NCBI GenBank assembly: GCA_044347345.1 | Contig: JBIKUX010000011.1 | Location: 1-64,000 of the forward strand | DNA from: Bdellovibrionota bacterium | Lineage (GTDB): Bacteria; Bdellovibrionota_C; UBA2361; JBIKUX01 | Direction: 5' to 3' | Length of the DNA stretch: 64,000 nt | Shown here: piece after piece, positions 1 to 64,000 of the stretch | Position numbering within the stretch: position 1 is the first letter of the stretch | Layout: each line of letters starts with the position of its first letter | The notes under the pieces: model-generated | The model's input: the letters and a program-made list of their open reading frames with translations, nothing else | What the model was told of the DNA's origin: nothing | The model's database searches: none | Position numbers and translations under genes: made by a program

Positions 1-127
1 AAGATGGTTGCAGTATCTACTCGCAATCGCGAATCTCCAAGACTTAATAACCTACTGCCGTTATTTAGTAGTAATTTTTCCTCTGAAGGAGAAAAATCCC
101 CTTCGGGACCAATAACTAAAGATATTT
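1..127. repeat. Direct repeat copy 1: exact duplicate of 3474..3600 (3' part of rsmE), truncated by the window edge
   Basis: Base-by-base identity from aagatggttgcag to actaaagatattt; the copies diverge at 128 (gtttag) versus 3601 (ctttac). Confidence 0.97.
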
Positions 128-762
128 GTTTAGATGCGAGTCTTGGGATCTTATAACTGATCAGCATATATCGATATGTTAGAATTCTCCCGTAAGCGCT
201 AGCCTCATCGCATCCACTAAGACGCTACTATGCAAGTAGCTGCCCTCCATTGAGATATTTAAAAATCACTAAGTGGGATTCCTTATAGACTAATGATAAG
301 TGGCGTTGTGTGTTGCTACTTTTTACAAAAAGAGTAGAGACTTACATTCATATTATTTAGTTAGACCTAATCGTAAAAGTAAACTGTAGTAACAGGATTA
401 TGCATGAAGGTAATTTTATACTAAAAAGGTTAAGGTAATAAATACCAATCGCAAGCATAAGATAACGGTGGCTCAAAATAAGCTTAACCTTAATCTAGAG
501 TTTAAATTTAGCAATCACTACTTACATAAAATTATTTACGCTCTCTTTGCGATAATTCCTATTTAAAGCCACGCCTACCTCGTACTGCTCGTACTTTAGT
601 ACTCATTAATCAGTGTTCTTACACCCCTGCACTAGTACCACCACCATCACTACTACTGCCCTCCTGAATCTTTAAGTATCTACTTACACTATTAAGTATA
701 AAGAGCTTCAAATATGCGTGACCTCACGTTGTAGCAGATTAGGGTTAAACTAGTTTTTTCTT

Positions 763-2019
763 TTAGAATAGAGTTAACTGCTCTGTTTTGAAGAAGTCTC
801 TGTAATTGACGGCTTCCATATCGCGAGCTTGGCTTTTGTTTAACATGTGGATTAGGCATCTGCCGATATGATACCCCATATTTACGGGAACCGCATTGCC
901 GATCTGGCGATACTGAGAAGTAATCGAGCCAGAGAACTCCCAGCGATCTGGAAAAGTTTGTAATCTGGCGTATTCTCTAATTGTTAGGGGTCGTGTCTCG
1001 CCCGGATGACAGCGTTCCGTTTGCGTCTGAGCAGGCGCGCACGTTAAAGTTAGGCTAGGCTCATCCCATGAAAGCCTTCTAGCCATACCTGTTTTACCGC
1101 CGCTTAAATGATAACTCCCTTTCATATATTCTTTTTGTAATTTCACCGGCAAATCTCTCCAATATCCACCAGCGGGCACTAGATCTAATATCTTTCTCTT
1201 GTTTTCGGAGTAAGTTTGGCCGAGCGACGGAGGGCAGTTTTCCAACGCTTCCTTTAAAGATATCGTGTAATCTCTTTCAACTGGGAATAGAATCGGCAGA
1301 TTAAGATCTTGCCGCACTCCTATAATAATTAGACGCTCTCTTTTTTGAGGAACATCCAAGTACTGCGCTCTTAGGATCCTGTAGGCGACATTATATCCGA
1401 GGTCTCTCAAGATTTTAAGAATAGTCTGAAAAGTTTTACCTCCTTCGTGATTTAAGAGACCTCTTACATTTTCCCCTACTACAATTTTTGGCTTTACTAT
1501 GTTGATACACCGAGCCATTTCGAAGAAAAGGGTTCCTCTAATATCATTAAAGCCTCTTTGGTTTCCAGCATAGCTAAAAGCTTGGCAAGGGAATCCACCT
1601 TGCACGATGTCTGCTTTAAGGCCTCTAAATTCAAGCTCTCTTACATCCTCATGAATGACATTTGCCCCCGTGAAGTTGCCTCGCAAAGTTGCTACTGCAT
1701 CTTTGTCATACTCATTCAATAGTACATGCTCTATTCCGGCATTCTCCATGCCTAATGCAGTACCTCCTGCGCCGGCAAAAAGCTCAATGCAGGTATAACC
1801 TGATTTGGTCTTCTGACTTAAAACTTTAAACTTATTTTCCGAATGTTTGCCACTATACTTCTTGTGCAGTCTTTCGAGCTCTTCAAATGAAAATAGTCGA
1901 TGATTTAACTCAGATCTTCGACTTCTTATTAAGCCCTTTTTTTCCCATCTTTTGATTGTGTCAACTGATACACCTAGATGCTCTGCTGCTTCTGCCACTG
2001 CTAATAATTTTTTCTTCAT
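763..2019 (-). CDS. dcm: DNA (cytosine-5) methyltransferase with N-terminal MerR-type HTH; M.Sau96I/M.Eco47II-like (probably GGNCC or GGWCC)
   Basis: Motif I FAGAGG, motif IV GFPCQAFS, motif VI ENV, motif VIII QKRER, motifs IX-X RPLTIREYARLQTFPD..IGNAVP. N-terminal AEAAEHLGVSVDTIKRWE HTH. Specificity inferred from recalled family resemblance of the TRD. Confidence 0.95.
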   Translation of the reverse strand: MKKKLLAVAEAAEHLGVSVDTIKRWEKKGLIRSRRSELNHRLFSFEELERLHKKYSGKHSENKFKVLSQKTKSGYTCIELFAGAGGTALGMENAGIEHVLLNEYDKDAVATLRGNFTGANVIHEDVRELEFRGLKADIVQGGFPCQAFSYAGNQRGFNDIRGTLFFEMARCINIVKPKIVVGENVRGLLNHEGGKTFQTILKILRDLGYNVAYRILRAQYLDVPQKRERLIIIGVRQDLNLPILFPVERDYTISLKEALENCPPSLGQTYSENKRKILDLVPAGGYWRDLPVKLQKEYMKGSYHLSGGKTGMARRLSWDEPSLTLTCAPAQTQTERCHPGETRPLTIREYARLQTFPDRWEFSGSITSQYRQIGNAVPVNMGYHIGRCLIHMLNKSQARDMEAVNYRDFFKTEQLTLF

Positions 2020-2030
2020 AAAGATTTTTT

Positions 2031-2065
2031 ATCAATAACCCTTGCATGGGGCAAGGGTTATTGAT
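2031..2065. promoter_or_regulatory. Perfect 15 bp inverted repeat; putative autoregulatory operator of the methyltransferase
   Basis: atcaataacccttgc-atggg-gcaagggttattgat, located 12-46 bp upstream of the MTase ATG in the divergent M/R intergenic region. Confidence 0.75.
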
Positions 2066-2280
2066 TTTGTATTCAAAGCACTTTTTTTCTAAGTCTTAGA
2101 CCTTCTCATAAGCAAAGTATCTGGTTTCTTTGGTGCGGTTGAAAAATTCTACGCCACTAATACTGACGAGGCCTTTGTCGTAAATGAATAGAATTTACTG
2201 CTCTGAAATTGGCTTAGCGAATCTATAGCTTTAAATAAGTAAACCTGTGTGCTAGCTGAGCATATTCCGAATAGACTAAT

Positions 2281-3111
2281 TTGTGTGAATATGGTTACTT
2301 AGCTTTAATGAGATCTGAAATTAAATTAACAGCTATTATTAAAGACACTGTTAGGAAGAGCATCTTAGATTACGCAGAGAGGTCTTTGCACAAAAAAGCC
2401 AAATTTCAGATTCTTGATCTAATTATCCCAAAAGAGAGAAAAATCAGGTCGATTGTTGGGGGTCTGGAAACATCGCTAGGTACTACCCTCTGGGAGCCCT
2501 TGGCTAAAGCACTCGCTAAAAACAATGGCTTTCTTGTCAAGGAGGAAAATCTAGAAGCTCCAGCTAATATGCCAGCTAATCTAGGTAATGTTTTGGCTAA
2601 TATAATCTCTGAGCGTGAACGAAGAAGCGGTGTATACGATGCGGAAAAGAGCCATGTTGAAATAAGAGAAACTTGCCAGATTTTTCAAAATTCGCGACGA
2701 ATAGAGATGTTCGTGCCTGCTCCTAAAGGATACGGAGTGGACATATGGCTAGTTAAGGACGGTATCAACTACTTCTTTGATACTAAAACTGTTCAGCCCA
2801 ACCTTGGGGCATTTACAAACTGCATGAAACAAGTTCTCCACTGGTATGCTTATTTCTACTGCAAACATCCTGATGAGAGAGCTGAGGCGAGGATTGTTTT
2901 CCCCTATAATCCGCACAGGATTGACTTCTGGGATGGTTCAATTGCACAAGGATTGCCCCTAGAAAAGAATAAAGAGGGATGGGTTGAGAATGAATTTTGG
3001 AACTTTTGCTCGGGTCATAACGACACCTACTTGTTAATTAAAAACTCCTTCAAAGAGCTACATGAGTCTAAAGAATTAGAATATGATTTAGAAAGACTTC
3101 TGGCTCGTTAG
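2281..3111 (+). CDS. Type II restriction endonuclease, TdeIII/HgiCII-like PD-(D/E)xK family (likely start ATG 2308)
   Basis: Divergent from the C5 MTase. Contains RSIVGGLETSLGT..WE, VDIWL..FFDTK (D..DxK core) and FPYNP..EFWNF, as recalled for TdeIII-family enzymes. Confidence 0.8.
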   Translation: MCEYGYLALMRSEIKLTAIIKDTVRKSILDYAERSLHKKAKFQILDLIIPKERKIRSIVGGLETSLGTTLWEPLAKALAKNNGFLVKEENLEAPANMPANLGNVLANIISERERRSGVYDAEKSHVEIRETCQIFQNSRRIEMFVPAPKGYGVDIWLVKDGINYFFDTKTVQPNLGAFTNCMKQVLHWYAYFYCKHPDERAEARIVFPYNPHRIDFWDGSIAQGLPLEKNKEGWVENEFWNFCSGHNDTYLLIKNSFKELHESKELEYDLERLLAR

Positions 3112-3418
3112 ATTAGTGCGATAAATCTAACTTGACTTGTACACTTTCCGGATATGATACGGTGATATCTTACCATAAGTGACTGAGGTATTTTGCAGTT
3201 TCTTTGATAGATATCCCGTTCTGACCGATTATAATTCCATGATGGCATCACATTCATGTGGCAACTGGTTTAAAAGACTGAGGAGATGACTTCTTGCATC
3301 GGTTGGCGACCTTAGCTGTTCAGTAAGGATCGTGTAAGTAACCATTCCGTGTAGAGCATCTGGTTTTATCCTTTGGTAAATCATAGGATGTTTTTGTAAA
3401 TACGGAAAAGTGAGGGAG

Positions 3419-4264
3419 TTAAGTTTGATTATTTGTTAATGCTTGTGAGGCTCCGGCGAGTACTCCTAGAGCGAAGATGGTTGCAGTATCTACTCGCAAT
3501 CGCGAATCTCCAAGACTTAATAACCTACTGCCGTTATTTAGTAGTAATTTTTCCTCTGAAGGAGAAAAATCCCCTTCGGGACCAATAACTAAAGATATTT
3601 CTTTACCATAAACAGGAATTTTTTCTTGATTATGGATAATTCTAAGTAAATCGATAGGTGATTTAGCTTCTGGAGACAAAGAGCACGTAATTAAGATAGT
3701 GTCTTTTGGATGATAGGTTTCAATAGCATTAGAAAGAGATGGAGAGAAATAAGCGGTAGGTATTTTGTTTTGTAAAGATTGTTTAGCGGCTTGAGACGCA
3801 AGGCTACGCCACCTAGACTCTTTGTGAATAATATTACTATCGCTAATCTTTGGGATGCTACGGTCGCCGTGCCAAGTTATTATTGTTTGGCAACCGAGTT
3901 CTGTGGCTTTCTCTATTAAAAACTCATTAATCTTACCCTTGCATAGCGCGACAAATAACCGAGTTACTATAAAAGCTGCTTGATTATTAGGCTTAACTTG
4001 ACTGGCAATGCTAGCTTGGTAATTTATCTCCACACACCAATAAGACTTTCTTGAGTCTCTTTTTAATATTCCACTAAATCGTTTATGAGAAATAGGATCA
4101 ACAACCTCGACTAAATCTCCCTCACTTAAACGAGTAACGTTTATTAAGTGATGAGTTGATTTAGAATCAAGCGGTATCGTTATACTTTGAACACCGTCTA
4201 CATTTTGTACGTTTTCTGCTGAACAAGCAGGAACAGAGCAAAATACTTGCACTCTGTGAGCCAT
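3419..4264 (-). CDS. rsmE: 16S rRNA m3U1498 methyltransferase RsmE
   Basis: HHLINVTRL, EKATELG, AAKQS, IGPEGDFS, SLG..RLRVDTA SPOUT motifs. Confidence 0.93.
   Translation of the reverse strand: MAHRVQVFCSVPACSAENVQNVDGVQSITIPLDSKSTHHLINVTRLSEGDLVEVVDPISHKRFSGILKRDSRKSYWCVEINYQASIASQVKPNNQAAFIVTRLFVALCKGKINEFLIEKATELGCQTIITWHGDRSIPKISDSNIIHKESRWRSLASQAAKQSLQNKIPTAYFSPSLSNAIETYHPKDTILITCSLSPEAKSPIDLLRIIHNQEKIPVYGKEISLVIGPEGDFSPSEEKLLLNNGSRLLSLGDSRLRVDTATIFALGVLAGASQALTNNQT
3474..3600. repeat. Direct repeat copy 2, within the rsmE 3' end
   Basis: Identical to 1..127. Confidence 0.97.
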
Positions 4265-4347
4265 AACAAATAATTATTTATCCGACGGCAAGTATTTTAC
4301 TCAAGTCTTTTGGTTAGAGATCTAGATATAGTAGATGTATTTGCGAG

Positions 4348-4962
4348 CTAAGCTACCTTACGGGCTCCAACTAATTGTTCAAGCCTACGACGAACAGTAG
4401 CTAATTTATCAAGCCCGACAAAACGATCATTTCCAATAACTATTGTAGGAGTGTCGAATACACCGAACTTTTTCCCTCGCTTATATATTCCTTTAACACG
4501 TTCGCGGGTATCAGAGGATGATACCTTGCTTAAAAACTCGCCGAGATCTATGTCGAGATCTTCACAAAGCTCGGACATAAATTCATCACTGTTAGGGTTT
4601 TCTCCAAGCCCCCAACATTTGTGAAATACTTTGTAATTATACTCCATCAAAACATCAAGGTCTAAGGCTACTACAGCCCCACGAGTTATACGCCCTGGAT
4701 CAAATTCATTTTGTGGCCAATCGTCTGGATAAACCAACGGTAGATTTTGCTCGTCAGCATAACGCTTAGTATCCTCAAAAAGATAAGATAACTTTTCTGG
4801 AATAACTGGTGTTACTGGTATCTGCTGACCTGCCGCTTTAGCTGAAAATGGCTGCCAAATAAACTCTGCATCAAAAGATCGAATGATCTCATACAGAGAG
4901 TCAAGCGCGAGATAGGCATAAGGGCTTTGAAAAGAATAATAAATCTCAACTGTTGTACTCAT
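4348..4962 (-). CDS. DsbA-like / 2-hydroxychromene-2-carboxylate isomerase (GST-kappa) family protein
   Basis: YYSFQSPYAYL N-terminal motif; GVFDTPT..F.G.D C-terminal motif. Confidence 0.85.
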   Translation of the reverse strand: MSTTVEIYYSFQSPYAYLALDSLYEIIRSFDAEFIWQPFSAKAAGQQIPVTPVIPEKLSYLFEDTKRYADEQNLPLVYPDDWPQNEFDPGRITRGAVVALDLDVLMEYNYKVFHKCWGLGENPNSDEFMSELCEDLDIDLGEFLSKVSSSDTRERVKGIYKRGKKFGVFDTPTIVIGNDRFVGLDKLATVRRRLEQLVGARKVA

Positions 4963-5466
4963 GTGACATACCTTTTAAAGGACCACCTATTTTTAAGCCT
5001 TTAACGCCTTTTGATTTTACAGAAAATGTGAATCAATTTTTGGATTTCGTCAAAAACTCTCGTAATTACAATTACATTAAAATACTAATACTTTACTTTA
5101 AAGTACGAGTTTACTTTCCAGTATGCACTCTACTTTTTTGTAGAGTGTTTTTAAAAATAACCTAAACTCTCTTTTGCTGTGCGAATAGAAGTTTATTTAT
5201 AAAACTTTATCACTTCAAACAACTCTAAATATAGGTCTTATTAAGGATTCCTTTCCCAAGATTTTTTCTCAAGCTTTTTTCCACAAGATTCTTTCGTTTC
5301 TAGGTTGAACAAGAGCTTTTAAGTGAAGAAAAGTTCCCGTACTCTTGTACCAAGCCTAACACACCTCTTATTCTGTTGCTAATAATTCATGATTAAGTGA
5401 ATAGGTGCTTTTAAAGAGCAAAAAAGTATGACAGATATTTACTCGTTTTGATGGAGCAAGAATTGT

Positions 5467-6360
5467 ATGAGCCTTGAACGCTTAATCGCTCCACAAACTG
5501 GGGCATCCTCCCCCCTTATCTGCATGGAGGTAAATCCTCCTCGTGGAGTCGAGATAGAACCGTTATTTAAGAGATTAGAACCTTTTAAGTCTAAAATTGA
5601 TTTTTTTAACGTAACTGATTCGGCCTTAGCCCGAATGAAATGTGCTTCACTTCCCTTTGCCTCCTTGTTAAAGCAGAGGTTTGGAATCGAACCTCTTGTA
5701 AATGTAGCTTGTCGCGACCGAAATTTAATCGCTTTGCAGGGAGATTTGCTTAGTGCTTGGATTCTTGGCATCCGTTCTGTAGTAGCTCTTACGGGAGATG
5801 CGGTAACAACAGGGGATTATCCAGGAGGTAAAAGTGTTTTTGAAGTTAATTCAGTTGGTTTGCTTGAGACAATTCGAACTCTGAATAATGGATTAGATAT
5901 CGTAGGAAATTTTTTGAAAGGCTCGCCGTCTTTTGTGTCAGGAGTAGTGGTAAATCCTAATAGCAAAAATCCTAAAGTAGAAATAAAACGATTAGCAAAG
6001 AAGGTGGCTGCCGGAGCTCAGTACGCTCTTAGCCAGCCTGTTTTTGAGGCTGAAAAGGCTGTTTCTTTTTTTTCTGAAGCTTGTAGCGTGGATGTACCAA
6101 TTCTTGTTGGCTTATTACCATTTAAAACAATAAAAGCGGGGCGCGCCATAGTACAAATCCCAGGTATTCGGCTATCACCAGATTTAACTAAGGCTGTAGA
6201 TGCGGGCAAAGAAGAGGATTTAGGAAGAATGTCTACTGACTGTTGCTTGGAGGTAGCGTCGTTATGTCGTAAACTGGTGCGGGGGTTTCACGTTATCTCG
6301 GGGGCTTCTCCTTATATGGGACTTGAGCTAGTAGAAAAGCTTAAAAACAGGTTAGGGTGA
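5467..6360 (+). CDS. metF: Methylenetetrahydrofolate reductase family flavoprotein
   Basis: EVNPP, NVTD, CRDRN..ALQ, ALTGD, KKVAAGA..SQPVF motifs. Confidence 0.85.
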   Translation: MSLERLIAPQTGASSPLICMEVNPPRGVEIEPLFKRLEPFKSKIDFFNVTDSALARMKCASLPFASLLKQRFGIEPLVNVACRDRNLIALQGDLLSAWILGIRSVVALTGDAVTTGDYPGGKSVFEVNSVGLLETIRTLNNGLDIVGNFLKGSPSFVSGVVVNPNSKNPKVEIKRLAKKVAAGAQYALSQPVFEAEKAVSFFSEACSVDVPILVGLLPFKTIKAGRAIVQIPGIRLSPDLTKAVDAGKEEDLGRMSTDCCLEVASLCRKLVRGFHVISGASPYMGLELVEKLKNRLG

Positions 6361-6391
6361 TGGTTGAGGAATTTAATGCAAGGATAACGTT

Positions 6392-7018
6392 ATGAAGCGG
6401 CGAGAAGAGCTCACATTTCTTGAGCGAATCTACGTAGTAGAGGTGCTAAAGGGCGTATGGTTAACCTTTGGGCGGCTCTTAAGAAATTTTATTCGACACC
6501 TTAAAAACTCGATTTGGGTTCGTGGTGATAATCAAAAATTAAAAGGAGCTGCAACGATACAGTATCCTGAGCAAATGAGAGCATATCCTGAAAGATATCG
6601 TGCTAGGCATCGATTAACCTTAAAAGAGAATGGGGATGTAAAATGCACAGCCTGTTTCTTATGTGCAACCGCATGCCCTGCAAGGTGTATTTATATAGAA
6701 CCTGCCGAGCATAGCGATTCTTCGATAGAAAAATTTCCGCATCGCTATGAAATAGATACTCTGCTGTGCATCTATTGTGGATACTGCGTTGAAGCTTGCC
6801 CGGTTGATGCAATTAGAATGGATACTGGGCTTCATCCTGAAGTGTATCCACCTGACCCCCGTTTATACATCGAGGATAAAGAGACTCTGATGGAGAGGTC
6901 TAGAATATTAGAAGATATAGGTAAGGAAGGCTTGCTTGAATTACATCGAGCGAAAATTCGGTCATTGGAGCAAGGTTCTAAGCCTCTAAGTGATGCTGTC
7001 AGAAAGATTGTGCGTTGA
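6392..7018 (+). CDS. nuoI: NADH-quinone oxidoreductase subunit I-like 2x[4Fe-4S] protein
   Basis: TIQYPE..RYRARH, CTACFLCATACP, CIYCGYCVEACPVDAI. Confidence 0.88.
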   Translation: MKRREELTFLERIYVVEVLKGVWLTFGRLLRNFIRHLKNSIWVRGDNQKLKGAATIQYPEQMRAYPERYRARHRLTLKENGDVKCTACFLCATACPARCIYIEPAEHSDSSIEKFPHRYEIDTLLCIYCGYCVEACPVDAIRMDTGLHPEVYPPDPRLYIEDKETLMERSRILEDIGKEGLLELHRAKIRSLEQGSKPLSDAVRKIVR

Positions 7019-7089
7019 TTGTAAATGATATTTGTGAGTGGTTATGGTGTGAGTGATAGTTGACCGTTAGTAATATTAATATTGGCGAC

Positions 7090-7803
7090 CTACTTAATCC
7101 GACGAAGAAAGGGATGGGGTTTTTTAGTTGAAGGTTTTTTATTGATTGATTTGTTAACAGGTTGATTGCTGTCTTGATCTACTGCGATTTTAGATTCTTT
7201 TAAAGAATCTTTAGGCTTAATTTCACTCTCTGCATTTTTAAACGAATCTAATTGAGGTATATTAACCGCTTCCGATGACGCCCCTTCCGATGACTCCGAT
7301 GACTCCGATGACACTGACGACACTGACGACACTGACGACACTGACGACTGCGATGCCTCAGATACTACTGCTAGTATAGGAGATGCTTGTGTTGACGCTG
7401 GCTCTGTTGATGATAATGGTGTTGATGATAACGGCGTAGGAGATGATTGGGTTTCCTTTTGAACTTCAGATATAAAACCGGCAAGCAGTTCTGCCGGTAC
7501 CGAATCATCCCATTGTTGGATTGTGCCACTAGCACTGGAACAAGCCCAGATGGAATCTAATGGTAAAATGCAAGTAAAATAAGCCCCGTTAAAGAGTAAG
7601 TCTGCAGATATGCCGCTATCGTTTAATGTCATAGAACCTCTAAACAAACGGCTTAATTTCAGAGTAACGGAGGGTAATTCAGTTAAATGCTTGGGAAGTG
7701 ACAAGCCTGCGCTAGATGTATTTACCTGAACTAAGATATATTCGTCGTTAAGCATCTTCTCAATGCTTTTGCGTTTTTGGCGCCTCTTAAGGTCTATTTC
7801 CAC
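7090..7803 (-). CDS. SspB-like (ClpXP adaptor) domain with long Ser-rich linker and basic C-terminal tail
   Basis: ISADLLFNG..CILPLDSIWA resembles the SspB core; C-terminal HPFLRRIK resembles the ClpX-binding tail (LRVVK). Confidence 0.65.
   Translation of the reverse strand: MEIDLKRRQKRKSIEKMLNDEYILVQVNTSSAGLSLPKHLTELPSVTLKLSRLFRGSMTLNDSGISADLLFNGAYFTCILPLDSIWACSSASGTIQQWDDSVPAELLAGFISEVQKETQSSPTPLSSTPLSSTEPASTQASPILAVVSEASQSSVSSVSSVSSVSSESSESSEGASSEAVNIPQLDSFKNAESEIKPKDSLKESKIAVDQDSNQPVNKSINKKPSTKKPHPFLRRIK
7286..7348. repeat. 9 bp tandem repeat (about 7 degenerate units) encoding SSV/SSE repeats
   Basis: gatgactcc x2 followed by ga(t/c)gacact x4 and a partial unit. Confidence 0.9.
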
Positions 7804-8017
7804 TTGTCCTCCTTCTCCCTTATAACCACTCTAAGAAAGAGTGTGTCTTGAGGCAAGTGGCAGGGTAAAAAGTTTTACTTTGGATGTTGGCGAGCGTAGA
7901 GCTTCATTTCTTTATGACAACCTAGCTATAAAGAGAGTAGAGAAATATGACTCACTTAAAGTACAGTGCTCACTCTTGTAAGAAATCCATAAAGATTACT
8001 TTTGAAATAATTATAAA

Positions 8018-10297
8018 ATGGCCGAAATTTTAACTGCCTCTATCGCTCAAGAATCGCAAGATCGTTATTTGACTTATGCATTAAGTGTAGTCTCAGGACG
8101 AGCACTTCCTGATGTAAGAGATGGTTTAAAGCCGGTTCAGCGTAGGATTTTATATGCAATGCATGCAAATTTAGGGCTCAGGCCTGATACTCCACATCGT
8201 AAATCAGCAGCTGTTGTGGGAGAGGTTTTAGCTAGATTTCATCCTCACGGCGATACTGCTTGTTATGAGGCCATGGTTCGGATGGCGCAGAGCTTTTCTT
8301 TACGGTATCCGCTGATCGATGGCCAAGGGAACTTTGGCTCTATAGACGGCGACAATCCAGCGGCTTACAGGTACACAGAAGCTAGGCTTACACAACTTGC
8401 TATCCAGGTATTAGGGGAAATTGATCAGGAAACTGTACCATTTCGCGATAATTTTGATGTGACTATTAAAGAACCAATGGTACTTCCTAGTAGAGTACCC
8501 AATCTGCTTGTAAACGGGTCGAGTGGTATAGCGGTAGGAATGGCTACAAGTATTCCACCACATAATTTACGAGATGTTGTTAAAGCGTTAATTGAACTAT
8601 CGCTCGACTCTGATATATCTGAATCAAAGTTAGTTACTGTTATCAAAGGCCCAGACTTTCCTACTGGTTGCTTAGTTCTTAATTCAAAGAAACAACTTGA
8701 CGACCTCTATTCAACTGGTCGCGGTGCTATTCGTATGAGAGGAGAGTGGCGTTTAGAGGAGGGTAATCGTGGTAAATCTTCAATTATAATTGAGTCTATT
8801 CCTTATGCTATCACGAAGAGTGCTCTTGTTGAGCAAATCGCGGAGCTGATAGTTGAAAAAAAACTTCCACAGTTAGTGGACGTTCGTGATGAATCAACGG
8901 AAGAGATCCGGATTGTATTGGAACTTGCCTCTGGAGCTGATCCTGAGCGAGCTATCGCTTATTTATGTAAACATACCTCTTTTGAGAGTCAATTTGCTGT
9001 CAATATAACTGCACTAGTTCCAACTGCAAATGGAGCTCTTATTCCCGAACTTTGTTCTCTCAAAAAGTGTCTCTCGCAATTTCTTGCTTTCAGAGACGAT
9101 GTGACTAGACGAAAGCTAGTTCATGAGAAGTCAAAACTTGAAGAGCGAATTCATATTCTAGAAGGGCTTGAGACTGTTTTTGATGATCTCGATGAAGCTA
9201 TTCAAATTGTTCGCAAGAGTGGTGGAAGAAGTGATGCGGCTACAAAGCTCAGAGAGCGATTCTCTATAAGTGAAGTGCAAGCTTTTGCAGTGGTTGATAT
9301 GCGCATTTATCAACTTTCTAAGACATCAATTGATGAAGTGCGTAAAGAGTTAAAGTCCAAGAAAGATAGGGTAAAACAGATTATAGTTATTCTCTCTGAT
9401 AGTAAAAAGATCGCTGAATTAATTCGTACTGATCTTAATGAAGTAGCGGAGATGTTTGGTGATAAGCGAAGAAGTAAGTTGGTTCGAGATGTTGAGGAGG
9501 TAACCTTAAATGAAGAAGATTATCTCGTACGAGAAGATGTCTTTGCTATAGTAACAAAAGATGGTTGGCTGAAAAGAATTAGAAGGAATAATGAGCTATC
9601 TTCAACTAGGCTCCGAGAGGGAGATGCACTTAAAGACGTGCATGAGGTTAATACGCTTGATCAAGTAGTAATTACTACTAACCTAGGAAATTTGTATACG
9701 ATAAGAGTCCATGAGTTTCCATCTTCTAGTGGTTTTGGTGAACCTATACAAAAGCTCAGAAAATTCAAGGATGGTGAGCGAATTATAGGGTCTTTTATAA
9801 TGTTTTCTAATGAGCAAAAGATAGATATTCAGTCTCAGCAAAGATTACGCGAGGGAGGATTTTTATTTTTTGCATCTGCATCAGGGCAAGGAGTATTGGT
9901 GCAAATTAGTGATATAGATGGTCTTAAAAAAAGTGGAAGAAAGCTCGCAAAAGTTCGTGAATCTGATGAATTTGTCGCCGTTATTGACGTTAAAGATGAC
10001 TTAAAGAAGGCAGAGATTATTCTTTTTACTGCACAAGGTATGGCGCACCGCGTAGCTTTAGGTGAGTTTCCAGTTAGAGACGGAGCATCTCTCGGGGTTA
10101 TAGCTATTGATTTAAAGAAGGGTGATGCGTTATGTGGGGCGGTTGCAGCTGAGCAAGGAGGTGTATTAACTCTCTCTTCTGGTAAGGAAAAAATTGTTAA
10201 AGCTAGCGAAGTTAGTCTAGGACGTAGGGGGCTTCGTGGTATTAAACTAAAGGGGATATCTGAGATTTTAGGAGTAGTAGCTGGTACTAGAATGTAA
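8018..10297 (+). CDS. parC: Type IIA topoisomerase subunit A, topo IV-like
   Basis: [21 protein letters not shown], catalytic AAYRYTE. No QRRGGKG GyrA-box after GWLKR, and the CTD is shortened. Confidence 0.85.
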
Positions 10298-10308
10298 CTT
10301 TACACATA

Positions 10309-12270
10309 TTGGAAATAGAGCAGAGTATGACGAGTAAATCATCTAATTCATACAGAGCCGCAGATATAGAAGTTCTTGAAGGACTTGAGCCAGTGCGTAA
10401 GCGGCCTGGGATGTACATCGGAGGCACAGAAGGCCCTCAAGGACTTCATCATCTTGCAAAAGAGATCATCGATAATTCGGTCGATGAGGCTATGAACGGT
10501 CATGCTAACGAGATAGAGGTTATTTTACATGCAGACCGTGAGAGCCTTACAGTAAGAGACAACGGTCGAGGTATTCCTGTTGATATACATCCTGTATTTA
10601 AGCGATCAGCCCTAGAACTTATTCTTACGACTCTACACGCTGGTGGAAAGTTTTCTGAAAAAAATTACCATACTGCCGGAGGTCTGCATGGAGTTGGTGC
10701 TTCTGTTGTGAATGCTTTATCTATTGAATTTTGCGCTCGCGTTGAGCGAGATGGGGGAGAGTTTATTCAGGAGTTTTCGCGTGGAAAGCCAAAGGGATCG
10801 GTTAAGCGCTTGGGTCGTTCAACCAAGCATGGCACCGCGATATTTTTTCGGCCAGACCCTGAGATTTTCCGAGTAACGGCATTTTCAGAGGAAAGGCTAC
10901 AACGCATTCTTGAAGAGAAGGCCTTTTTAAATAGAGGATTAAAGTTAGTTTTTATCATTGAAGAAGAGGCTGGCGAATCTCGCGTTCAGGAATTTTTATT
11001 TCCAGACGGTATTGCTTCATATTTGAGAAATTATTTAGAGAGAAACTCCTTGGATATCCTGGGGAATGAGAGTTTTTATCTGGAACGATCTGAGGATGTG
11101 AAAGTTGAAGTAGCGTTTGCATGGACTGAGCAGACTCGTGAAGTATTATTTTCGTATGTAAACGGGATTCATACTCCAGGTGGTGGTACGCATGAAGATG
11201 GTTTTAGAGCAGGGCTTGTGCGAGCTGTGCGAAATTATATCTCTACTCATGACTTAGCTCCTAAAGGATTAAAGATTACCTCTGAGGACATTCGTGAAGG
11301 TTTAGTTGCTGTATTAGCGGTAAATATCCCTGGAACAGTTGCGCAGTTGCAATTCCAAGGACAAACTAAGGATAAGCTCAACACTGTTGAAGCAACCGCC
11401 CCAGTAGAAGCACTTCTAAAAAGTTTAGAAAATTTCTTAAATACTAAGCCAACATTAGGCGCAACTCTCGCTGAGCGTGTGGTGCTTGCAGCAAAGGCTC
11501 GAGCGGCAGCTAGGGCAGCTTCACAAGGTATTTCTCGTAAAGTAGGAGTTAGTCACCGTTTAAATTTGCCTGGTAAGCTTGCTGATTGTTCAGCCACACA
11601 ACCTTTTCAAAGTGAAATTTTTATTGTGGAGGGAGATTCTGCTGGTGGGAGTGCTAAGCAGGGACGAGATAGAAAAACTCAAGCAGTCTTACCATTGAGA
11701 GGTAAAGTGCTAAACGCCCTTAATCTATCAGAAGATAAGGTAATGGCGAATAAAGAGCTTGCAGATCTTGTTTCTGCGCTTGGCTGTGGAGCAGGAAAGA
11801 GTCTTAGGTTAGATAAGTTGAGATATGGTAAAGTTATAATCCTAACTGATGCCGATGCGGATGGTATGCATATCGCCGCACTCCTTATGGCGTTTTTTTT
11901 CCGCTATATGACCCCTTTAATTCAGCAAGGGCATCTTTTTCTCGGTCTTTCTCCTCTGTTTAGAGTTCGTGTTGGGACAGGTAGCACAGCTAAAGATCAT
12001 TGGGTATTTTCTGAAGATGAACGAGATGAGCTGATCGTAAAGCAAAAAGGTCGCTCAGTTCATGTGACTAGATTTAAAGGTTTAGGTGAAATGAATCCCT
12101 CCACTTTATGGAGTACTACTCTTAATCCTCAAACTCGTAGTCTTCTTAAAATTAGTATAGACGATGCAGACGAGGCATTTCAGATGTTTCAGCGACTTCT
12201 TGGTAAAGACCCTTCTCTTAGGTATCGTTTAATTCAAGAAAACGCACATAGGTTAATGATTGATTTGTAA
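10309..12270 (+). CDS. parE: Type IIA topoisomerase subunit B, topo IV-like (likely start ATG 10327)
   Basis: VRKRPGMYIG, EIIDNSVDE, GGLHGVG, EGDSA, PLRGK, DADADG, RFKGLGEM. Confidence 0.85.
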   Translation: MEIEQSMTSKSSNSYRAADIEVLEGLEPVRKRPGMYIGGTEGPQGLHHLAKEIIDNSVDEAMNGHANEIEVILHADRESLTVRDNGRGIPVDIHPVFKRSALELILTTLHAGGKFSEKNYHTAGGLHGVGASVVNALSIEFCARVERDGGEFIQEFSRGKPKGSVKRLGRSTKHGTAIFFRPDPEIFRVTAFSEERLQRILEEKAFLNRGLKLVFIIEEEAGESRVQEFLFPDGIASYLRNYLERNSLDILGNESFYLERSEDVKVEVAFAWTEQTREVLFSYVNGIHTPGGGTHEDGFRAGLVRAVRNYISTHDLAPKGLKITSEDIREGLVAVLAVNIPGTVAQLQFQGQTKDKLNTVEATAPVEALLKSLENFLNTKPTLGATLAERVVLAAKARAAARAASQGISRKVGVSHRLNLPGKLADCSATQPFQSEIFIVEGDSAGGSAKQGRDRKTQAVLPLRGKVLNALNLSEDKVMANKELADLVSALGCGAGKSLRLDKLRYGKVIILTDADADGMHIAALLMAFFFRYMTPLIQQGHLFLGLSPLFRVRVGTGSTAKDHWVFSEDERDELIVKQKGRSVHVTRFKGLGEMNPSTLWSTTLNPQTRSLLKISIDDADEAFQMFQRLLGKDPSLRYRLIQENAHRLMIDL

Positions 12271-12471
12271 AATGATGAGATTTGATAAATACTCAGATTT
12301 TTATAATGACCTATAGAAAAAATCTTTCAGCCAAGGTAAATGTACCTTAGTGGTAGTTTAGAAAATGTTAACTAGCCGAGCTTTTGTTATTCTGGTACAT
12401 CCTCATAAAGATGTTGAAATAACAGAAGTGGATATACTTTTTGCTAATGGTAGGGAAGCATAAGTGCCGAT

Positions 12472-13383
12472 ATGTGGGGAGCATTCAAACATTTGGCCTC
12501 TTATGTAAGTTCTCACGTAAGTAATGTGCAGTGCATGGATGAAGAAGGGTTATTCCTTACACTTGAGTCAGCGGCCGAGCGGTATGGTCGTTGTGATCCT
12601 CTCTGGTTTAGAGAAAAAAGATCTCCTGTAATAGATTCTATAGCAGGGGGTAAGGAAGGTCCCGAGATGCTCCTTCTTCACGGGTTGTTTGGTGCGTTGT
12701 CGAATTGGGAGTCGGTTTTCCCATTATTTGAGAAATTTTCTCGACCGACTGCTATCAAGTTCCCTTTACTTTCACTGCATCGTTCAGAAGTTAAAATCAA
12801 ATCCCTAGCGCTTCTTACCGAATACTTTATTCGTAAAGAGCATTCAAAGCCGGTTGTTCTTTGTGGTAACTCATTAGGTGGTCATGTTGCTCTTCGACTT
12901 TGCTTGGCATCTCCTGAATTAGTTGATTGTCTTGTGTTAGCTGGCACTTCCGGGCTTTACGAGCATACTGTGGATTCACTTCCTGTCCGTCCAAAGCATG
13001 ATTTTGTTCGCGATCATATGTATCGTGTCTTTTGGGATACAAAATTTATTACCGATGAAGCTGTGAACGAAATAGCGAGTACTCTTGCCCAAAGAGAACA
13101 TGTTCTTAATTTGATACATGCGGCACGCAGTGCCAAGCGAGATAACTTACAAAATCTTTTATCAAAGATAGCGGTACCGACTCTTTTGTTATGGGGCGAA
13201 GACGATCAAGTCACTACATTAGACGTTGCACATCAATTTAATCAGCTTATACCTAATTCTACCTTAGTTACTATTAAAAATTGTGGTCATGCTCCGATGA
13301 TTGAGCATCCAGAGTGGTTTGCTGATGAGGTTGATAAATTTTTACGAAAACATTCTCGGGTAGCAAGTTCTAACCCTATTTAG
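12472..13383 (+). CDS. Alpha/beta hydrolase
   Basis: LLHGLFG, nucleophile elbow GNSLGG, WGEDD, GHAPMIEHP. Confidence 0.9.
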   Translation: MWGAFKHLASYVSSHVSNVQCMDEEGLFLTLESAAERYGRCDPLWFREKRSPVIDSIAGGKEGPEMLLLHGLFGALSNWESVFPLFEKFSRPTAIKFPLLSLHRSEVKIKSLALLTEYFIRKEHSKPVVLCGNSLGGHVALRLCLASPELVDCLVLAGTSGLYEHTVDSLPVRPKHDFVRDHMYRVFWDTKFITDEAVNEIASTLAQREHVLNLIHAARSAKRDNLQNLLSKIAVPTLLLWGEDDQVTTLDVAHQFNQLIPNSTLVTIKNCGHAPMIEHPEWFADEVDKFLRKHSRVASSNPI

Positions 13384-13546
13384 GTGATGTATACCTTCAG
13401 GAAATACATTACCTATTACTTTTTAATTTAGCTTATTTAGATATAAACTAAGGGATGAATTGAGAGATTGAGTAAGATTAGAACATTATTGTAAATTGTT
13501 CGGTATATTACTCGAATGGAAAAAATAAAAAACTGGAAAAGTAAAT

Positions 13547-14098
13547 ATGAATCGAACAGAAGCGAGTAGTAAATTTCCGCTTGGGTCAAGTATTCCTGCT
13601 TTTCGCTTACAAGATTCATTTGGCTCATTTTATGACACTTCATTTTTTGCAGGGGCGAAAGGAGCACTGGTAGTTTTTACCTGTAATCATTGCCCTTATG
13701 TAAAGGGAAGTGACCAAGCTCTTTTTGAAGTTATTAAGTCTGCTTATAATCAAAATTTGAGAACGATTCTTATCAGCGCCAATGATCCAGAACAATATCC
13801 TGAAGATAGTTTGGAAAAAATGCGAGAAAAGGCCGAAAAATTTACTTGTCCTTGTCCATATTTGTTTGATGAGAAGCAAGAGGTCGCTCGTCTTTTTGAT
13901 GCGCAGTGCACTCCTGAATGTTATTTATTTGATCGGTCATTAATTTTAAGATTTCATGGCGCGATTAATGACAGTCCACGAGATCCATCGAAGGTAACCA
14001 AAAATTTTTTACAAGATGCCGTAAATTCTGTTCTCAAGGATGAAGTCCCTACGGTTAGTTTTGCTCACCCGATCGGGTGTTCGATAAAGTGGCGATAG
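13547..14098 (+). CDS. Thioredoxin-fold / AhpC-TSA family protein
   Basis: FTCNHCPYV, YPEDS, CTPE, GCSIKW. Confidence 0.9.
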   Translation: MNRTEASSKFPLGSSIPAFRLQDSFGSFYDTSFFAGAKGALVVFTCNHCPYVKGSDQALFEVIKSAYNQNLRTILISANDPEQYPEDSLEKMREKAEKFTCPCPYLFDEKQEVARLFDAQCTPECYLFDRSLILRFHGAINDSPRDPSKVTKNFLQDAVNSVLKDEVPTVSFAHPIGCSIKWR

Positions 14099-14153
14099 TA
14101 AAAACATATCATTTAAGTACAAAAATACTGAGAATTATTTTAATAGATATATT

Positions 14154-16154
14154 ATGAAATCATCGCTAGAAGCTGTTGCTAATACACTAAGTCTTTTGTC
14201 TTGTGATGCAGTGCAGAGAGCAAACTCTGGGCATCCAGGTTTGCCAATGGGTGCTTCGCTATTCTCAGCGGTTCTTTGGTCTGAGTTTCTTCGTTACGAT
14301 CCAAATGATCATGACTGGATTGCTCGAGATCGTTTTGTTCTTTCTGCGGGGCATGGTTCAGCGCTGCTGTATAGTCTGCTACATCTTTTTAGTGGCAGTG
14401 TTTCTCTTGATGATTTAAAGCAATTTAGACAGTGGGATAGTAAGACTCCTGGCCATCCGGAATTTGGTTGGACCTCTGGAGTTGAAGCTACAACAGGGCC
14501 TCTTGGTCAAGGAACGGCTAACGCTGTCGGATTAGCTCTTGGTGCGAAGATGCTAGCTGATACTTATAAGTGCCCTTTGCTTTCATATCGAGTGTTTGCG
14601 CTTGTAAGCGACGGAGATCTAATGGAGGGGATAGCAAGTGAAGCCGCGTCACTTGCAGGTCATTTAAAATTAGATAATTTGGTGTTCCTTTATGATGATA
14701 ATAAGGTTTCCTTAGCAGGCATGACGGATGTATGTTTTACAGAGTCGGTTGAAAAAAGGTTTGCCTCTTATGGTTGGGATGTACAGTCAGTCGACGGGCA
14801 TGATGAGGGCAGTATTAGGTCTGCTTTGAAGCACGCAAGCCAAGTAAATGTTCCCGCGATTATTTGTTTAAAAACTATTATCGGATACGGAAGCTCAAAG
14901 AAGGCTGGAACTTGTGATGTTCATGGTTCACCTTTGGGACTAGAAGAACTTGCTAATACGAAGAGGTATTTTGGTGTAGATCCTGAAGCATCTTTTTGTG
15001 TTCCGAGAGAGGTAGAATCGTTTTGTGCAGAAGTAATTGAACGTCGTCGTGTAGACCGAGCTGAGTGGCAGGATAAATTTTCTGATTGGTCAGTTGCTAA
15101 TCCAGAGCACGCAAGTTCTCTTTCGCGTCAAGTTAATAAAGAAATACCAGATGAGCTAAAGAAGGCACTTTTGGCGGGTATTCCTCACAACAAGCCTGAC
15201 GCTACCCGGAATCTTTCAGGAAAGGCTATTCAGTTAATTGCGGATAATGTCCCCTATTTTGTTGGAGGGTCAGCAGACCTTGAAAGTTCAACCAAGACTC
15301 TCATTGTTAAGTCAGATGAAATTCAGGCTGGTTCTTTTAGTGGTCGGAATATTCGTTATGGTGTGCGTGAGCATGCTATGGGTGCCATTGCAAACGGGTT
15401 AGCTTACACCGGTGCATGGATTCCAATGGTCAGCACATTCTTGGTGTTCTCGGATTATCTTCGTCCTACGTTACGTTTAGCTGCTTTGTCACATATTCAA
15501 ACCTTATTTGTGTTTACTCATGATAGTTTTTGGGTAGGTGAAGATGGTCCTACGCATCAACCTATTGAGCACATAATGAGTATAAGGTTAATTCCAGGAG
15601 TTAATGTCTACCGGCCAGCTGATGGTCTTGAGATGGGAGCCGCATATTTTGCCGCACTTGAGAGAAAGAGAGCACCAAGTGTAATTATTTGTACTCGTCA
15701 AAATGTACCCGTGCTTGAGCGTGGGAGTGAAGCAAATGTAGAAAACATTTTGCGAGGGGGATACCATTTATCATCTCATGGTGACGAATCAGTTACTTTA
15801 GTAGCAACCGGCTCTGAAGTTGGTACCATTCAACAAGCGGCTAAACTTCTTCTTGAAGGCAAAGGTATAGGGAGTCGCGTAGTTTCCATTCCTTGTGTTG
15901 AAGATTTTCTTAGCCAGAATTCTACTTATCAAAAGTCAGTTATTCCATCTGATAAGCCTGTAGTTATTGTTGAGGCTGGCAGTAAGATTGGTTGGAGTGA
16001 TTTGATAAAAGGTTCAGATTCAATAAATAACTCAGTGACAGTTATTGGTATGGAGCGGTTTGGTGCTTCGGCTTCCGGAGAGGTACTGGCGGAAAAATTT
16101 GGATTTACCCCAGAAGCTCTGGCTCGGCAAGTAGAAAAAATATGTTTACGATAA
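14154..16154 (+). CDS. tkt: Transketolase
   Basis: SGHPG, RDRFVLSAGH, TTGPLGQG, DGDLMEG, GVREHAM, THDS..GEDGPTHQP. Confidence 0.97.
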   Translation: MKSSLEAVANTLSLLSCDAVQRANSGHPGLPMGASLFSAVLWSEFLRYDPNDHDWIARDRFVLSAGHGSALLYSLLHLFSGSVSLDDLKQFRQWDSKTPGHPEFGWTSGVEATTGPLGQGTANAVGLALGAKMLADTYKCPLLSYRVFALVSDGDLMEGIASEAASLAGHLKLDNLVFLYDDNKVSLAGMTDVCFTESVEKRFASYGWDVQSVDGHDEGSIRSALKHASQVNVPAIICLKTIIGYGSSKKAGTCDVHGSPLGLEELANTKRYFGVDPEASFCVPREVESFCAEVIERRRVDRAEWQDKFSDWSVANPEHASSLSRQVNKEIPDELKKALLAGIPHNKPDATRNLSGKAIQLIADNVPYFVGGSADLESSTKTLIVKSDEIQAGSFSGRNIRYGVREHAMGAIANGLAYTGAWIPMVSTFLVFSDYLRPTLRLAALSHIQTLFVFTHDSFWVGEDGPTHQPIEHIMSIRLIPGVNVYRPADGLEMGAAYFAALERKRAPSVIICTRQNVPVLERGSEANVENILRGGYHLSSHGDESVTLVATGSEVGTIQQAAKLLLEGKGIGSRVVSIPCVEDFLSQNSTYQKSVIPSDKPVVIVEAGSKIGWSDLIKGSDSINNSVTVIGMERFGASASGEVLAEKFGFTPEALARQVEKICLR

Positions 16155-16253
16155 TTCTAAAACACCTCAATAATGGGTGGTGGAGATAAGCTGTTTACCA
16201 TAGTTTTTCCCCACCGACCGTTATAACGATAGCAAAGGGGTGTTTAGGAAAGT

Positions 16254-18308
16254 ATGAATTTTACTCCTATTATAAGTAACGACTCATCTTTTTCATCACA
16301 GCAGGAAGTTGAGGCACCTTTTTTAAAACTTTGGCGTTACTTTTCTGCATCACAGTGGGTAATCTTTGCTGTGGTGATAATTTTAGGATTATTGCTACGG
16401 TGGATAGGTCTTGAAACTCGACCTGTTCATCACGATGAGTCTCTTCATTTGATGTATGGTAGCTATTACTTTAGAGACCCTCTAAGTAGATTTTACCAGT
16501 ATGATCCTAAGCTCCATGGTCCTCTTATATATCAACTGCTGGTCGTAATTTATCAATTATTTGGGGAATCTGTTTGGTCAGGAAGGGCACTTATTGCAAT
16601 TTTGAGTTCAGTATTTCTTTTTATTCCTCTCTTATTTCGACAACATCTTTCTCCATTAATTGTGCTTGGAGTTACAAGTTACGTCGCACTTTCGCCGACT
16701 ATAGTTTATTACTCACGCTTTATACGAGAAGACTTTATTGTTTTTGCAGGTTTTTTTGTTTCTTTATACGGCGCTGTTCTTGCTAAGCCTAATTTTGGTA
16801 TCCCACTAGTTTTTGTTGGCATCGCATTACAATTTGGAATGAAGGAAAACGCCTTTGTGCACCTTGCAATGCTTCTTGGATATATTTTGTACGATGCATT
16901 ATGGCATTTAGTCAAAAAGTCTAGTGGCAAAGCGTTAAATGATAGTGAGCAAACTTCTTTATTGACTCATATCAAACGTAAATTCTTCTCTCATTGGATT
17001 GAGTTCTTAATCGGTGTTTTTTTATGCGTGGCGTTGTATTGCGCAATTTATTCTGCTGGTGGCTTATATGGTAAGGGCATACTTGATGGCCTTTATCGTG
17101 AAAGCCTAAAATATTGGTGGGGGCAGCATCATCAAGAACGAATATCTGGTCCTTTTCTTTTTCCTCAATACTTTTTAGCTTGGTATGAACCTTTATTTTG
17201 CCTAGGGGTAATAGCTTCTATCCTTTACATTATTAAAAACACCATTTTTTTGGTTCGGTTATTTAGTGTATCAGTGTTAGCTTTAGCTCTTTTTATTTGG
17301 TTTGGATTGAGTGATGAAGCTGTAATTCAAAGTAGTATTGGTAGGTTTTTTAAATTTAAAGATACTAGAGATGCCGCTGGAGGGCTGCTGTTACTGGTTG
17401 TGGCTCCTTTGATGACAACCGCGTTTTTAAACAGAGGAGAAAAGCACCTTGCCTTAGCCGCATACGGTTTTTTTGCGACATTGTTTACTTATAGTTTTTT
17501 AGGTGAAAAAGTACCGTGGCTAACTTTGTATCCTTTGGTTACTGGTCTTATTTATTTGTCTCTCTTAGGTGAGCACCTATCCTCTCAGCCATTTTGGAAA
17601 ACGCTGAAACAGTACTCTTCATCTATAGCTCTATTACTTACGTTTGCTGTGATAATAATTGTTGGGATTATCGGAAACGAAGGAACAAAAGCTGGTGCTG
17701 TATCAACGGCTGTTAGCTTGTTTAGAAATTTGACCTTTTTAGGTATTTCAGGTTTGGTTATCACTTCGTTTGTGAGTGCTTTTTTCCCACCGAATCAGAA
17801 ATTCTCGCCCATATACCCATCTATTATAATTTGTGGGTTACTTTTTTTTCACCTCTATCTTTGCCTAGTTATTAATTTTAGTCGCTCTGGTGAGTCTAGT
17901 GAGCTAATTAGTCAAGTTCATACGACTAAAGAGATTGACGGTATTGCTTATCATGTACTAAACAAAGCACAAAATGATGTTTCAGGTAATAACGAGTATA
18001 TTCAAGTTTACGGTGAGGGTACCTGGCCATTGGTTTGGTACTTTAGAGATGCAAAGAATTATAGATTTATAGATAGTAAACCATCTTTTGATAGTACTTT
18101 TGAGTATATCTTTGCCGATGAAACTACCGAGCTTCCAACAGGTGTTCCTTATATAAAAGAAATCGTGCCATTAAGAGGATGGTGGGTGCCGGTATATGCG
18201 GATATTACCCCTTCACGGTATCTATATTATCTTATTACTCGTCGTCCGTGGTTCGGTAATCCTACTGGTGCACAGAACATATCTATTTTTCGCCGTAAAC
18301 ACGAGTGA
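16254..18308 (+). CDS. Polytopic GT-C-fold membrane protein, TIGR03663/Agl23-like
   Basis: RPVHHDESLH, YDPKLHGP, YYSRFIRED, KEN, EKVPWL, WPLVWYFR; many TM helices. Confidence 0.75.
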   Translation: MNFTPIISNDSSFSSQQEVEAPFLKLWRYFSASQWVIFAVVIILGLLLRWIGLETRPVHHDESLHLMYGSYYFRDPLSRFYQYDPKLHGPLIYQLLVVIYQLFGESVWSGRALIAILSSVFLFIPLLFRQHLSPLIVLGVTSYVALSPTIVYYSRFIREDFIVFAGFFVSLYGAVLAKPNFGIPLVFVGIALQFGMKENAFVHLAMLLGYILYDALWHLVKKSSGKALNDSEQTSLLTHIKRKFFSHWIEFLIGVFLCVALYCAIYSAGGLYGKGILDGLYRESLKYWWGQHHQERISGPFLFPQYFLAWYEPLFCLGVIASILYIIKNTIFLVRLFSVSVLALALFIWFGLSDEAVIQSSIGRFFKFKDTRDAAGGLLLLVVAPLMTTAFLNRGEKHLALAAYGFFATLFTYSFLGEKVPWLTLYPLVTGLIYLSLLGEHLSSQPFWKTLKQYSSSIALLLTFAVIIIVGIIGNEGTKAGAVSTAVSLFRNLTFLGISGLVITSFVSAFFPPNQKFSPIYPSIIICGLLFFHLYLCLVINFSRSGESSELISQVHTTKEIDGIAYHVLNKAQNDVSGNNEYIQVYGEGTWPLVWYFRDAKNYRFIDSKPSFDSTFEYIFADETTELPTGVPYIKEIVPLRGWWVPVYADITPSRYLYYLITRRPWFGNPTGAQNISIFRRKHE

Positions 18309-18766
18309 ACACCATCGACTCAAAAACGCTTGATGAAAAGCGTAAATTTATTTTTGAACGAAGTATAGGTACAGCAACTGACCTCATCGGTATAACCTAT
18401 ACTTTACTTACTCCGGATCTTGTTCAGGGGAATTTGTTAGTGAGCACAAAGCTTCACCAACCTTTTGGCCTGCTACACGGAGGAATTTCTGTGTTTTTTG
18501 CTGAATCTTTAAGTTCAGTTGGGGCTTGGCTTAATCTATCTAATATTAATTCCTCTGCTTTATGTGTTGAGATAAACGCCAATCACATATCTTCTATGAT
18601 TGAGGGAATACTTTACGGAAGGGCGACTCCTCTTCATCTTGGTAAGAGTATCCACGTTTGGGAAGCTCGTCTATTTACTACATTAGATGAGACTAAAGAA
18701 AGGAGTCAATCAGAGCAACTTATATGTGTAGCTCGATGTACTTTATCAATACGCAGTGTGTCATAG
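18305..18766 (+). CDS. Hotdog-fold thioesterase (PaaI/MenI-like)
   Basis: HQPFGLLHGG..AES, EINANH, PLHLG..HVW. Confidence 0.9.
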   Translation: MNTIDSKTLDEKRKFIFERSIGTATDLIGITYTLLTPDLVQGNLLVSTKLHQPFGLLHGGISVFFAESLSSVGAWLNLSNINSSALCVEINANHISSMIEGILYGRATPLHLGKSIHVWEARLFTTLDETKERSQSEQLICVARCTLSIRSVS

Positions 18767-18912
18767 CTTTTTTTGATTGCTCAAATATAAATATAATAGT
18801 AAGAGCTCAATGGCATCTCAGCTTTGAGTTTTTACGTACTGGATTCAGTACTATTTTGAGTGCTTGGTTATACTAAACTCGGTTAGTGTTAAATCGATAC
18901 TTTAAATTTTAT

Positions 18913-19494
18913 TTATCTAAACGGAATTCCTCCTACCCAAATAACTAAGCTCCTTCTTATCCCAGAAGTTACGGGGGTTACTCTATGCATTAAATAGCTA
19001 GGAAAAACAATTGTGAATCCCTTATGTTTGTGAGCCCGTATTATTGATGATCCTCCTTGCCAAATTTCAAGTTCGCCACCTGAATACTCCTCAGGGTCAC
19101 TTAACTGAATAGTCATTGATATTTTTCGTAGACATGCTTGCCCTGCACCTATGTCCATGTGCCAGTCGTAGTGGCCGTTGTTAATAGCCTCATATTCTGT
19201 GTATTGAATGTGCTCATTACCGCTTATAAGATCGAATCTCCAGAGAGCAGAATTGGCCTCGATAATCATATCTCGCATACGATCAAAAACCCAACTCCAC
19301 TCGGCTGTGTTAGTTAGCCAAACTAGTCGAGACTCCCGTATTGATTGATTTATCTGATTTTGCCCATCAATGGTTGCCCTTTGAGGTAGTGAGTTAGCAG
19401 CATTAGCCCGTATTAATTCAACTTCAAGATCGGAAAACCCATTGGAAAAATAATATAAATTTGTTGGGTCATTAAGTTTTGGATCAAATTTCAT
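18913..19494 (-). CDS. 2OG-Fe(II) oxygenase (PKHD/prolyl-hydroxylase-like)
   Basis: WHMD (HxD), RKIS..QLS..YSGGEL, FPSYLMHRVTPVTSGIRRSLV. Confidence 0.9.
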   Translation of the reverse strand: MKFDPKLNDPTNLYYFSNGFSDLEVELIRANAANSLPQRATIDGQNQINQSIRESRLVWLTNTAEWSWVFDRMRDMIIEANSALWRFDLISGNEHIQYTEYEAINNGHYDWHMDIGAGQACLRKISMTIQLSDPEEYSGGELEIWQGGSSIIRAHKHKGFTIVFPSYLMHRVTPVTSGIRRSLVIWVGGIPFR

Positions 19495-19926
19495 GGTTTG
19501 ATGATTCTAAAATTATATCTTTCCAAAATTACATAGCGTTTAGTTAGGTAAAGAGCGCGATTCTATCGTTTCGAATATGATGAAACTCGATTCTTTTTCG
19601 GAGCGGACTTGATTGCTTTGAGTTCTGTAAAACGGAAAGACTACAGCATTTTCTTCAATTCGATATTTAATGATAAATAACCTAAACGATGCCTTTATTT
19701 TCCTAAATAAAGAATTGGACTAGGATTGAGAGAAGATTAGCTTCTTTTTAATTAGGATGATCAGCTAAACCTTTTTTTGTTTCTGATATGAATCATTTAC
19801 ATATTTGTGTTACTAGCGATTATAGAAGATGGTTGAAAATTAGTGAGTATTTGTTTTATGTGTAGTTGTCTTAGTATCGTTGGTTAGTCACATTTCTTAG
19901 AATAGTAGGAACAAAGATTTTGATTG

Positions 19927-20670
19927 TTATCGCTCTTCTTTCAGTGATCTAATAGCATTATCAAATTCGGCAACGATATTTTCGCTATCTGCATAAGGTT
20001 CAATCCATTCTCCAATTTCTTGAGTTGAGGGCACTTTTTTTCTAAGTTCTAGAATAGATTGATCAGAACTTAAATTTTTTATATCTGAGCTAAGTTCTGT
20101 TAAATATTCAGAATCTCCGAGATAGTTAGAAATGAAGGATCGTAATTGTTGTTCTCCCTCTTTAATAGATAGATTTGGAAATTTATCTTCAATAATGGTA
20201 ATGGAACGGTAGTATGCGTCTTTCAGTTGATCTTCAGTACGTTCAAACTCTGCTTTGAAAATGTCAATCAGTTCATCACTCTTAGGTATCTGACTTAAAT
20301 CAAACTGCAAGATAGATTCAGGAGCATTAAAATCAATGTACTCTAACTCTAGAAGGTTGAGTTTTACTGTTTTATCCTTAGCTGTCGGGGAAGTTTTTGA
20401 TATAGAAAACTTAGGAACTAAAAATTTCTTATCTATATAATCTTCAAGTTCACTAAAATATGTAGTATCACGTTCATGTTTTGTTGTTTTATTTCGAGAT
20501 AAAGGGGTAATAATACTAACGATGCCTCTCTGTGACGATGTATTATCATTAATATCGGAGTTTTTTAGTTTAGTTATATAGTCAGGGAATATAGACCCGA
20601 TAAGACAACAGAAAAGAATAAACCAAAACCAAAATTGGGTAGTTTGTGAAGGAACCGATAGGCGCTTCAT
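19927..20670 (-). CDS. Hypothetical protein with N-terminal membrane anchor
   Basis: 247 aa ORF with one hydrophobic segment (FWFWFILFCCLIGSIF), then an acidic helical domain; no family recognised. Confidence 0.6.
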   Translation of the reverse strand: MKRLSVPSQTTQFWFWFILFCCLIGSIFPDYITKLKNSDINDNTSSQRGIVSIITPLSRNKTTKHERDTTYFSELEDYIDKKFLVPKFSISKTSPTAKDKTVKLNLLELEYIDFNAPESILQFDLSQIPKSDELIDIFKAEFERTEDQLKDAYYRSITIIEDKFPNLSIKEGEQQLRSFISNYLGDSEYLTELSSDIKNLSSDQSILELRKKVPSTQEIGEWIEPYADSENIVAEFDNAIRSLKEER

Positions 20671-20726
20671 TATATACTAAAACTCTCTAACTATTAATTT
20701 ATACTAAAGATGAAGAAGGATATTAA

Positions 20727-21920
20727 TTATGGTGATGAAAAAGCACCGAGAGTTACAGCACGAGTAGCCCCAGTTACTGAAGGTATCGAAGTGTTGAAAC
20801 CAAAAGTCGCATCATTTGCAAGTAAAGCCCATATCATAGCCTCTCGTGCCTGAGCAGGTATGCCAAATTCATCGGAGATACGAACTTTTGTCTCAGGAAG
20901 ATGGTATTGAATTCGTTCAATAAGGTAAGTATTTCGACTTCCCCCACCCGCAACAATAATTTCATGGAGAGTATTTTGAACCCATTTTTTAAGGGAATCA
21001 CTTATCGAAAGAGCAACAAATTCTGTAATTGTAGTAAGTAAATTTGTATCTACCCTACCGTTGTTGTACTCAATACAACTTTGAACAAAACTGTTTCCAT
21101 AAGTTTCAAATCCGGCTGATTTAGGTGGGCATAGTTGTAAATATTTATCACTAGTCATTAATTTCTCTAGTAGAGGCTTAATGATTTGTCCTTGACGAGC
21201 AAGTTCTCCACCCTCATCAAATAGTTGAGTGCCATTTGTTAAAATAGTTATTATGCGGTCGATAGGGGCATTTGCTGGTCCGGTATCAAATCCAATTGTC
21301 GGCTTATTAAGCCCATTAAATACGGAAATATTGGCTATGCCTCCAAGATTTAATACACCCCAAGGTAGTTTTTCGCTTTGGTAAAGAATTTGGTCTCCAT
21401 ACGGAGAAAGTGGCGCTCCTTCACCCCCAGCAGCGATATCTTTGACACGAAAGTTTGATACTACCGGCACTCCTAGCTGATAAGCTAAGCGGTCTCCACA
21501 ACAAAGTTGTAATGTGGCATGTTTTGTTCCAGGCTGTCGGCTATGATGATAGATTGTTTGACCATGACAGCCTATAAGATCAATGTCTGTTGTAGGTATA
21601 GTCGCAGCTTTACATGCGTCTCTAATAGCTACTGCATAAGAATCAGTTATTTCTTGTTCCAACTCTGCCAGAGTTTGTAGGTTTAAGTTGTGTAAGGTTA
21701 ATATAGAATTTCTTATGGCTGTAGGATACGCGCAAGAAAAAAGATAAAGTAACGTAATTTTTGCTCCGCTATCTCCTTCATGTATTTTTGGTCCAGCACC
21801 AGTAATGCGACAAATCGCTACGTCAATACCATCAACACTTGTGCCAGACATAACGCCAACGACTAACCTTGTGGGTTTGTGGCGAATTGCCTCAAGTTGA
21901 AGGGATAGTGGAGTATTCAT
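20727..21920 (-). CDS. anmK: Anhydro-N-acetylmuramic acid kinase
   Basis: GVMSGTSVDGID, GCHGQT, GGEGAPL, NLGGIAN, DTGPAN, GGG..N, EA. Confidence 0.96.
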   Translation of the reverse strand: MNTPLSLQLEAIRHKPTRLVVGVMSGTSVDGIDVAICRITGAGPKIHEGDSGAKITLLYLFSCAYPTAIRNSILTLHNLNLQTLAELEQEITDSYAVAIRDACKAATIPTTDIDLIGCHGQTIYHHSRQPGTKHATLQLCCGDRLAYQLGVPVVSNFRVKDIAAGGEGAPLSPYGDQILYQSEKLPWGVLNLGGIANISVFNGLNKPTIGFDTGPANAPIDRIITILTNGTQLFDEGGELARQGQIIKPLLEKLMTSDKYLQLCPPKSAGFETYGNSFVQSCIEYNNGRVDTNLLTTITEFVALSISDSLKKWVQNTLHEIIVAGGGSRNTYLIERIQYHLPETKVRISDEFGIPAQAREAMIWALLANDATFGFNTSIPSVTGATRAVTLGAFSSP

Positions 21921-21958
21921 GTAAATTGAGCCTTTTAAACTAAAACTGCCAGGTTAGC

Positions 21959-22696
21959 ATGGAAAAAGAAGAGATTACTGTAAAGGTAGAAAACAATCCA
22001 AATCCATTTCAGAAGAAAGTCCATAAAGCTCTAATAACCGGAGAGTTACCGATTATTGGATCTAATACCGAAATATTAGACAGTTTTTCCAAAGAACGGT
22101 TTAAGAGTATATTAACCCGATTTAATCGTTGCGTAGTTGAACTAGGTTGTGGCTCAAGTCGGCATCTAATAGCTCAGGCTACTATAACACCTGATACTGT
22201 TTTTCTTGGGATAGATCTCAGATTTAAACGAATTTATCGATCAGCGGAAAAAACTAGGAAGCTCGGTTTAAATAATCTTTTCTTCCTTCGAACTAATGCT
22301 AAATTTCTTGGGGAATTATTCTTAGATGAGAGCGGTAAGATTCAGCAAAGATTACTAGATGGTATATATATGCACTTCCCTGACCCTTGGGGAAAATCCA
22401 GATGGCACAAAAACAGGATGTTTTCTCAAAATTTTCTTAATTTAGCGTCACAAATATTAAGGGAAAACGGCTGGATCTCTTTCATGACAGATCATGAGGG
22501 TTATTTTCAAGATTCATTAAGATTATTGAATAATAATAATAATGATTTTTTGATTGATCATTCGGTTTGTAATGTAAACATAGAAGATGTAGCAAATCCT
22601 TATTTTTTAAGTGATTTTGGGCTTCTTTTCAGGTCAAAAGGTATACCAGTAAACCACTTTATTGCCCGTTTAATAAATAAATCTAATCGTCCCTAG
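21959..22696 (+). CDS. trmB: tRNA (guanine-N7) methyltransferase
   Basis: ELGCG, FPDPW.K.RWHKNR, MTDH..YF. Confidence 0.9.
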   Translation: MEKEEITVKVENNPNPFQKKVHKALITGELPIIGSNTEILDSFSKERFKSILTRFNRCVVELGCGSSRHLIAQATITPDTVFLGIDLRFKRIYRSAEKTRKLGLNNLFFLRTNAKFLGELFLDESGKIQQRLLDGIYMHFPDPWGKSRWHKNRMFSQNFLNLASQILRENGWISFMTDHEGYFQDSLRLLNNNNNDFLIDHSVCNVNIEDVANPYFLSDFGLLFRSKGIPVNHFIARLINKSNRP

Positions 22697-22772
22697 CATT
22701 CTTCAGGTATACTTTGTGAAGGTATGCGCATCTTAAGTATTAGATAAAAGTTTAAGAAACAGTGGTTCATAA

Positions 22773-22982
22773 TTGGATAATGCCATGGCAAAGCATAAAG
22801 AATCGAGTGACTCCACTTTAGAGATGATTGAGACCACCATTGGCGAGCTAATAGAGATAATTACCGAGATAGCTCTTGAATCAGGAAAGTCAGAAGCTGA
22901 AGGATATCAACTTGCTTCGGCTACACTTGAACATATTATGCGAAAGAGTCAACGTAATTATTTACTGATTCAATCTCATTAA
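22773..22982 (+). CDS. Small acidic hypothetical protein (likely start ATG 22785)
   Basis: Co-oriented between trmB and the ABC ATPase; amphipathic helical pattern TTIGELIEIITEIA. Confidence 0.6.
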   Translation: MDNAMAKHKESSDSTLEMIETTIGELIEIITEIALESGKSEAEGYQLASATLEHIMRKSQRNYLLIQSH

Positions 22983-23015
22983 CTACTTAATCTGATAAAT
23001 TTAGGTCAGCTTCTT

Positions 23016-23789
23016 ATGAATGAGAATGCTAACTTTCTGGTTGTCCAACAACTAACAAGAAAGTTTGGTAGTAAAGAGGTTGTTCGAGGCATATCATTTT
23101 CTATTGAAAAAGGTGAAATATTTGGGCTCTTGGGAATAAACGGAGCTGGTAAAACTACCACCTTACGAATCATAAGTGGAATCATTAAAGGATCGTCAGG
23201 CATTGTAAAGATAGATAACAAGCTTTTTTCCCCTGACTCGTACGATTTAAAAACTTTAGTAGGTTATATACCTGATCGTCCTCATCTTTATCCAAAGTTA
23301 ACAGCCATTGAGCTTCTTACGTTTGTAGGACATTTGTATAAACTTTCAAAAAATATAATTAAAGAGCGAAGTAAAATGCTATTAGCTGAATTTTCTCTTG
23401 AAGAGAATAAGAACTCAAGAATAGAGCATCTGTCTCATGGTATGAAGCAAAGGCTTTCGACATGCGCTGCGTTATTACATTCACCAAAGCTTTTGGTAAT
23501 TGATGAACCAATGGTAGGTCTTGATCCTCACGGAGCATTATTTCTTCGAAATAAATTACGCGCATGCGCTAACGAAGGTATGGCAATTCTTCTTTCTACT
23601 CATACTTTATCAGCAGCTGAAGTGTTGTGTGATAGGTTCGGTATAATGGACAAAGGAGCTTTAGTACTATCAGGCACATTAGCAGAATTACAAGAAGCAA
23701 GTGGCAATGCTCTTGCTTCTCTTGAGACAATTTTTTTATCTGCTACAGGTTCTTCAACCAATTATGGTTCTCTTGAAGGTAATGTTTAA
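23016..23789 (+). CDS. ABC transporter ATP-binding protein (exporter type)
   Basis: Walker A GINGAGKT, signature LSHGMKQR, Walker B LVIDEP, STH. Confidence 0.95.
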   Translation: MNENANFLVVQQLTRKFGSKEVVRGISFSIEKGEIFGLLGINGAGKTTTLRIISGIIKGSSGIVKIDNKLFSPDSYDLKTLVGYIPDRPHLYPKLTAIELLTFVGHLYKLSKNIIKERSKMLLAEFSLEENKNSRIEHLSHGMKQRLSTCAALLHSPKLLVIDEPMVGLDPHGALFLRNKLRACANEGMAILLSTHTLSAAEVLCDRFGIMDKGALVLSGTLAELQEASGNALASLETIFLSATGSSTNYGSLEGNV

Positions 23790-25446
23790 CAATCCTCGTT
23801 TAATATCAATTAGCCGAGTATTTACTTATGGTAGCAACATTACTGCTAGGAACGTATCTTTTTATGCGGTATTGGCGAGTTTATCCCTTATTTTATTCGG
23901 ACTTTTTTTATGTTCATGGCGAGGAACAACCGAATTGTATCGACGACTACCTAGCGCTATTATTCCCCCAGAGTTAATAATTTCAGGCATTTTTTCCTTT
24001 GGCGGGGCGCTTCTTGTTGTATCCAATGTAGTTGTTTGTCTCAATATATTCTTCTTTTCACACGACTTAGAAAGAATCTTAGGTTCTCCTCGTCCAATAA
24101 GTTTAATTATAGGAGATAGATTTTTAGAAACTCTAATATTTGCCAGTTGGATGCCTTTTCTATTGTTTTGTACTGTACTTTTTGGATTAGGCTTAGGTGC
24201 AAAACTAAATCTAATGTTCTTTGTAGCTATTATACCAGTAATTATTTTGTTTCTTCTGGTACCTACGGCTATTATTTTAATCTTAGTTACTTTTTCACTT
24301 CTTTTAGTATCGAGAATCAGTCTACGGTACATATATGCAATTGTAGCTGTAATATTGCTTGGAATATTTTATGGCCTTACTAATGTAGTAGTATATACTA
24401 CATTTAAAATTGATTCTTTTGATAATATATTTCAATCTTTTAAAACGTTTTCTTTTTATGACACATGGTGGTCTATTCCTGCGCTGGTAGCTAAGGCTCT
24501 AGTTTCTCCTGGGACAAATTGGCCTGATTTAGAAAAATTCGCAAATTTATTAATTATAAGTAGTTTAATCACCCTAATCAGTATTTGTATTCTTACTTAC
24601 CTATATCGACCAGCTTATGAGGCTGCACAAAGTATATCTTATTTTAGAAAGAATACTCGTGAGCGAGTAAGTTTATTAGCATTTATTTTATTTGGGCGAG
24701 AAAGTACTAAGATAGGCTATCCTGGAAGAGCAGTAATTTTTAAGGAAATACTTACCTTATATCGGGAACCTTCTCACTTACTACAAATGATTATAGTACT
24801 CTCTTTATGGGGAGTTTATATTTACAATCTACAATTTTTAGCATCAGCGAATAGCTCACTTTTTTTTTCTCGTCAGATTTGGCTTTTCGTATCGCTATCT
24901 ATTCATATCATTTTAAGCCAGTGTGTATGTATCGCGTTTGTAAATAGATTTGTATATCCATCCGTATCTCTTGAAAGTCATGCGTTTTGGGTTATTCAGT
25001 CATCGTCTTTGTCCTTTAAAAAATATTTGAAGGCAAAATTTATTTTATGGAGCTGTATCGTCGCATCTCTTAATGCATTATCGGTCGGGTTTGGAGCTTC
25101 TTTTTTGACCTCATGGGCACCTTTAATATTTTTGTGTTCCATTTTAGGTGCTTTACTGGGAGTTGTCTTTGTTGTGTTAGGACTTGTGTTGGGCACTAAA
25201 TTCGCTGTATTTTCCTGGGAGCATATACCTGAGATTACAGCAAGCCCTGGCAGTGTATTCTTTTTTTTCTCTGCTATTAGTTGGCTTATTTTAGCAGGTG
25301 CTACTATTATACTGTCTTTGTACGCGATAATAGTTACTTCTTATTCATTTTTTATGGTTAGTTTAGCTCTTATATTACTTAACAGTATCGCTTTGCTAAT
25401 ACTTTTTTACAGTCTTATAAACAAAAAGCTAACTAGCCTCTTTTAG
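23782..25446 (+). CDS. ABC exporter permease with two membrane modules
   Basis: Highly hydrophobic; DLERILGSP, KE..LYREP, SVSLE..FW. The in-frame ATG 23782 overlaps the end of the ATPase gene and is preferred over GTG 23701. Confidence 0.8.
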   Translation: MFNNPRLISISRVFTYGSNITARNVSFYAVLASLSLILFGLFLCSWRGTTELYRRLPSAIIPPELIISGIFSFGGALLVVSNVVVCLNIFFFSHDLERILGSPRPISLIIGDRFLETLIFASWMPFLLFCTVLFGLGLGAKLNLMFFVAIIPVIILFLLVPTAIILILVTFSLLLVSRISLRYIYAIVAVILLGIFYGLTNVVVYTTFKIDSFDNIFQSFKTFSFYDTWWSIPALVAKALVSPGTNWPDLEKFANLLIISSLITLISICILTYLYRPAYEAAQSISYFRKNTRERVSLLAFILFGRESTKIGYPGRAVIFKEILTLYREPSHLLQMIIVLSLWGVYIYNLQFLASANSSLFFSRQIWLFVSLSIHIILSQCVCIAFVNRFVYPSVSLESHAFWVIQSSSLSFKKYLKAKFILWSCIVASLNALSVGFGASFLTSWAPLIFLCSILGALLGVVFVVLGLVLGTKFAVFSWEHIPEITASPGSVFFFFSAISWLILAGATIILSLYAIIVTSYSFFMVSLALILLNSIALLILFYSLINKKLTSLF

Positions 25447-26221
25447 AGAAATCTACTGGGATTTTCTGGTCAAAAAGAGTCGAATTTATGGATGAGTTTA
25501 TTTCGGCTGAGACTAATTCTCCGTGTGCTGTCGATGAATCTCGGTGAGAAATTATTTTAATTGAATTTGGAACGGATACTGATGTCTTATTGATCTGAAT
25601 AGGAGAACCATACTCTATGGAGAAAATTATTTTTTCATTAAATGAATCTTTAACCTCTGCATAACTACAGAGTAATGTGCTTTTGTTGATTTTCCATAAA
25701 TAACCTCCACGAGATACGCTATATGAATCCCCAATACTTCTTATTTGCACAGCGTTAAGATACCGAGCTGGGATGCGTCCGACAAATAGTGACATTAGTT
25801 CACGTTCGCTAGCTGATACTTTTAGGAATTGATTGAAAAAATCGCTTTCAGCACTCCCTTGATAAGCTTTTTTGTTTGGTACATCTAAATAAGTTGCCAC
25901 TCCTTGTCGAGCAACTAAAAGAGATATAGTAGCAACTCCTACTAAAGGCAGTGCCTCTATTCGAAGTTTATCGGGTTTTTGAAAAACTACCGCTTGCCTA
26001 GCTTTCCATGATTCTTTTTTATGTTCAAAGGAGGAGCGATATAGACCTCTAAAGGACTTAATTTCCTCATCCTTATCTACAAGCATTTGAGCTACCTGAT
26101 ATTCTTCGTGTGGAGATATGGGAGTGCCACGAGGAATTGAAGAATTTTGCATGGCGTGAATACCACAACCAGTTACTCCCAGGTTAATTGCTATAAGTAT
26201 AAAAGTGAGTAAGGATTTCAT
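25433..26221 (-). CDS. Lipoprotein, LolB/DUF4292-like
   Basis: Lipobox VTGC, FQKPDKLRIE motif, and position immediately downstream of a TPR gene. Confidence 0.6.
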   Translation of the reverse strand: MKSLLTFILIAINLGVTGCGIHAMQNSSIPRGTPISPHEEYQVAQMLVDKDEEIKSFRGLYRSSFEHKKESWKARQAVVFQKPDKLRIEALPLVGVATISLLVARQGVATYLDVPNKKAYQGSAESDFFNQFLKVSASERELMSLFVGRIPARYLNAVQIRSIGDSYSVSRGGYLWKINKSTLLCSYAEVKDSFNEKIIFSIEYGSPIQINKTSVSVPNSIKIISHRDSSTAHGELVSAEINSSINSTLFDQKIPVDFSKRG

Positions 26222-26231
26222 TAAAAGTTTT

Positions 26232-28193
26232 TTATTTAAGGATTTTTAGTTTTTTTTGAAGATTTTCCAGTAATCTTTGCGCTTCAGTGTCGCGATTTTC
26301 TTTCTCTTCAAGAATTTTAAGGGCTTTTTTAAATAAGGTTTGTGCTTTTTTCTCCTTTCCGAGTGAAGTATACACATCAGCTAGATGATCAAGCAGTACA
26401 GGATCTTCAGGTGAGACAAGAGAAATAGCTTTTTTCAATGTTTCTAGCGCTTTTTGATATTCCTTTCTCTTGAAATAGATCCATCCGAGAGTATCCAAAA
26501 AGTATGGATCAAGTGGTCTGTTTTTAAGTGCTCGTTCAATCCTTTCTAGGGCTTGGTTAAGATTTTTGCCGGCCTCTGCATTAGCATATGCTAAGTAATT
26601 TAAGGCTTCAGGATGGTTACTATCGATGTCGAGTACGTTTAGCATAGTTTGTTCGGCTTTCTTTTCATTACCATTCTCAAAAAGGATCATGCCGTAATCA
26701 AATAAAAGCTTAGTATCTGTTGGACGAAATTTTAGCAATTGCTCAGCTTCTTCTACCGCTTGAGAAAGTTTTCCGGCTTCTCGCAAAATTGAGATTAAAT
26801 AGTGACGTAGCTGAGGGAGAGTAGGTGATTGAGATATGCCGTCTCGTAATACTTGCTCGGCTGAGGAGAGGTTGCCGGTTTCTCTTATCAGGAAGCTCGC
26901 AAACATCCTACTTCGTTCATATAAATTGCTAGAAGGTGGTACAGCAAGGAGATCCTGAAGCGCATCTTCTGTGCGGCCTAGGCCAGCATAGATTGTGCCT
27001 CGATAAAATCTAGCTTCTGCATGTTGAGGGTTAGCAGCTAAGATTAGCGATAATTCAACCTCAGCTTCTAGTGGACGTTTTCGTTCAAGATGAAGTAGCG
27101 CTATTTGAAGTCTTGTCTCTGTGGCATCCTCTTCAGACCTTTCGACAATTTGAAGATGCGATAAAGCTTCATCCCACTTCTTTTCATCCGCAAGTAAGAT
27201 GCCGAGAATTCTTCTTGCTTCTAAATGTTCTGGTTGTGTTCCTAGTATCTCTTCACATACTGCTTGAGCTTTTTTAGTGTGGCCACTTTTTAAGAGTATT
27301 CTGATTAATTCTAGACCAATTCGACTATTTCCCTGACCGTTCTTCCAAGCCTTTTGGAAGGCTTTTGTAGCTTTTTTAATCTGGCCTAATTGTTCAAAAC
27401 CTCTACCTAAGAGCAGATAAATTGTAGGCTCATCTGGAAAAGAAATGGCTAGTTTTTCGAGTAAATTAATTGCTTCATTAGTTCGATCTAGTCTTAAATA
27501 AAGGCTCGCCGTAACAAGATAAATTTCAGTTGTATTCGGATATTCTTTAATTAGGCGTTCGTACAGAACTAGTGCTTCTTGCAATTTGCCTTGTGCGTCG
27601 AGAACACCGGCATGTAGAGTTAAAATATTAGGATCATTGGGACGAGCACTAAGAGCCCGCGAGCTTTCTTGATATGCTTGGTTTAAATCACCGGCGCGAA
27701 GAGCAAGTTCAGCAAGGCGCAGTCGTAATGCTGGAGCCTCAATATTTTTTAACAGACGGCTAGCTTCTTTAAATTGAGTCAGAGCATCTTGGTAATTCTC
27801 TTTATTATAGAGAAGTTGACCTATAATATATGCGTGAAGCCCGATTGATCTCTCTTGAATGGAGGAGTCTTGTAAATAAGAGCTAGATAAAGAAGTATCA
27901 GGCCAATTTTTAGAAAATGGCTTTACTGAAGTTATCCGACTACAGCCTAGTCCACAGGAGCCTAGTCCGCAGGCTCCAAGTATATAGCAAGAGAAAATAA
28001 ATAATTTCCAGTAGGATTGGTTATTTAACTCTAGGTCAAATAGCGCTTGTTTGATTGACTTTGTCATAGTAGATGCTGTTTTTATCAACGTCTCTTTATC
28101 TATCATACCAGTCATAACTGACAGGTAATAATAGAGAGTACAAGATGACCTAAAGTAAAATGGCTCAATTTGCGCGTATACGATAGATAACAA
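26232..28193 (-). CDS. Tetratricopeptide-repeat envelope protein (true start probably downstream, near 28115)
   Basis: Many TPRs; ALNYLAY..LDTLGWIYFK..DHLADVY C-terminal pattern. Confidence 0.9.
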   Translation of the reverse strand: MLSIVYAQIEPFYFRSSCTLYYYLSVMTGMIDKETLIKTASTMTKSIKQALFDLELNNQSYWKLFIFSCYILGACGLGSCGLGCSRITSVKPFSKNWPDTSLSSSYLQDSSIQERSIGLHAYIIGQLLYNKENYQDALTQFKEASRLLKNIEAPALRLRLAELALRAGDLNQAYQESSRALSARPNDPNILTLHAGVLDAQGKLQEALVLYERLIKEYPNTTEIYLVTASLYLRLDRTNEAINLLEKLAISFPDEPTIYLLLGRGFEQLGQIKKATKAFQKAWKNGQGNSRIGLELIRILLKSGHTKKAQAVCEEILGTQPEHLEARRILGILLADEKKWDEALSHLQIVERSEEDATETRLQIALLHLERKRPLEAEVELSLILAANPQHAEARFYRGTIYAGLGRTEDALQDLLAVPPSSNLYERSRMFASFLIRETGNLSSAEQVLRDGISQSPTLPQLRHYLISILREAGKLSQAVEEAEQLLKFRPTDTKLLFDYGMILFENGNEKKAEQTMLNVLDIDSNHPEALNYLAYANAEAGKNLNQALERIERALKNRPLDPYFLDTLGWIYFKRKEYQKALETLKKAISLVSPEDPVLLDHLADVYTSLGKEKKAQTLFKKALKILEEKENRDTEAQRLLENLQKKLKILK

Positions 28194-28226
28194 TAATAAA
28201 TCACCAAGAGGTTAACAGAGGATACC

Positions 28227-29093
28227 ATGGATTTAAAACGAGGCTTAGCTAACATGTTGTGTAATGGCGTTATAATGGACGTCATAGATGTCGATGAGGC
28301 TCGCATAGCTGAAGATGCTGGAGCAGTGGCTGTAATGGCTCTTGAGCGTGTGCCATCAGATATTCGAAAACAGGGTGGAGTAGCGCGTATGAGCGATCCC
28401 GCTATGATTGAAGAGATTAAGGCCGCTGTGAGTATTCCGGTAATGGCTAAAGTCCGCATAGGCCACACAGCAGAAGCTAATATAATAGAAGCGATTGGTA
28501 TAGATTTTATTGATGAATCTGAAGTTCTTACGCCCGCTGATCCTCAATTTCATATTGATAAATTTGCGTTTCAGACTCCATTTGTATGTGGGGCTTGTAA
28601 TTTGGGTGAAGCTCTTCGTCGGATTAACGAAGGAGCCGCTTTAATTAGAACTAAAGGAGAAGCCGGCACAGGTAATATAATTGAGGCTGTGCGCCACTTA
28701 AGGCAAGTTCATTCTGAACTTGCTTTTATATATCGGGCATCGGATGAAGAAGTTGACCTTAAAGCTGATGAATATCGGGTACCTAGGGAGCTATTGTCTT
28801 TTGTTCGAAGCGAGCGACGTCTTCCAGTACCTAATTTTGCCGCAGGAGGAATAGCAACTCCGGCTGATGCCGCACTTTGTCGACAACTTGGAGCTGAAGC
28901 CGTGTTTGTTGGTTCCGGAATCTTTAAATCTTCTGACCCTTTAAGATTTGCAAAGGCTATTGTTGATGCTAACTGTTACTTCGATGTCCCTAAGAAGTTA
29001 CTTGAAGTTTCAAGGAATTTAGGGTCAGCTATGAGCGGTTTAACTATGGAGGATATTCCTGAAGCTGCGCGCTTAGCTAAACGAGGTTGGTGA
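28227..29093 (+). CDS. pdxS: Pyridoxal 5'-phosphate synthase subunit PdxS
   Basis: [47 protein letters not shown]-terminal RGW. Confidence 0.98.
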
Positions 29094-29117
29094 TTAATTT
29101 CATAGATTGAGAGTAGT

Positions 29118-29726
29118 TTGAAAATAGAAACAGTAGGTGTATTGGGGCTTCAGGGTTGTGTGACTCCCCATATCTGGCATCTTGAACAACTTAATAGTCT
29201 TGGTGGATTACCTTTTTTGGTCAAGCCACTAGTGGTGAAGTCGCCACAAGATCTTCAGGTATGCAATCGTTTGATATTGCCTGGTGGAGAAAGTAGTACC
29301 GTACTTAAGCTATTAGATAGACTCTCTTTTTTTGAATTGCTTGCTAAATATTGTAGTAGGTATCCTGTTTGGGGTGTGTGTGCAGGTGCTATTCTTTTGT
29401 CTCAGATCGTTGAAAACCCAGTTCAGAGATCCTTAAATGTTGCACCTGTTCGAGCTATAAGAAATTTTTATGGTTCACAACTAGACTCTTTTTCTACCTC
29501 TATTTCTGTTCAGTCTCCGCTAGGAACGGTTGGCAACGAGAGAAAAACGATGGAGGTAGATTTTATTCGTGCTCCCCGTCTTATTGCTTTAAGTGATGAG
29601 GTCGAAGTCTTGGCTGAGATCAAAGATAATACTATTGGTTTGCGCTACAGAAATGTCATTCTTACTGCTTTTCACACTGAGCTTGGAACTGATTCTTATA
29701 TGCACAAGATGTTTGTTTGTTTGTGA
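29118..29726 (+). CDS. pdxT: PLP synthase glutaminase subunit PdxT
   Basis: GVLGLQG, LPGGES, GVCAG, RN.YG.Q.DSF, FIRAP, FHTEL. Confidence 0.95.
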   Translation: MKIETVGVLGLQGCVTPHIWHLEQLNSLGGLPFLVKPLVVKSPQDLQVCNRLILPGGESSTVLKLLDRLSFFELLAKYCSRYPVWGVCAGAILLSQIVENPVQRSLNVAPVRAIRNFYGSQLDSFSTSISVQSPLGTVGNERKTMEVDFIRAPRLIALSDEVEVLAEIKDNTIGLRYRNVILTAFHTELGTDSYMHKMFVCL

Positions 29727-29732
29727 GTAATT

Positions 29733-30602
29733 TTGACAGTTTTATGGAGTTTTTGCATGACATATGCGTTACTTGACTCCGGTGATGGTGAACGGTTAGA
29801 GCGGTTTGGTGATAAAATTCTAGTGCGTCCTTCGTCTTTGGCTGTATGGACAAAGCGGCTTCCCGTATCTAATTGGATGAATATTGACGCCCGATTTGAT
29901 CATAAAAACCGGTGGCAATATTACAGGGAGCCGTTTGAAGAATGGTCATGTAATCTATCTGATATTACTTTAATCTTGCGTTTGCAGCGTAACGGACAGG
30001 TAGGATTTTTTCCTGAACATATCATTATTCAATCTATTTTAGATTTAGAAGCTCCCAATTCTTCCTTACTCAATTTGTTTGCATATACCGGACTAGCTTC
30101 GGTTTTAGCTGTTCAGCGTGGCATGAATGTTACTCATGTAGATACAAATAAGCAGGTACTTTCTTGGGTAAATACAAACATGGCGGCAAATAATAATCGG
30201 TTAGCTGAACAAAAAGACCGATCGATGTTGGCGGGTTCTTTTAGGGTCATTTTGGAGGATGCTATAACTTTTATTAATCGTGAAATACGACGGAAGCATA
30301 CTTACGATGTTATTATCGCTGATCCTCCCAGTTTTAGTCGTCAAATTAAGAATCAAGAGCAACAGGAAGGAGTCGATTTACTGCAAGAATGCTTTAAATT
30401 GTTGCCTTATCTAATGAAACAGGGCTCCGTAGCTATTGTCTCATCGCATCAGTTGGCCTTTGGAGTAGAAGGTCTTGCTAATCTAGCACTTGATGCCTTT
30501 GGAGATAAAATATCATTACAACCTTTGGATCTTTTAATTACTGAGAGCAATAGCCCACGAAGACTTAAATGTGGAGTAGGAGTAGTGATTCGAGTTAATT
30601 AG
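29733..30602 (+). CDS. Class I SAM-dependent methyltransferase, RlmI/RlmK-like (likely start ATG 29757)
   Basis: YALLDSGDGERLERFG, GFFPE, LNLFAYTG, DPPSF. Confidence 0.85.
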   Translation: MTVLWSFCMTYALLDSGDGERLERFGDKILVRPSSLAVWTKRLPVSNWMNIDARFDHKNRWQYYREPFEEWSCNLSDITLILRLQRNGQVGFFPEHIIIQSILDLEAPNSSLLNLFAYTGLASVLAVQRGMNVTHVDTNKQVLSWVNTNMAANNNRLAEQKDRSMLAGSFRVILEDAITFINREIRRKHTYDVIIADPPSFSRQIKNQEQQEGVDLLQECFKLLPYLMKQGSVAIVSSHQLAFGVEGLANLALDAFGDKISLQPLDLLITESNSPRRLKCGVGVVIRVN

Positions 30603-30814
30603 TTTAATTAATAAATTCAGAATTTTAGCTAACTTCTCTTTTTATACAGTAGTTTATAGGTAATAAACTACTTCTCTTTTTATGCAATTTTTTCTTATCG
30701 AGAGCGTTTTTAAATTGGTCGATAGTTAGATAACTAGTGATTCTGTTCGATCTGGATGTAGTGTGTGCTTTGTAGGTAAAGACGGAAATTTTAACAATGT
30801 AAAAAGCGATAAGG

Positions 30815-32167
30815 ATGATTTACGCTGCGTATTTTGATGAGGACGAAACACATTGCTTGGTACTTAATTCAGTATTAAGGGCAAGTGGGCTAAATACTTC
30901 CGTCGTCAGTAAAATTGAGGAAGCTTTTGATTTATTGCTAAGCGATTCATTTGATATTGCTCTGTGCCATTTAGTTGGTTCTGCTAATAGAGCCTTAAGT
31001 TTTCTAAAATCAACGCAAGAGATCGGTCTTTCTATTCCAATAGTTTTTCTTTTGGATCGATGTTCAGTCGAACAAGCGGTGCTGTTGATGCAGGCAGGAG
31101 CAGTCGATCTTTTTCAAAAACCAGTTGAAGCAAACGAATTAGTAACTCGACTTAAATCAGTTTTAGATAGAAAAAATATAGCAGTTAGGTCAAAAAAAAT
31201 TAGACGAAAAAATAGTGCTTTTTGTGAATTTATATCTCAAAATCCTGATGTTCAAAAGCTCTTAGGCCACATAGATAAAGTAGCGGCAGTTGATTCTAGT
31301 GTACTCATTACCGGAGAAAGTGGTACGGGGAAAGAGCTTTTAGCTCGTCGTATTCATGAAAATAGCCCAAGAAAGCAGTATCCTTTTATACCTATTAATT
31401 GTGGAGCTATACCGTCTCAATTACTTGAGAGTGAATTGTTTGGTCATGAAGCAGGGGCATTTACGGGGGCTGAAGTATCTCGAATAGGAATATTTGAGAG
31501 TGGTTCAAATGGCACAATCTTTTTAGATGAGATTGGTGATATGCCTTATACTTTGCAAGTAAAGCTACTGAGAACCTTGCAAGAAGGAGAGATTAAGAGA
31601 GTAGGTGGTACGCGAATCATTAAAGTAGCACCACGTATTGTTTCGGCTACTAATCATTCACCAGCAGAGGCAATCGCTAACGGTACGCTGCGCTCTGATC
31701 TTTTTTATCGTCTTGGAGTGATTGAGTTTCATATTCCTCCACTTAGAGAGCGTCCGGAGGATATACCTTTATTGGCGATGCGATATCTTGAAAACTTTTG
31801 TCGTGAATTTAAGCGACCTGTACCCACAATTAGTGAAGAAGTCTGGAGTGCTCTTGCTCGTCATAAGTGGCCGGGAAATGCGCGAGAGCTTGAAAACGTA
31901 ATGGAAAGAGTCGCTGTATTAGCAGAAGAGCTAGTTACTCCGGCACACCTCGGGCTACCGTTTGGGCTTACATTTAGTATGTTAGATGAAGCCACCATTT
32001 CGTTAACTGAGATTGCTCAAATCGCAGCAAGACGTGCTGAGGCAGAGGTTTTACTGCAAACATTAAAAAAGTCTAATTGGAATAAATCAAAAACTGCTAA
32101 AGCGCTCGGAATTAGCTACAAGACTCTTTTAACCAAGGTTAAAGAGTATAAACTACATTCCATATAA
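30815..32167 (+). CDS. Sigma54-dependent enhancer-binding protein with degenerate receiver domain and Fis HTH
   Basis: GESGTGKE, ESELFGHE.GAFTGA, LDEIG, WPGNAREL, NKSKTAKALGISYKTL. Confidence 0.95.
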   Translation: MIYAAYFDEDETHCLVLNSVLRASGLNTSVVSKIEEAFDLLLSDSFDIALCHLVGSANRALSFLKSTQEIGLSIPIVFLLDRCSVEQAVLLMQAGAVDLFQKPVEANELVTRLKSVLDRKNIAVRSKKIRRKNSAFCEFISQNPDVQKLLGHIDKVAAVDSSVLITGESGTGKELLARRIHENSPRKQYPFIPINCGAIPSQLLESELFGHEAGAFTGAEVSRIGIFESGSNGTIFLDEIGDMPYTLQVKLLRTLQEGEIKRVGGTRIIKVAPRIVSATNHSPAEAIANGTLRSDLFYRLGVIEFHIPPLRERPEDIPLLAMRYLENFCREFKRPVPTISEEVWSALARHKWPGNARELENVMERVAVLAEELVTPAHLGLPFGLTFSMLDEATISLTEIAQIAARRAEAEVLLQTLKKSNWNKSKTAKALGISYKTLLTKVKEYKLHSI

Positions 32168-32478
32168 ACTAATTTACATAAACAATTAAACAGCTAGATT
32201 AAACAGATAGTTAGTTGCATCTAGTTAGTTCAAGAAATATCTTCTCCTGATTTAGATAGCGCTGCAACTATAAGTAAAAAGATCAAATTAAGACCCAAAG
32301 CTGCCGCTAACAGTCGCCAAAGTGCCCCAAGCCCTGCCATGCTACCTCTTCCCCCTGACCCTCTACCGAGCAGACCATTATTAAAGGGATTACTTGAAGG
32401 AATATGTGACGGCTGATTCATGGGCACAGAGGATTACTTAATTTTATTTTACAATCAAGCAATAAGTGCAATTTTACT

Positions 32479-33090
32479 TTAATCAAGCCTAAGTAAGGCA
32501 TTTATTCGTATAAAAAATGCTTCAGTTGATACTTTTTCACCTGTAACTATGATGTCATCAGTTGTTAAGTTAAATGCTTGGGCTATTTCGTTTTGCTTGA
32601 TTTTAAGCTCATTTTTGGAAAGTTTGTCACTTTTAGTAATCACTATAAGGGTGTTGATATTACGAGCCGCTAAAGTATTACGCACCCAAATTTCTTCTTC
32701 GCCAGGAATTCTTCTGGCGTCAGCGAGTATTATTCCTATACGCAGTTGTTCGCGATTCAGTAAATAATCTTCAAGTAAGTTAGTTAAAGATTGAATCTCT
32801 CTTTTATTAACAGCCGCATAGCCAAATCCTGGAAGATCAGTTAAGACCCAGTTTAGCATCTCGTCATCCACAGTTTTTCCGGATATGGCGAAGCAGTGTA
32901 TTGCACGAGTGCGACCTGGAGTTTTACTTACTCGCGCAAGTTGTCGCCTTTTAGTTATTCTATTTACAAAAGTTGATTTTCCTACGTTCGATCGGCCCAA
33001 CAGAGCAACTTCTTTTAGTTTATGCTTGGGAATACCCTGAAAAGTTGGAGCACCTCCTAGATACTCAATTGAGGTGATAGTAAAGGTCAC
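32479..33090 (-). CDS. engB: Ribosome biogenesis GTPase EngB/YihA
   Basis: GRSNVGKS, SKTPGRT, DLPGFGYA, TKSDK. Confidence 0.95.
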   Translation of the reverse strand: MTFTITSIEYLGGAPTFQGIPKHKLKEVALLGRSNVGKSTFVNRITKRRQLARVSKTPGRTRAIHCFAISGKTVDDEMLNWVLTDLPGFGYAAVNKREIQSLTNLLEDYLLNREQLRIGIILADARRIPGEEEIWVRNTLAARNINTLIVITKSDKLSKNELKIKQNEIAQAFNLTTDDIIVTGEKVSTEAFFIRINALLRLD

Positions 33091-33150
33091 AGATTTTCCT
33101 GTTAAAAACTAAATTATAGGATAAAAAAGTAGGTTGACACCAGATTTGGG

Positions 33151-33279
33151 CTATTCACCTTGATTATAAATTTCTTGCTCCAGTTTTTTTATTCTTACTC
33201 GAAGCGAGCGTAAATAAGCTACTATAATAAGCCAAAACACTGTGTAGCCAGCCACTAAACTTGGAAATGTATCAGGCAT
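33151..33279 (-). CDS. ccmD: CcmD-like heme exporter small subunit (42 aa; absent from the ORF track)
   Basis: Hand translation MPDTFPSLVAGYTVFWLIIVAYLRSLRVRIKKLEQEIYNQGE; AAGGAG RBS; directly after ccmC; TM helix followed by a charged tail. Confidence 0.8.
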   Translation of the reverse strand: MPDTFPSLVAGYTVFWLIIVAYLRSLRVRIKKLEQEIYNQGE

Positions 33280-33300
33280 TTTTTCTCCTTATTATTTAAG

Positions 33301-33987
33301 TTAGTCGTTTTTAGAAAAAACGGAAATTTCCAGTAATCCTATACGAATTCTTACAAGTAAAAAGAGAAGAGCTAAAGTGATTAAGGTTACTGTAGCTAAT
33401 CCTAATCCGGCTCCGAAAAGGTGATGTTTTAAACCTCTCGCCTCAATTACTTGAGGATGTAATTGCGCTACCTGAGGAAGTAGCTTAACTGAGAGCCAAA
33501 CAAGGGGTACGGTAAGTGAACCGAGTAGACCAATAATAGCCGATTGAGTTTCAATCCGCTGCTTATCGCCAAAGTTTCGTATAATGATGAAGGAGAGAAA
33601 AATAAGCCACAATAAAAGAAAGGTAACTAATCTTGGTTCCCATCTAAACCAAGTATTCCAAGCTGCTTTACCCCATATCATACCTGTTACGAGCGTTGTG
33701 GTGCAAAAAATAAAACCCACTTCTCCAGCGGCACCATTTATAACGGCCCACAGTCGATTTAATGAAACGAGATAACCAATACTTGCAAGAAAAACTACAC
33801 TAAACGCAACATAGCACGAAATTGCAGAAGCGACATGATAGTAAAATAAGCGTTGCACAGCTCCCATGACTCGTTCTGACGGCACTATCATAAAAATCAT
33901 GTACAGAGAGAGTGGAATAAGTATAGCGCTTAAAAAGAAGAGTAATGGTTCGGTTATTCGTAGTACTTTAGTTATTTGACTATTCAT
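33301..33987 (-). CDS. ccmC: Heme exporter subunit CcmC
   Basis: YYHV, WGKAAWNTWFRWEPRL (WWD domain), LHP. Confidence 0.92.
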   Translation of the reverse strand: MNSQITKVLRITEPLLFFLSAILIPLSLYMIFMIVPSERVMGAVQRLFYYHVASAISCYVAFSVVFLASIGYLVSLNRLWAVINGAAGEVGFIFCTTTLVTGMIWGKAAWNTWFRWEPRLVTFLLLWLIFLSFIIIRNFGDKQRIETQSAIIGLLGSLTVPLVWLSVKLLPQVAQLHPQVIEARGLKHHLFGAGLGLATVTLITLALLFLLVRIRIGLLEISVFSKND

Positions 33988-34011
33988 AGATCAATAAAAT
34001 TGAAGAATTAT

Positions 34012-34728
34012 TTAGGCACTATCTCCCATGGCACGGTCGCTCAGCAATACACCGAGTGATGGATAAATTAGAGCTAGTCCAATAACGGCGCTAGTGGCGC
34101 CGGATAAGCTCCACGGCTCATTTGTTGTTATTGCTAAGGTATCAATTGAGGCTCTTACCAGGGCAATGACAAACGGAATAAGAAGGGGAAGTGTTATCAT
34201 TATCTGCACTGAGGCTCCCCTGTCTGTACGAATAGAAAGGATACTTGTAAGAGTACACAAGGCACTGAGTCCTATGGAACCGGATAAAACTAGAATAGCT
34301 ATGGGCGAAAGAGCAGATGAAATGCGAACATCAGCGATAAATATACCTGTACTAACTATTGTTGTAATACTAATTATCGTCCCAAGACATAGCACTAAAG
34401 ACTTTGCAATGTACAAAGTGGATGGTCTTACTCCTGCTAGTAGTATGGTTGATAAAGCCTCAGTAGCTATCTCTTTGTTCCACATTTTTTCTGAAGCTGT
34501 GAGTATGGTGATGGTAGTTAGTAGCCACCATGTATAGGTAGATACGAGTAATCGTATGGATGGATGAAGAGTGAGCATGCTAATACCAACACTACTTATT
34601 ATTCCAAAAAGAAAAGACAAAATAATTACGCTCACAAAAAACTCTGAACGCCGTACCTCCGCTACTAGTTCTTTTTGAATCAGAGCCCATAATATATTTG
34701 GCACTGCTGGAGATTTGTTTTGTGACAT
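34012..34728 (-). CDS. ccmB: Heme exporter subunit CcmB
   Basis: KEL..E.R N-terminus, six TM segments, LPLLIP; lies between ccmA and ccmC. Confidence 0.8.
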   Translation of the reverse strand: MSQNKSPAVPNILWALIQKELVAEVRRSEFFVSVIILSFLFGIISSVGISMLTLHPSIRLLVSTYTWWLLTTITILTASEKMWNKEIATEALSTILLAGVRPSTLYIAKSLVLCLGTIISITTIVSTGIFIADVRISSALSPIAILVLSGSIGLSALCTLTSILSIRTDRGASVQIMITLPLLIPFVIALVRASIDTLAITTNEPWSLSGATSAVIGLALIYPSLGVLLSDRAMGDSA

Positions 34729-34773
34729 TGCTATTTTTGTAAAAGCTGTAAGGGTTGTTTAAAGATTTACATA

Positions 34774-35439
34774 TTATCTGTTTGATGCGTGATAGAAGGC
34801 TAATAGGGTTTCTTTCGTTTCCATTGATGAGGATCTCTTAATTGAGCCATTATCGAGAAGCAGTAAAGTGTTACCCCAAGCAACTAAATGATGCAGATCA
34901 TGAGTTGCTAAAATAATGGTTGTATCTTTATCTGAAAGAATGCTTTGTAGTAAAAGCTCAATACCATTGTTATCTAGATTAGCTGTTGGTTCATCTAGAA
35001 GTAAAAGCGAGGGTCGAATAATATCTATTAAGGCAAGTCCAGTTCGGGTATTTGTTCCTTTGGAGACGGTGCGTAAGGTTCTATGACGAAATTTATTAAG
35101 ACCCCATAATTTTAGGACATCATCAATTGGTTTTTTTACCCCGAATAGACCGCTAAAAAATAGCAGATTTTCCTCAATCGTTAAATCTGCATATAGCCCA
35201 GATGCGTGACTTAGAAGAAACGGAGTTGTATTTTTGCCTAAAGTTCTGGTGCCACTGAATGGTGATATTAAGCCAGCTATGAGGCGAAGAAAAGTTGATT
35301 TTCCGCTTCCATTTCTCCCAAGAACTAGAACTCTTTCTCCTATTTTAAAATTTACTGATAAGTCTTGGAGTATTTTAGAGCCTCCGAGCGAAACATTGAC
35401 TTTGTCTAAGTGACATATAATGTCTTCATTTATTTTCAT
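34774..35439 (-). CDS. ccmA: Heme exporter ATPase CcmA
   Basis: GRNGSGKST, SKG signature, LLLDEP; ccm context. Confidence 0.85.
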   Translation of the reverse strand: MKINEDIICHLDKVNVSLGGSKILQDLSVNFKIGERVLVLGRNGSGKSTFLRLIAGLISPFSGTRTLGKNTTPFLLSHASGLYADLTIEENLLFFSGLFGVKKPIDDVLKLWGLNKFRHRTLRTVSKGTNTRTGLALIDIIRPSLLLLDEPTANLDNNGIELLLQSILSDKDTTIILATHDLHHLVAWGNTLLLLDNGSIKRSSSMETKETLLAFYHASNR

Positions 35440-35680
35440 CGTCGGTTTGCTGCATCTTGCTTAATAATTGATGGTAGTCCTCTTCATCGAGAGCACCGGT
35501 AGCGAAATCATGCTCTATTTCATCCTTAAATGACTGCGATGAGTTTTGCTCAGGAGTGGATGCCAATGAGGAAAATTTATCTGAAGTCCCCTTCGAAAAT
35601 AATAATGGTTTGATAATTATTGTCAGTGTGATACCAGCAATCATTACCGATGCCATGATGTATAGAGTATCGTTATTCAT
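35426..35680 (-). CDS. Small membrane protein resembling the CcmI N-terminus
   Basis: TM helix ending in PL, then EIEHDFATGALDEEDY (cf. ELE.D...G.I...EY). Confidence 0.6.
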   Translation of the reverse strand: MNNDTLYIMASVMIAGITLTIIIKPLLFSKGTSDKFSSLASTPEQNSSQSFKDEIEHDFATGALDEEDYHQLLSKMQQTDDENK

Positions 35681-35683
35681 AAC

Positions 35684-37654
35684 TTAAGCTGAAGATTTTG
35701 ATTGAAGTGGTGGAGTTAAGGTTACGAGGGTGCCCATAATTACGACTATTAGTCCTATCCAAAGCCATTTCTGCAACGGATTTATAAACAATTTGAATGC
35801 AGCTCTATTTCCAGAATCGTCAAGGCCGGCCAGTACTAAGTAAACATCTTCACGCAGAGTGCTGCGTATTGCTACCTCTGATGTCGATTCTTCTTTTCTA
35901 ATATATCTTCTCAATTCCGGTCGTAAAACATCTAAAGTTTTATCAGAAGGAGCATCTTTTAATTCTACCTGAGCCATAAGAGCTCCGTAGTTTTGGTTTT
36001 CTTTAGTAGTAAGATCTTTTAAATGAAATTTAAAACGACCTATTTGTTCTGATTGTCCCGGCAAAAGAGAAAACTCTACTTCAAGTTTATGTGCCATCGA
36101 AGCTGTAATTCCGAGCACCATAACAACTACACCAAGATGAACTAGATACCCACCGTATCTTGTGTGATGTCTTCTGACCATCTGTGCAAAATCTTTCGAG
36201 GCAGAGCCTTTCGATGTGCTGCTAAGGCGTTGTGCTTTGTAGCCGCGATAAAATTCGCGAAGAATCGTGTGGGTAATAAAATAACATATAGAATACGACA
36301 GTGTTGTGTAAAATGAAGGTGCTCCAGCCCAAACGCAAATAATACCTATAAATAAAGCGCCAATAAATGGACTTACAAAGGTACGAAGCACTCTCTGTAG
36401 TGATGCCTTGCGCCATGAAATAAGAGGTCCAACTCCCATTAGAAGTAGCATTGCCAAGAAAAGCGGAATAGTAACGGCGTTAAAATAAGGAATACCAATG
36501 GTTTGTTTTTTTCCGGTTACTGCCTCTGAAAGCACTGGAAACATTACACCCCACAAAACCGCAAAGCATATACTAAGGAAAAGAAGATTATTTAAAAGGA
36601 AAGCGGATTCGCGAGAGAGAATGCTTTCTAATTGAACGTCGGACGCAAGTTCTTGTCGTCGCCAATAATGAAGTATACCTACTCCTATCAGCAGAAAGAT
36701 AAGATAGGCGAGGAATGTCCATCCTATGTCAGTAGAAGCAAAGGCATGGACACTTTGAACGATACCTGATCGAGTTAGGAAAGTGCCAAATACCGTGAGT
36801 CCGTAAGTAATAACGATGAGCCATACATTCCAAGCTTTAAGCATTCCCTTCCGTTCCTGTACCATTATGGAGTGAAGAAAAGCAGTTCCGGTAAGCCAAG
36901 GCAGAAAAGATGCATTTTCAACAGGATCCCACGCCCAAAAACCTCCCCAACCTAGCTCAAGATAGGCCCAATGACCTCCTAGCGTAATACCGACTGTTAA
37001 AAATCCCCATGCCACCAGTGTCCAGCGACGAGTAAGTTTTATCCATTCTGAGGAAATACGCCCTGCAAGTAGAGCACCAATACAGAAAGCAAAAGGCACT
37101 GCAAAAGTTGTAAATCCAAGATATAGCGTCGGTGGATGGGCTGCCATATATGGATTCTGAAGAAGTGGATTTAAGCCATTTCCCTCCAGAGGAATAAAAG
37201 GCGCCTTAATGTACCGAAATGGATTTGTAAGGAAAAGTACTATAGAGGTGAAAAAAAGAGTCGTAGTGTGAAATCCAACAATCACCCATGATAGTAGCTG
37301 TGGTGCAATGTTTCTGTCTGTAAATACTACTACTGCTCCCATGACACTGAGCAAAAAAGCCCACAGAAGCATTGAGCCATCCATCCCTCCCCATACGGCG
37401 GTTATTTTATAGATAGATGGCATTGTTGTGTCGGAAAACTGCCAAACAAATTGATTTGTAAAATCACTGGTTACAAAAAGTATAGCCAGTGCGGCTGTAG
37501 CACCACCTAAAAAAATAGCATGTGCTACAGTAGCATATCTCGCGCTTGTTAAGTATGCATTGGAATTGAATTTGCCGGCATAAATTCCGGCGCAAATACT
37601 CCATATAGCAAGAAGCCAGGAGATAAATAAAAAAAAGCCTCCTAATTCACCCAT
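35684..37654 (-). CDS. ccmF: Cytochrome c heme lyase CcmF
   Basis: WGGMDGS, GLNPLLQ..HPP, WAYLELGWGGFWAWDPVEN, RSG..SVHAF. Confidence 0.97.
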   Translation of the reverse strand: MGELGGFFLFISWLLAIWSICAGIYAGKFNSNAYLTSARYATVAHAIFLGGATAALAILFVTSDFTNQFVWQFSDTTMPSIYKITAVWGGMDGSMLLWAFLLSVMGAVVVFTDRNIAPQLLSWVIVGFHTTTLFFTSIVLFLTNPFRYIKAPFIPLEGNGLNPLLQNPYMAAHPPTLYLGFTTFAVPFAFCIGALLAGRISSEWIKLTRRWTLVAWGFLTVGITLGGHWAYLELGWGGFWAWDPVENASFLPWLTGTAFLHSIMVQERKGMLKAWNVWLIVITYGLTVFGTFLTRSGIVQSVHAFASTDIGWTFLAYLIFLLIGVGILHYWRRQELASDVQLESILSRESAFLLNNLLFLSICFAVLWGVMFPVLSEAVTGKKQTIGIPYFNAVTIPLFLAMLLLMGVGPLISWRKASLQRVLRTFVSPFIGALFIGIICVWAGAPSFYTTLSYSICYFITHTILREFYRGYKAQRLSSTSKGSASKDFAQMVRRHHTRYGGYLVHLGVVVMVLGITASMAHKLEVEFSLLPGQSEQIGRFKFHLKDLTTKENQNYGALMAQVELKDAPSDKTLDVLRPELRRYIRKEESTSEVAIRSTLREDVYLVLAGLDDSGNRAAFKLFINPLQKWLWIGLIVVIMGTLVTLTPPLQSKSSA

Positions 37655-37673
37655 TTTTACTCCGGATAAATAG

Positions 37674-38108
37674 TTATTTTGTTGTAGTATTTGATTTATT
37701 TATATTTTGCTCTGGTGAGGGAGGCTCATATTTTGATGGACATTGAGTGAGCAAAGTATGAGCATAAAGTTTACCATTAACAAAATCACCATCAATAAGC
37801 ACATCTCGTCCAGCAGCAAACATATCTGGCTTTAGATCCTGATAAATCACCGGGATTGAAAGTTCTTTTTTGTTGTGATCGTGAAGTTCAAATTCTAATT
37901 TTATTTCAGGTTCTAAAGTATAATTAATCTTAGACTCTGCTACTTGTCCTCCTACTCTGAGCCTTTTTCGATCTTGTGAAGAGGTTCGAGCTAGCTCTGA
38001 CGGGAGAATAATCTCAGCTTTTGTTGTGGTGGTGGCATATAATAGTAAAAGAGTTCCACACACGGCCACTGCCATAGCTAAGAGGCTAAATATAGGGCTC
38101 CGCTTCAT
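37674..38108 (-). CDS. ccmE: Heme chaperone CcmE, cysteine (CxxxY) variant
   Basis: LRVGG, PDMF, LLTQCPSKYE. Confidence 0.93.
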   Translation of the reverse strand: MKRSPIFSLLAMAVAVCGTLLLLYATTTTKAEIILPSELARTSSQDRKRLRVGGQVAESKINYTLEPEIKLEFELHDHNKKELSIPVIYQDLKPDMFAAGRDVLIDGDFVNGKLYAHTLLTQCPSKYEPPSPEQNINKSNTTTK

Positions 38109-38649
38109 TAGTAAATGCCTTTTTAGTTTTATAATACTTCGTATTATGTAGAGTCACCACTTTATAGTACTGATGGTAAAATCTGCAGGAAAGCTTTCGA
38201 TTAAAAATATGCTTTATTTACGATAATGTCGTGCTTTATTGTTCAATCCCATGATAGTTTTCATACTGAGTAAGCTTTATTCTCCTATTTATATAGTTTT
38301 TTGCTCGTAGAGGAGATTAGTGTATTTCACAATTTAAATACGAGATGATAGGAAAAGTAAGTTACTTTTATTTCGTTAACTTAAGATTTTTTGCAAATCT
38401 CCGAACTATTAAACATCAGGTTAGACAGGAATTCATGAAGAAAAAGGTGTGGTTCTCTTCATGAAGTTAAACAACGCTGATATGAAATAGATAAATTTTG
38501 TTAAGAGCTATTTTATTAAACGTTGTTTGTGATTTGGTCATGCTTATTAGAAATAAAAAGCATGCAAATAAAAAGCATACGAGTAAGCGGTATGCCCGGA
38601 CGTGACTTGGGGCGCGGTATTTTTTATACTTTTTAAGTATTTAATTTTT

Positions 38650-41600
38650 TTAGTTTAGCCATTTATCAATACTTCGTAGACTTTCTACGCAAATATATGG
38701 AATTTTGCCAGTACGCTGAAGCGTACCTTCGGCAAAAACAAGTGAAGAAGTAAGTATTATGTGTCGCCAGTTATTAAACTTATGAGGAAGAACTACTAAA
38801 TTTATAAAACCAGTCTCATCTTCAATTGTAAGAAATAGCACTCCTTTTGCGGTGCTTGGTTTTTGTCTAATTGTTATTAATCCCGCTGTTCGAATATTTT
38901 TTGAATAATTTGGCACCGTATCGAAATCTGATAGCTGGATTGCGGTGTATGCTCCCCAAGATTGCAGACGCTCTCTTAGAATCATTAGTGGATGGTCATT
39001 TAATGAAAATCCGACCGATTTATATTGTTCTAAAAGTGAATCAGTGCGGCTTAGTAGAGGGAGACTAGCAGGCAAAGTATCTGTTACTGATAAAGCAAGA
39101 GAAGGAGGCAAGTTAGGAAGAGATTGAATTTGCCACAAAGCTTCACGGCTATTAAGGTTAAATTTAAGAAAAGCATTTGCATGTGCCAGAAGTTTTAATG
39201 TTAGGCGTATAATTTTACTGTGAGACGGCAGAGCTTCTATAAGCTGTCGCCACAAGTCTTGAATATTAAGTGGTAAACCAAATTTCTTACGATTACTGAT
39301 AATAGCTATAACTACTTTAGTGTGAATACCTTTAATTAGGTGAAACCCCAAGCGAATACTTTTTCTTCCACTTTGGTTGTCTGATTCTACGATTGTTTCC
39401 CAATCGCTAGTTAAGATGTCTATTGGTAATACGGATATATTATGACGCTTGGCATCTGCTATTAGCTGTGCTGGTGCATAAAAACCCATAGGTTGGCTAT
39501 TTAATAAAGCAGCAGTAAAATGCTCAGGATAAAAATATTTTAACCAGGCAGATATGTAAACCAGGTTAGCAAAAGAAGCAGCATGAGCCTCGGGAAAGCC
39601 ATATTCTGAGAATCCCTTTATTTGGTTTAAGCAATTGTTTGCAAAATCAGCTGAATAGCCATTTTTTATCATGCCATTAATGACGCGATCTTTAAATTGA
39701 CTTATAACTCCTTCATTTCTCTTCCAAGATGACATAGCTCTTCTAAGCTGTTCTGCTTCACCTGGAGTAAAGTTAGCAAGTACTACAGCTAATCGCATTG
39801 CTTGCTCCTGAAAAAGTGGTACTCCACAGGTCTTTCCAAGAATTTTAGCGACTGATTCATCTGGAAAATTAAAAACTTCTAATCCTGCACGACGCTTAAG
39901 ATATGGATGTACCATATTCCCCTGTATCGGCCCAGGACGAACAATCGCTACTTGAATAACTAGATCATAAAATTGCCGTGGTTGTAATCTCGGTAACATG
40001 GAAATTTGAGCTCGTGATTCAACTTGAAATACTCCTATCGAATCCCCTTGACATAACATTTCATAAACTTGCGGAACCTCTCGAGGCACCGTTTCCAAAG
40101 TCAGAAGTTCTTTATCAGTAGTTTTTTCAGCGATTGAAAAAAAAGCTCGCCTTATGCATGACAGCATACCTAAAGCTAAAATATCGATTTTTAAAATACC
40201 TAGTCTTTCAATGTCATCTTTATCCCACTCAATAATGGTTCTTCCTGGCATTGTTGCGGGTACAATTGGAACTATATCGCTTAATGGTGATGATGAAACA
40301 ATAAAGCCACCTACATGTTGAGAGCGATGGCGAGGAAATCCTAAAAGAGCATTGCTTAGAGATACTAGACGTCGAATCAAAGGTAAATCAAAATTTAGTC
40401 CCAATTTAGTAAGAGCTTCTTCATCTATTTTGTTATCTGTCCAATTGTGGATAGATTTGGCAACTATATTGATTAATTCAGGAGCTATGCCAAGGACACG
40501 GCCTACATCACGAATAGCACTTTTGTGTCGATAGGTGACAATTTCAGCGGTAAGAGCCGTATGGCGACGTCCATATTTTTCAAACAAATATTGAATTACT
40601 TCCTCTCTCCTTTCATGTTCAAAATCTATATCAATATCCGGAGGCTCATTGCGTTCACGACTTATAAAACGTCCGAATAAAAGATCGATTTTTGTTGGAT
40701 CAACTGAGGTAATACCAAGGCAGAAGCAAACAGCCGAGTTTGCTGCTGCACCTCTTCCTTGATGAAGTATTTTCCGCGAACGAGCAAATTGAACGATATC
40801 AAAACATGTTAAAAAAAATTTTTCGTAATTTAGTTCTTGAATAATTTTAAGTTCATCTTCTATTAGTTTTTTTACAGAAGAAGGAACTACTTGGTGATAC
40901 TTTTTGTTTGCACCTTTATAAACTAATTTTTTAAGGTATTTTAGTGGTGAGTAGTTTTTTGGACATTCAGGCGCAGGATATTCATATTTAAGCTGGTCTA
41001 ATGAAAATGCAGAAAGAGTATTTGCAATTATGAGAGAGTTATCTAGAGCATTATCAATCTTATGAAAGCGCTCTCTGATATCTGCGATTTGATGAAGATA
41101 TCTTTCAGAATTTGGTTCAAGTAAATCTCCAGCAGTATAAATGGTGCATTTCTCTCTTATACAAGTAAGAATATCATGAAGTGGTTTTCGTTCCGGTATA
41201 TGATATATAACGTTGCCAGTAGCTACTAGCGGAATAAAAGTATCAGTGGCAAGCAATTTAGCAATACGAAAAACATATGTGTCATCTGAGTTTAAAGATA
41301 CAGATAATCCAAGTGAAAATAACGAATTTTCTGAGCAGTACGATTTAATAGTAGTGACTAAATTTAATATTGCTTTATAAGAAAGAAAATTATTTGTTGG
41401 TCCTAGTATTTCGCGTAAAGGAAGAATAATAACTCCTTCTTCACTAAATTCCTTTAGTGATATAAGAGATGGTGTAATACTACTACAATGGTATTCAGTA
41501 ATTAAAGAAGATAATAAGGCATAGCCCTTTGGTGTTTTTGGATATAACAAGAAATAAGGCGTAGCACTTGTTACGCTTATATTAGTTATATGATTATTTA

Positions 41601-41859
41601 TATTTTTTGTATTATTAGTGTCGGATAGATAAAGTTGACAATTAACAGGAATGCTTGCTCCGACAATTAAGGAGATACCATAGCGTTGTGCAGCATCATA
41701 AGCCCTTACTATGCCTCCTAATGAACAACGATCAGTAATGGCGATGGCCTTATAACCAAGATTTGCTGCTTGTTCAACATACTCTTCTGGATGGCTAGCG
41801 CCATAAAGAAAAGAGTAATTGGTAGTAGTATGAAGCTCTGCATATTGAAGATCAGTCAT
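38650..41859 (-). CDS. dnaE2: Error-prone DNA polymerase III alpha (DnaE2/ImuC)
   Basis: PHP domain ELH..NYSFL.GASHPEE, GRGAAANS, PPDIDIDFEHERREE, QHVGG, FQVESRAQ, YGFPEAH, NSQPMGFY; follows imuA and imuB. Confidence 0.96.
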   Translation of the reverse strand: MTDLQYAELHTTTNYSFLYGASHPEEYVEQAANLGYKAIAITDRCSLGGIVRAYDAAQRYGISLIVGASIPVNCQLYLSDTNNTKNINNHITNISVTSATPYFLLYPKTPKGYALLSSLITEYHCSSITPSLISLKEFSEEGVIILPLREILGPTNNFLSYKAILNLVTTIKSYCSENSLFSLGLSVSLNSDDTYVFRIAKLLATDTFIPLVATGNVIYHIPERKPLHDILTCIREKCTIYTAGDLLEPNSERYLHQIADIRERFHKIDNALDNSLIIANTLSAFSLDQLKYEYPAPECPKNYSPLKYLKKLVYKGANKKYHQVVPSSVKKLIEDELKIIQELNYEKFFLTCFDIVQFARSRKILHQGRGAAANSAVCFCLGITSVDPTKIDLLFGRFISRERNEPPDIDIDFEHERREEVIQYLFEKYGRRHTALTAEIVTYRHKSAIRDVGRVLGIAPELINIVAKSIHNWTDNKIDEEALTKLGLNFDLPLIRRLVSLSNALLGFPRHRSQHVGGFIVSSSPLSDIVPIVPATMPGRTIIEWDKDDIERLGILKIDILALGMLSCIRRAFFSIAEKTTDKELLTLETVPREVPQVYEMLCQGDSIGVFQVESRAQISMLPRLQPRQFYDLVIQVAIVRPGPIQGNMVHPYLKRRAGLEVFNFPDESVAKILGKTCGVPLFQEQAMRLAVVLANFTPGEAEQLRRAMSSWKRNEGVISQFKDRVINGMIKNGYSADFANNCLNQIKGFSEYGFPEAHAASFANLVYISAWLKYFYPEHFTAALLNSQPMGFYAPAQLIADAKRHNISVLPIDILTSDWETIVESDNQSGRKSIRLGFHLIKGIHTKVVIAIISNRKKFGLPLNIQDLWRQLIEALPSHSKIIRLTLKLLAHANAFLKFNLNSREALWQIQSLPNLPPSLALSVTDTLPASLPLLSRTDSLLEQYKSVGFSLNDHPLMILRERLQSWGAYTAIQLSDFDTVPNYSKNIRTAGLITIRQKPSTAKGVLFLTIEDETGFINLVVLPHKFNNWRHIILTSSLVFAEGTLQRTGKIPYICVESLRSIDKWLN

Positions 41860-41876
41860 AGTTCAAAAAAGGTCTA

Positions 41877-43514
41877 CTACCACCATATTCCTTGTATAAG
41901 CCATTTATCTAAGAAAGATGATTTTCTATAAATCCATAACCATAGACCATCTGTTGTTTGCATTTTATAATACTCTCGATGTATGACTTTTGTTCCGTAT
42001 TCCCAATTTGGTAGATTCCACCATTCTTCATTTATTTTTTTTGGGCCTTTTATAACGTATATTTTATGTTTTTGATTACGCCATATAAACTGTGTAAAAA
42101 GTTCTTTATTTGAATCTTTAACTATTTTTATAGGCTCAGGAGATTCCAATAAAACTGGCGGATATGATTCGTTTAAAAAATTTGACGATAAACTATGCGA
42201 AGGTTTTTCTATTGAGCGTATAAATTTACTTCTTTTTTCTGGAAGCCAAGTATTAGTAAAGCTTGCGGAGCATATTTGAGATGCATCAAAAGCGGCAGTT
42301 AAAGAATCCATTAAGCGTTTTGTGTCTTCATGAATTAATGATTCTCCATTTAAATCAAATTGAAGATGGATTAAATCTACTACATCCATCCCTTCTAGAT
42401 AAATTTGTTTTACTGGTGATTGTGGGTGAGATCGTTCTATTAGAGGAATAAGAATTTCATTTAGATATTTCTTAACTTGGTTAGGTTTTTGTAATGAAGG
42501 CAGAGCAGTTAATCTACAAACTATTTTATGATGATCGTTTTGTTTTTTTCTGACATTTATTGAGTTTTCTATACAAAACGGAGGTGGCTCAGTTATGAAT
42601 TTTATAGAAAAGCTTGATGTGTATTTTCCATCGTTAGTAATTTTTCCTAAAAGTTTGGTAATAAGGTGAGTTAAAGATAAGACAATATCCTTTACTAAAA
42701 TAATTGGTGGATCAAATTTAAGTTTACTTTTATATAATAAAGGTTTTTGCACCGAAGGAAGTAATTCATGCGCCGCACCGGTTAAGTAATTAAGAGCAAT
42801 AATAACTTCTTTTCCAAAACGGTGATAAATACTATTTCGATTAATAGATAAAAGTTGACTAATTTTACATATCCCAAATTCATTTATTTCAACTACTTTT
42901 TGCTCTGGTATACGAAGTGCTTGTATTGGTAAATCGTTGATGAGAGACATTAATTCGTGAGAATTTGTAGTTACTATAGAATTAGTTTGAAATCTAGCAA
43001 GAGCCCAGCTTGCACCTGTTGTTGTAGTAATAGCTATTTGTGCAGTAATTGATAGTGTTTGAAAAGCATTTTGAAGTGAATTAGCAAGATATTCCCAAGA
43101 AGAGTAAAGTTTAGAACATCCAGTTAAGTCTATTAATAAACCATTATATAAAGGGCTAGGGATAACTCTTAATGAATAGGCTTTTTGGCGTTGTTTGTCT
43201 ATTGATACAATGGGAGAAATACTAAGAAGCGCTTGTGCTGTGCGCTCAAGAATTAAAAAGTCATCATCAAGATTATATGGTAATGAAATTAATAAAAAAT
43301 TGCAGGAAGTGCTTTTAGCATAAGCGAGATCTAAACTAGAGCCAATTTTTATATCACAAGACTCTGCTATAGAGTTAGTTCGTACTACATTAAACCCTGA
43401 ATTGCTTGGTTCAATTAATATTACTGGCGCTGTATCTGAGATATTTTTTTCTCTTATTTCAGAGTGAATTTCTGTAGACCAATACGGAAAATATAACCCT
43501 AAAAAAACTCGCAT
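41877..43514 (-). CDS. imuB: ImuB, inactive Y-family polymerase
   Basis: IDLTGC..L, ASWALAR, LPIQALR, clamp-like QFDL, C-terminal EEWW..REYY..LWIYR..W..QG. Confidence 0.85.
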   Translation of the reverse strand: MRVFLGLYFPYWSTEIHSEIREKNISDTAPVILIEPSNSGFNVVRTNSIAESCDIKIGSSLDLAYAKSTSCNFLLISLPYNLDDDFLILERTAQALLSISPIVSIDKQRQKAYSLRVIPSPLYNGLLIDLTGCSKLYSSWEYLANSLQNAFQTLSITAQIAITTTTGASWALARFQTNSIVTTNSHELMSLINDLPIQALRIPEQKVVEINEFGICKISQLLSINRNSIYHRFGKEVIIALNYLTGAAHELLPSVQKPLLYKSKLKFDPPIILVKDIVLSLTHLITKLLGKITNDGKYTSSFSIKFITEPPPFCIENSINVRKKQNDHHKIVCRLTALPSLQKPNQVKKYLNEILIPLIERSHPQSPVKQIYLEGMDVVDLIHLQFDLNGESLIHEDTKRLMDSLTAAFDASQICSASFTNTWLPEKRSKFIRSIEKPSHSLSSNFLNESYPPVLLESPEPIKIVKDSNKELFTQFIWRNQKHKIYVIKGPKKINEEWWNLPNWEYGTKVIHREYYKMQTTDGLWLWIYRKSSFLDKWLIQGIWW

Positions 43515-43525
43515 ATAATTACATA

Positions 43526-44389
43526 TTATTTAAAATGTAATTTATGGCAGACTTGCCAAATAGTGCGAGATGGCTGTATCCCTTTTTTTCTTTGTAATTT
43601 TATATCCCATGAGGGATATAAATTATTATAAGGCTTTGTTGTTAGACCGGTAGGAGAAACTTCCCATCTTGTATTTGCAGCACTTTGCGCTGTTCTTTCT
43701 TGCCATGGTCGAATAATAAACCCAATACTACCGCTATTGGCTGCGGCTTGTTGCAAAATTAAGCTTTCTTTAAATAATAAATTGCTTATTGAGCTGATAA
43801 CTAAACTAACAGCAGGAGATGAAAGTAAAGTCCGCAAAGTATTTAATTTTTCTTTACGATTTTTTATTTTTATAAAAAGTACATGATTAAAAATGTCTTC
43901 CGAATAAGTTTTATTATGAATCTGTGTATAAAAAAGATTATATACTGAAGCTAAAAATAATGGTGAAGGCCAAGTATCTTCTCCGAGCCATATAATTTTT
44001 TTTGTGTTATTTGTGTGAGATGAAGTTGGTTGACAAGCTAAATATACACTACAAGCTATTACAGCCATTACCCCTCTAGGTAGTTCTGTAACACTTTTGA
44101 TGTGAGTATTGTTACTTATCCATTCATGAATAGTCCCCTTGTTTAGATACGCTGTCATTTCTCGTAAATCATTAATTTCTCGTAAATCATTAATTTTTAG
44201 GTCGACTTTATTTTGAGAATTTTCTTGTATCGGGTCGTTTTCTGACAAATTTTTGTTGGGTATATAGTAATTAAATTCTTTACTAGCATTTTTTGGCCAT
44301 ACATGTTCTCCGTGCCATATAATCCCCTTTTTAATTAAGGAATCTATAACTGGCGACAGAGTTGATTTTGATAAAATATCAGTATCCAT
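43526..44389 (-). CDS. imuA: Divergent ImuA (RecA-like)
   Basis: GTIHEW, LQQAA, SAANTRWEV; first gene of the imuABC cassette. Confidence 0.75.
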   Translation of the reverse strand: MDTDILSKSTLSPVIDSLIKKGIIWHGEHVWPKNASKEFNYYIPNKNLSENDPIQENSQNKVDLKINDLREINDLREMTAYLNKGTIHEWISNNTHIKSVTELPRGVMAVIACSVYLACQPTSSHTNNTKKIIWLGEDTWPSPLFLASVYNLFYTQIHNKTYSEDIFNHVLFIKIKNRKEKLNTLRTLLSSPAVSLVISSISNLLFKESLILQQAAANSGSIGFIIRPWQERTAQSAANTRWEVSPTGLTTKPYNNLYPSWDIKLQRKKGIQPSRTIWQVCHKLHFK

Positions 44390-44820
44390 AATAAAAGAGA
44401 GTTCTAGCTAAAGAGTTTTCGTACAAAACAAGAAAAAGTATCTGTAATTAAATAACCGCATTTATAAAAACTTATATTTTACAAGCATTATTTATTTTTT
44501 TGTTGCGTAAGAGACTCTCATAGATTCTATTAAAATTCTATATCTAAAAAAACTAAAATTCAAGTTACTTTGAGAATATGAGGTAATTCTCATTAATAAA
44601 TCTCCCATCAAGCAATCTCTTAGGCTAACGGAGTAAAAGCTAATGGATTAGGAAGAACCTTAGAGGTAGTAGGAGTAGGACTTGTTAGAGGAGTTAAACG
44701 TTAGGAAGGAGAGATAAAAAGCCTGTAATATAAAGAGAAGAGATATTACTACATATCCAATTCTCCTTACTCAGATAAACGGCTTATTATAAACTGTAAT
44801 GACCCCAAAATAGTTGGTAA

Positions 44821-45168
44821 CTATCCGTTGAATGAGCCCCAAGCCGCCCAGCCCGCCTGGTTAATCTTATACTTATCACCGACTTTTTCTACCGTTTGCG
44901 TTTTCACTAAGCCATCTAGCAGACTCTGTAGACCGACTAACTGATCGGTTCCTAATTGAAGATTTTGTTGGTTTTGCAACTTAAGAACGGTAAACCATTC
45001 ATCCGGAGTACGAGCTTTGGAGCTACCCTGAATGTCGATAGCCGACATTAGACCCAATAGGTATTCCATTTGAGGAACCGTAACGGGTGCTGTTGTTGGC
45101 AGGTTCTTTGCTGCGTTCGTTACTGCGTTTCTTTGTTGATGGTTCAGGGACATAAGATACCAATCCAT
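44821..45168 (-). CDS. Hypothetical protein, possible winged-helix C-terminus
   Basis: 115 aa ORF; LLDGLVKTQTVEKVGDKYKINQAG resembles a recognition helix plus wing. Confidence 0.6.
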   Translation of the reverse strand: MDWYLMSLNHQQRNAVTNAAKNLPTTAPVTVPQMEYLLGLMSAIDIQGSSKARTPDEWFTVLKLQNQQNLQLGTDQLVGLQSLLDGLVKTQTVEKVGDKYKINQAGWAAWGSFNG

Positions 45169-45229
45169 GAATAACTTAGCGTTGAATGATCATTTATAAA
45201 TAAAGTGATAGAGTCAATAGCACGGCAAT

Positions 45230-46885
45230 TTAGTTGGTATCTGTTATTTCTTTAATTTCTTTGCCAATTAGAGGTAAGTAACTAGCTACTTCATAGACAA
45301 AGCTATCAATGTCTCCAACTGGTAGAAGGATAACTCGGTGAGTATCTCCTTTTGTCAAAGATGATATTTGAGCAGGTAACTCACCAATCCACTGATCAGT
45401 TAAAGTATTAATTCGATCATAATGGTCAGTGCATTGATGATATGCAGTAATATCAGTGCTTTGACTACACATATCGCTCATTCCATCATGGCGAATAATA
45501 GCAATAACAATCCAAAGAGGACGATTGCCGGCAACTTTAAATATTGAAGAAAACGCTCGGTTAATATCACGACGAACAGGTAAGGATATTTGTCCAGAAG
45601 AAAGCTCTAATAATGGCGAGCCTCCTCGGCCATAAGGGTAATCACCGAGAATAATAAGAGCTAAAGCTAGCTCGTCACTGTTCTCTGATATATCACTAAA
45701 TAGAGTAGATTCAGCTTCAGATAAAATGCTAGGAAGTGATGCAACATGATTAGAAGACCGCACCTTGCTCCATAGAGCAGCTCGAGTGGACACAGTTGTC
45801 GTTGTTAAAGATGTCGGTGTTAAAGTTGATTTATCAGGGATAATATCTGGAAATGAGTCATTGTGACCAATAAGTCTCTCGCCGTTTATGCCCCAAGATT
45901 GTGGGGGAAAAACATAAGGAGCTACTTTTACACTTGGAAGGAGAGAACCTGTTAGTGTGGTGCCGTATTCTACCGGCGGAATCTGTTTTTGCATCCAATT
46001 TTGGTAATCAACGCTAAAAGTAGCTTCTCTAGCCGCAGCATAGCAGTAAACGTCACTAATGCCGCTATCTGGTTGCGGAACAACATCAAGCATAGCGGCA
46101 GCATTTGAGATAGGTACAATTTTTCCAGCCTGATCTGGCCCAGCAAATACGGAACTTATAGTACCGGGTAAATTGGCAAGATATTCGTGAATCGAAAAAA
46201 CTCCCTCTTTAACTGCTGAAAAAAGTGGATTAAAGCATTGTTGAGTGAGGGTGTGTTTCAAATGTTGAGATATTGGACAATTTCTTTCAGCACAAATGGA
46301 TTGTGCTGCTCTTAAAAAATAACTAGCGGGAGGCCATGAAGTAGATGGTGCTGGGGAATTTTGTTGTACTCGCTTCCACCTAGCAAAAGGACTATCGTTT
46401 TGCTCAATCTGAAGCTCTCCAAAAAAACTCCCTGAATCAAAATCTGGTCCCATGTATGAGCTGGTGTCGAGAAATGTAAATACCTTACGAGGATGTACTT
46501 GAACTTGCTTTTTAATCGGAATAGCTAAAGCTTTATTGATAAGGCCTAATGAAGGGGCAAAGGTTGCTTTATATACTGTCACTGACAATATGCCACTTAT
46601 TGGCGAGTATTTAATTTGTATATTCTCAGGACTAATAAGTTTGCTATCGACAAGAAGCTTGAGAGCGGCTTCTTTTGCAAGTTCTTGAAATGGTAAGAGT
46701 CTCGCCCCATATATGGCTGCCTCGCGTACTAAAGATTCTGTAACTATTGATTCATATCTGATTTTCTCAATACTAAGAACTATGACTCCCCCTACTAATG
46801 TCGTAATTACCAGAAGGGCTATTATGGCTGGAGCAAAAGCTCCGCCAGTGATACTTTGTTTACTCACGATTAATTGTATTCTCAC
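45230..46885 (-). CDS. TadG-like protein (pilin-like N-terminus plus degenerate vWA domain)
   Basis: GAFAPAIIALL..hydrophobic helix..EAAIYGA as in Tad pseudopilins; FLDTSSYM resembles a vWA DxSxS. Confidence 0.55.
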   Translation of the reverse strand: MRIQLIVSKQSITGGAFAPAIIALLVITTLVGGVIVLSIEKIRYESIVTESLVREAAIYGARLLPFQELAKEAALKLLVDSKLISPENIQIKYSPISGILSVTVYKATFAPSLGLINKALAIPIKKQVQVHPRKVFTFLDTSSYMGPDFDSGSFFGELQIEQNDSPFARWKRVQQNSPAPSTSWPPASYFLRAAQSICAERNCPISQHLKHTLTQQCFNPLFSAVKEGVFSIHEYLANLPGTISSVFAGPDQAGKIVPISNAAAMLDVVPQPDSGISDVYCYAAAREATFSVDYQNWMQKQIPPVEYGTTLTGSLLPSVKVAPYVFPPQSWGINGERLIGHNDSFPDIIPDKSTLTPTSLTTTTVSTRAALWSKVRSSNHVASLPSILSEAESTLFSDISENSDELALALIILGDYPYGRGGSPLLELSSGQISLPVRRDINRAFSSIFKVAGNRPLWIVIAIIRHDGMSDMCSQSTDITAYHQCTDHYDRINTLTDQWIGELPAQISSLTKGDTHRVILLPVGDIDSFVYEVASYLPLIGKEIKEITDTN

Positions 46886-46993
46886 TTTTTTAAACAGATA
46901 TATTCATAAAAATATAACTCCTGTTTACTAAATAAAGGAGAGTGCATTTTTCTTTTCTCCCTAGGAATAAGAATTGAGTGCCGAGCTGAACAG

Positions 46994-47965
46994 GTGCAAG
47001 GTTATTTTTTAACTATGTCAAAAGAAAAGATTCAATTCATCTCGTATTTGACCATTAGAGCGATAATATCTTTATTTTTAATTATCCCACATGAAATACG
47101 GCTGCGTTTACTCGGTTTTTCATGCTGGATGTTTCTTAAGTTTAGTAAACAATATAGGACTATATGTTTTTACAATTTAAGACAGGTTTTTCCAGAGAAT
47201 ACATTAAGGCAGAATACTCAGCTACTTAGAAAATCATGTAAAAGTATAGGCCGCCTTATAAGTGATTCTCTTCGTCTACCAAAATTATCTGCTTCATGGT
47301 GTGAAAAGAACATAAATTTTTCCAATCGTGCAGATTTACGACTAGTTGAAGAGAAAAAATCTCCTATTTTATTTGTTAGCGGTCATATAGGCAGTTTTGA
47401 GTTATTGGGTCATTACCTCGGTATAATAGGCCATCCAGTAGCTGTTGTGGCTCGAAGCTTTAAAAATCCTTATTTGGATGAGTATTTTCGCAATATACGT
47501 ACAGGGAGTGGTAATACAGTTATCGCAAGAAATGGAGCAGTGCGAAGGCTAGTTTCGGCGCTTAATAGCGGAAGATCCGTGGCACTTCTTGCCGATCAAA
47601 ATGTTACAAGAAAACACGCTGTCTTTGTAGAATGGTTTGGACGCTCGGCTGCAACCTCAGTAGCACCTGCTATAGCTGCATTACGCTCGCCCTGCCTGAT
47701 TTATATTATATCAATCGAATATAGACATTCACGCTACGAGATTGTTATGACTCCTTGTCCAGTAGACGATATCACTAAATCACATGAAATAACTGAAGAT
47801 GAAAAAATTAAAAGTATAACGGCCAGAGTGAGCAATATTCTCTGTGACCATATTCGTAGTTATCCTGAGGGCTGGTTTTGGATGCATCGTCGTTGGAAAA
47901 CAGTACCAGAGGGACAGCAAGAGGATTTTTATGAGAAAAGTCCTAAAGTAGCGTCACTAAAATAG
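46994..47965 (+). CDS. lpxL: Lipid A late acyltransferase LpxL/HtrB family (likely start ATG 47015)
   Basis: HIGSFE, LADQ, FG..A.T, PEGWFWMHRRWK. Confidence 0.88.
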   Translation: MQGYFLTMSKEKIQFISYLTIRAIISLFLIIPHEIRLRLLGFSCWMFLKFSKQYRTICFYNLRQVFPENTLRQNTQLLRKSCKSIGRLISDSLRLPKLSASWCEKNINFSNRADLRLVEEKKSPILFVSGHIGSFELLGHYLGIIGHPVAVVARSFKNPYLDEYFRNIRTGSGNTVIARNGAVRRLVSALNSGRSVALLADQNVTRKHAVFVEWFGRSAATSVAPAIAALRSPCLIYIISIEYRHSRYEIVMTPCPVDDITKSHEITEDEKIKSITARVSNILCDHIRSYPEGWFWMHRRWKTVPEGQQEDFYEKSPKVASLK

Positions 47966-47975
47966 TCTTTGCTAC

Positions 47976-49598
47976 ATGAGAAAGCCAATTTTTTTTAATT
48001 TAAAACAAAAGCTATTGGACTGGAGCCCAATTTTAATTTTATCTACCGTTTTATTATTACATGCTCCACTATATTCAAGTTTTTGGTTGGATGAAGCTAT
48101 CACAGCATGGTTGATTTTCTTACCTGAGAATGGGCTAGTTTTAGAATCATTAAGGTGGCAAGCTCAATCTCCATTATATTTTTATATACTCAGTAAGTGG
48201 GTAAGGCTCTTTGGAAATTCACCAAATGAGCTTGGACAGGAATACGAGTATGTTCTGCGTTTATTCTCGCTAGTCTGCTTTATCTTATCCCTATTGGTTG
48301 CAACTCTTCTAGTAAAGAGATTAGTAAATCATTTCAGCTCGAGCTTGAAAAAAAAATATAATAATCGGTTAGGTATTTTAACCTGCGTTATTTTAATCTC
48401 ATCTGAGGATTTACTAAGAGCAGCTTTTTCAGCTCGGCCATACAGCATAGCTTTTTTGTGTTCGCTTTTATCGACGTTATTTTTTTTAAAACTCATAAGC
48501 AATCCAAGGAAAGTAATTTTTTGTGCTTATGTAATTTCATTGCTTTTGACCTACTATTTTCATTATTTATTTATTGGAGTAGCAATTGTTCATTTAGTAA
48601 TTTTAATTTTGTGTTTGCGGTCAAATGATATTTGTTATCAAAATAGGGGTACAATAGTATCGTATGTTACTTCTAGCTGGAGTATCACTATTGTAGGTAT
48701 GATCCCCGGACTTGCTCACCAGCTTCAATGGTCAGTAATAGTTGATAAGGCTCTTGATTCAATTTATCTAAAGTCTATTGGTTATCGATTGTTAAATTTG
48801 ACCATAAGCCGTCAATTTTTTGTTTATATTCCTGTGACCTTAATACTTGTTGGTCTAATTCACATAAACAATTGGATGCCAAAGAAGTGGTGGTTAGAAT
48901 TAAAGAGTTTTGTTAAGCGAGATATATCTATTATAGCTATAATGTTTTTACTTGCGCCATTACTCCTGCTTTTAGGAGCTTCGCTTTTATTAGGTCATAG
49001 TTTACTTATCTCACGATATGCTCTTTGGGGCACTATTGGAGTAGCAATTTTCATGGTGTCGCTTATTCTGCCATTTTCCTATACATCTGCGCTTACAACT
49101 GCTATTTGGGTATGGAGTGGGTTTGCTTCTACTTTTGAGATGCAGCGCAAATGGCATATCGAAGATTGGCGAGATGCGGCGTCGTATGTAAAAGAATATG
49201 TTAGTAAAAATAATTTGAATCATCGCCAGGTATCAGTCTTTATTAATAGCGGACTCAGAGAGAGTAATTCAGTCTCTTATTTATCGGATAAGAATGCTTG
49301 GCCGTATCTATCAGTACCTTTTACAGTTTATCTACCTCAGGTAAATCTTATTCCAATTCCGACTAAATTAGTTGATGCAGATTCATCTAATAATGATGAA
49401 TTATTGGTTAAATCGTTATTGCCTCAACCACACGCACCTAGTGAAGCACACCATGTGTTTATCGCTTTTCCAAAGTCTTTTTCTCAATTAATTTATCAAA
49501 AAATTGATGTTATCAACAAACAAAAAGATATTGGCTCCTTTAAGATATGTGATAAGGCAAGTTTCGGATTGGTCAATTTATTGAGAGTGTGTACGTAG
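47976..49598 (+). CDS. GT-C (ArnT/PMT-like) membrane glycosyltransferase
   Basis: SFWLDEA, PLYF, LRLFS, ARPYS, RY, EDWR; multiple TM helices. Confidence 0.75.
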   Translation: MRKPIFFNLKQKLLDWSPILILSTVLLLHAPLYSSFWLDEAITAWLIFLPENGLVLESLRWQAQSPLYFYILSKWVRLFGNSPNELGQEYEYVLRLFSLVCFILSLLVATLLVKRLVNHFSSSLKKKYNNRLGILTCVILISSEDLLRAAFSARPYSIAFLCSLLSTLFFLKLISNPRKVIFCAYVISLLLTYYFHYLFIGVAIVHLVILILCLRSNDICYQNRGTIVSYVTSSWSITIVGMIPGLAHQLQWSVIVDKALDSIYLKSIGYRLLNLTISRQFFVYIPVTLILVGLIHINNWMPKKWWLELKSFVKRDISIIAIMFLLAPLLLLLGASLLLGHSLLISRYALWGTIGVAIFMVSLILPFSYTSALTTAIWVWSGFASTFEMQRKWHIEDWRDAASYVKEYVSKNNLNHRQVSVFINSGLRESNSVSYLSDKNAWPYLSVPFTVYLPQVNLIPIPTKLVDADSSNNDELLVKSLLPQPHAPSEAHHVFIAFPKSFSQLIYQKIDVINKQKDIGSFKICDKASFGLVNLLRVCT

Positions 49599-49602
49599 CT
49601 CT

Positions 49603-51789
49603 ATGAAAACTATCTTACGCATCGAAGGAATGACTTGTGGGCACTGCGTTTCAACCGTTGAGCAAATAATCAGAAAGGCTGGAATCAGTGATCCCATTGT
49701 TCTTTTAACAGAAGGAAGAGCGTATCTTCCCTTATGTGATGAAGCTCTCTTAGGTTCGATTGTTTTGTCTTTGACAAATTCTGGCTATCCAGCATTTTAT
49801 GAAAATCCTCAAAAAAACTCTCCTGCTATTGCATCCAGTGATAGAAATGATGATAAGAAGAACAAACCTTCTAAGCAAAAAAGTGATTATTTTAGAGGAA
49901 TGTCCCTATCACTTGTTATTTGTTTAGCTCTTACAATTCCTCAAATAATCGGTCATTTTATTCATTCTCTTTGGGGAGTTCACTTTAAAGTAATTTTACA
50001 TCCATTGTTTCAATTAGTTTGTGCTACATATATTTTAGCATTAGGAATTTATCATCTCGGAGAAAAAGCAAGAAAATTACTTCGCCAACTTTCGGTTTCC
50101 ATGGAGTCAGCGGTTTTATTGGGAGCGACACTTGCATACTTGTTTAGCTTATATAGCTTGTTTTTTTTAGGCGAAACATCTTATCTCTACTTTGAAACTA
50201 CCTCTTCAATCATAACGTTTGTATTACTTGGCGCTTACTTAGAGCAACGAGCCATTACTAGAACCCAATATCTTGTATCTTCTACTCTTACTGAATTACC
50301 TGAGACAGTTTTAATTGAACGAGAGGATAAAACTACTGAGTTGGTAGCCGTTAATACAGTACAGTTAGGCGAGATAATGGTGATATCTGAGGGAGAAGTC
50401 GTACCATGTGATGGTATTATTTCATGGGGCACTTCCTTAGTTGATGAATCTATTGTTACAGGCGAATCTAAGCCAGTATTACGACAAACCGGAGATACCA
50501 TTCTTGCCGGTAGTCGCATTTCTTCCGGTAGTTTAAAGAGTACTATCTCTGCAGGTGGGGATACAACATTTATTGCTTCAGTGTATGACTTGGTTAGATC
50601 TGCTCAAACTAAGAAGCCTAAGTTGCAGAGAGTCGGGGATTCCGTAGCCAGTTATTTTATGCCTTTAGTGCTTTTTATAGCTTTAGTAACTTTTGTTGGT
50701 ATCTATTTAGCTGGGTTTGGATTTGAGTCAGCGCTAATTAGGACTATCTCTATCTTAGTTATCGCGTGTCCATGTGCTGTAGGCCTAGCTGCGCCTACAG
50801 CGATTATGGTTGCTGTAGGCGCAGCTGTGCGAGATGGGATTATATTTAAGGGGGGCGATACTATCGAAAAACTTGCTAATGCACATGATGTACTTTTCGA
50901 TAAAACTGGAACATTGACAACTGGGTGTTTCTCTTCGGTAGTTGTTAGCACTAACGGATCCATATCAGAAGATTCTTTGCTTTGCATGGTAGCTGGGGCA
51001 GAAAAGTTCTCCAAACATCCGATAGCTCGCTCTCTGGTGAAAGTAGTTTCAGTTCCTAATGATTCATGGATTAAATCTATAGTAGAGGAAAAGGGATTAG
51101 GGTTAGTTATTAATGGTGTGGATGGAGATATTTATCGTATTGGATCGTATCAACTGGTTAAACCCATTACTCAGGATCAATCTCACTTGTTATATATAGC
51201 AAAAGGTCAGGATTTACTCGGTACTATTGATATGGTTGATGCCGTCCGCCCAGAAAGTCGAGAAGTGATAAGTGAGCTTAAACATCTTGGAATTAACCCA
51301 TATATGGTTACTGGCGACAGTGCAGAGCGTGCTAATAAAATAGCAAAAGAGATCGGTATTGATAATGTATTCGCTTCATTTAGGCCTGAAGAAAAGTTGA
51401 CATTTGTGAAAGAAAGACAGCAGAAGGGTGGAGTAATTTTTGTTGGGGATGGAATAAATGATTCACCAGCGCTAGCAGCTGCAGACATTGGGGTATCTTT
51501 CGGTGAAGCAAATCGTTTGGCGATTGATACAGCTACAGTTATCTTGTTGCCAAACCATCTAAGCCTTCTGCCAAAAGCGATTGAGTTGTGTAGGCGTACA
51601 GTACGAACAATTAAACAGAACTATTTTTGGGCAATAGGCTATAATATTGTCGCGATTCCATTGGCTATTGCGGGAGTGTTATCTCCAACAGTGGCGGCTT
51701 TAATTATGGCATTTTCGGATGTGTTAGTTGTTGGTAATTCTCTTAGACTTTGGAGAAGTGAATCTGTGTCAAAAACAAATTTAGCCTAA
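49603..51789 (+). CDS. copA: P1B-type heavy-metal ATPase, Cu(I)-type
   Basis: HMA GMTCGHC, TGES, CPC, DKTGT, HP, GDGIND, YN and M..S TM motifs. Confidence 0.9.
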   Translation: MKTILRIEGMTCGHCVSTVEQIIRKAGISDPIVLLTEGRAYLPLCDEALLGSIVLSLTNSGYPAFYENPQKNSPAIASSDRNDDKKNKPSKQKSDYFRGMSLSLVICLALTIPQIIGHFIHSLWGVHFKVILHPLFQLVCATYILALGIYHLGEKARKLLRQLSVSMESAVLLGATLAYLFSLYSLFFLGETSYLYFETTSSIITFVLLGAYLEQRAITRTQYLVSSTLTELPETVLIEREDKTTELVAVNTVQLGEIMVISEGEVVPCDGIISWGTSLVDESIVTGESKPVLRQTGDTILAGSRISSGSLKSTISAGGDTTFIASVYDLVRSAQTKKPKLQRVGDSVASYFMPLVLFIALVTFVGIYLAGFGFESALIRTISILVIACPCAVGLAAPTAIMVAVGAAVRDGIIFKGGDTIEKLANAHDVLFDKTGTLTTGCFSSVVVSTNGSISEDSLLCMVAGAEKFSKHPIARSLVKVVSVPNDSWIKSIVEEKGLGLVINGVDGDIYRIGSYQLVKPITQDQSHLLYIAKGQDLLGTIDMVDAVRPESREVISELKHLGINPYMVTGDSAERANKIAKEIGIDNVFASFRPEEKLTFVKERQQKGGVIFVGDGINDSPALAAADIGVSFGEANRLAIDTATVILLPNHLSLLPKAIELCRRTVRTIKQNYFWAIGYNIVAIPLAIAGVLSPTVAALIMAFSDVLVVGNSLRLWRSESVSKTNLA

Positions 51790-51809
51790 AGGCTTTAGGC
51801 TAAATTTGT
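51775..51809. terminator. Perfect hairpin between convergent genes; probable bidirectional terminator
   Basis: acaaatttagcctaaa-ggc-tttaggctaaatttgt (16 bp arms) spanning the copA stop codon. Confidence 0.7.
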
Positions 51810-51830
51810 AAGTCAGCAGACAACGTTTTT

Positions 51831-52145
51831 CTAGGCACTTCTAACGATTCTGAGAACTGCTAATAGGATGAGAGAGCCTAAAAGGCCAGCAAAAAGTTGG
51901 TATATCTCAGGTTGATTCTTGAAGGGGATATTAAGACCCGCGCTGCTTAATTGGGTCAGTAAGAATAAGCCCATGATAGCTCCTACAATACCAAGCAAGC
52001 TTGTTCCAAATACTCCAAGTGGGTCTTTGCCCGGAAATAATATTCTAGCTACTAAACCTACAGCAAAGCCTGTTGCTATGGTAATACCTAAAGAGTAGTA
52101 GTCTTGCTTGAGCAAAAGTTGAAGGTAGTATTGAAAATAATCCAT
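51831..52145 (-). CDS. GlsB/YeaQ/YmgE family membrane protein
   Basis: G.VARILFPGKD..G...T.LLGIVGA..G, GSLILL. Confidence 0.85.
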   Translation of the reverse strand: MDYFQYYLQLLLKQDYYSLGITIATGFAVGLVARILFPGKDPLGVFGTSLLGIVGAIMGLFLLTQLSSAGLNIPFKNQPEIYQLFAGLLGSLILLAVLRIVRSA

Positions 52146-52255
52146 AACTATTGTTTGTAAACTTTGGTCGATTAACTATGTAAAAATTGATTATACCTTA
52201 TGTATATTTTACCTTTAGTGACAATTAGAATTTTGTTTAGCATATAAGGTATCTG

Positions 52256-53242
52256 ATGAGTAGCCATAGAGATTATGGAATAAGTGTAATTCAAGACATA
52301 GCCGCTTCACTTAAAGAGGTAGCAACTCGTATTCCTGAATCTTTTGACCAGATTGTTAACATTATTATTAATCGTCCTAAACACTCTCGAATCCTATTTT
52401 GTGGCGTCGGAAAGGCTGGCTTTGTTGGGATGAAATTAGCGGCAACGTTTTCGAGTGTTGGACTCTCCTCGTTTTTCTTGCATCCCTCAGAAGTTTCTCA
52501 TGGAGACTTAGGATGTGTACAAAATGAAGACATTATAATTATTTTATCTAATTCAGGAGAAACTGAAGAGGTAGTACGTTTAGTTCAGCCTTTTCGTGAA
52601 TTAGGTGCATTAACGATAGCAATCACCGCAAATACCGATTCAACCCTTGCTGGTTTCACCGATTACGTTATTTCATACGGCAGTGTAAAAGAAGCTGGAC
52701 ATAACAACCTTGCTCCAACTTCAAGCGTTACGGTGATGATTGCTATTGGTGATGCAATAGCAATGTCGGCCGCTCGTGCACTTAAATTTTCTCAATTTGA
52801 CTTCGGAAAATATCATCCTGGTGGTAGTTTGGGGCGGGCATTATTGCCTATTCGTAAAGTGATGCGCACAGGTGAATATCTCTGTATTGTTTCATGTGAG
52901 GTACTAACTAGAGACGTAATTAAAACTTATGCTGAAACCCCTGGTCGACCTGGCGCTGCTATTATAGTTGATAATAGCGGTACAGTAATGGGAATATTTA
53001 CAGATGGAAATTTACGCAGACTTATTTGTAGTGATGAGAATAGAGATTTTCTAAATAGATCGATTAGCTCTTTTATGTCTAAAAGTCCTAAAACTATAAA
53101 TGTTAATTTATTGATTAGAGATGCTCTCGATATTCTTAGTATGTATCAAATCGACCAACTTATAGTGGCTGATGACTATAACCGCCCTGTAGGTCTTATA
53201 GATATTCAAGATGTAGCTCGAGTTTATCGCGGAATAGAATAA
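52256..53242 (+). CDS. kdsD: Arabinose-5-phosphate isomerase KpsF/GutQ family
   Basis: GVGKAG, HP.E..HGDLG, SNSGET, APTSS, HPGGSLG, followed by a CBS pair. Confidence 0.93.
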   Translation: MSSHRDYGISVIQDIAASLKEVATRIPESFDQIVNIIINRPKHSRILFCGVGKAGFVGMKLAATFSSVGLSSFFLHPSEVSHGDLGCVQNEDIIIILSNSGETEEVVRLVQPFRELGALTIAITANTDSTLAGFTDYVISYGSVKEAGHNNLAPTSSVTVMIAIGDAIAMSAARALKFSQFDFGKYHPGGSLGRALLPIRKVMRTGEYLCIVSCEVLTRDVIKTYAETPGRPGAAIIVDNSGTVMGIFTDGNLRRLICSDENRDFLNRSISSFMSKSPKTINVNLLIRDALDILSMYQIDQLIVADDYNRPVGLIDIQDVARVYRGIE

Positions 53243-53397
53243 TTATTCTATGACTAATTAGTCGATCAAAAAAACAATTAAACACTTGAAATAATCTCAT
53301 ATATTTTCTCGAGTAGGCGGGTACTCTACACGAGCAGGGTAGTTTTTTGTGCAATCTTTAAAGTTAATCAAAAATAATAAAAATTTGGCTTAGATTG

Positions 53398-53424
53398 TTA
53401 AGTGTTTTTTCTATCTGACGACTC
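53398..53424 (+). promoter_or_regulatory. Possible sigma28 (FliA) promoter of flagellin
   Basis: TTAA-N15-GACGACTC versus consensus TAAA-N15-GCCGATAA; imperfect match. Confidence 0.4.
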
Positions 53425-53532
53425 TACTTACACTAGGATAATTTTGCCTCCAATTGTGAGTAGTTTTCTTAGTTGGTAACAATAAGTTGTACGTTCCACG
53501 GATCGGCGCGTAGTAAGGTGAACTCACCATGG

Positions 53533-53550
53533 AGAAGTAAGGAAACTTCT
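53533..53550 (+). promoter_or_regulatory. CsrA/RsmA-type hairpin in the flagellin leader
   Basis: agaagt-AAGGAA-acttct (perfect 6 bp stem, GGA in loop), just upstream of the GGGAG Shine-Dalgarno. Confidence 0.55.
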
Positions 53551-53572
53551 TTGGTAGTTTTGGGAGTTTGTC

Positions 53573-54373
53573 ATGGCTGACAGTAGTGATTCAATAAAGC
53601 GTTCGTTAAATTTAAATACTTTGGAGTTAGTAAGGGTAAGTAGTAAGCTTGCTTCGGGCAAAAGGATTAATATGGCTTCTGATGATGCAGCAGGATTAGC
53701 AGTAGCAGAATCTCTGGCGGCAGAAGTCAAGATTTCTGCTAAGGCTAGCAGAAATATCGGAGATGCTCAGTCAGCTATTGCTATTGCTGATGGTGCTATG
53801 GGTCAACTATCAGATATTGGTAGTCGGTTAGCATCGCTTGCTACTCAATCAGCTAATGGAACTTTGAGTGACGAACAACGGAAGGCACTACAAGATGAGT
53901 TTGGTCAGTTAACTCAGGAGGCCTCTCGCATTGTTAGCACCACGTCTTTTAATGGTAAGCAACTGCTTAATAATGATGATGTAACTATTCAGGCAGGTAC
54001 TGACGGTAGCTCTGCTAGCCAACTAGTGCTGAGTGGAGTAAGAGGAACTGATTTAGCCAACTCTCTTTCCTCATTAAATATTAGCTCACAAGCTCAAGCA
54101 GCCAGTGCAATAGAGGGAATAAATTCCTTTATTTCAAATGTAGCTTCTCAGCGAGGCAGTTTAGGGTCTGTATCAAGTCGCTTATCTACCGCTGACAATA
54201 ATCTTTCCGTAAAGTCTGAAGCTCAGTCAGCAGCTAAATCTCGTATTGAAGATCTCGATGTCGCTGAAGGAGTAGCTATCCAAATAGCGGCTCAAGTAAG
54301 ACAAAAAAGTAGCTCTGCTCTTCTTGCTCAAGCAAATCAAAGTAAAGATACAGTGTTAAAGTTGCTAAGTTAA
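53573..54373 (+). CDS. fliC: Short flagellin (D0/D1 only)
   Basis: KLASGKRINMASDDAAGLA, IADGA, LATQSANGT, FNGKQLL, RGSLG..SRL, SRIEDLDVA, LAQAN..VLKLL. Confidence 0.95.
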   Translation: MADSSDSIKRSLNLNTLELVRVSSKLASGKRINMASDDAAGLAVAESLAAEVKISAKASRNIGDAQSAIAIADGAMGQLSDIGSRLASLATQSANGTLSDEQRKALQDEFGQLTQEASRIVSTTSFNGKQLLNNDDVTIQAGTDGSSASQLVLSGVRGTDLANSLSSLNISSQAQAASAIEGINSFISNVASQRGSLGSVSSRLSTADNNLSVKSEAQSAAKSRIEDLDVAEGVAIQIAAQVRQKSSSALLAQANQSKDTVLKLLS

Positions 54374-54397
54374 AAGTTAGATTTCAACCGCGTCCGG

Positions 54398-54437
54398 GCC
54401 CGACCCTCAAGCCGCATAGGGGGTCGGGCTTTTTTTT
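54398..54437 (+). terminator. Rho-independent terminator of flagellin
   Basis: gcccgaccc...gggtcgggc stem followed by T8. Confidence 0.88.
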
Positions 54438-54488
54438 GTTTTGTGACAAGTAATAAGAAATTATGAAATGAACAGCACCATATTTTTA

Positions 54489-54914
54489 CTAGGGGACGGT
54501 GCTTCTCATAATAGCTTTGATCCAAAGAGCCCATGCTAAAATAAGTAAAGTACCACCTATAGGAGTAATTGCTCCAAACCATTTAATATTGGTAATAGCG
54601 AGAATATACAGAGAGCCGGAGAAAATTACTATACCTGCTAACATTGTCAGCATTATTAACTTTGCATTTGTAGCACTCATTATTGATTGGTTAACGAGTA
54701 GTGGTAGTACTAAAAGAGCCAATCCATGAAATAGCTGATAGATAGTAGCTTTTTCATATATAGATACTCCGTAAGATGAGAGGATGTTTTTAAGCGCATG
54801 TGCACCAAAAGCTCCAAATATTACTACAAATATAAGTACAATTGGCCCAGCTAGTAAGAGTGCTTTCATTGAGTCCCTTTTTATTTTTGCAAAAATTCGC
54901 AACAAAATAATCAT
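54489..54914 (-). CDS. DUF423/YgdD family membrane protein (likely start at MKALLL)
   Basis: GAFGAHAL, YQLFH, FSGSLY, GAITPIGG. Confidence 0.92.
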   Translation of the reverse strand: MIILLRIFAKIKRDSMKALLLAGPIVLIFVVIFGAFGAHALKNILSSYGVSIYEKATIYQLFHGLALLVLPLLVNQSIMSATNAKLIMLTMLAGIVIFSGSLYILAITNIKWFGAITPIGGTLLILAWALWIKAIMRSTVP

Positions 54915-54995
54915 TAAAACGATTGCCTAATTTTTTACTTCATAGTGAATCATTTCCTGATGTAAGCAATGGCTGACAATGGTTGATGGGATATT

Positions 54996-55397
54996 TTGAT
55001 TTTTTTGCGCCTGATGAAAAATAAATGCGGACTATCAAAACAGTCAATAAGATTAAATTCCTGCTACGGTACTACGTTAATTGAAACACTTGTTTCTTTA
55101 ACTATCTTTAGTTTGGTAGCTGTAGGATTGGCCTCTTCATCTCGGACTATTCATAAGTCATTTCAAGAAAAAGCCGAGCATAAGACTCTGCGCATTCTTC
55201 GGCGCACATTTCTTAAAAATTGGTCTAGTGGTATTTCGGAAAAATTTTCGGTAGACAGTGACATATCTCCCGCTAATGCCAAAGTTTTCTCGCCTCTTGT
55301 TATCTCACCATTTTCTTTACCTGTAAGAAAGAGTCCATGTCGAATAACCGGTTCGTTGCGGGGAAGATTATTTATTCGGTGCGGAGCCAACAAATAA
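54996..55397 (+). CDS. Prepilin-like protein (PilV/GspI-like)
   Basis: Type III signal G|TTLIETLVSLTIF followed by a hydrophobic helix. Confidence 0.7.
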   Translation: MIFLRLMKNKCGLSKQSIRLNSCYGTTLIETLVSLTIFSLVAVGLASSSRTIHKSFQEKAEHKTLRILRRTFLKNWSSGISEKFSVDSDISPANAKVFSPLVISPFSLPVRKSPCRITGSLRGRLFIRCGANK

Positions 55398-55615
55398 TGA
55401 TTGCCATTACTGAAGCATTACTTTTTGCAGTCTTTATTATGTTAGCGGCAAGCAACATGATGATAACCTCTTTTGTGGCGATAAATAGAACCCCCACCAT
55501 AGGCTGTCCAGAGGTGACTATTTGTCAGGATGAAAGGCAAGGATTACTCGTATGTAATTGTAAGGTTAAAGCCAATCAAAAATCGCTAAAACGATTTATT
55601 TGGTATGGCCCATGA
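55397..55615 (+). CDS. Small pilin-like membrane protein with Cys-rich tail
   Basis: ATG overlaps the upstream stop (TAATG). MIAITEALLFAVFIML helix; four Cys. Confidence 0.5.
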   Translation: MIAITEALLFAVFIMLAASNMMITSFVAINRTPTIGCPEVTICQDERQGLLVCNCKVKANQKSLKRFIWYGP

Positions 55616-56541
55616 TTTCTATATCTACTATTCGTGATGATCGCGGATATTTGCTCCTTGAAATTCTTACCGCTATTACCTTAGCTGGTATAATTTTAAC
55701 GAGTGTATCACCTATTGTTAGGGCTGTGATATATAGCCGAAAAACGCTAGCTAAAAACGTAGAAGAAACATTTGCAGTATCAAGATTATTTACGGTGATA
55801 GCATCGGCATTTGATAGAGCTAGTAGCCATAGATTTGTAATCCCTCCTCGAATTCATCGAGCAGGACGGATAACTTATAGGAGTGAATACGGAAGTAAAG
55901 AAAAAATTCATCCAATAGTAGAGCATGCTAAATTTGCACCTTCAAGTAATAGTGATGCAGTAACTTTTCTTGGTAGTGTACTTTATGCTACAAGAATTGC
56001 TTCATTAGACACGATGGAGCCACGAGTTGAAGCTGATCGTGTAATTATTAAATTATATTCATGTCCTGAATATAAAAACAGCGAATCATACAGAAGATTC
56101 ATCCTTGTTACCTTACAGGGGCTTTTCGAGGCGATTCTTTTGGAGCCAGTTACTCTTTCTCCAAATGAGTGTGGTAACGGGATTTTTGTTTTGACTCAAA
56201 GTATATCTCTTAATCCACCTTTCCTTGAGAGTGAAAGTTTAAATAAAACATTAAGAATGTCTCGACTATTATTAGTTCCTATTGATTCACATTTGACTAT
56301 TTATCTCGATACTTCTGGACAAGTAAGACTCCTTAATCATTACGGTGACACTACGGTAGAGAATCAATCTATGCTCAATAATATTGAGATGATTAATTTT
56401 GATATCATTGGCAATGAATTAAAATTTAGTGTTAAACCAAAAGGAGGAAAATTACTATCACATAATTTACTGATGTTACTTCCTCAACGAGGGCATTTAA
56501 ATTTTCTTTTTTCGTTTCTCAGTGCTGTTAATGAAAAATAG
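55612..56541 (+). CDS. Prepilin-like protein (PilW/GspJ-like)
   Basis: ATGA coupling at 55612; RG|YLLLEILTAITL. Confidence 0.7.
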   Translation: MISISTIRDDRGYLLLEILTAITLAGIILTSVSPIVRAVIYSRKTLAKNVEETFAVSRLFTVIASAFDRASSHRFVIPPRIHRAGRITYRSEYGSKEKIHPIVEHAKFAPSSNSDAVTFLGSVLYATRIASLDTMEPRVEADRVIIKLYSCPEYKNSESYRRFILVTLQGLFEAILLEPVTLSPNECGNGIFVLTQSISLNPPFLESESLNKTLRMSRLLLVPIDSHLTIYLDTSGQVRLLNHYGDTTVENQSMLNNIEMINFDIIGNELKFSVKPKGGKLLSHNLLMLLPQRGHLNFLFSFLSAVNEK

Positions 56542-57346
56542 ACAAAAGACAGGATTTGTTATTCTTTTACTATTACCGCTCTTAGCGGTATTAATAAGTC
56601 CTATGCCAGCGATTTATGCCTATGAGGTGCTTTTTTTGCGAAGAGAGCTGTTGCGAGGCGATAGAAGACGTAAAGTAGAAGCTGATTCAATAATTAGATT
56701 TTTAAAAGAGCTGGAGAGTGATCCTCCAAAGCAAAAGTTCGATTGTAAACCTTTAAATAATTTCGTATCGAGGGGGATTTGTGTAGGTGGAGCAAGAGGT
56801 ATTAATAGTACTCCTCTCGGACTTGATTTAGATGGAGTTTTTGCTAACAGTATTTTGTGTCCAGTAGAAAGAACTTTAAGCTCTATCTGTACATTGCCAG
56901 TAATTACTCCTGATTTAAGTATTGGTGAGAGCTTGGTAATAAGTGAGCCATCTAAAATAGGAACTCCCGATAAGGCTGAGGTATTTAGATTAGCCGCTCG
57001 TGGCAGCATAACAACTCAATCTCGGTTTACTCTTAACGGAGCTGGTATAATAGCTGCGTTTGGAGACATTAAGATTACAAATCTTCAAGGAAGTGGTGCA
57101 GTCATGATATTGTCGCTTACTGGCAATATCATGGTAGAAAAAATTAGTAATTCAGTAGTTGTAGCTCCTTTTACACTTAAAGACCTTAGTTTACCAATTG
57201 GAGCGAATATAGCCATTATTTCATTATCTGAAATTCTTAAACGTGGTGGTATAGATAGCAATCATCCGTTTCATAAATTCAGTCCTCCGTTTTTTGTTCA
57301 CGGAATTACCCTCGATATCGAATCGGTTCAAGGAGCTTTTCGTTAA
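56531..57346 (+). CDS. Prepilin-like protein lacking Glu5 (PilX/GspK-like)
   Basis: MKNRQKTG|FVILLLL; last gene of the pilin-like cluster. Confidence 0.6.
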   Translation: MKNRQKTGFVILLLLPLLAVLISPMPAIYAYEVLFLRRELLRGDRRRKVEADSIIRFLKELESDPPKQKFDCKPLNNFVSRGICVGGARGINSTPLGLDLDGVFANSILCPVERTLSSICTLPVITPDLSIGESLVISEPSKIGTPDKAEVFRLAARGSITTQSRFTLNGAGIIAAFGDIKITNLQGSGAVMILSLTGNIMVEKISNSVVVAPFTLKDLSLPIGANIAIISLSEILKRGGIDSNHPFHKFSPPFFVHGITLDIESVQGAFR

Positions 57347-58331
57347 TTACAGAGGATTTCATCTCTCCATGTTTTGCAAGAAGCACAGCGAACCCACCTG
57401 CTCCATGACCTTGTCCTGGCCAAACCCGATAGCAAGGAAATGGTGCAAGGGTGGAGCGGAATGATTGTAAGATAGGAGCTTCGATCGGTACCATATCCGT
57501 AGTGCGTTTTAAGAACCATTCCATGATTCCTTCATTTTCTTCGCGTGAAAAAGTACATGTAAGATATGCAAGATAACCACCTGGAGCTACACATTCTGCT
57601 GACTTGGCGAGAAGATGTCTTTGTCTGCGAACATTCATCGAGATAATGGATGGGTGAAAAGCTCCAAATGATACGGTATTTTTTCTTTTGTTTAGTCCAT
57701 CTTCGTTTGTAGGCTTTGCTAAAAGTGATTGCCCAGAGCATGGCGCATCAAGAATAACAAGATTAGCTTGGTAAGGTATACGTTTTGCTATTTCGTTTAC
57801 ATTTAAAGAAGTGACGATGCCAGGAATTTTGCACCGTTCAAGATTGCTTATTAAGGCACTTATTCGTTTATTCTCTACTTCATTTGCAATTATTGATAAA
57901 CCGAATAGCTCGTAGGCTATTATTGATTTGCCTCCAGGAGCTGCGCATAAGTCGAGTATTGGTGGCTGGAATTCAAGGTTTTTAATTGAGGTAAGGACTG
58001 AGGATAAAATGATTGAAGAGAGGTCTAATGGATAAAAAAGTCCTTTACTATAATCTGTTGAGAGACCCGGGCGAGTACCGGTTGATAAAAGAGATATTAA
58101 AAGACCAGATTCTTTGCAAATATTAGTAACACTGCTTGAAGGAGTTAGAGTTGACCAAAGTGAAGTGTCTACTAACTCTGTCGATGATTGTCGAGTTAAC
58201 CAGAGAAGAGTGGGTTGGCCTGCAGAACTTATTTTGCTAGCACCTGATGCAATTGTATCTATAAAGGTTTGTTTTTCTGTTACTGAGTCAAATAATTTAT
58301 CAGCGACTTTTATAAGAGAGCGGTGGGTCAT
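57306..58331 (-). CDS. RsmB/NOP (RsmF-like) RNA m5C methyltransferase
   Basis: LDLCAAPGGKS, ANE, DAPCSG, YLTCT..EENE. Confidence 0.92.
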   Translation of the reverse strand: MTHRSLIKVADKLFDSVTEKQTFIDTIASGASKISSAGQPTLLWLTRQSSTELVDTSLWSTLTPSSSVTNICKESGLLISLLSTGTRPGLSTDYSKGLFYPLDLSSIILSSVLTSIKNLEFQPPILDLCAAPGGKSIIAYELFGLSIIANEVENKRISALISNLERCKIPGIVTSLNVNEIAKRIPYQANLVILDAPCSGQSLLAKPTNEDGLNKRKNTVSFGAFHPSIISMNVRRQRHLLAKSAECVAPGGYLAYLTCTFSREENEGIMEWFLKRTTDMVPIEAPILQSFRSTLAPFPCYRVWPGQGHGAGGFAVLLAKHGEMKSSVINEKLLEPIRYRG

Positions 58332-58362
58332 AATAGATTAAAGGAATAAAAATTAGTGACAT

Positions 58363-58797
58363 TCAGCTCCAAAGATTACTAACTATTACTTCTCTTCGGT
58401 GCGGAGCTGCCCGATGTTCCCAAAGATAAATACCCTGCCAAGTACCGAGAGTAAGTATGCCGTTGTGAATGGGGATGCTAAGTGAAGTTGATGTGAGAGC
58501 AGCTTTTATATGAGCTGGCATATCGTCAGGCCCTTCAGACGTGTGCTTAAAGACCGGATTATTCTCGGGTACCAAGCTAGTCAACCAACTTTCTAAGTCT
58601 CGTTTAGCTGATGGGTCGGCATTTTCTTGAATTAAAAGGCTAGCAGAAGTATGCCGGATAAATAAAGTACAAATACCATCAATTTTTCTTGGACAAGCAT
58701 GGACAGTGCCTAATACTTTATCGGTAAATTCGTACAATCCTTGTCCGTTAGTAATGACCTCAAGTGAGGTTACTCGGCAAGGCATGATTTTACCCAC
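58363..58797 (-). CDS. yjbQ: YjbQ/UPF0047 family protein
   Basis: HTSASL.IQENADP, H..EGPDDMPAHIK, LGTWQGIYLWEHR. Confidence 0.95.
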   Translation of the reverse strand: MGKIMPCRVTSLEVITNGQGLYEFTDKVLGTVHACPRKIDGICTLFIRHTSASLLIQENADPSAKRDLESWLTSLVPENNPVFKHTSEGPDDMPAHIKAALTSTSLSIPIHNGILTLGTWQGIYLWEHRAAPHRREVIVSNLWS

Positions 58798-60083
58798 AAT
58801 GAGGCTTGTTCAGCAGAATTAAAATTTTCTTGGACATTTCTTGTTAAGTCTTTAAGTTGTATGGTTCCTTTCTCTTTTTCAAGGAACGCTACAAACCTAA
58901 TACCCTTTTGGTCAGCATAATCTATCTGTTTACCAAGTTTTGGTGCTTTATAGAAGACTTCAGTTGGAATACCGCTACTACGAAAACAGTCAGCTAATTC
59001 ATTACTCTCAGGGCGATCTGTCTCATTTAAAACTGTGACGAGTAATTGAGCAGATGATTTTTTAGTAGGACTTATTAGATTTTTCTCAATTATGAGGGCA
59101 ATTAGCCGGCTTATACCGATAGAGGCGCCAACGGCTGGAAGATTTTGGGTTGTAAAGCGAGCCGTGAGGTTATCATAGCGTCCACCTCCTCCAGCAGAAC
59201 CGAATTCAGGATATGCCGGTAATCTAACTTCGAGAATAGTACCGGTGTAGTAACCAAGGCCGCGGGCGAGGCTTCCATCGATGACTACTTTATTCTTGGT
59301 TGTTTGAGGAAGTAGTCGTATCACTTCATTTAGTTCACTGATACCGGCTAAGAATTTGTCATCGTTGCAATTAATTATGTTAAATAATTGGTCGATAGAA
59401 TCAGCAGGTAAGCGGAGTGCTGATAACGCTATAATCTGCTCAATTACATCTGTTGCAAGAGCGAGGTCAACTTTGAGTTCATGGTGTACACCGTCTACAC
59501 CTATTTTATCGATTTTATCGACTATACCGATGGCTTTGTGACTATTTTCTTCTGATAGACCGAGATTACTATAAAAGCCTATCAGAATTTTGCGATTGTT
59601 AAGACGAATCTCATAGTCACATAAATTGAGTCGACGATAAGCCTTCTCAATCACAGTTACTACTTCAGCGTCACAAGCTAAAGGGAGTGTCTCACGAGCA
59701 ACAATATCAATGTCAAATTGATAGAATTCTCGGTATCTACCTCGCTGAGGTCTTTCACCGCGCCAGACTTTTTGCAATGAAAATCTCTTTAAGGGAAAGC
59801 TTAAATTAGAAAGGTTTTCGGCTACATATCTGGCAAATGGAATGGTCAAATCAAAATGAAGTGCAAGCTTCGCTTCTTCCTCATCATGAGCTTGAGCTCT
59901 TTTAAGGACAAATATCTCCTTTCCGCCAATACCATTCTCTTCAAGGGAGCTAAGTAGCTCTACAGATGAGTGGTCAATTGAGTAAAAACCGTGTGAGATG
60001 TATACCTCTTTTATAGTGTTTATCACCCATTCCTCTATAAGGCGAACTTCTGGAAGCCATTCAGGAAAACCGGAGATACTCAT
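58770..60083 (-). CDS. hisS: Histidine--tRNA ligase
   Basis: FDLT.PFARY, WRGERPQRGRYREFYQFD, ARGLGYYTG, GGGRYD, anticodon-binding domain. Confidence 0.97.
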   Translation of the reverse strand: MSISGFPEWLPEVRLIEEWVINTIKEVYISHGFYSIDHSSVELLSSLEENGIGGKEIFVLKRAQAHDEEEAKLALHFDLTIPFARYVAENLSNLSFPLKRFSLQKVWRGERPQRGRYREFYQFDIDIVARETLPLACDAEVVTVIEKAYRRLNLCDYEIRLNNRKILIGFYSNLGLSEENSHKAIGIVDKIDKIGVDGVHHELKVDLALATDVIEQIIALSALRLPADSIDQLFNIINCNDDKFLAGISELNEVIRLLPQTTKNKVVIDGSLARGLGYYTGTILEVRLPAYPEFGSAGGGGRYDNLTARFTTQNLPAVGASIGISRLIALIIEKNLISPTKKSSAQLLVTVLNETDRPESNELADCFRSSGIPTEVFYKAPKLGKQIDYADQKGIRFVAFLEKEKGTIQLKDLTRNVQENFNSAEQASLWVKSCLAE

Positions 60084-60268
60084 GGTACTATCGCTTTTTA
60101 AGGGGTTGCTGCCTGTAAGCCAAAAAATAAGGCTTAAAAAATCTTAAGAGTGATGGTAAAAAAAAATATAAGGTTATGAAAGTTTTTATGAGTAACTTAA
60201 ACATAATTTTGTAATAAGATTTGTAATTGGTCTAACTTAAGTTGTTTGTAGTGTGTGTAAAAAGTATT

Positions 60269-60322
60269 ATAGCCTGGCCGTAGTATATAGCATGACCGTA
60301 GTACATAGCCTGTCTGTAATTT
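60269..60322. repeat. Three degenerate 18 bp tandem repeats
   Basis: atagcctggccgtagtat / atagcatgaccgtagtac / atagcctgtctgtaattt. Confidence 0.8.
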
Positions 60323-60347
60323 AAAAATTTATGGCTAGACGTGCGTT

Positions 60348-60785
60348 ATGACCACAAATTTAGTCGACAGTACTCAACAATCTACTGGGTTGCCGTCTAC
60401 TGGGTTGCCGTCTACTGGGTTGCTACTGTACTATGCGCAAAAGGTAAAAGAGAATGCCGAGATTAATTCACAAAGTCCGGTGCCAGGCAAGCCACTTCCA
60501 GAGGAAGGCTCTGGTCCCAATATAAAGATAGTTTCTCGTCCAAATCCTCCAAATCCTCCTGGAGGGGGTAACTTATTACCAGAACGGCTTGGTTTATCAG
60601 CAAATAATAAAAAATTACTAACTCCGCCTCCTGAACTAAAGCAGCTAGCACAGAATCTTCTAGGAGGGATAGAAACACCTGACTCAATGGTGGGACTAGT
60701 GATAGCTAGTGCGCTGGGACTACGACAAAAAGAACTACTACCAGAAGATGAAAACATACCTACACGACTTTACGGAGTTGTTTAA
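60348..60785 (+). CDS. Hypothetical Pro-rich low-complexity protein with STGLP repeats
   Basis: 145 aa ORF; tctactgggttgccg repeated about 3 times at 60381..60423. Confidence 0.55.
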   Translation: MTTNLVDSTQQSTGLPSTGLPSTGLLLYYAQKVKENAEINSQSPVPGKPLPEEGSGPNIKIVSRPNPPNPPGGGNLLPERLGLSANNKKLLTPPPELKQLAQNLLGGIETPDSMVGLVIASALGLRQKELLPEDENIPTRLYGVV

Positions 60786-60951
60786 AAAATAGCTAGAAAT
60801 TTTCCTTTAACTAGATTTAAGAAAAAATAGTTGAATTATAAGTAAGAAAACAGCAAAACTACCGCGTGTTCTGTTAGGGTGATCAATTTTTTGAGGAAGA
60901 GTGCGCCTTTAAAAAAAAGAAGGGTATAGTTTTGGAAGGTAGATAAGTCTT

Positions 60952-62568
60952 GTGCTTCAGATTTGTAACTCTGCTATCGGTATGCTTGCTCGTACTGGCC
61001 TTATTTCGAAGACGTTTTACGTTTGGGCTAAGAGCCGAATAAGGCAGATAAACACTGAGAATGTAAAAAATGAACAGGAACTAATACTTAAATCTTTAGT
61101 TAATCGGGCTAAAAATACTCAATTTGGCCGTGATCATGGATTTATCAAAATTAGGTCTATATCTGAATATCAGGAGCGAGTATCGGTCAGGTCTTATGAG
61201 CATTTTTGGGCGGAATATCTTAAACCGAGATTTCCTTATGCAAGTAATGTTTTGTGGCCTGGAGATACCAAGTACTTTGCCGTTAGTTCTGGCACTACAA
61301 CTGGTAAAACAAAATATCTTCCTGTTACGCAAGCTCTGCTCGCATCAAATCAAAAAGCAGCCGTTGATATGTTAGCTGCCCACATGGTAGCCAATCCTAA
61401 GACGTTACTTTTTTCTGGTCAAAATTTTGTTCTTGGAGGAAGTACAGCCCTTGTAGAAGAGGGGGTAAGTGGTAACGGTAGTAGTATTTGGAGCGGCGAT
61501 CTAAGCGGAATCGTTGCAAAGACCGTGCCTTTGTGGGCAAAGCCATTTTATTTCCCTCCTCCGCAAATCGCGCTTATGTCAAATTGGGAAGAAAAAATCG
61601 GTATTCTGGCTCGGCAGTCTGTAAAAGAGCGTATTGTCTCAATAAGCGGCGTGCCTAGTTGGTTAATTATATTTTTTGAAGCTGTAGCTAAACAACAGGG
61701 ATGCTCACTTGCTGAAGTAGGTAAATGTTTTCCCTACCTGTCATTATTAATTCACGGAGGAGTTAATTTCGAGCCATATCGCAAGCGGTTTAAGGAATTT
61801 TTAACTTGTACAAATGCAGAACTCCGAGAAGTGTATCCAGCGAGTGAAGGTTTTGTCGCCTTTCAAGATTCAGATGTTGAATCAGGATTACGTCTAGCTA
61901 CAACGCATGATATTTTTTTTGAATTTATACCTCTTGAAGAGCTTAACTCACTTAATCCAATACGGCATTGGGTAGGTAATATTGAGCCAAACGTTCATTA
62001 TGCAGTAGTTCTTACTACCTGTGGGGGCTTATGGTCTTATCTTCTTGGGGATACAGTACGGTTTTTGTCAGTAAATCCTCCTAGACTTTTAGTAACAGGC
62101 CGTACTTCTTATATGTTGTCAGCATTTGGCGAGCACCTGATTGGCGAAGAGATTGAAGCGGCAGTTGCTAGTGCCGCACGCATTGCTGGTGTTTCTATTA
62201 CTGATTTCTCAGTGGGGGCTATTTATCCAGAGCATCAAGGAGAGCTCGGTCGTCACTGTTATGTCATTGAGCTTGATTCAGTTACAGATTCATGTGATGG
62301 GCGTGAGCTAGGTCGTAATATTGACTCATTTCTATGTTCCACAAACGAGGATTATGTTGCACATCGTGCTGAAGGTTTTGGCCTTGGTTCTCCCGAAATT
62401 TTGCTAGTTCCACCCGGAACATTTGCAAATTGGATGAAGTCACGAGGTAAGCTTGGGGGACAAAATAAAGTTCCTCGAGTAATTAATGACACCATTTTAT
62501 TTCAAGCTCTTAAGTCGTTTTGTACTGAAATGATTGACGCTTCCACAGCATTATCTGCACACTCATAG
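60952..62568 (+). CDS. GH3 family acyl-adenylate/amido synthetase
   Basis: SSGTT.GK.K, GDLS, SGVPSW, YPASEG, YLLGDTV, GRT, GGQNKVPR. Confidence 0.92.
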   Translation: MLQICNSAIGMLARTGLISKTFYVWAKSRIRQINTENVKNEQELILKSLVNRAKNTQFGRDHGFIKIRSISEYQERVSVRSYEHFWAEYLKPRFPYASNVLWPGDTKYFAVSSGTTTGKTKYLPVTQALLASNQKAAVDMLAAHMVANPKTLLFSGQNFVLGGSTALVEEGVSGNGSSIWSGDLSGIVAKTVPLWAKPFYFPPPQIALMSNWEEKIGILARQSVKERIVSISGVPSWLIIFFEAVAKQQGCSLAEVGKCFPYLSLLIHGGVNFEPYRKRFKEFLTCTNAELREVYPASEGFVAFQDSDVESGLRLATTHDIFFEFIPLEELNSLNPIRHWVGNIEPNVHYAVVLTTCGGLWSYLLGDTVRFLSVNPPRLLVTGRTSYMLSAFGEHLIGEEIEAAVASAARIAGVSITDFSVGAIYPEHQGELGRHCYVIELDSVTDSCDGRELGRNIDSFLCSTNEDYVAHRAEGFGLGSPEILLVPPGTFANWMKSRGKLGGQNKVPRVINDTILFQALKSFCTEMIDASTALSAHS

Positions 62569-62603
62569 AATATCACGATTAACATTAACAATAAGGTCGT
62601 AGT

Positions 62604-63716
62604 ATGGGGAGCGAGCGCATTCGAGTAGGGATATTGTGTGGTGGAGAGTCTCCTGAACATGAAGTTTCTCTCCTATCAGCAAAAAATATAGTGGCTGCAC
62701 TTAATCCATCAAAATATGAGGTGACTATAATCGGAATCAGTCGAGAAGGTGAATGGGGATTACGTCATTTACATCATTGGCTAATTAACGAGGATAATCC
62801 TGAAAAAATAGCACTTGCTCCCGCGAGTGCTGGTCTTGCTGTTCAACCCAAGGGTAGGGTGGGTGCAAAAAATGCAATTGTGACAACTGAAAGTGGAATT
62901 ACTTTACCTCTAATTGATGTTGTGTTTCCGGTGCTTCATGGACCAAATGGTGAAGATGGTACTATTCAGGGTTTACTTCGTTTAGCTCATATTCCTTTCA
63001 TCGGTCCCGACGTACTCGGCTCATCAATTGGTATGGATAAGGATGTGATGAAACGTCTTTTACGAGATGCAAAAGTACCTATTGCACCTTTTGTATCCAT
63101 TAGCAGACAAAAAAGCTCTTTGGTCTCCTTTAAAGCAGTGACCAAAGAGCTTGGGCCAGTGCTGTTTATCAAGCCTGCTAATATGGGGTCTTCTGTGGGA
63201 GTATCTAGAGCAGACAGTGAAGAAAGCTTCATAGCGGCTACAGAAGAGGCATTTAGATTTGATGATAAGATTTTGATCGAGCAAGAAATTATTGGGCAAG
63301 AGATTGAATGCTCGGTAATTGGGAACGAAGTAAAGCGAGCCTCACTTCCTGGTAAAGTAATACCATCGCACACTTTCTATTCATATGAGGCAAAGTATTT
63401 GGATCCTGATGGGGCTAGTTTTGAAATACCAGCAATACTTTCCGAAGGTGAGGTAAAAAATATTCAAGATACAGCTATTCGTACTTGTGAGGTTCTCTGT
63501 ATAGATGGAATGTCACGGGTTGACATGTTTCTCAAAAAAGATGGAGAAGTATTGGTTAATGAGGTAAATACAATCCCGGGTTTTACTCGTATCAGTATGT
63601 ACCCAAAAATGTGGGAAGCTTCAGGTCTGGAATATGGGGAACTTTTGGATGAACTAATAACATTGGCAATATCTCGTAATAAGAAACAGGAAAGTAGACG
63701 AATAGTTCGAAATTAA
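62604..63716 (+). CDS. ddl: D-alanine--D-alanine ligase
   Basis: GG.S.EHEVSL, HGPNGEDG, GSSVG, FYSYEAKY, NEVNTIPG..SMYP. Confidence 0.97.
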   Translation: MGSERIRVGILCGGESPEHEVSLLSAKNIVAALNPSKYEVTIIGISREGEWGLRHLHHWLINEDNPEKIALAPASAGLAVQPKGRVGAKNAIVTTESGITLPLIDVVFPVLHGPNGEDGTIQGLLRLAHIPFIGPDVLGSSIGMDKDVMKRLLRDAKVPIAPFVSISRQKSSLVSFKAVTKELGPVLFIKPANMGSSVGVSRADSEESFIAATEEAFRFDDKILIEQEIIGQEIECSVIGNEVKRASLPGKVIPSHTFYSYEAKYLDPDGASFEIPAILSEGEVKNIQDTAIRTCEVLCIDGMSRVDMFLKKDGEVLVNEVNTIPGFTRISMYPKMWEASGLEYGELLDELITLAISRNKKQESRRIVRN

Positions 63717-63749
63717 TGATTAAACATTTTTAAGTAGTAGTAGTTTATT

Positions 63750-64000
63750 ATGAATAATTTCGAGTCAGATTCTAAACAAGAAGTTAGTGAGACAGATCAC
63801 AACACGATATATGTAGGAAACCTGCCATTTTCATGGGGAGCTAGTGAAGTAAAAAAAATGTTCGGTCGAGCTGGAGAGATTTGCTCAGTAAAGGTTTCTA
63901 TTGATAGGTTTTCTGGTAGGAGTCAGGGGTACGGATTTATAGAATATGCTTCTATTAAAGAAGCTAATCATGCTATCGAGCAGTTTAATGGGATAGAGGT
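63750..64000 (+). CDS. RRM (RNP-1) RNA-binding protein, truncated at the window end; absent from the ORF track
   Basis: Hand translation MNNFESDSKQEVSETDHNT-IYVGNL(RNP2)-PFSW...DRFSGRS-QGYGFIEY(RNP1)-ASIKEANHAIEQFNG. Confidence 0.93.
   Translation, partial: MNNFESDSKQEVSETDHNTIYVGNLPFSWGASEVKKMFGRAGEICSVKVSIDRFSGRSQGYGFIEYASIKEANHAIEQFNGIE

Follow-up and report, generated by a model that had tools for sequence, protein, structure and literature searches.

A restriction-modification (RM) unit is probably integrated in the chromosome directly after the stop codon of rsmE, bracketed by two identical 182-nt copies of the end of that gene. The window, the whole stretch of 64,000 nucleotides that was analysed, belongs to a metagenome bin of an uncultured lake bacterium, and the features under discussion are listed in Table 1. 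Integration is favoured over a free 3473-nt circle, the topology being read from contigs only. A first reading, made from the sequence alone, had described a minimal selfish RM element with a long duplication of the rsmE end, of the type known from H. pylori. The core of that description stands, whereas its repeat length, its view of the target and its dating are corrected below.

Table 1. Features at the left end of the window
Feature	Position	Strand	Details
Left repeat copy, visible part	1..127		last 127 of 182 nt; first 55 nt on contig C65
Left arm, non-coding	128..762		635 nt, 35.9% G+C; no ORF with family match
M gene, C5 cytosine DNA methyltransferase	763..2019	-	418 aa; PF00145, E=7e-82
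Inverted repeat, candidate operator	2031..2065		perfect 15 bp, 5-nt spacer, 12 nt upstream of M start codon
R gene, TdeIII-family type II restriction endonuclease	2308..3111	+	PF09520, E=1.4e-26; 267 aa from ATG 2308
Right arm, non-coding	3112..3418		307 nt
Right repeat copy	3419..3600		last 182 nt of rsmE including stop codon; X1 record 2
rsmE, 16S rRNA methyltransferase, intact	3419..4264	-	281 aa; PF04452, E=2e-34

Extent of the repeat

Positions 1-127 of the window are identical to 3474-3600, as the sequence-only reading had observed, and chance cannot account for an exact match of 127 nt. The first mismatch after the repeat is found at 128 versus 3601, and the next four bases match again. 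The figure of 127, however, is the word size k of the assembler and no biological length, since base 1 of the window is also base 1 of contig C40 and 28 of the 31 contig-end joins found in the assembly measure exactly 127 nt (the other three 37, 63 and 84 nt). It had been cautioned from the outset that 127 might be an assembler k-mer and that the left copy was cut at the window edge; this caution was right and turned out to be decisive.

The true repeat is 182 nt long (3419-3600), beginning at the rsmE stop codon and extending into the gene. This length is given by the overlap of contig C65 with C40 and by a separate 182-nt unitig in run X1. In reverse complement, the last 118 nt of C65 are identical to 3419-3536 of C40, with the two contigs diverging exactly at the rsmE stop codon, and C65 overlaps C40 by 63 nt (window 1-63), less than the full k. 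In X1, an independent k=31 assembly, a separate contig covers exactly 3419-3600, although X1 may be the source sample and hence not independent. The 127-bp duplication first proposed is thus correct in its identity and wrong in its length. The suggestion to inspect the assembly graph and the sequence left of the window was followed: C40 begins at base 1, and the remainder of the left copy lies on C65.

C40 alone among the contigs of this assembly has a large self-loop of such a kind. Self-matches in C7 and C31 were considered as similar loops and rejected, both being short tandem repeats. Each repeat copy contains one GGACC word, at 3579-3583 in the right copy and at 106-110 in the left. The case shows by example how to read a repeat of k-mer length where a contig begins: here the biological repeat is longer than k and continues on another contig.

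Content of the island

The island between the repeat copies comprises 3291 nt (window 128-3418). The content first described, with nothing between the two 127-nt copies besides the last 55 nt of rsmE (3419-3473), the M gene, the R gene and non-coding DNA, was borne out. The family matches identify the island as a putative type II RM system, in which a TdeIII-family endonuclease adjoins its putative cognate methylase. The two genes are divergent. The M protein carries a MerR-type helix-turn-helix (HTH) at its N-terminus (aa 8-52; PF13411, E=5e-11) and also matches TIGR00675 (dcm, E=3e-76). An alternative start of R at the upstream TTG (2281) would give 276 aa; databases record the 267-aa form.

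C5 methylases with an N-terminal HTH, of the SsoII and EcoRII type, repress their own promoters. The palindrome in front of the M gene may be the operator that this methylase binds through its HTH, and its half-sites also occur upstream of M in two other loci, L064 (exact) and L062 (2 mismatches), the pair of loci in which the M homolog is full-length (63-65% identity).

Open reading frames within the non-coding arms match no Pfam family, the sole match being the rsmE fragment at 3-224, i.e., the repeat. They contain no intact integrase or transposase, as had been claimed, and the family search of these frames revealed no recombinase gene or recognisable remnant of one. The arms have no similarity to the 42 homologous RM loci described below, except for the palindrome, nor to the rest of their own genome. 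No replication gene, recognisable origin, iterons or tandem repeats were found in the island, and similarity to plasmids or phages is absent outside the methylase core. Rfam assigned no family; its two hits, which fall within the repeat, score far under the threshold. Promoter-like sites are fewer than in shuffled sequences (6 versus 11.0). A transposon-like RM unit was considered and rejected for want of terminal inverted repeats: none of the 25 longest of 122 inverted pairs joins 128-200 with 3350-3418. The island is single-copy in the genome, with a G+C content of 39.7% against 40.2% for the genome.

Distribution of the RM family

The R protein has 375 homologs, the closest of which (65-70% identical) are found in Bacteroidota, Legionella and others, and only one of 90 other genomes of the order possesses a homolog. 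In total, 42 loci with homologous R, spread over many phyla, were compared. In 37 of them the R homolog is accompanied by an M homolog at a distance of a few kb or less, and the five without are mostly cut by contig ends. The rarity of R in the order and its spread over many phyla favour a horizontal origin of the unit. Long repeats straddling the RM pair were found in none of the 42 loci with a homologous pair, indicating that the duplication is no trait of this RM family.

GGNCC, which we take to be the specificity of TdeIII, shows the strongest genome-wide depletion among the 16 words of the same form (observed/expected 0.64, z -18.7). A recognition site for TdeIII was not found in the literature searched.

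The rsmE target and a candidate empty site

The island adjoins the rsmE stop codon directly and leaves the gene uninterrupted. The view that rsmE is an unusual target is unsupported, as the gene is uninterrupted and duplications of gene 3' ends are already on record in the Figure 3 legend of PMC2853133. RsmE proteins from 30 genomes of the same order are 30-39% identical to the one described here, and in none of these genomes is a second rsmE 3' piece located on the contig of rsmE itself. None of the other genomes compared belongs to the family or genus of this bacterium, and they offer no close relatives for an empty-site comparison.

The proposed check for an empty-site rsmE led to a single metagenome contig (L024) rather than to a relative. 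In L024 the C65 flank (929 nt) is joined straight to intact rsmE (3419-5511, 2093 nt) with 100% identity over 2904 nt, the two parts overlapping in the 118-nt rsmE end common to C65 and C40. L024 is considered a candidate empty site, being a single short contig in which low-cover assembly may have collapsed the loop and produced a false join.

The island is present in all four runs compared (listed years 2017, 2020, 2024 and 2024). In the k=31 contigs of X1, word depth is 10 for the island (98-3448), 26.3 for the repeat (3419-3600) and 10.6 for the C65-flank contig; such contig depths are not copy numbers, and these fit integration and an empty chromosome plus circle alike. On either side, the island contig of X1 extends into the repeat by 30 letters; bridging requires 31. 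Record 16 of X15 bridges 3346-3654, from the island end through the repeat into rsmE, at a cover of about 4x, where missing branches may let a k=31 assembler run through the repeat. Record 24 of X16 spans 3419-3755. The C65-flank sequence appears as a loose end at 3419 in X1, X11 and X16. The right junction is contained within C40 and X15 record 16, and the evidence for the left junction is the 63-nt contig overlap and the 30-letter contig ends. X15 and X16, with about half of the query words, were also considered as island-free samples; this was rejected in view of their low cover and the island pieces present in them, and neither yielded a second empty site. X1 has no cover right of 3600, and such a hole proves nothing.

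In the protein collection, R, M, RsmE and a DsbA-like neighbour are found on 12, 10, 8+2 and 12 contigs, respectively, and the longest contig for each of the four is 117,820 nt. The longest contig for the left-flank protein is a different one, of 125,272 nt. Of R, only the C-terminal 134 aa are encoded on a JGI contig whose length is exactly 3600 nt (3473+127). An assembler with k=127 that wrote out a loop or a circle would produce a contig of this appearance.

Alternative explanations

An unlikely alternative to integration is a free circle of 3473 nt, composed of the island and one 182-nt copy (an excised circle or a tiny plasmid), beside an empty chromosomal site, in which case the join between island and rsmE in C40 would be a path chosen through a graph loop. 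The left repeat copy at the contig start with a length of exactly k, the empty-site contig, the 3600-nt JGI contig with its cut R gene and the X1 depths are all compatible with such a circle, and small plasmids with dcm-type methylases exist (matches H1-H3 and H7; 4-7 kb). These plasmid matches, however, cover the methylase core only, and the island has neither a replication gene nor iterons nor plasmid-like DNA; a non-replicating circle would not persist near flank depth in all four runs from 2017 to 2024. Furthermore, the original assembler, which used read pairs, led the island into rsmE, the 117,820-nt contig on which R, M, RsmE and the DsbA-like gene apparently all lie suggests that they are joined in another assembly too, and X15 record 16 links island, repeat and rsmE.

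It is also improbable that the unit represents a decayed or non-autonomous integrative element that attached at the 3' end of rsmE by means of a tyrosine or serine recombinase, since lost or acting in trans. In such an element, the gene end carried by the element would have recombined with the chromosomal one and rebuilt rsmE, as do islands that target tRNA genes. The repeat does end exactly at the stop codon, as expected if a replacement gene end is carried; for a random staggered break this boundary would be a coincidence of roughly 1 in 100 (an estimate, not a computed value). PMC2853133 moreover describes RM units that carry an integrase and sit in tRNA genes. Against this stand the lack of any site-specific recombinase among the family matches of the arm ORFs, the lack of an inverted-repeat core at the ends, and a perfect identity of 182 nt, which far exceeds what a recombinase core needs. 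Neither the second rsmE pieces sought in the 30 same-order genomes nor the straddling repeats sought in the 42 homologous loci were found, which likewise argues against an integrative element. Finally, metagenome bins and repeats longer than k invite misjoins, and the island could stem from another lake genome that shares the 182 nt. Such a chimera of strains or organisms is very improbable: an exact 182-nt match in an unrelated genome is implausible when the nearest RsmE proteins are only 30-39% identical, island and flanks co-occur in each of the four runs, and the G+C content of the island is close to that of the genome.

Proposed history of the unit

Under integration, the 127-nt repeat would be the part of the left copy retained at the contig start by an assembler with k=127, with the rest of that copy and the left flank on C65. 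The methylase is predicted to protect host DNA and to set its own level through its HTH, and the endonuclease would cut unmethylated incoming DNA and penalise loss of the unit. Homologous recombination of the host between the 182-nt repeats could delete the unit precisely, leaving an empty site of the L024 type and a 3473-nt circle; the same repeats would also permit amplification of the unit.

For the entry route we lean to a single crossover within the rsmE end by a circularised incoming copy, given that the stop codon is precisely where the repeat ends; a staggered break followed by fill-in is a less favoured possibility. The insertion was first read as recent. The collapse of the copies into one unbranched unitig and the 100% identity of the L024 flanks agree with a recent event, whereas the presence of the island in all four runs, its G+C content near that of the genome and the strong genome-wide depletion of GGNCC already reached do not.

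The exact end of the duplication at the stop codon may point to a general entry route free of recombinases, in which an incoming RM unit that brings a conserved gene end forms a circle and recombines within that end by a single crossover, always rebuilding the host gene. This generalisation is speculative and rather doubtful. If true, the lake population with occupied and empty alleles and 100% flank identity would be a natural system to follow the proposed 'virus-like' cycle in which RM units insert, amplify and excise as circles.

Comparison with known systems

Islands and prophages at the 3' ends of tRNA and tmRNA genes resemble the present unit in that their repeats correspond to the 3' end of the target gene and stop at the gene end, with the gene left intact. 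Unlike them, the present island has no integrase or excisionase, its repeat is long and perfect, and its target is protein-coding. An RM unit lying between long direct repeats is reported to have amplified in reference 84 of PMC2853133, as cited in the Discussion there; the present architecture would equally permit unequal recombination, but the island bears no sign of amplification, its depth in X1 being about that of the flank.

With the TdeIII system of Treponema denticola (TDE0911) the unit shares a full-length match of R to Pfam RE_TdeIII and the pairing of this endonuclease with a C5 methylase. The TdeIII family is known to move between phyla, and in H. pylori PeCan4 a TdeIII-like pair replaced a Type III mod gene beside an IS (PMC3467074, PMC12878829). 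The tie of the present R to TdeIII is a family match, with the best homologs 65-70% identical.

With systems of the SsoII and EcoRII type the unit shares an HTH fused to the N-terminus of M and a perfect palindrome before the start, kept in the closest homologs. It differs from them in that its HTH is of the MerR type, and the operator role of the palindrome is a prediction.

Insertion of RM genes with a long target duplication was reportedly first described by Nobusato et al. in 2000. On its sequence, the present unit probably belongs to the class of RM insertions that have a long target duplication and no mobility gene, as delimited by Furuta, Abe & Kobayashi (2010, NAR, PMC2853133). Their definition calls for R and M homologs in the insert, here PF09520 and PF00145; for an insert below 20 kb, here 3291 nt; for a target duplication above 30 bp, here 182 nt; and for an insert and surroundings free of further mobile elements and mobility genes, of which none was found. 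It also calls for a comparator with a single uninterrupted target and both flanks aligned, a part played here by L024, one short contig in which collapse is possible. For the two repeat copies to flank the insert on one molecule, as the class further demands, the contigs offer the right junction within C40 and X15 record 16, and on the left a 63-nt overlap and 30-letter contig ends. Published long target duplications measure 46-423 bp, far longer than those of transposons (PMC2853133), and the present repeat falls within this range. As in the cases set out there, R and M stand alone in a short insert without a mobility gene, the repeat is single-copy in an otherwise identical comparator, and overlap with a gene 3' end is on record too (PMC2853133). 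The unit leaves knowledge of how RM systems work unchanged. To this class it adds a clean case from an uncultured freshwater lineage, in which the duplication measures 182 bp, a recombinase is absent and the same wild population offers a candidate empty allele. It differs from the published cases in its host, an uncultured freshwater lineage, in its comparator, which is one metagenome contig in place of a finished genome, in a topology read from assemblies, and in a duplication that stops exactly at the stop codon.

Length of the duplicated rsmE end

The window starts at base 1 of its contig, C40 (bin G000, 68 contigs, 2.53 Mb). The sequence-only reading described a restriction-modification (RM) island between two copies of a 127-nt exact duplication of the rsmE 3' end, warning that 127 could reflect an assembler k-mer. 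Positions 1-127 are indeed identical to 3474-3600, with the first mismatch at 128 against 3601, and the warning proved sound. When all contig ends were compared with each other, 28 of 31 end-to-end joins measured exactly 127 nt (the rest 37, 63 and 84 nt); the assembly was therefore made at k=127, and the 127-nt match at the contig start is an assembler overlap. No contig of the bin other than C40 shows a comparably large self-match. In C7 (1-285) and C31 (1-145), the starting 127-mer is found again at a distance of 158 nt and 18 nt, as short tandem repeats at contig ends.

The 63-nt join connects the start of C40 with C65, the contig that carries the true left flank. The terminal 118 nt of the C65 reverse complement are identical to C40 3419-3536, and upstream of them the two contigs part, with the last base of the rsmE stop codon as the precise point of divergence. 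This identity and that of 1-127 with 3474-3600 together define a repeat of 182 nt, whose left copy is divided between C65 and C40; the duplication is thus exact, as claimed, and longer than claimed. Logan k=31 contigs of X1, a lake-water metagenome run that may be the source sample of the bin, are regarded as independent of the k=127 assembly and confirm this length. One contig is exactly the repeat (depth 26.3), a second spans 98-3448 and so holds the island with 30 letters of repeat on either side (word depth 10), and a third, of 1518 nt, ends at 3448 and otherwise consists of the C65 flank (depth 10.6). Because the repeat contig does not branch, both copies are identical at k=31 resolution.

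Features of the island and its surroundings
Feature	Position	Strand	Description
Right repeat copy	3419-3600		182 nt
Island	128-3418		3291 nt between the repeat copies
M	763-2019	minus	C5 cytosine methyltransferase gene; PF00145, E=7e-82; N-terminal MerR-type HTH
R	2308-3111	divergent from M	TdeIII-family endonuclease gene; PF09520, E=1.4e-26
Non-coding arms			635 nt and 307 nt
Palindrome	2031-2065		perfect, 15 bp with 5-nt spacer; 12 nt upstream of methylase start
GGNCC	106; 3579		one per repeat copy
rsmE 3' fragment	3-224, continuing on C65	minus	in frame with 14 island-derived codons including ATG
Tandem run	7280-7369		9-nt units (a 27-nt register in 7 overlapping copies) with many GAT/GAC codons; an acidic repeat is the presumed product
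Gene after rsmE before insertion	C65 230-1486	plus	418 aa; N-terminal zinc-ribbon-like CxxC pair, C-terminal membrane segments

Content and origin of the island

The content first described, an RM pair, an rsmE tail and non-coding DNA with neither integrase nor transposase, holds. Across and beside the arms, 16 stop-to-stop ORFs were searched, and none in the arms matches Pfam; the sole family match is the rsmE fragment, i.e. the repeat itself. This fragment could in principle yield a 73-aa RsmE C-terminal peptide and is probably dead. The arms show no tandem repeats, terminal inverted repeats, Rfam family or similarity to the rest of the genome, nor to plasmids or phages, where island matches cover the methylase core only. 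The island has no recombinase gene.

The methylase genes of L064 (exact; 6810-6830) and L062 (2 mismatches; 6854-6874) are preceded by the same half-sites as in the palindrome; these are the two CPR-phylum loci with the closest full-length methylases (63-65% identity). The palindrome is likely an autoregulatory operator, shared within this methylase subfamily, to which the methylase would bind through its HTH. A diverged methylase allele (425 aa, many substitutions) occurs in another metagenome (protein P0124, on a JGI contig of 1559 nt).

Homologs of the endonuclease number 375; the top non-self ones are 65-70% identical and carry names from Tenacibaculum, Psychroserpens, Chitinophagales, Legionella and others. 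A relative is encoded at 42 loci in GTDB genomes from Bacteroidota, Proteobacteria, Cyanobacteria, Spirochaetales and CPR phyla; a methylase homolog adjoins it in 37, in varying order and orientation, and a long direct repeat straddles the pair in none. The RM unit was acquired horizontally, because homologs are scattered over phyla and only one of 90 other genomes of the same order has an endonuclease match, partial and 35% identical. Despite this origin, the G+C content of the island (39.7%) equals that of the genome (40.2%).

The TdeIII site, which we take to be GGNCC, was not confirmed in the literature searched. The island lacks GGNCC. Genome-wide, no other of the 16 words of this form is as strongly depleted against its maximal-order Markov expectation (1715 observed, 2682 expected; z -18.7, ratio 0.64), which suggests long exposure of the lineage to such enzymes. 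With CCNGG (0.76), GATC (0.64), GGCC (0.77) and CTGCAG (0.58) also depleted, a long history of restriction pressure is suggested. The GGNCC depletion sits uneasily with a very recent arrival of the island and could come from earlier systems instead.

Empty site and state of the island

The sequence occurs in at least 24 runs, lake-water and freshwater metagenomes, 16 of them with at least half of the sampled words; the island is present in all four runs examined. The proposed search for an empty rsmE site, made with 40 nt from inside the repeat against JGI metagenome contigs, returned a single contig, L024, of 2904 nt. Two stretches of it match at 100% identity, one with 929 nt of the C65 flank and one with the 2093 nt of C40 3419-5511, and they overlap in the rsmE end. 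The left flank thus passes directly into an intact rsmE; the repeat is present once, and the island is absent. Polymorphism between occupied and empty sites is likely rather than certain, L024 being a single short contig of a kind that low-cover assembly can produce by collapsing a loop.

We think it probable, with a quarter or so of doubt, that the island is integrated in the chromosome. C40, assembled with read pairs, connects the island to rsmE across the repeat; record 16 (one contig) of run X15 bridges 3346-3654, and record 24 of run X16 covers 3419-3755. In the protein collection, R, M, RsmE and a DsbA-like neighbour occur on similar numbers of contigs (12, 10, 8+2 and 12) and have their longest contig, of 117,820 nt, in common. 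For the left-flank protein the longest contig is a different one (125,272 nt); the left copy is thus a break point in other assemblies too. A free circle of 3473 nt beside an empty chromosomal site fits the assembly graph and depths equally well. Certainty is also limited in that the X1 island contig enters the repeat by 30 letters only, and the X15 bridge comes from about 4x cover. Of R, a JGI contig whose length is exactly 3600 nt (3473+127) encodes just the C-terminal 134 aa (protein P0121); this contig could be circular and written out in rotated form, or it could hold a broken allele of R. Against the circle, nothing able to replicate the island was found within it. The suggested comparison of cover, possible at the level of contig depths, which are not copy numbers, found island and flank near equal in X1 (10 and 10.6) and the repeat about twofold, as integration would have it; the circle fits as well.

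Comparison with known RM insertions

The repeat boundary lies exactly at the rsmE stop codon. A duplicated segment that reaches the gene end keeps the gene whole, so selection accounts for a repeat that extends to the stop codon or past it; it leaves the exact position unexplained, a coincidence of about 1 in 100 by rough estimate rather than computation. If an incoming copy in circular form had crossed over once within a conserved gene end, this would explain it, as would a gene-rebuilding attachment site, against which stands the lack of a recombinase in the island. No second rsmE end was found beside rsmE in 30 same-order genomes. The insertion places 3.5 kb between rsmE and the 418-aa gene of C65, whose transcription could change if it was formerly co-transcribed with rsmE.

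In the available text of Furuta et al. 2010 (PMC2853133), RM units inserted with long target duplication are defined as inserts below 20 kb that hold R and M genes, with a duplication above 30 bp and no other mobile element. The cases there have repeats of 46-423 bp, come from many phyla and in some instances overlap a gene 3' end; that text states that the insertion mechanism is unknown, that amplification is possible between such repeats, and that proof of release and re-infection is lacking. L024 provides the comparator required by the class definition. Because it shows the four defining features named above, the rsmE island is a further case of this already described class.
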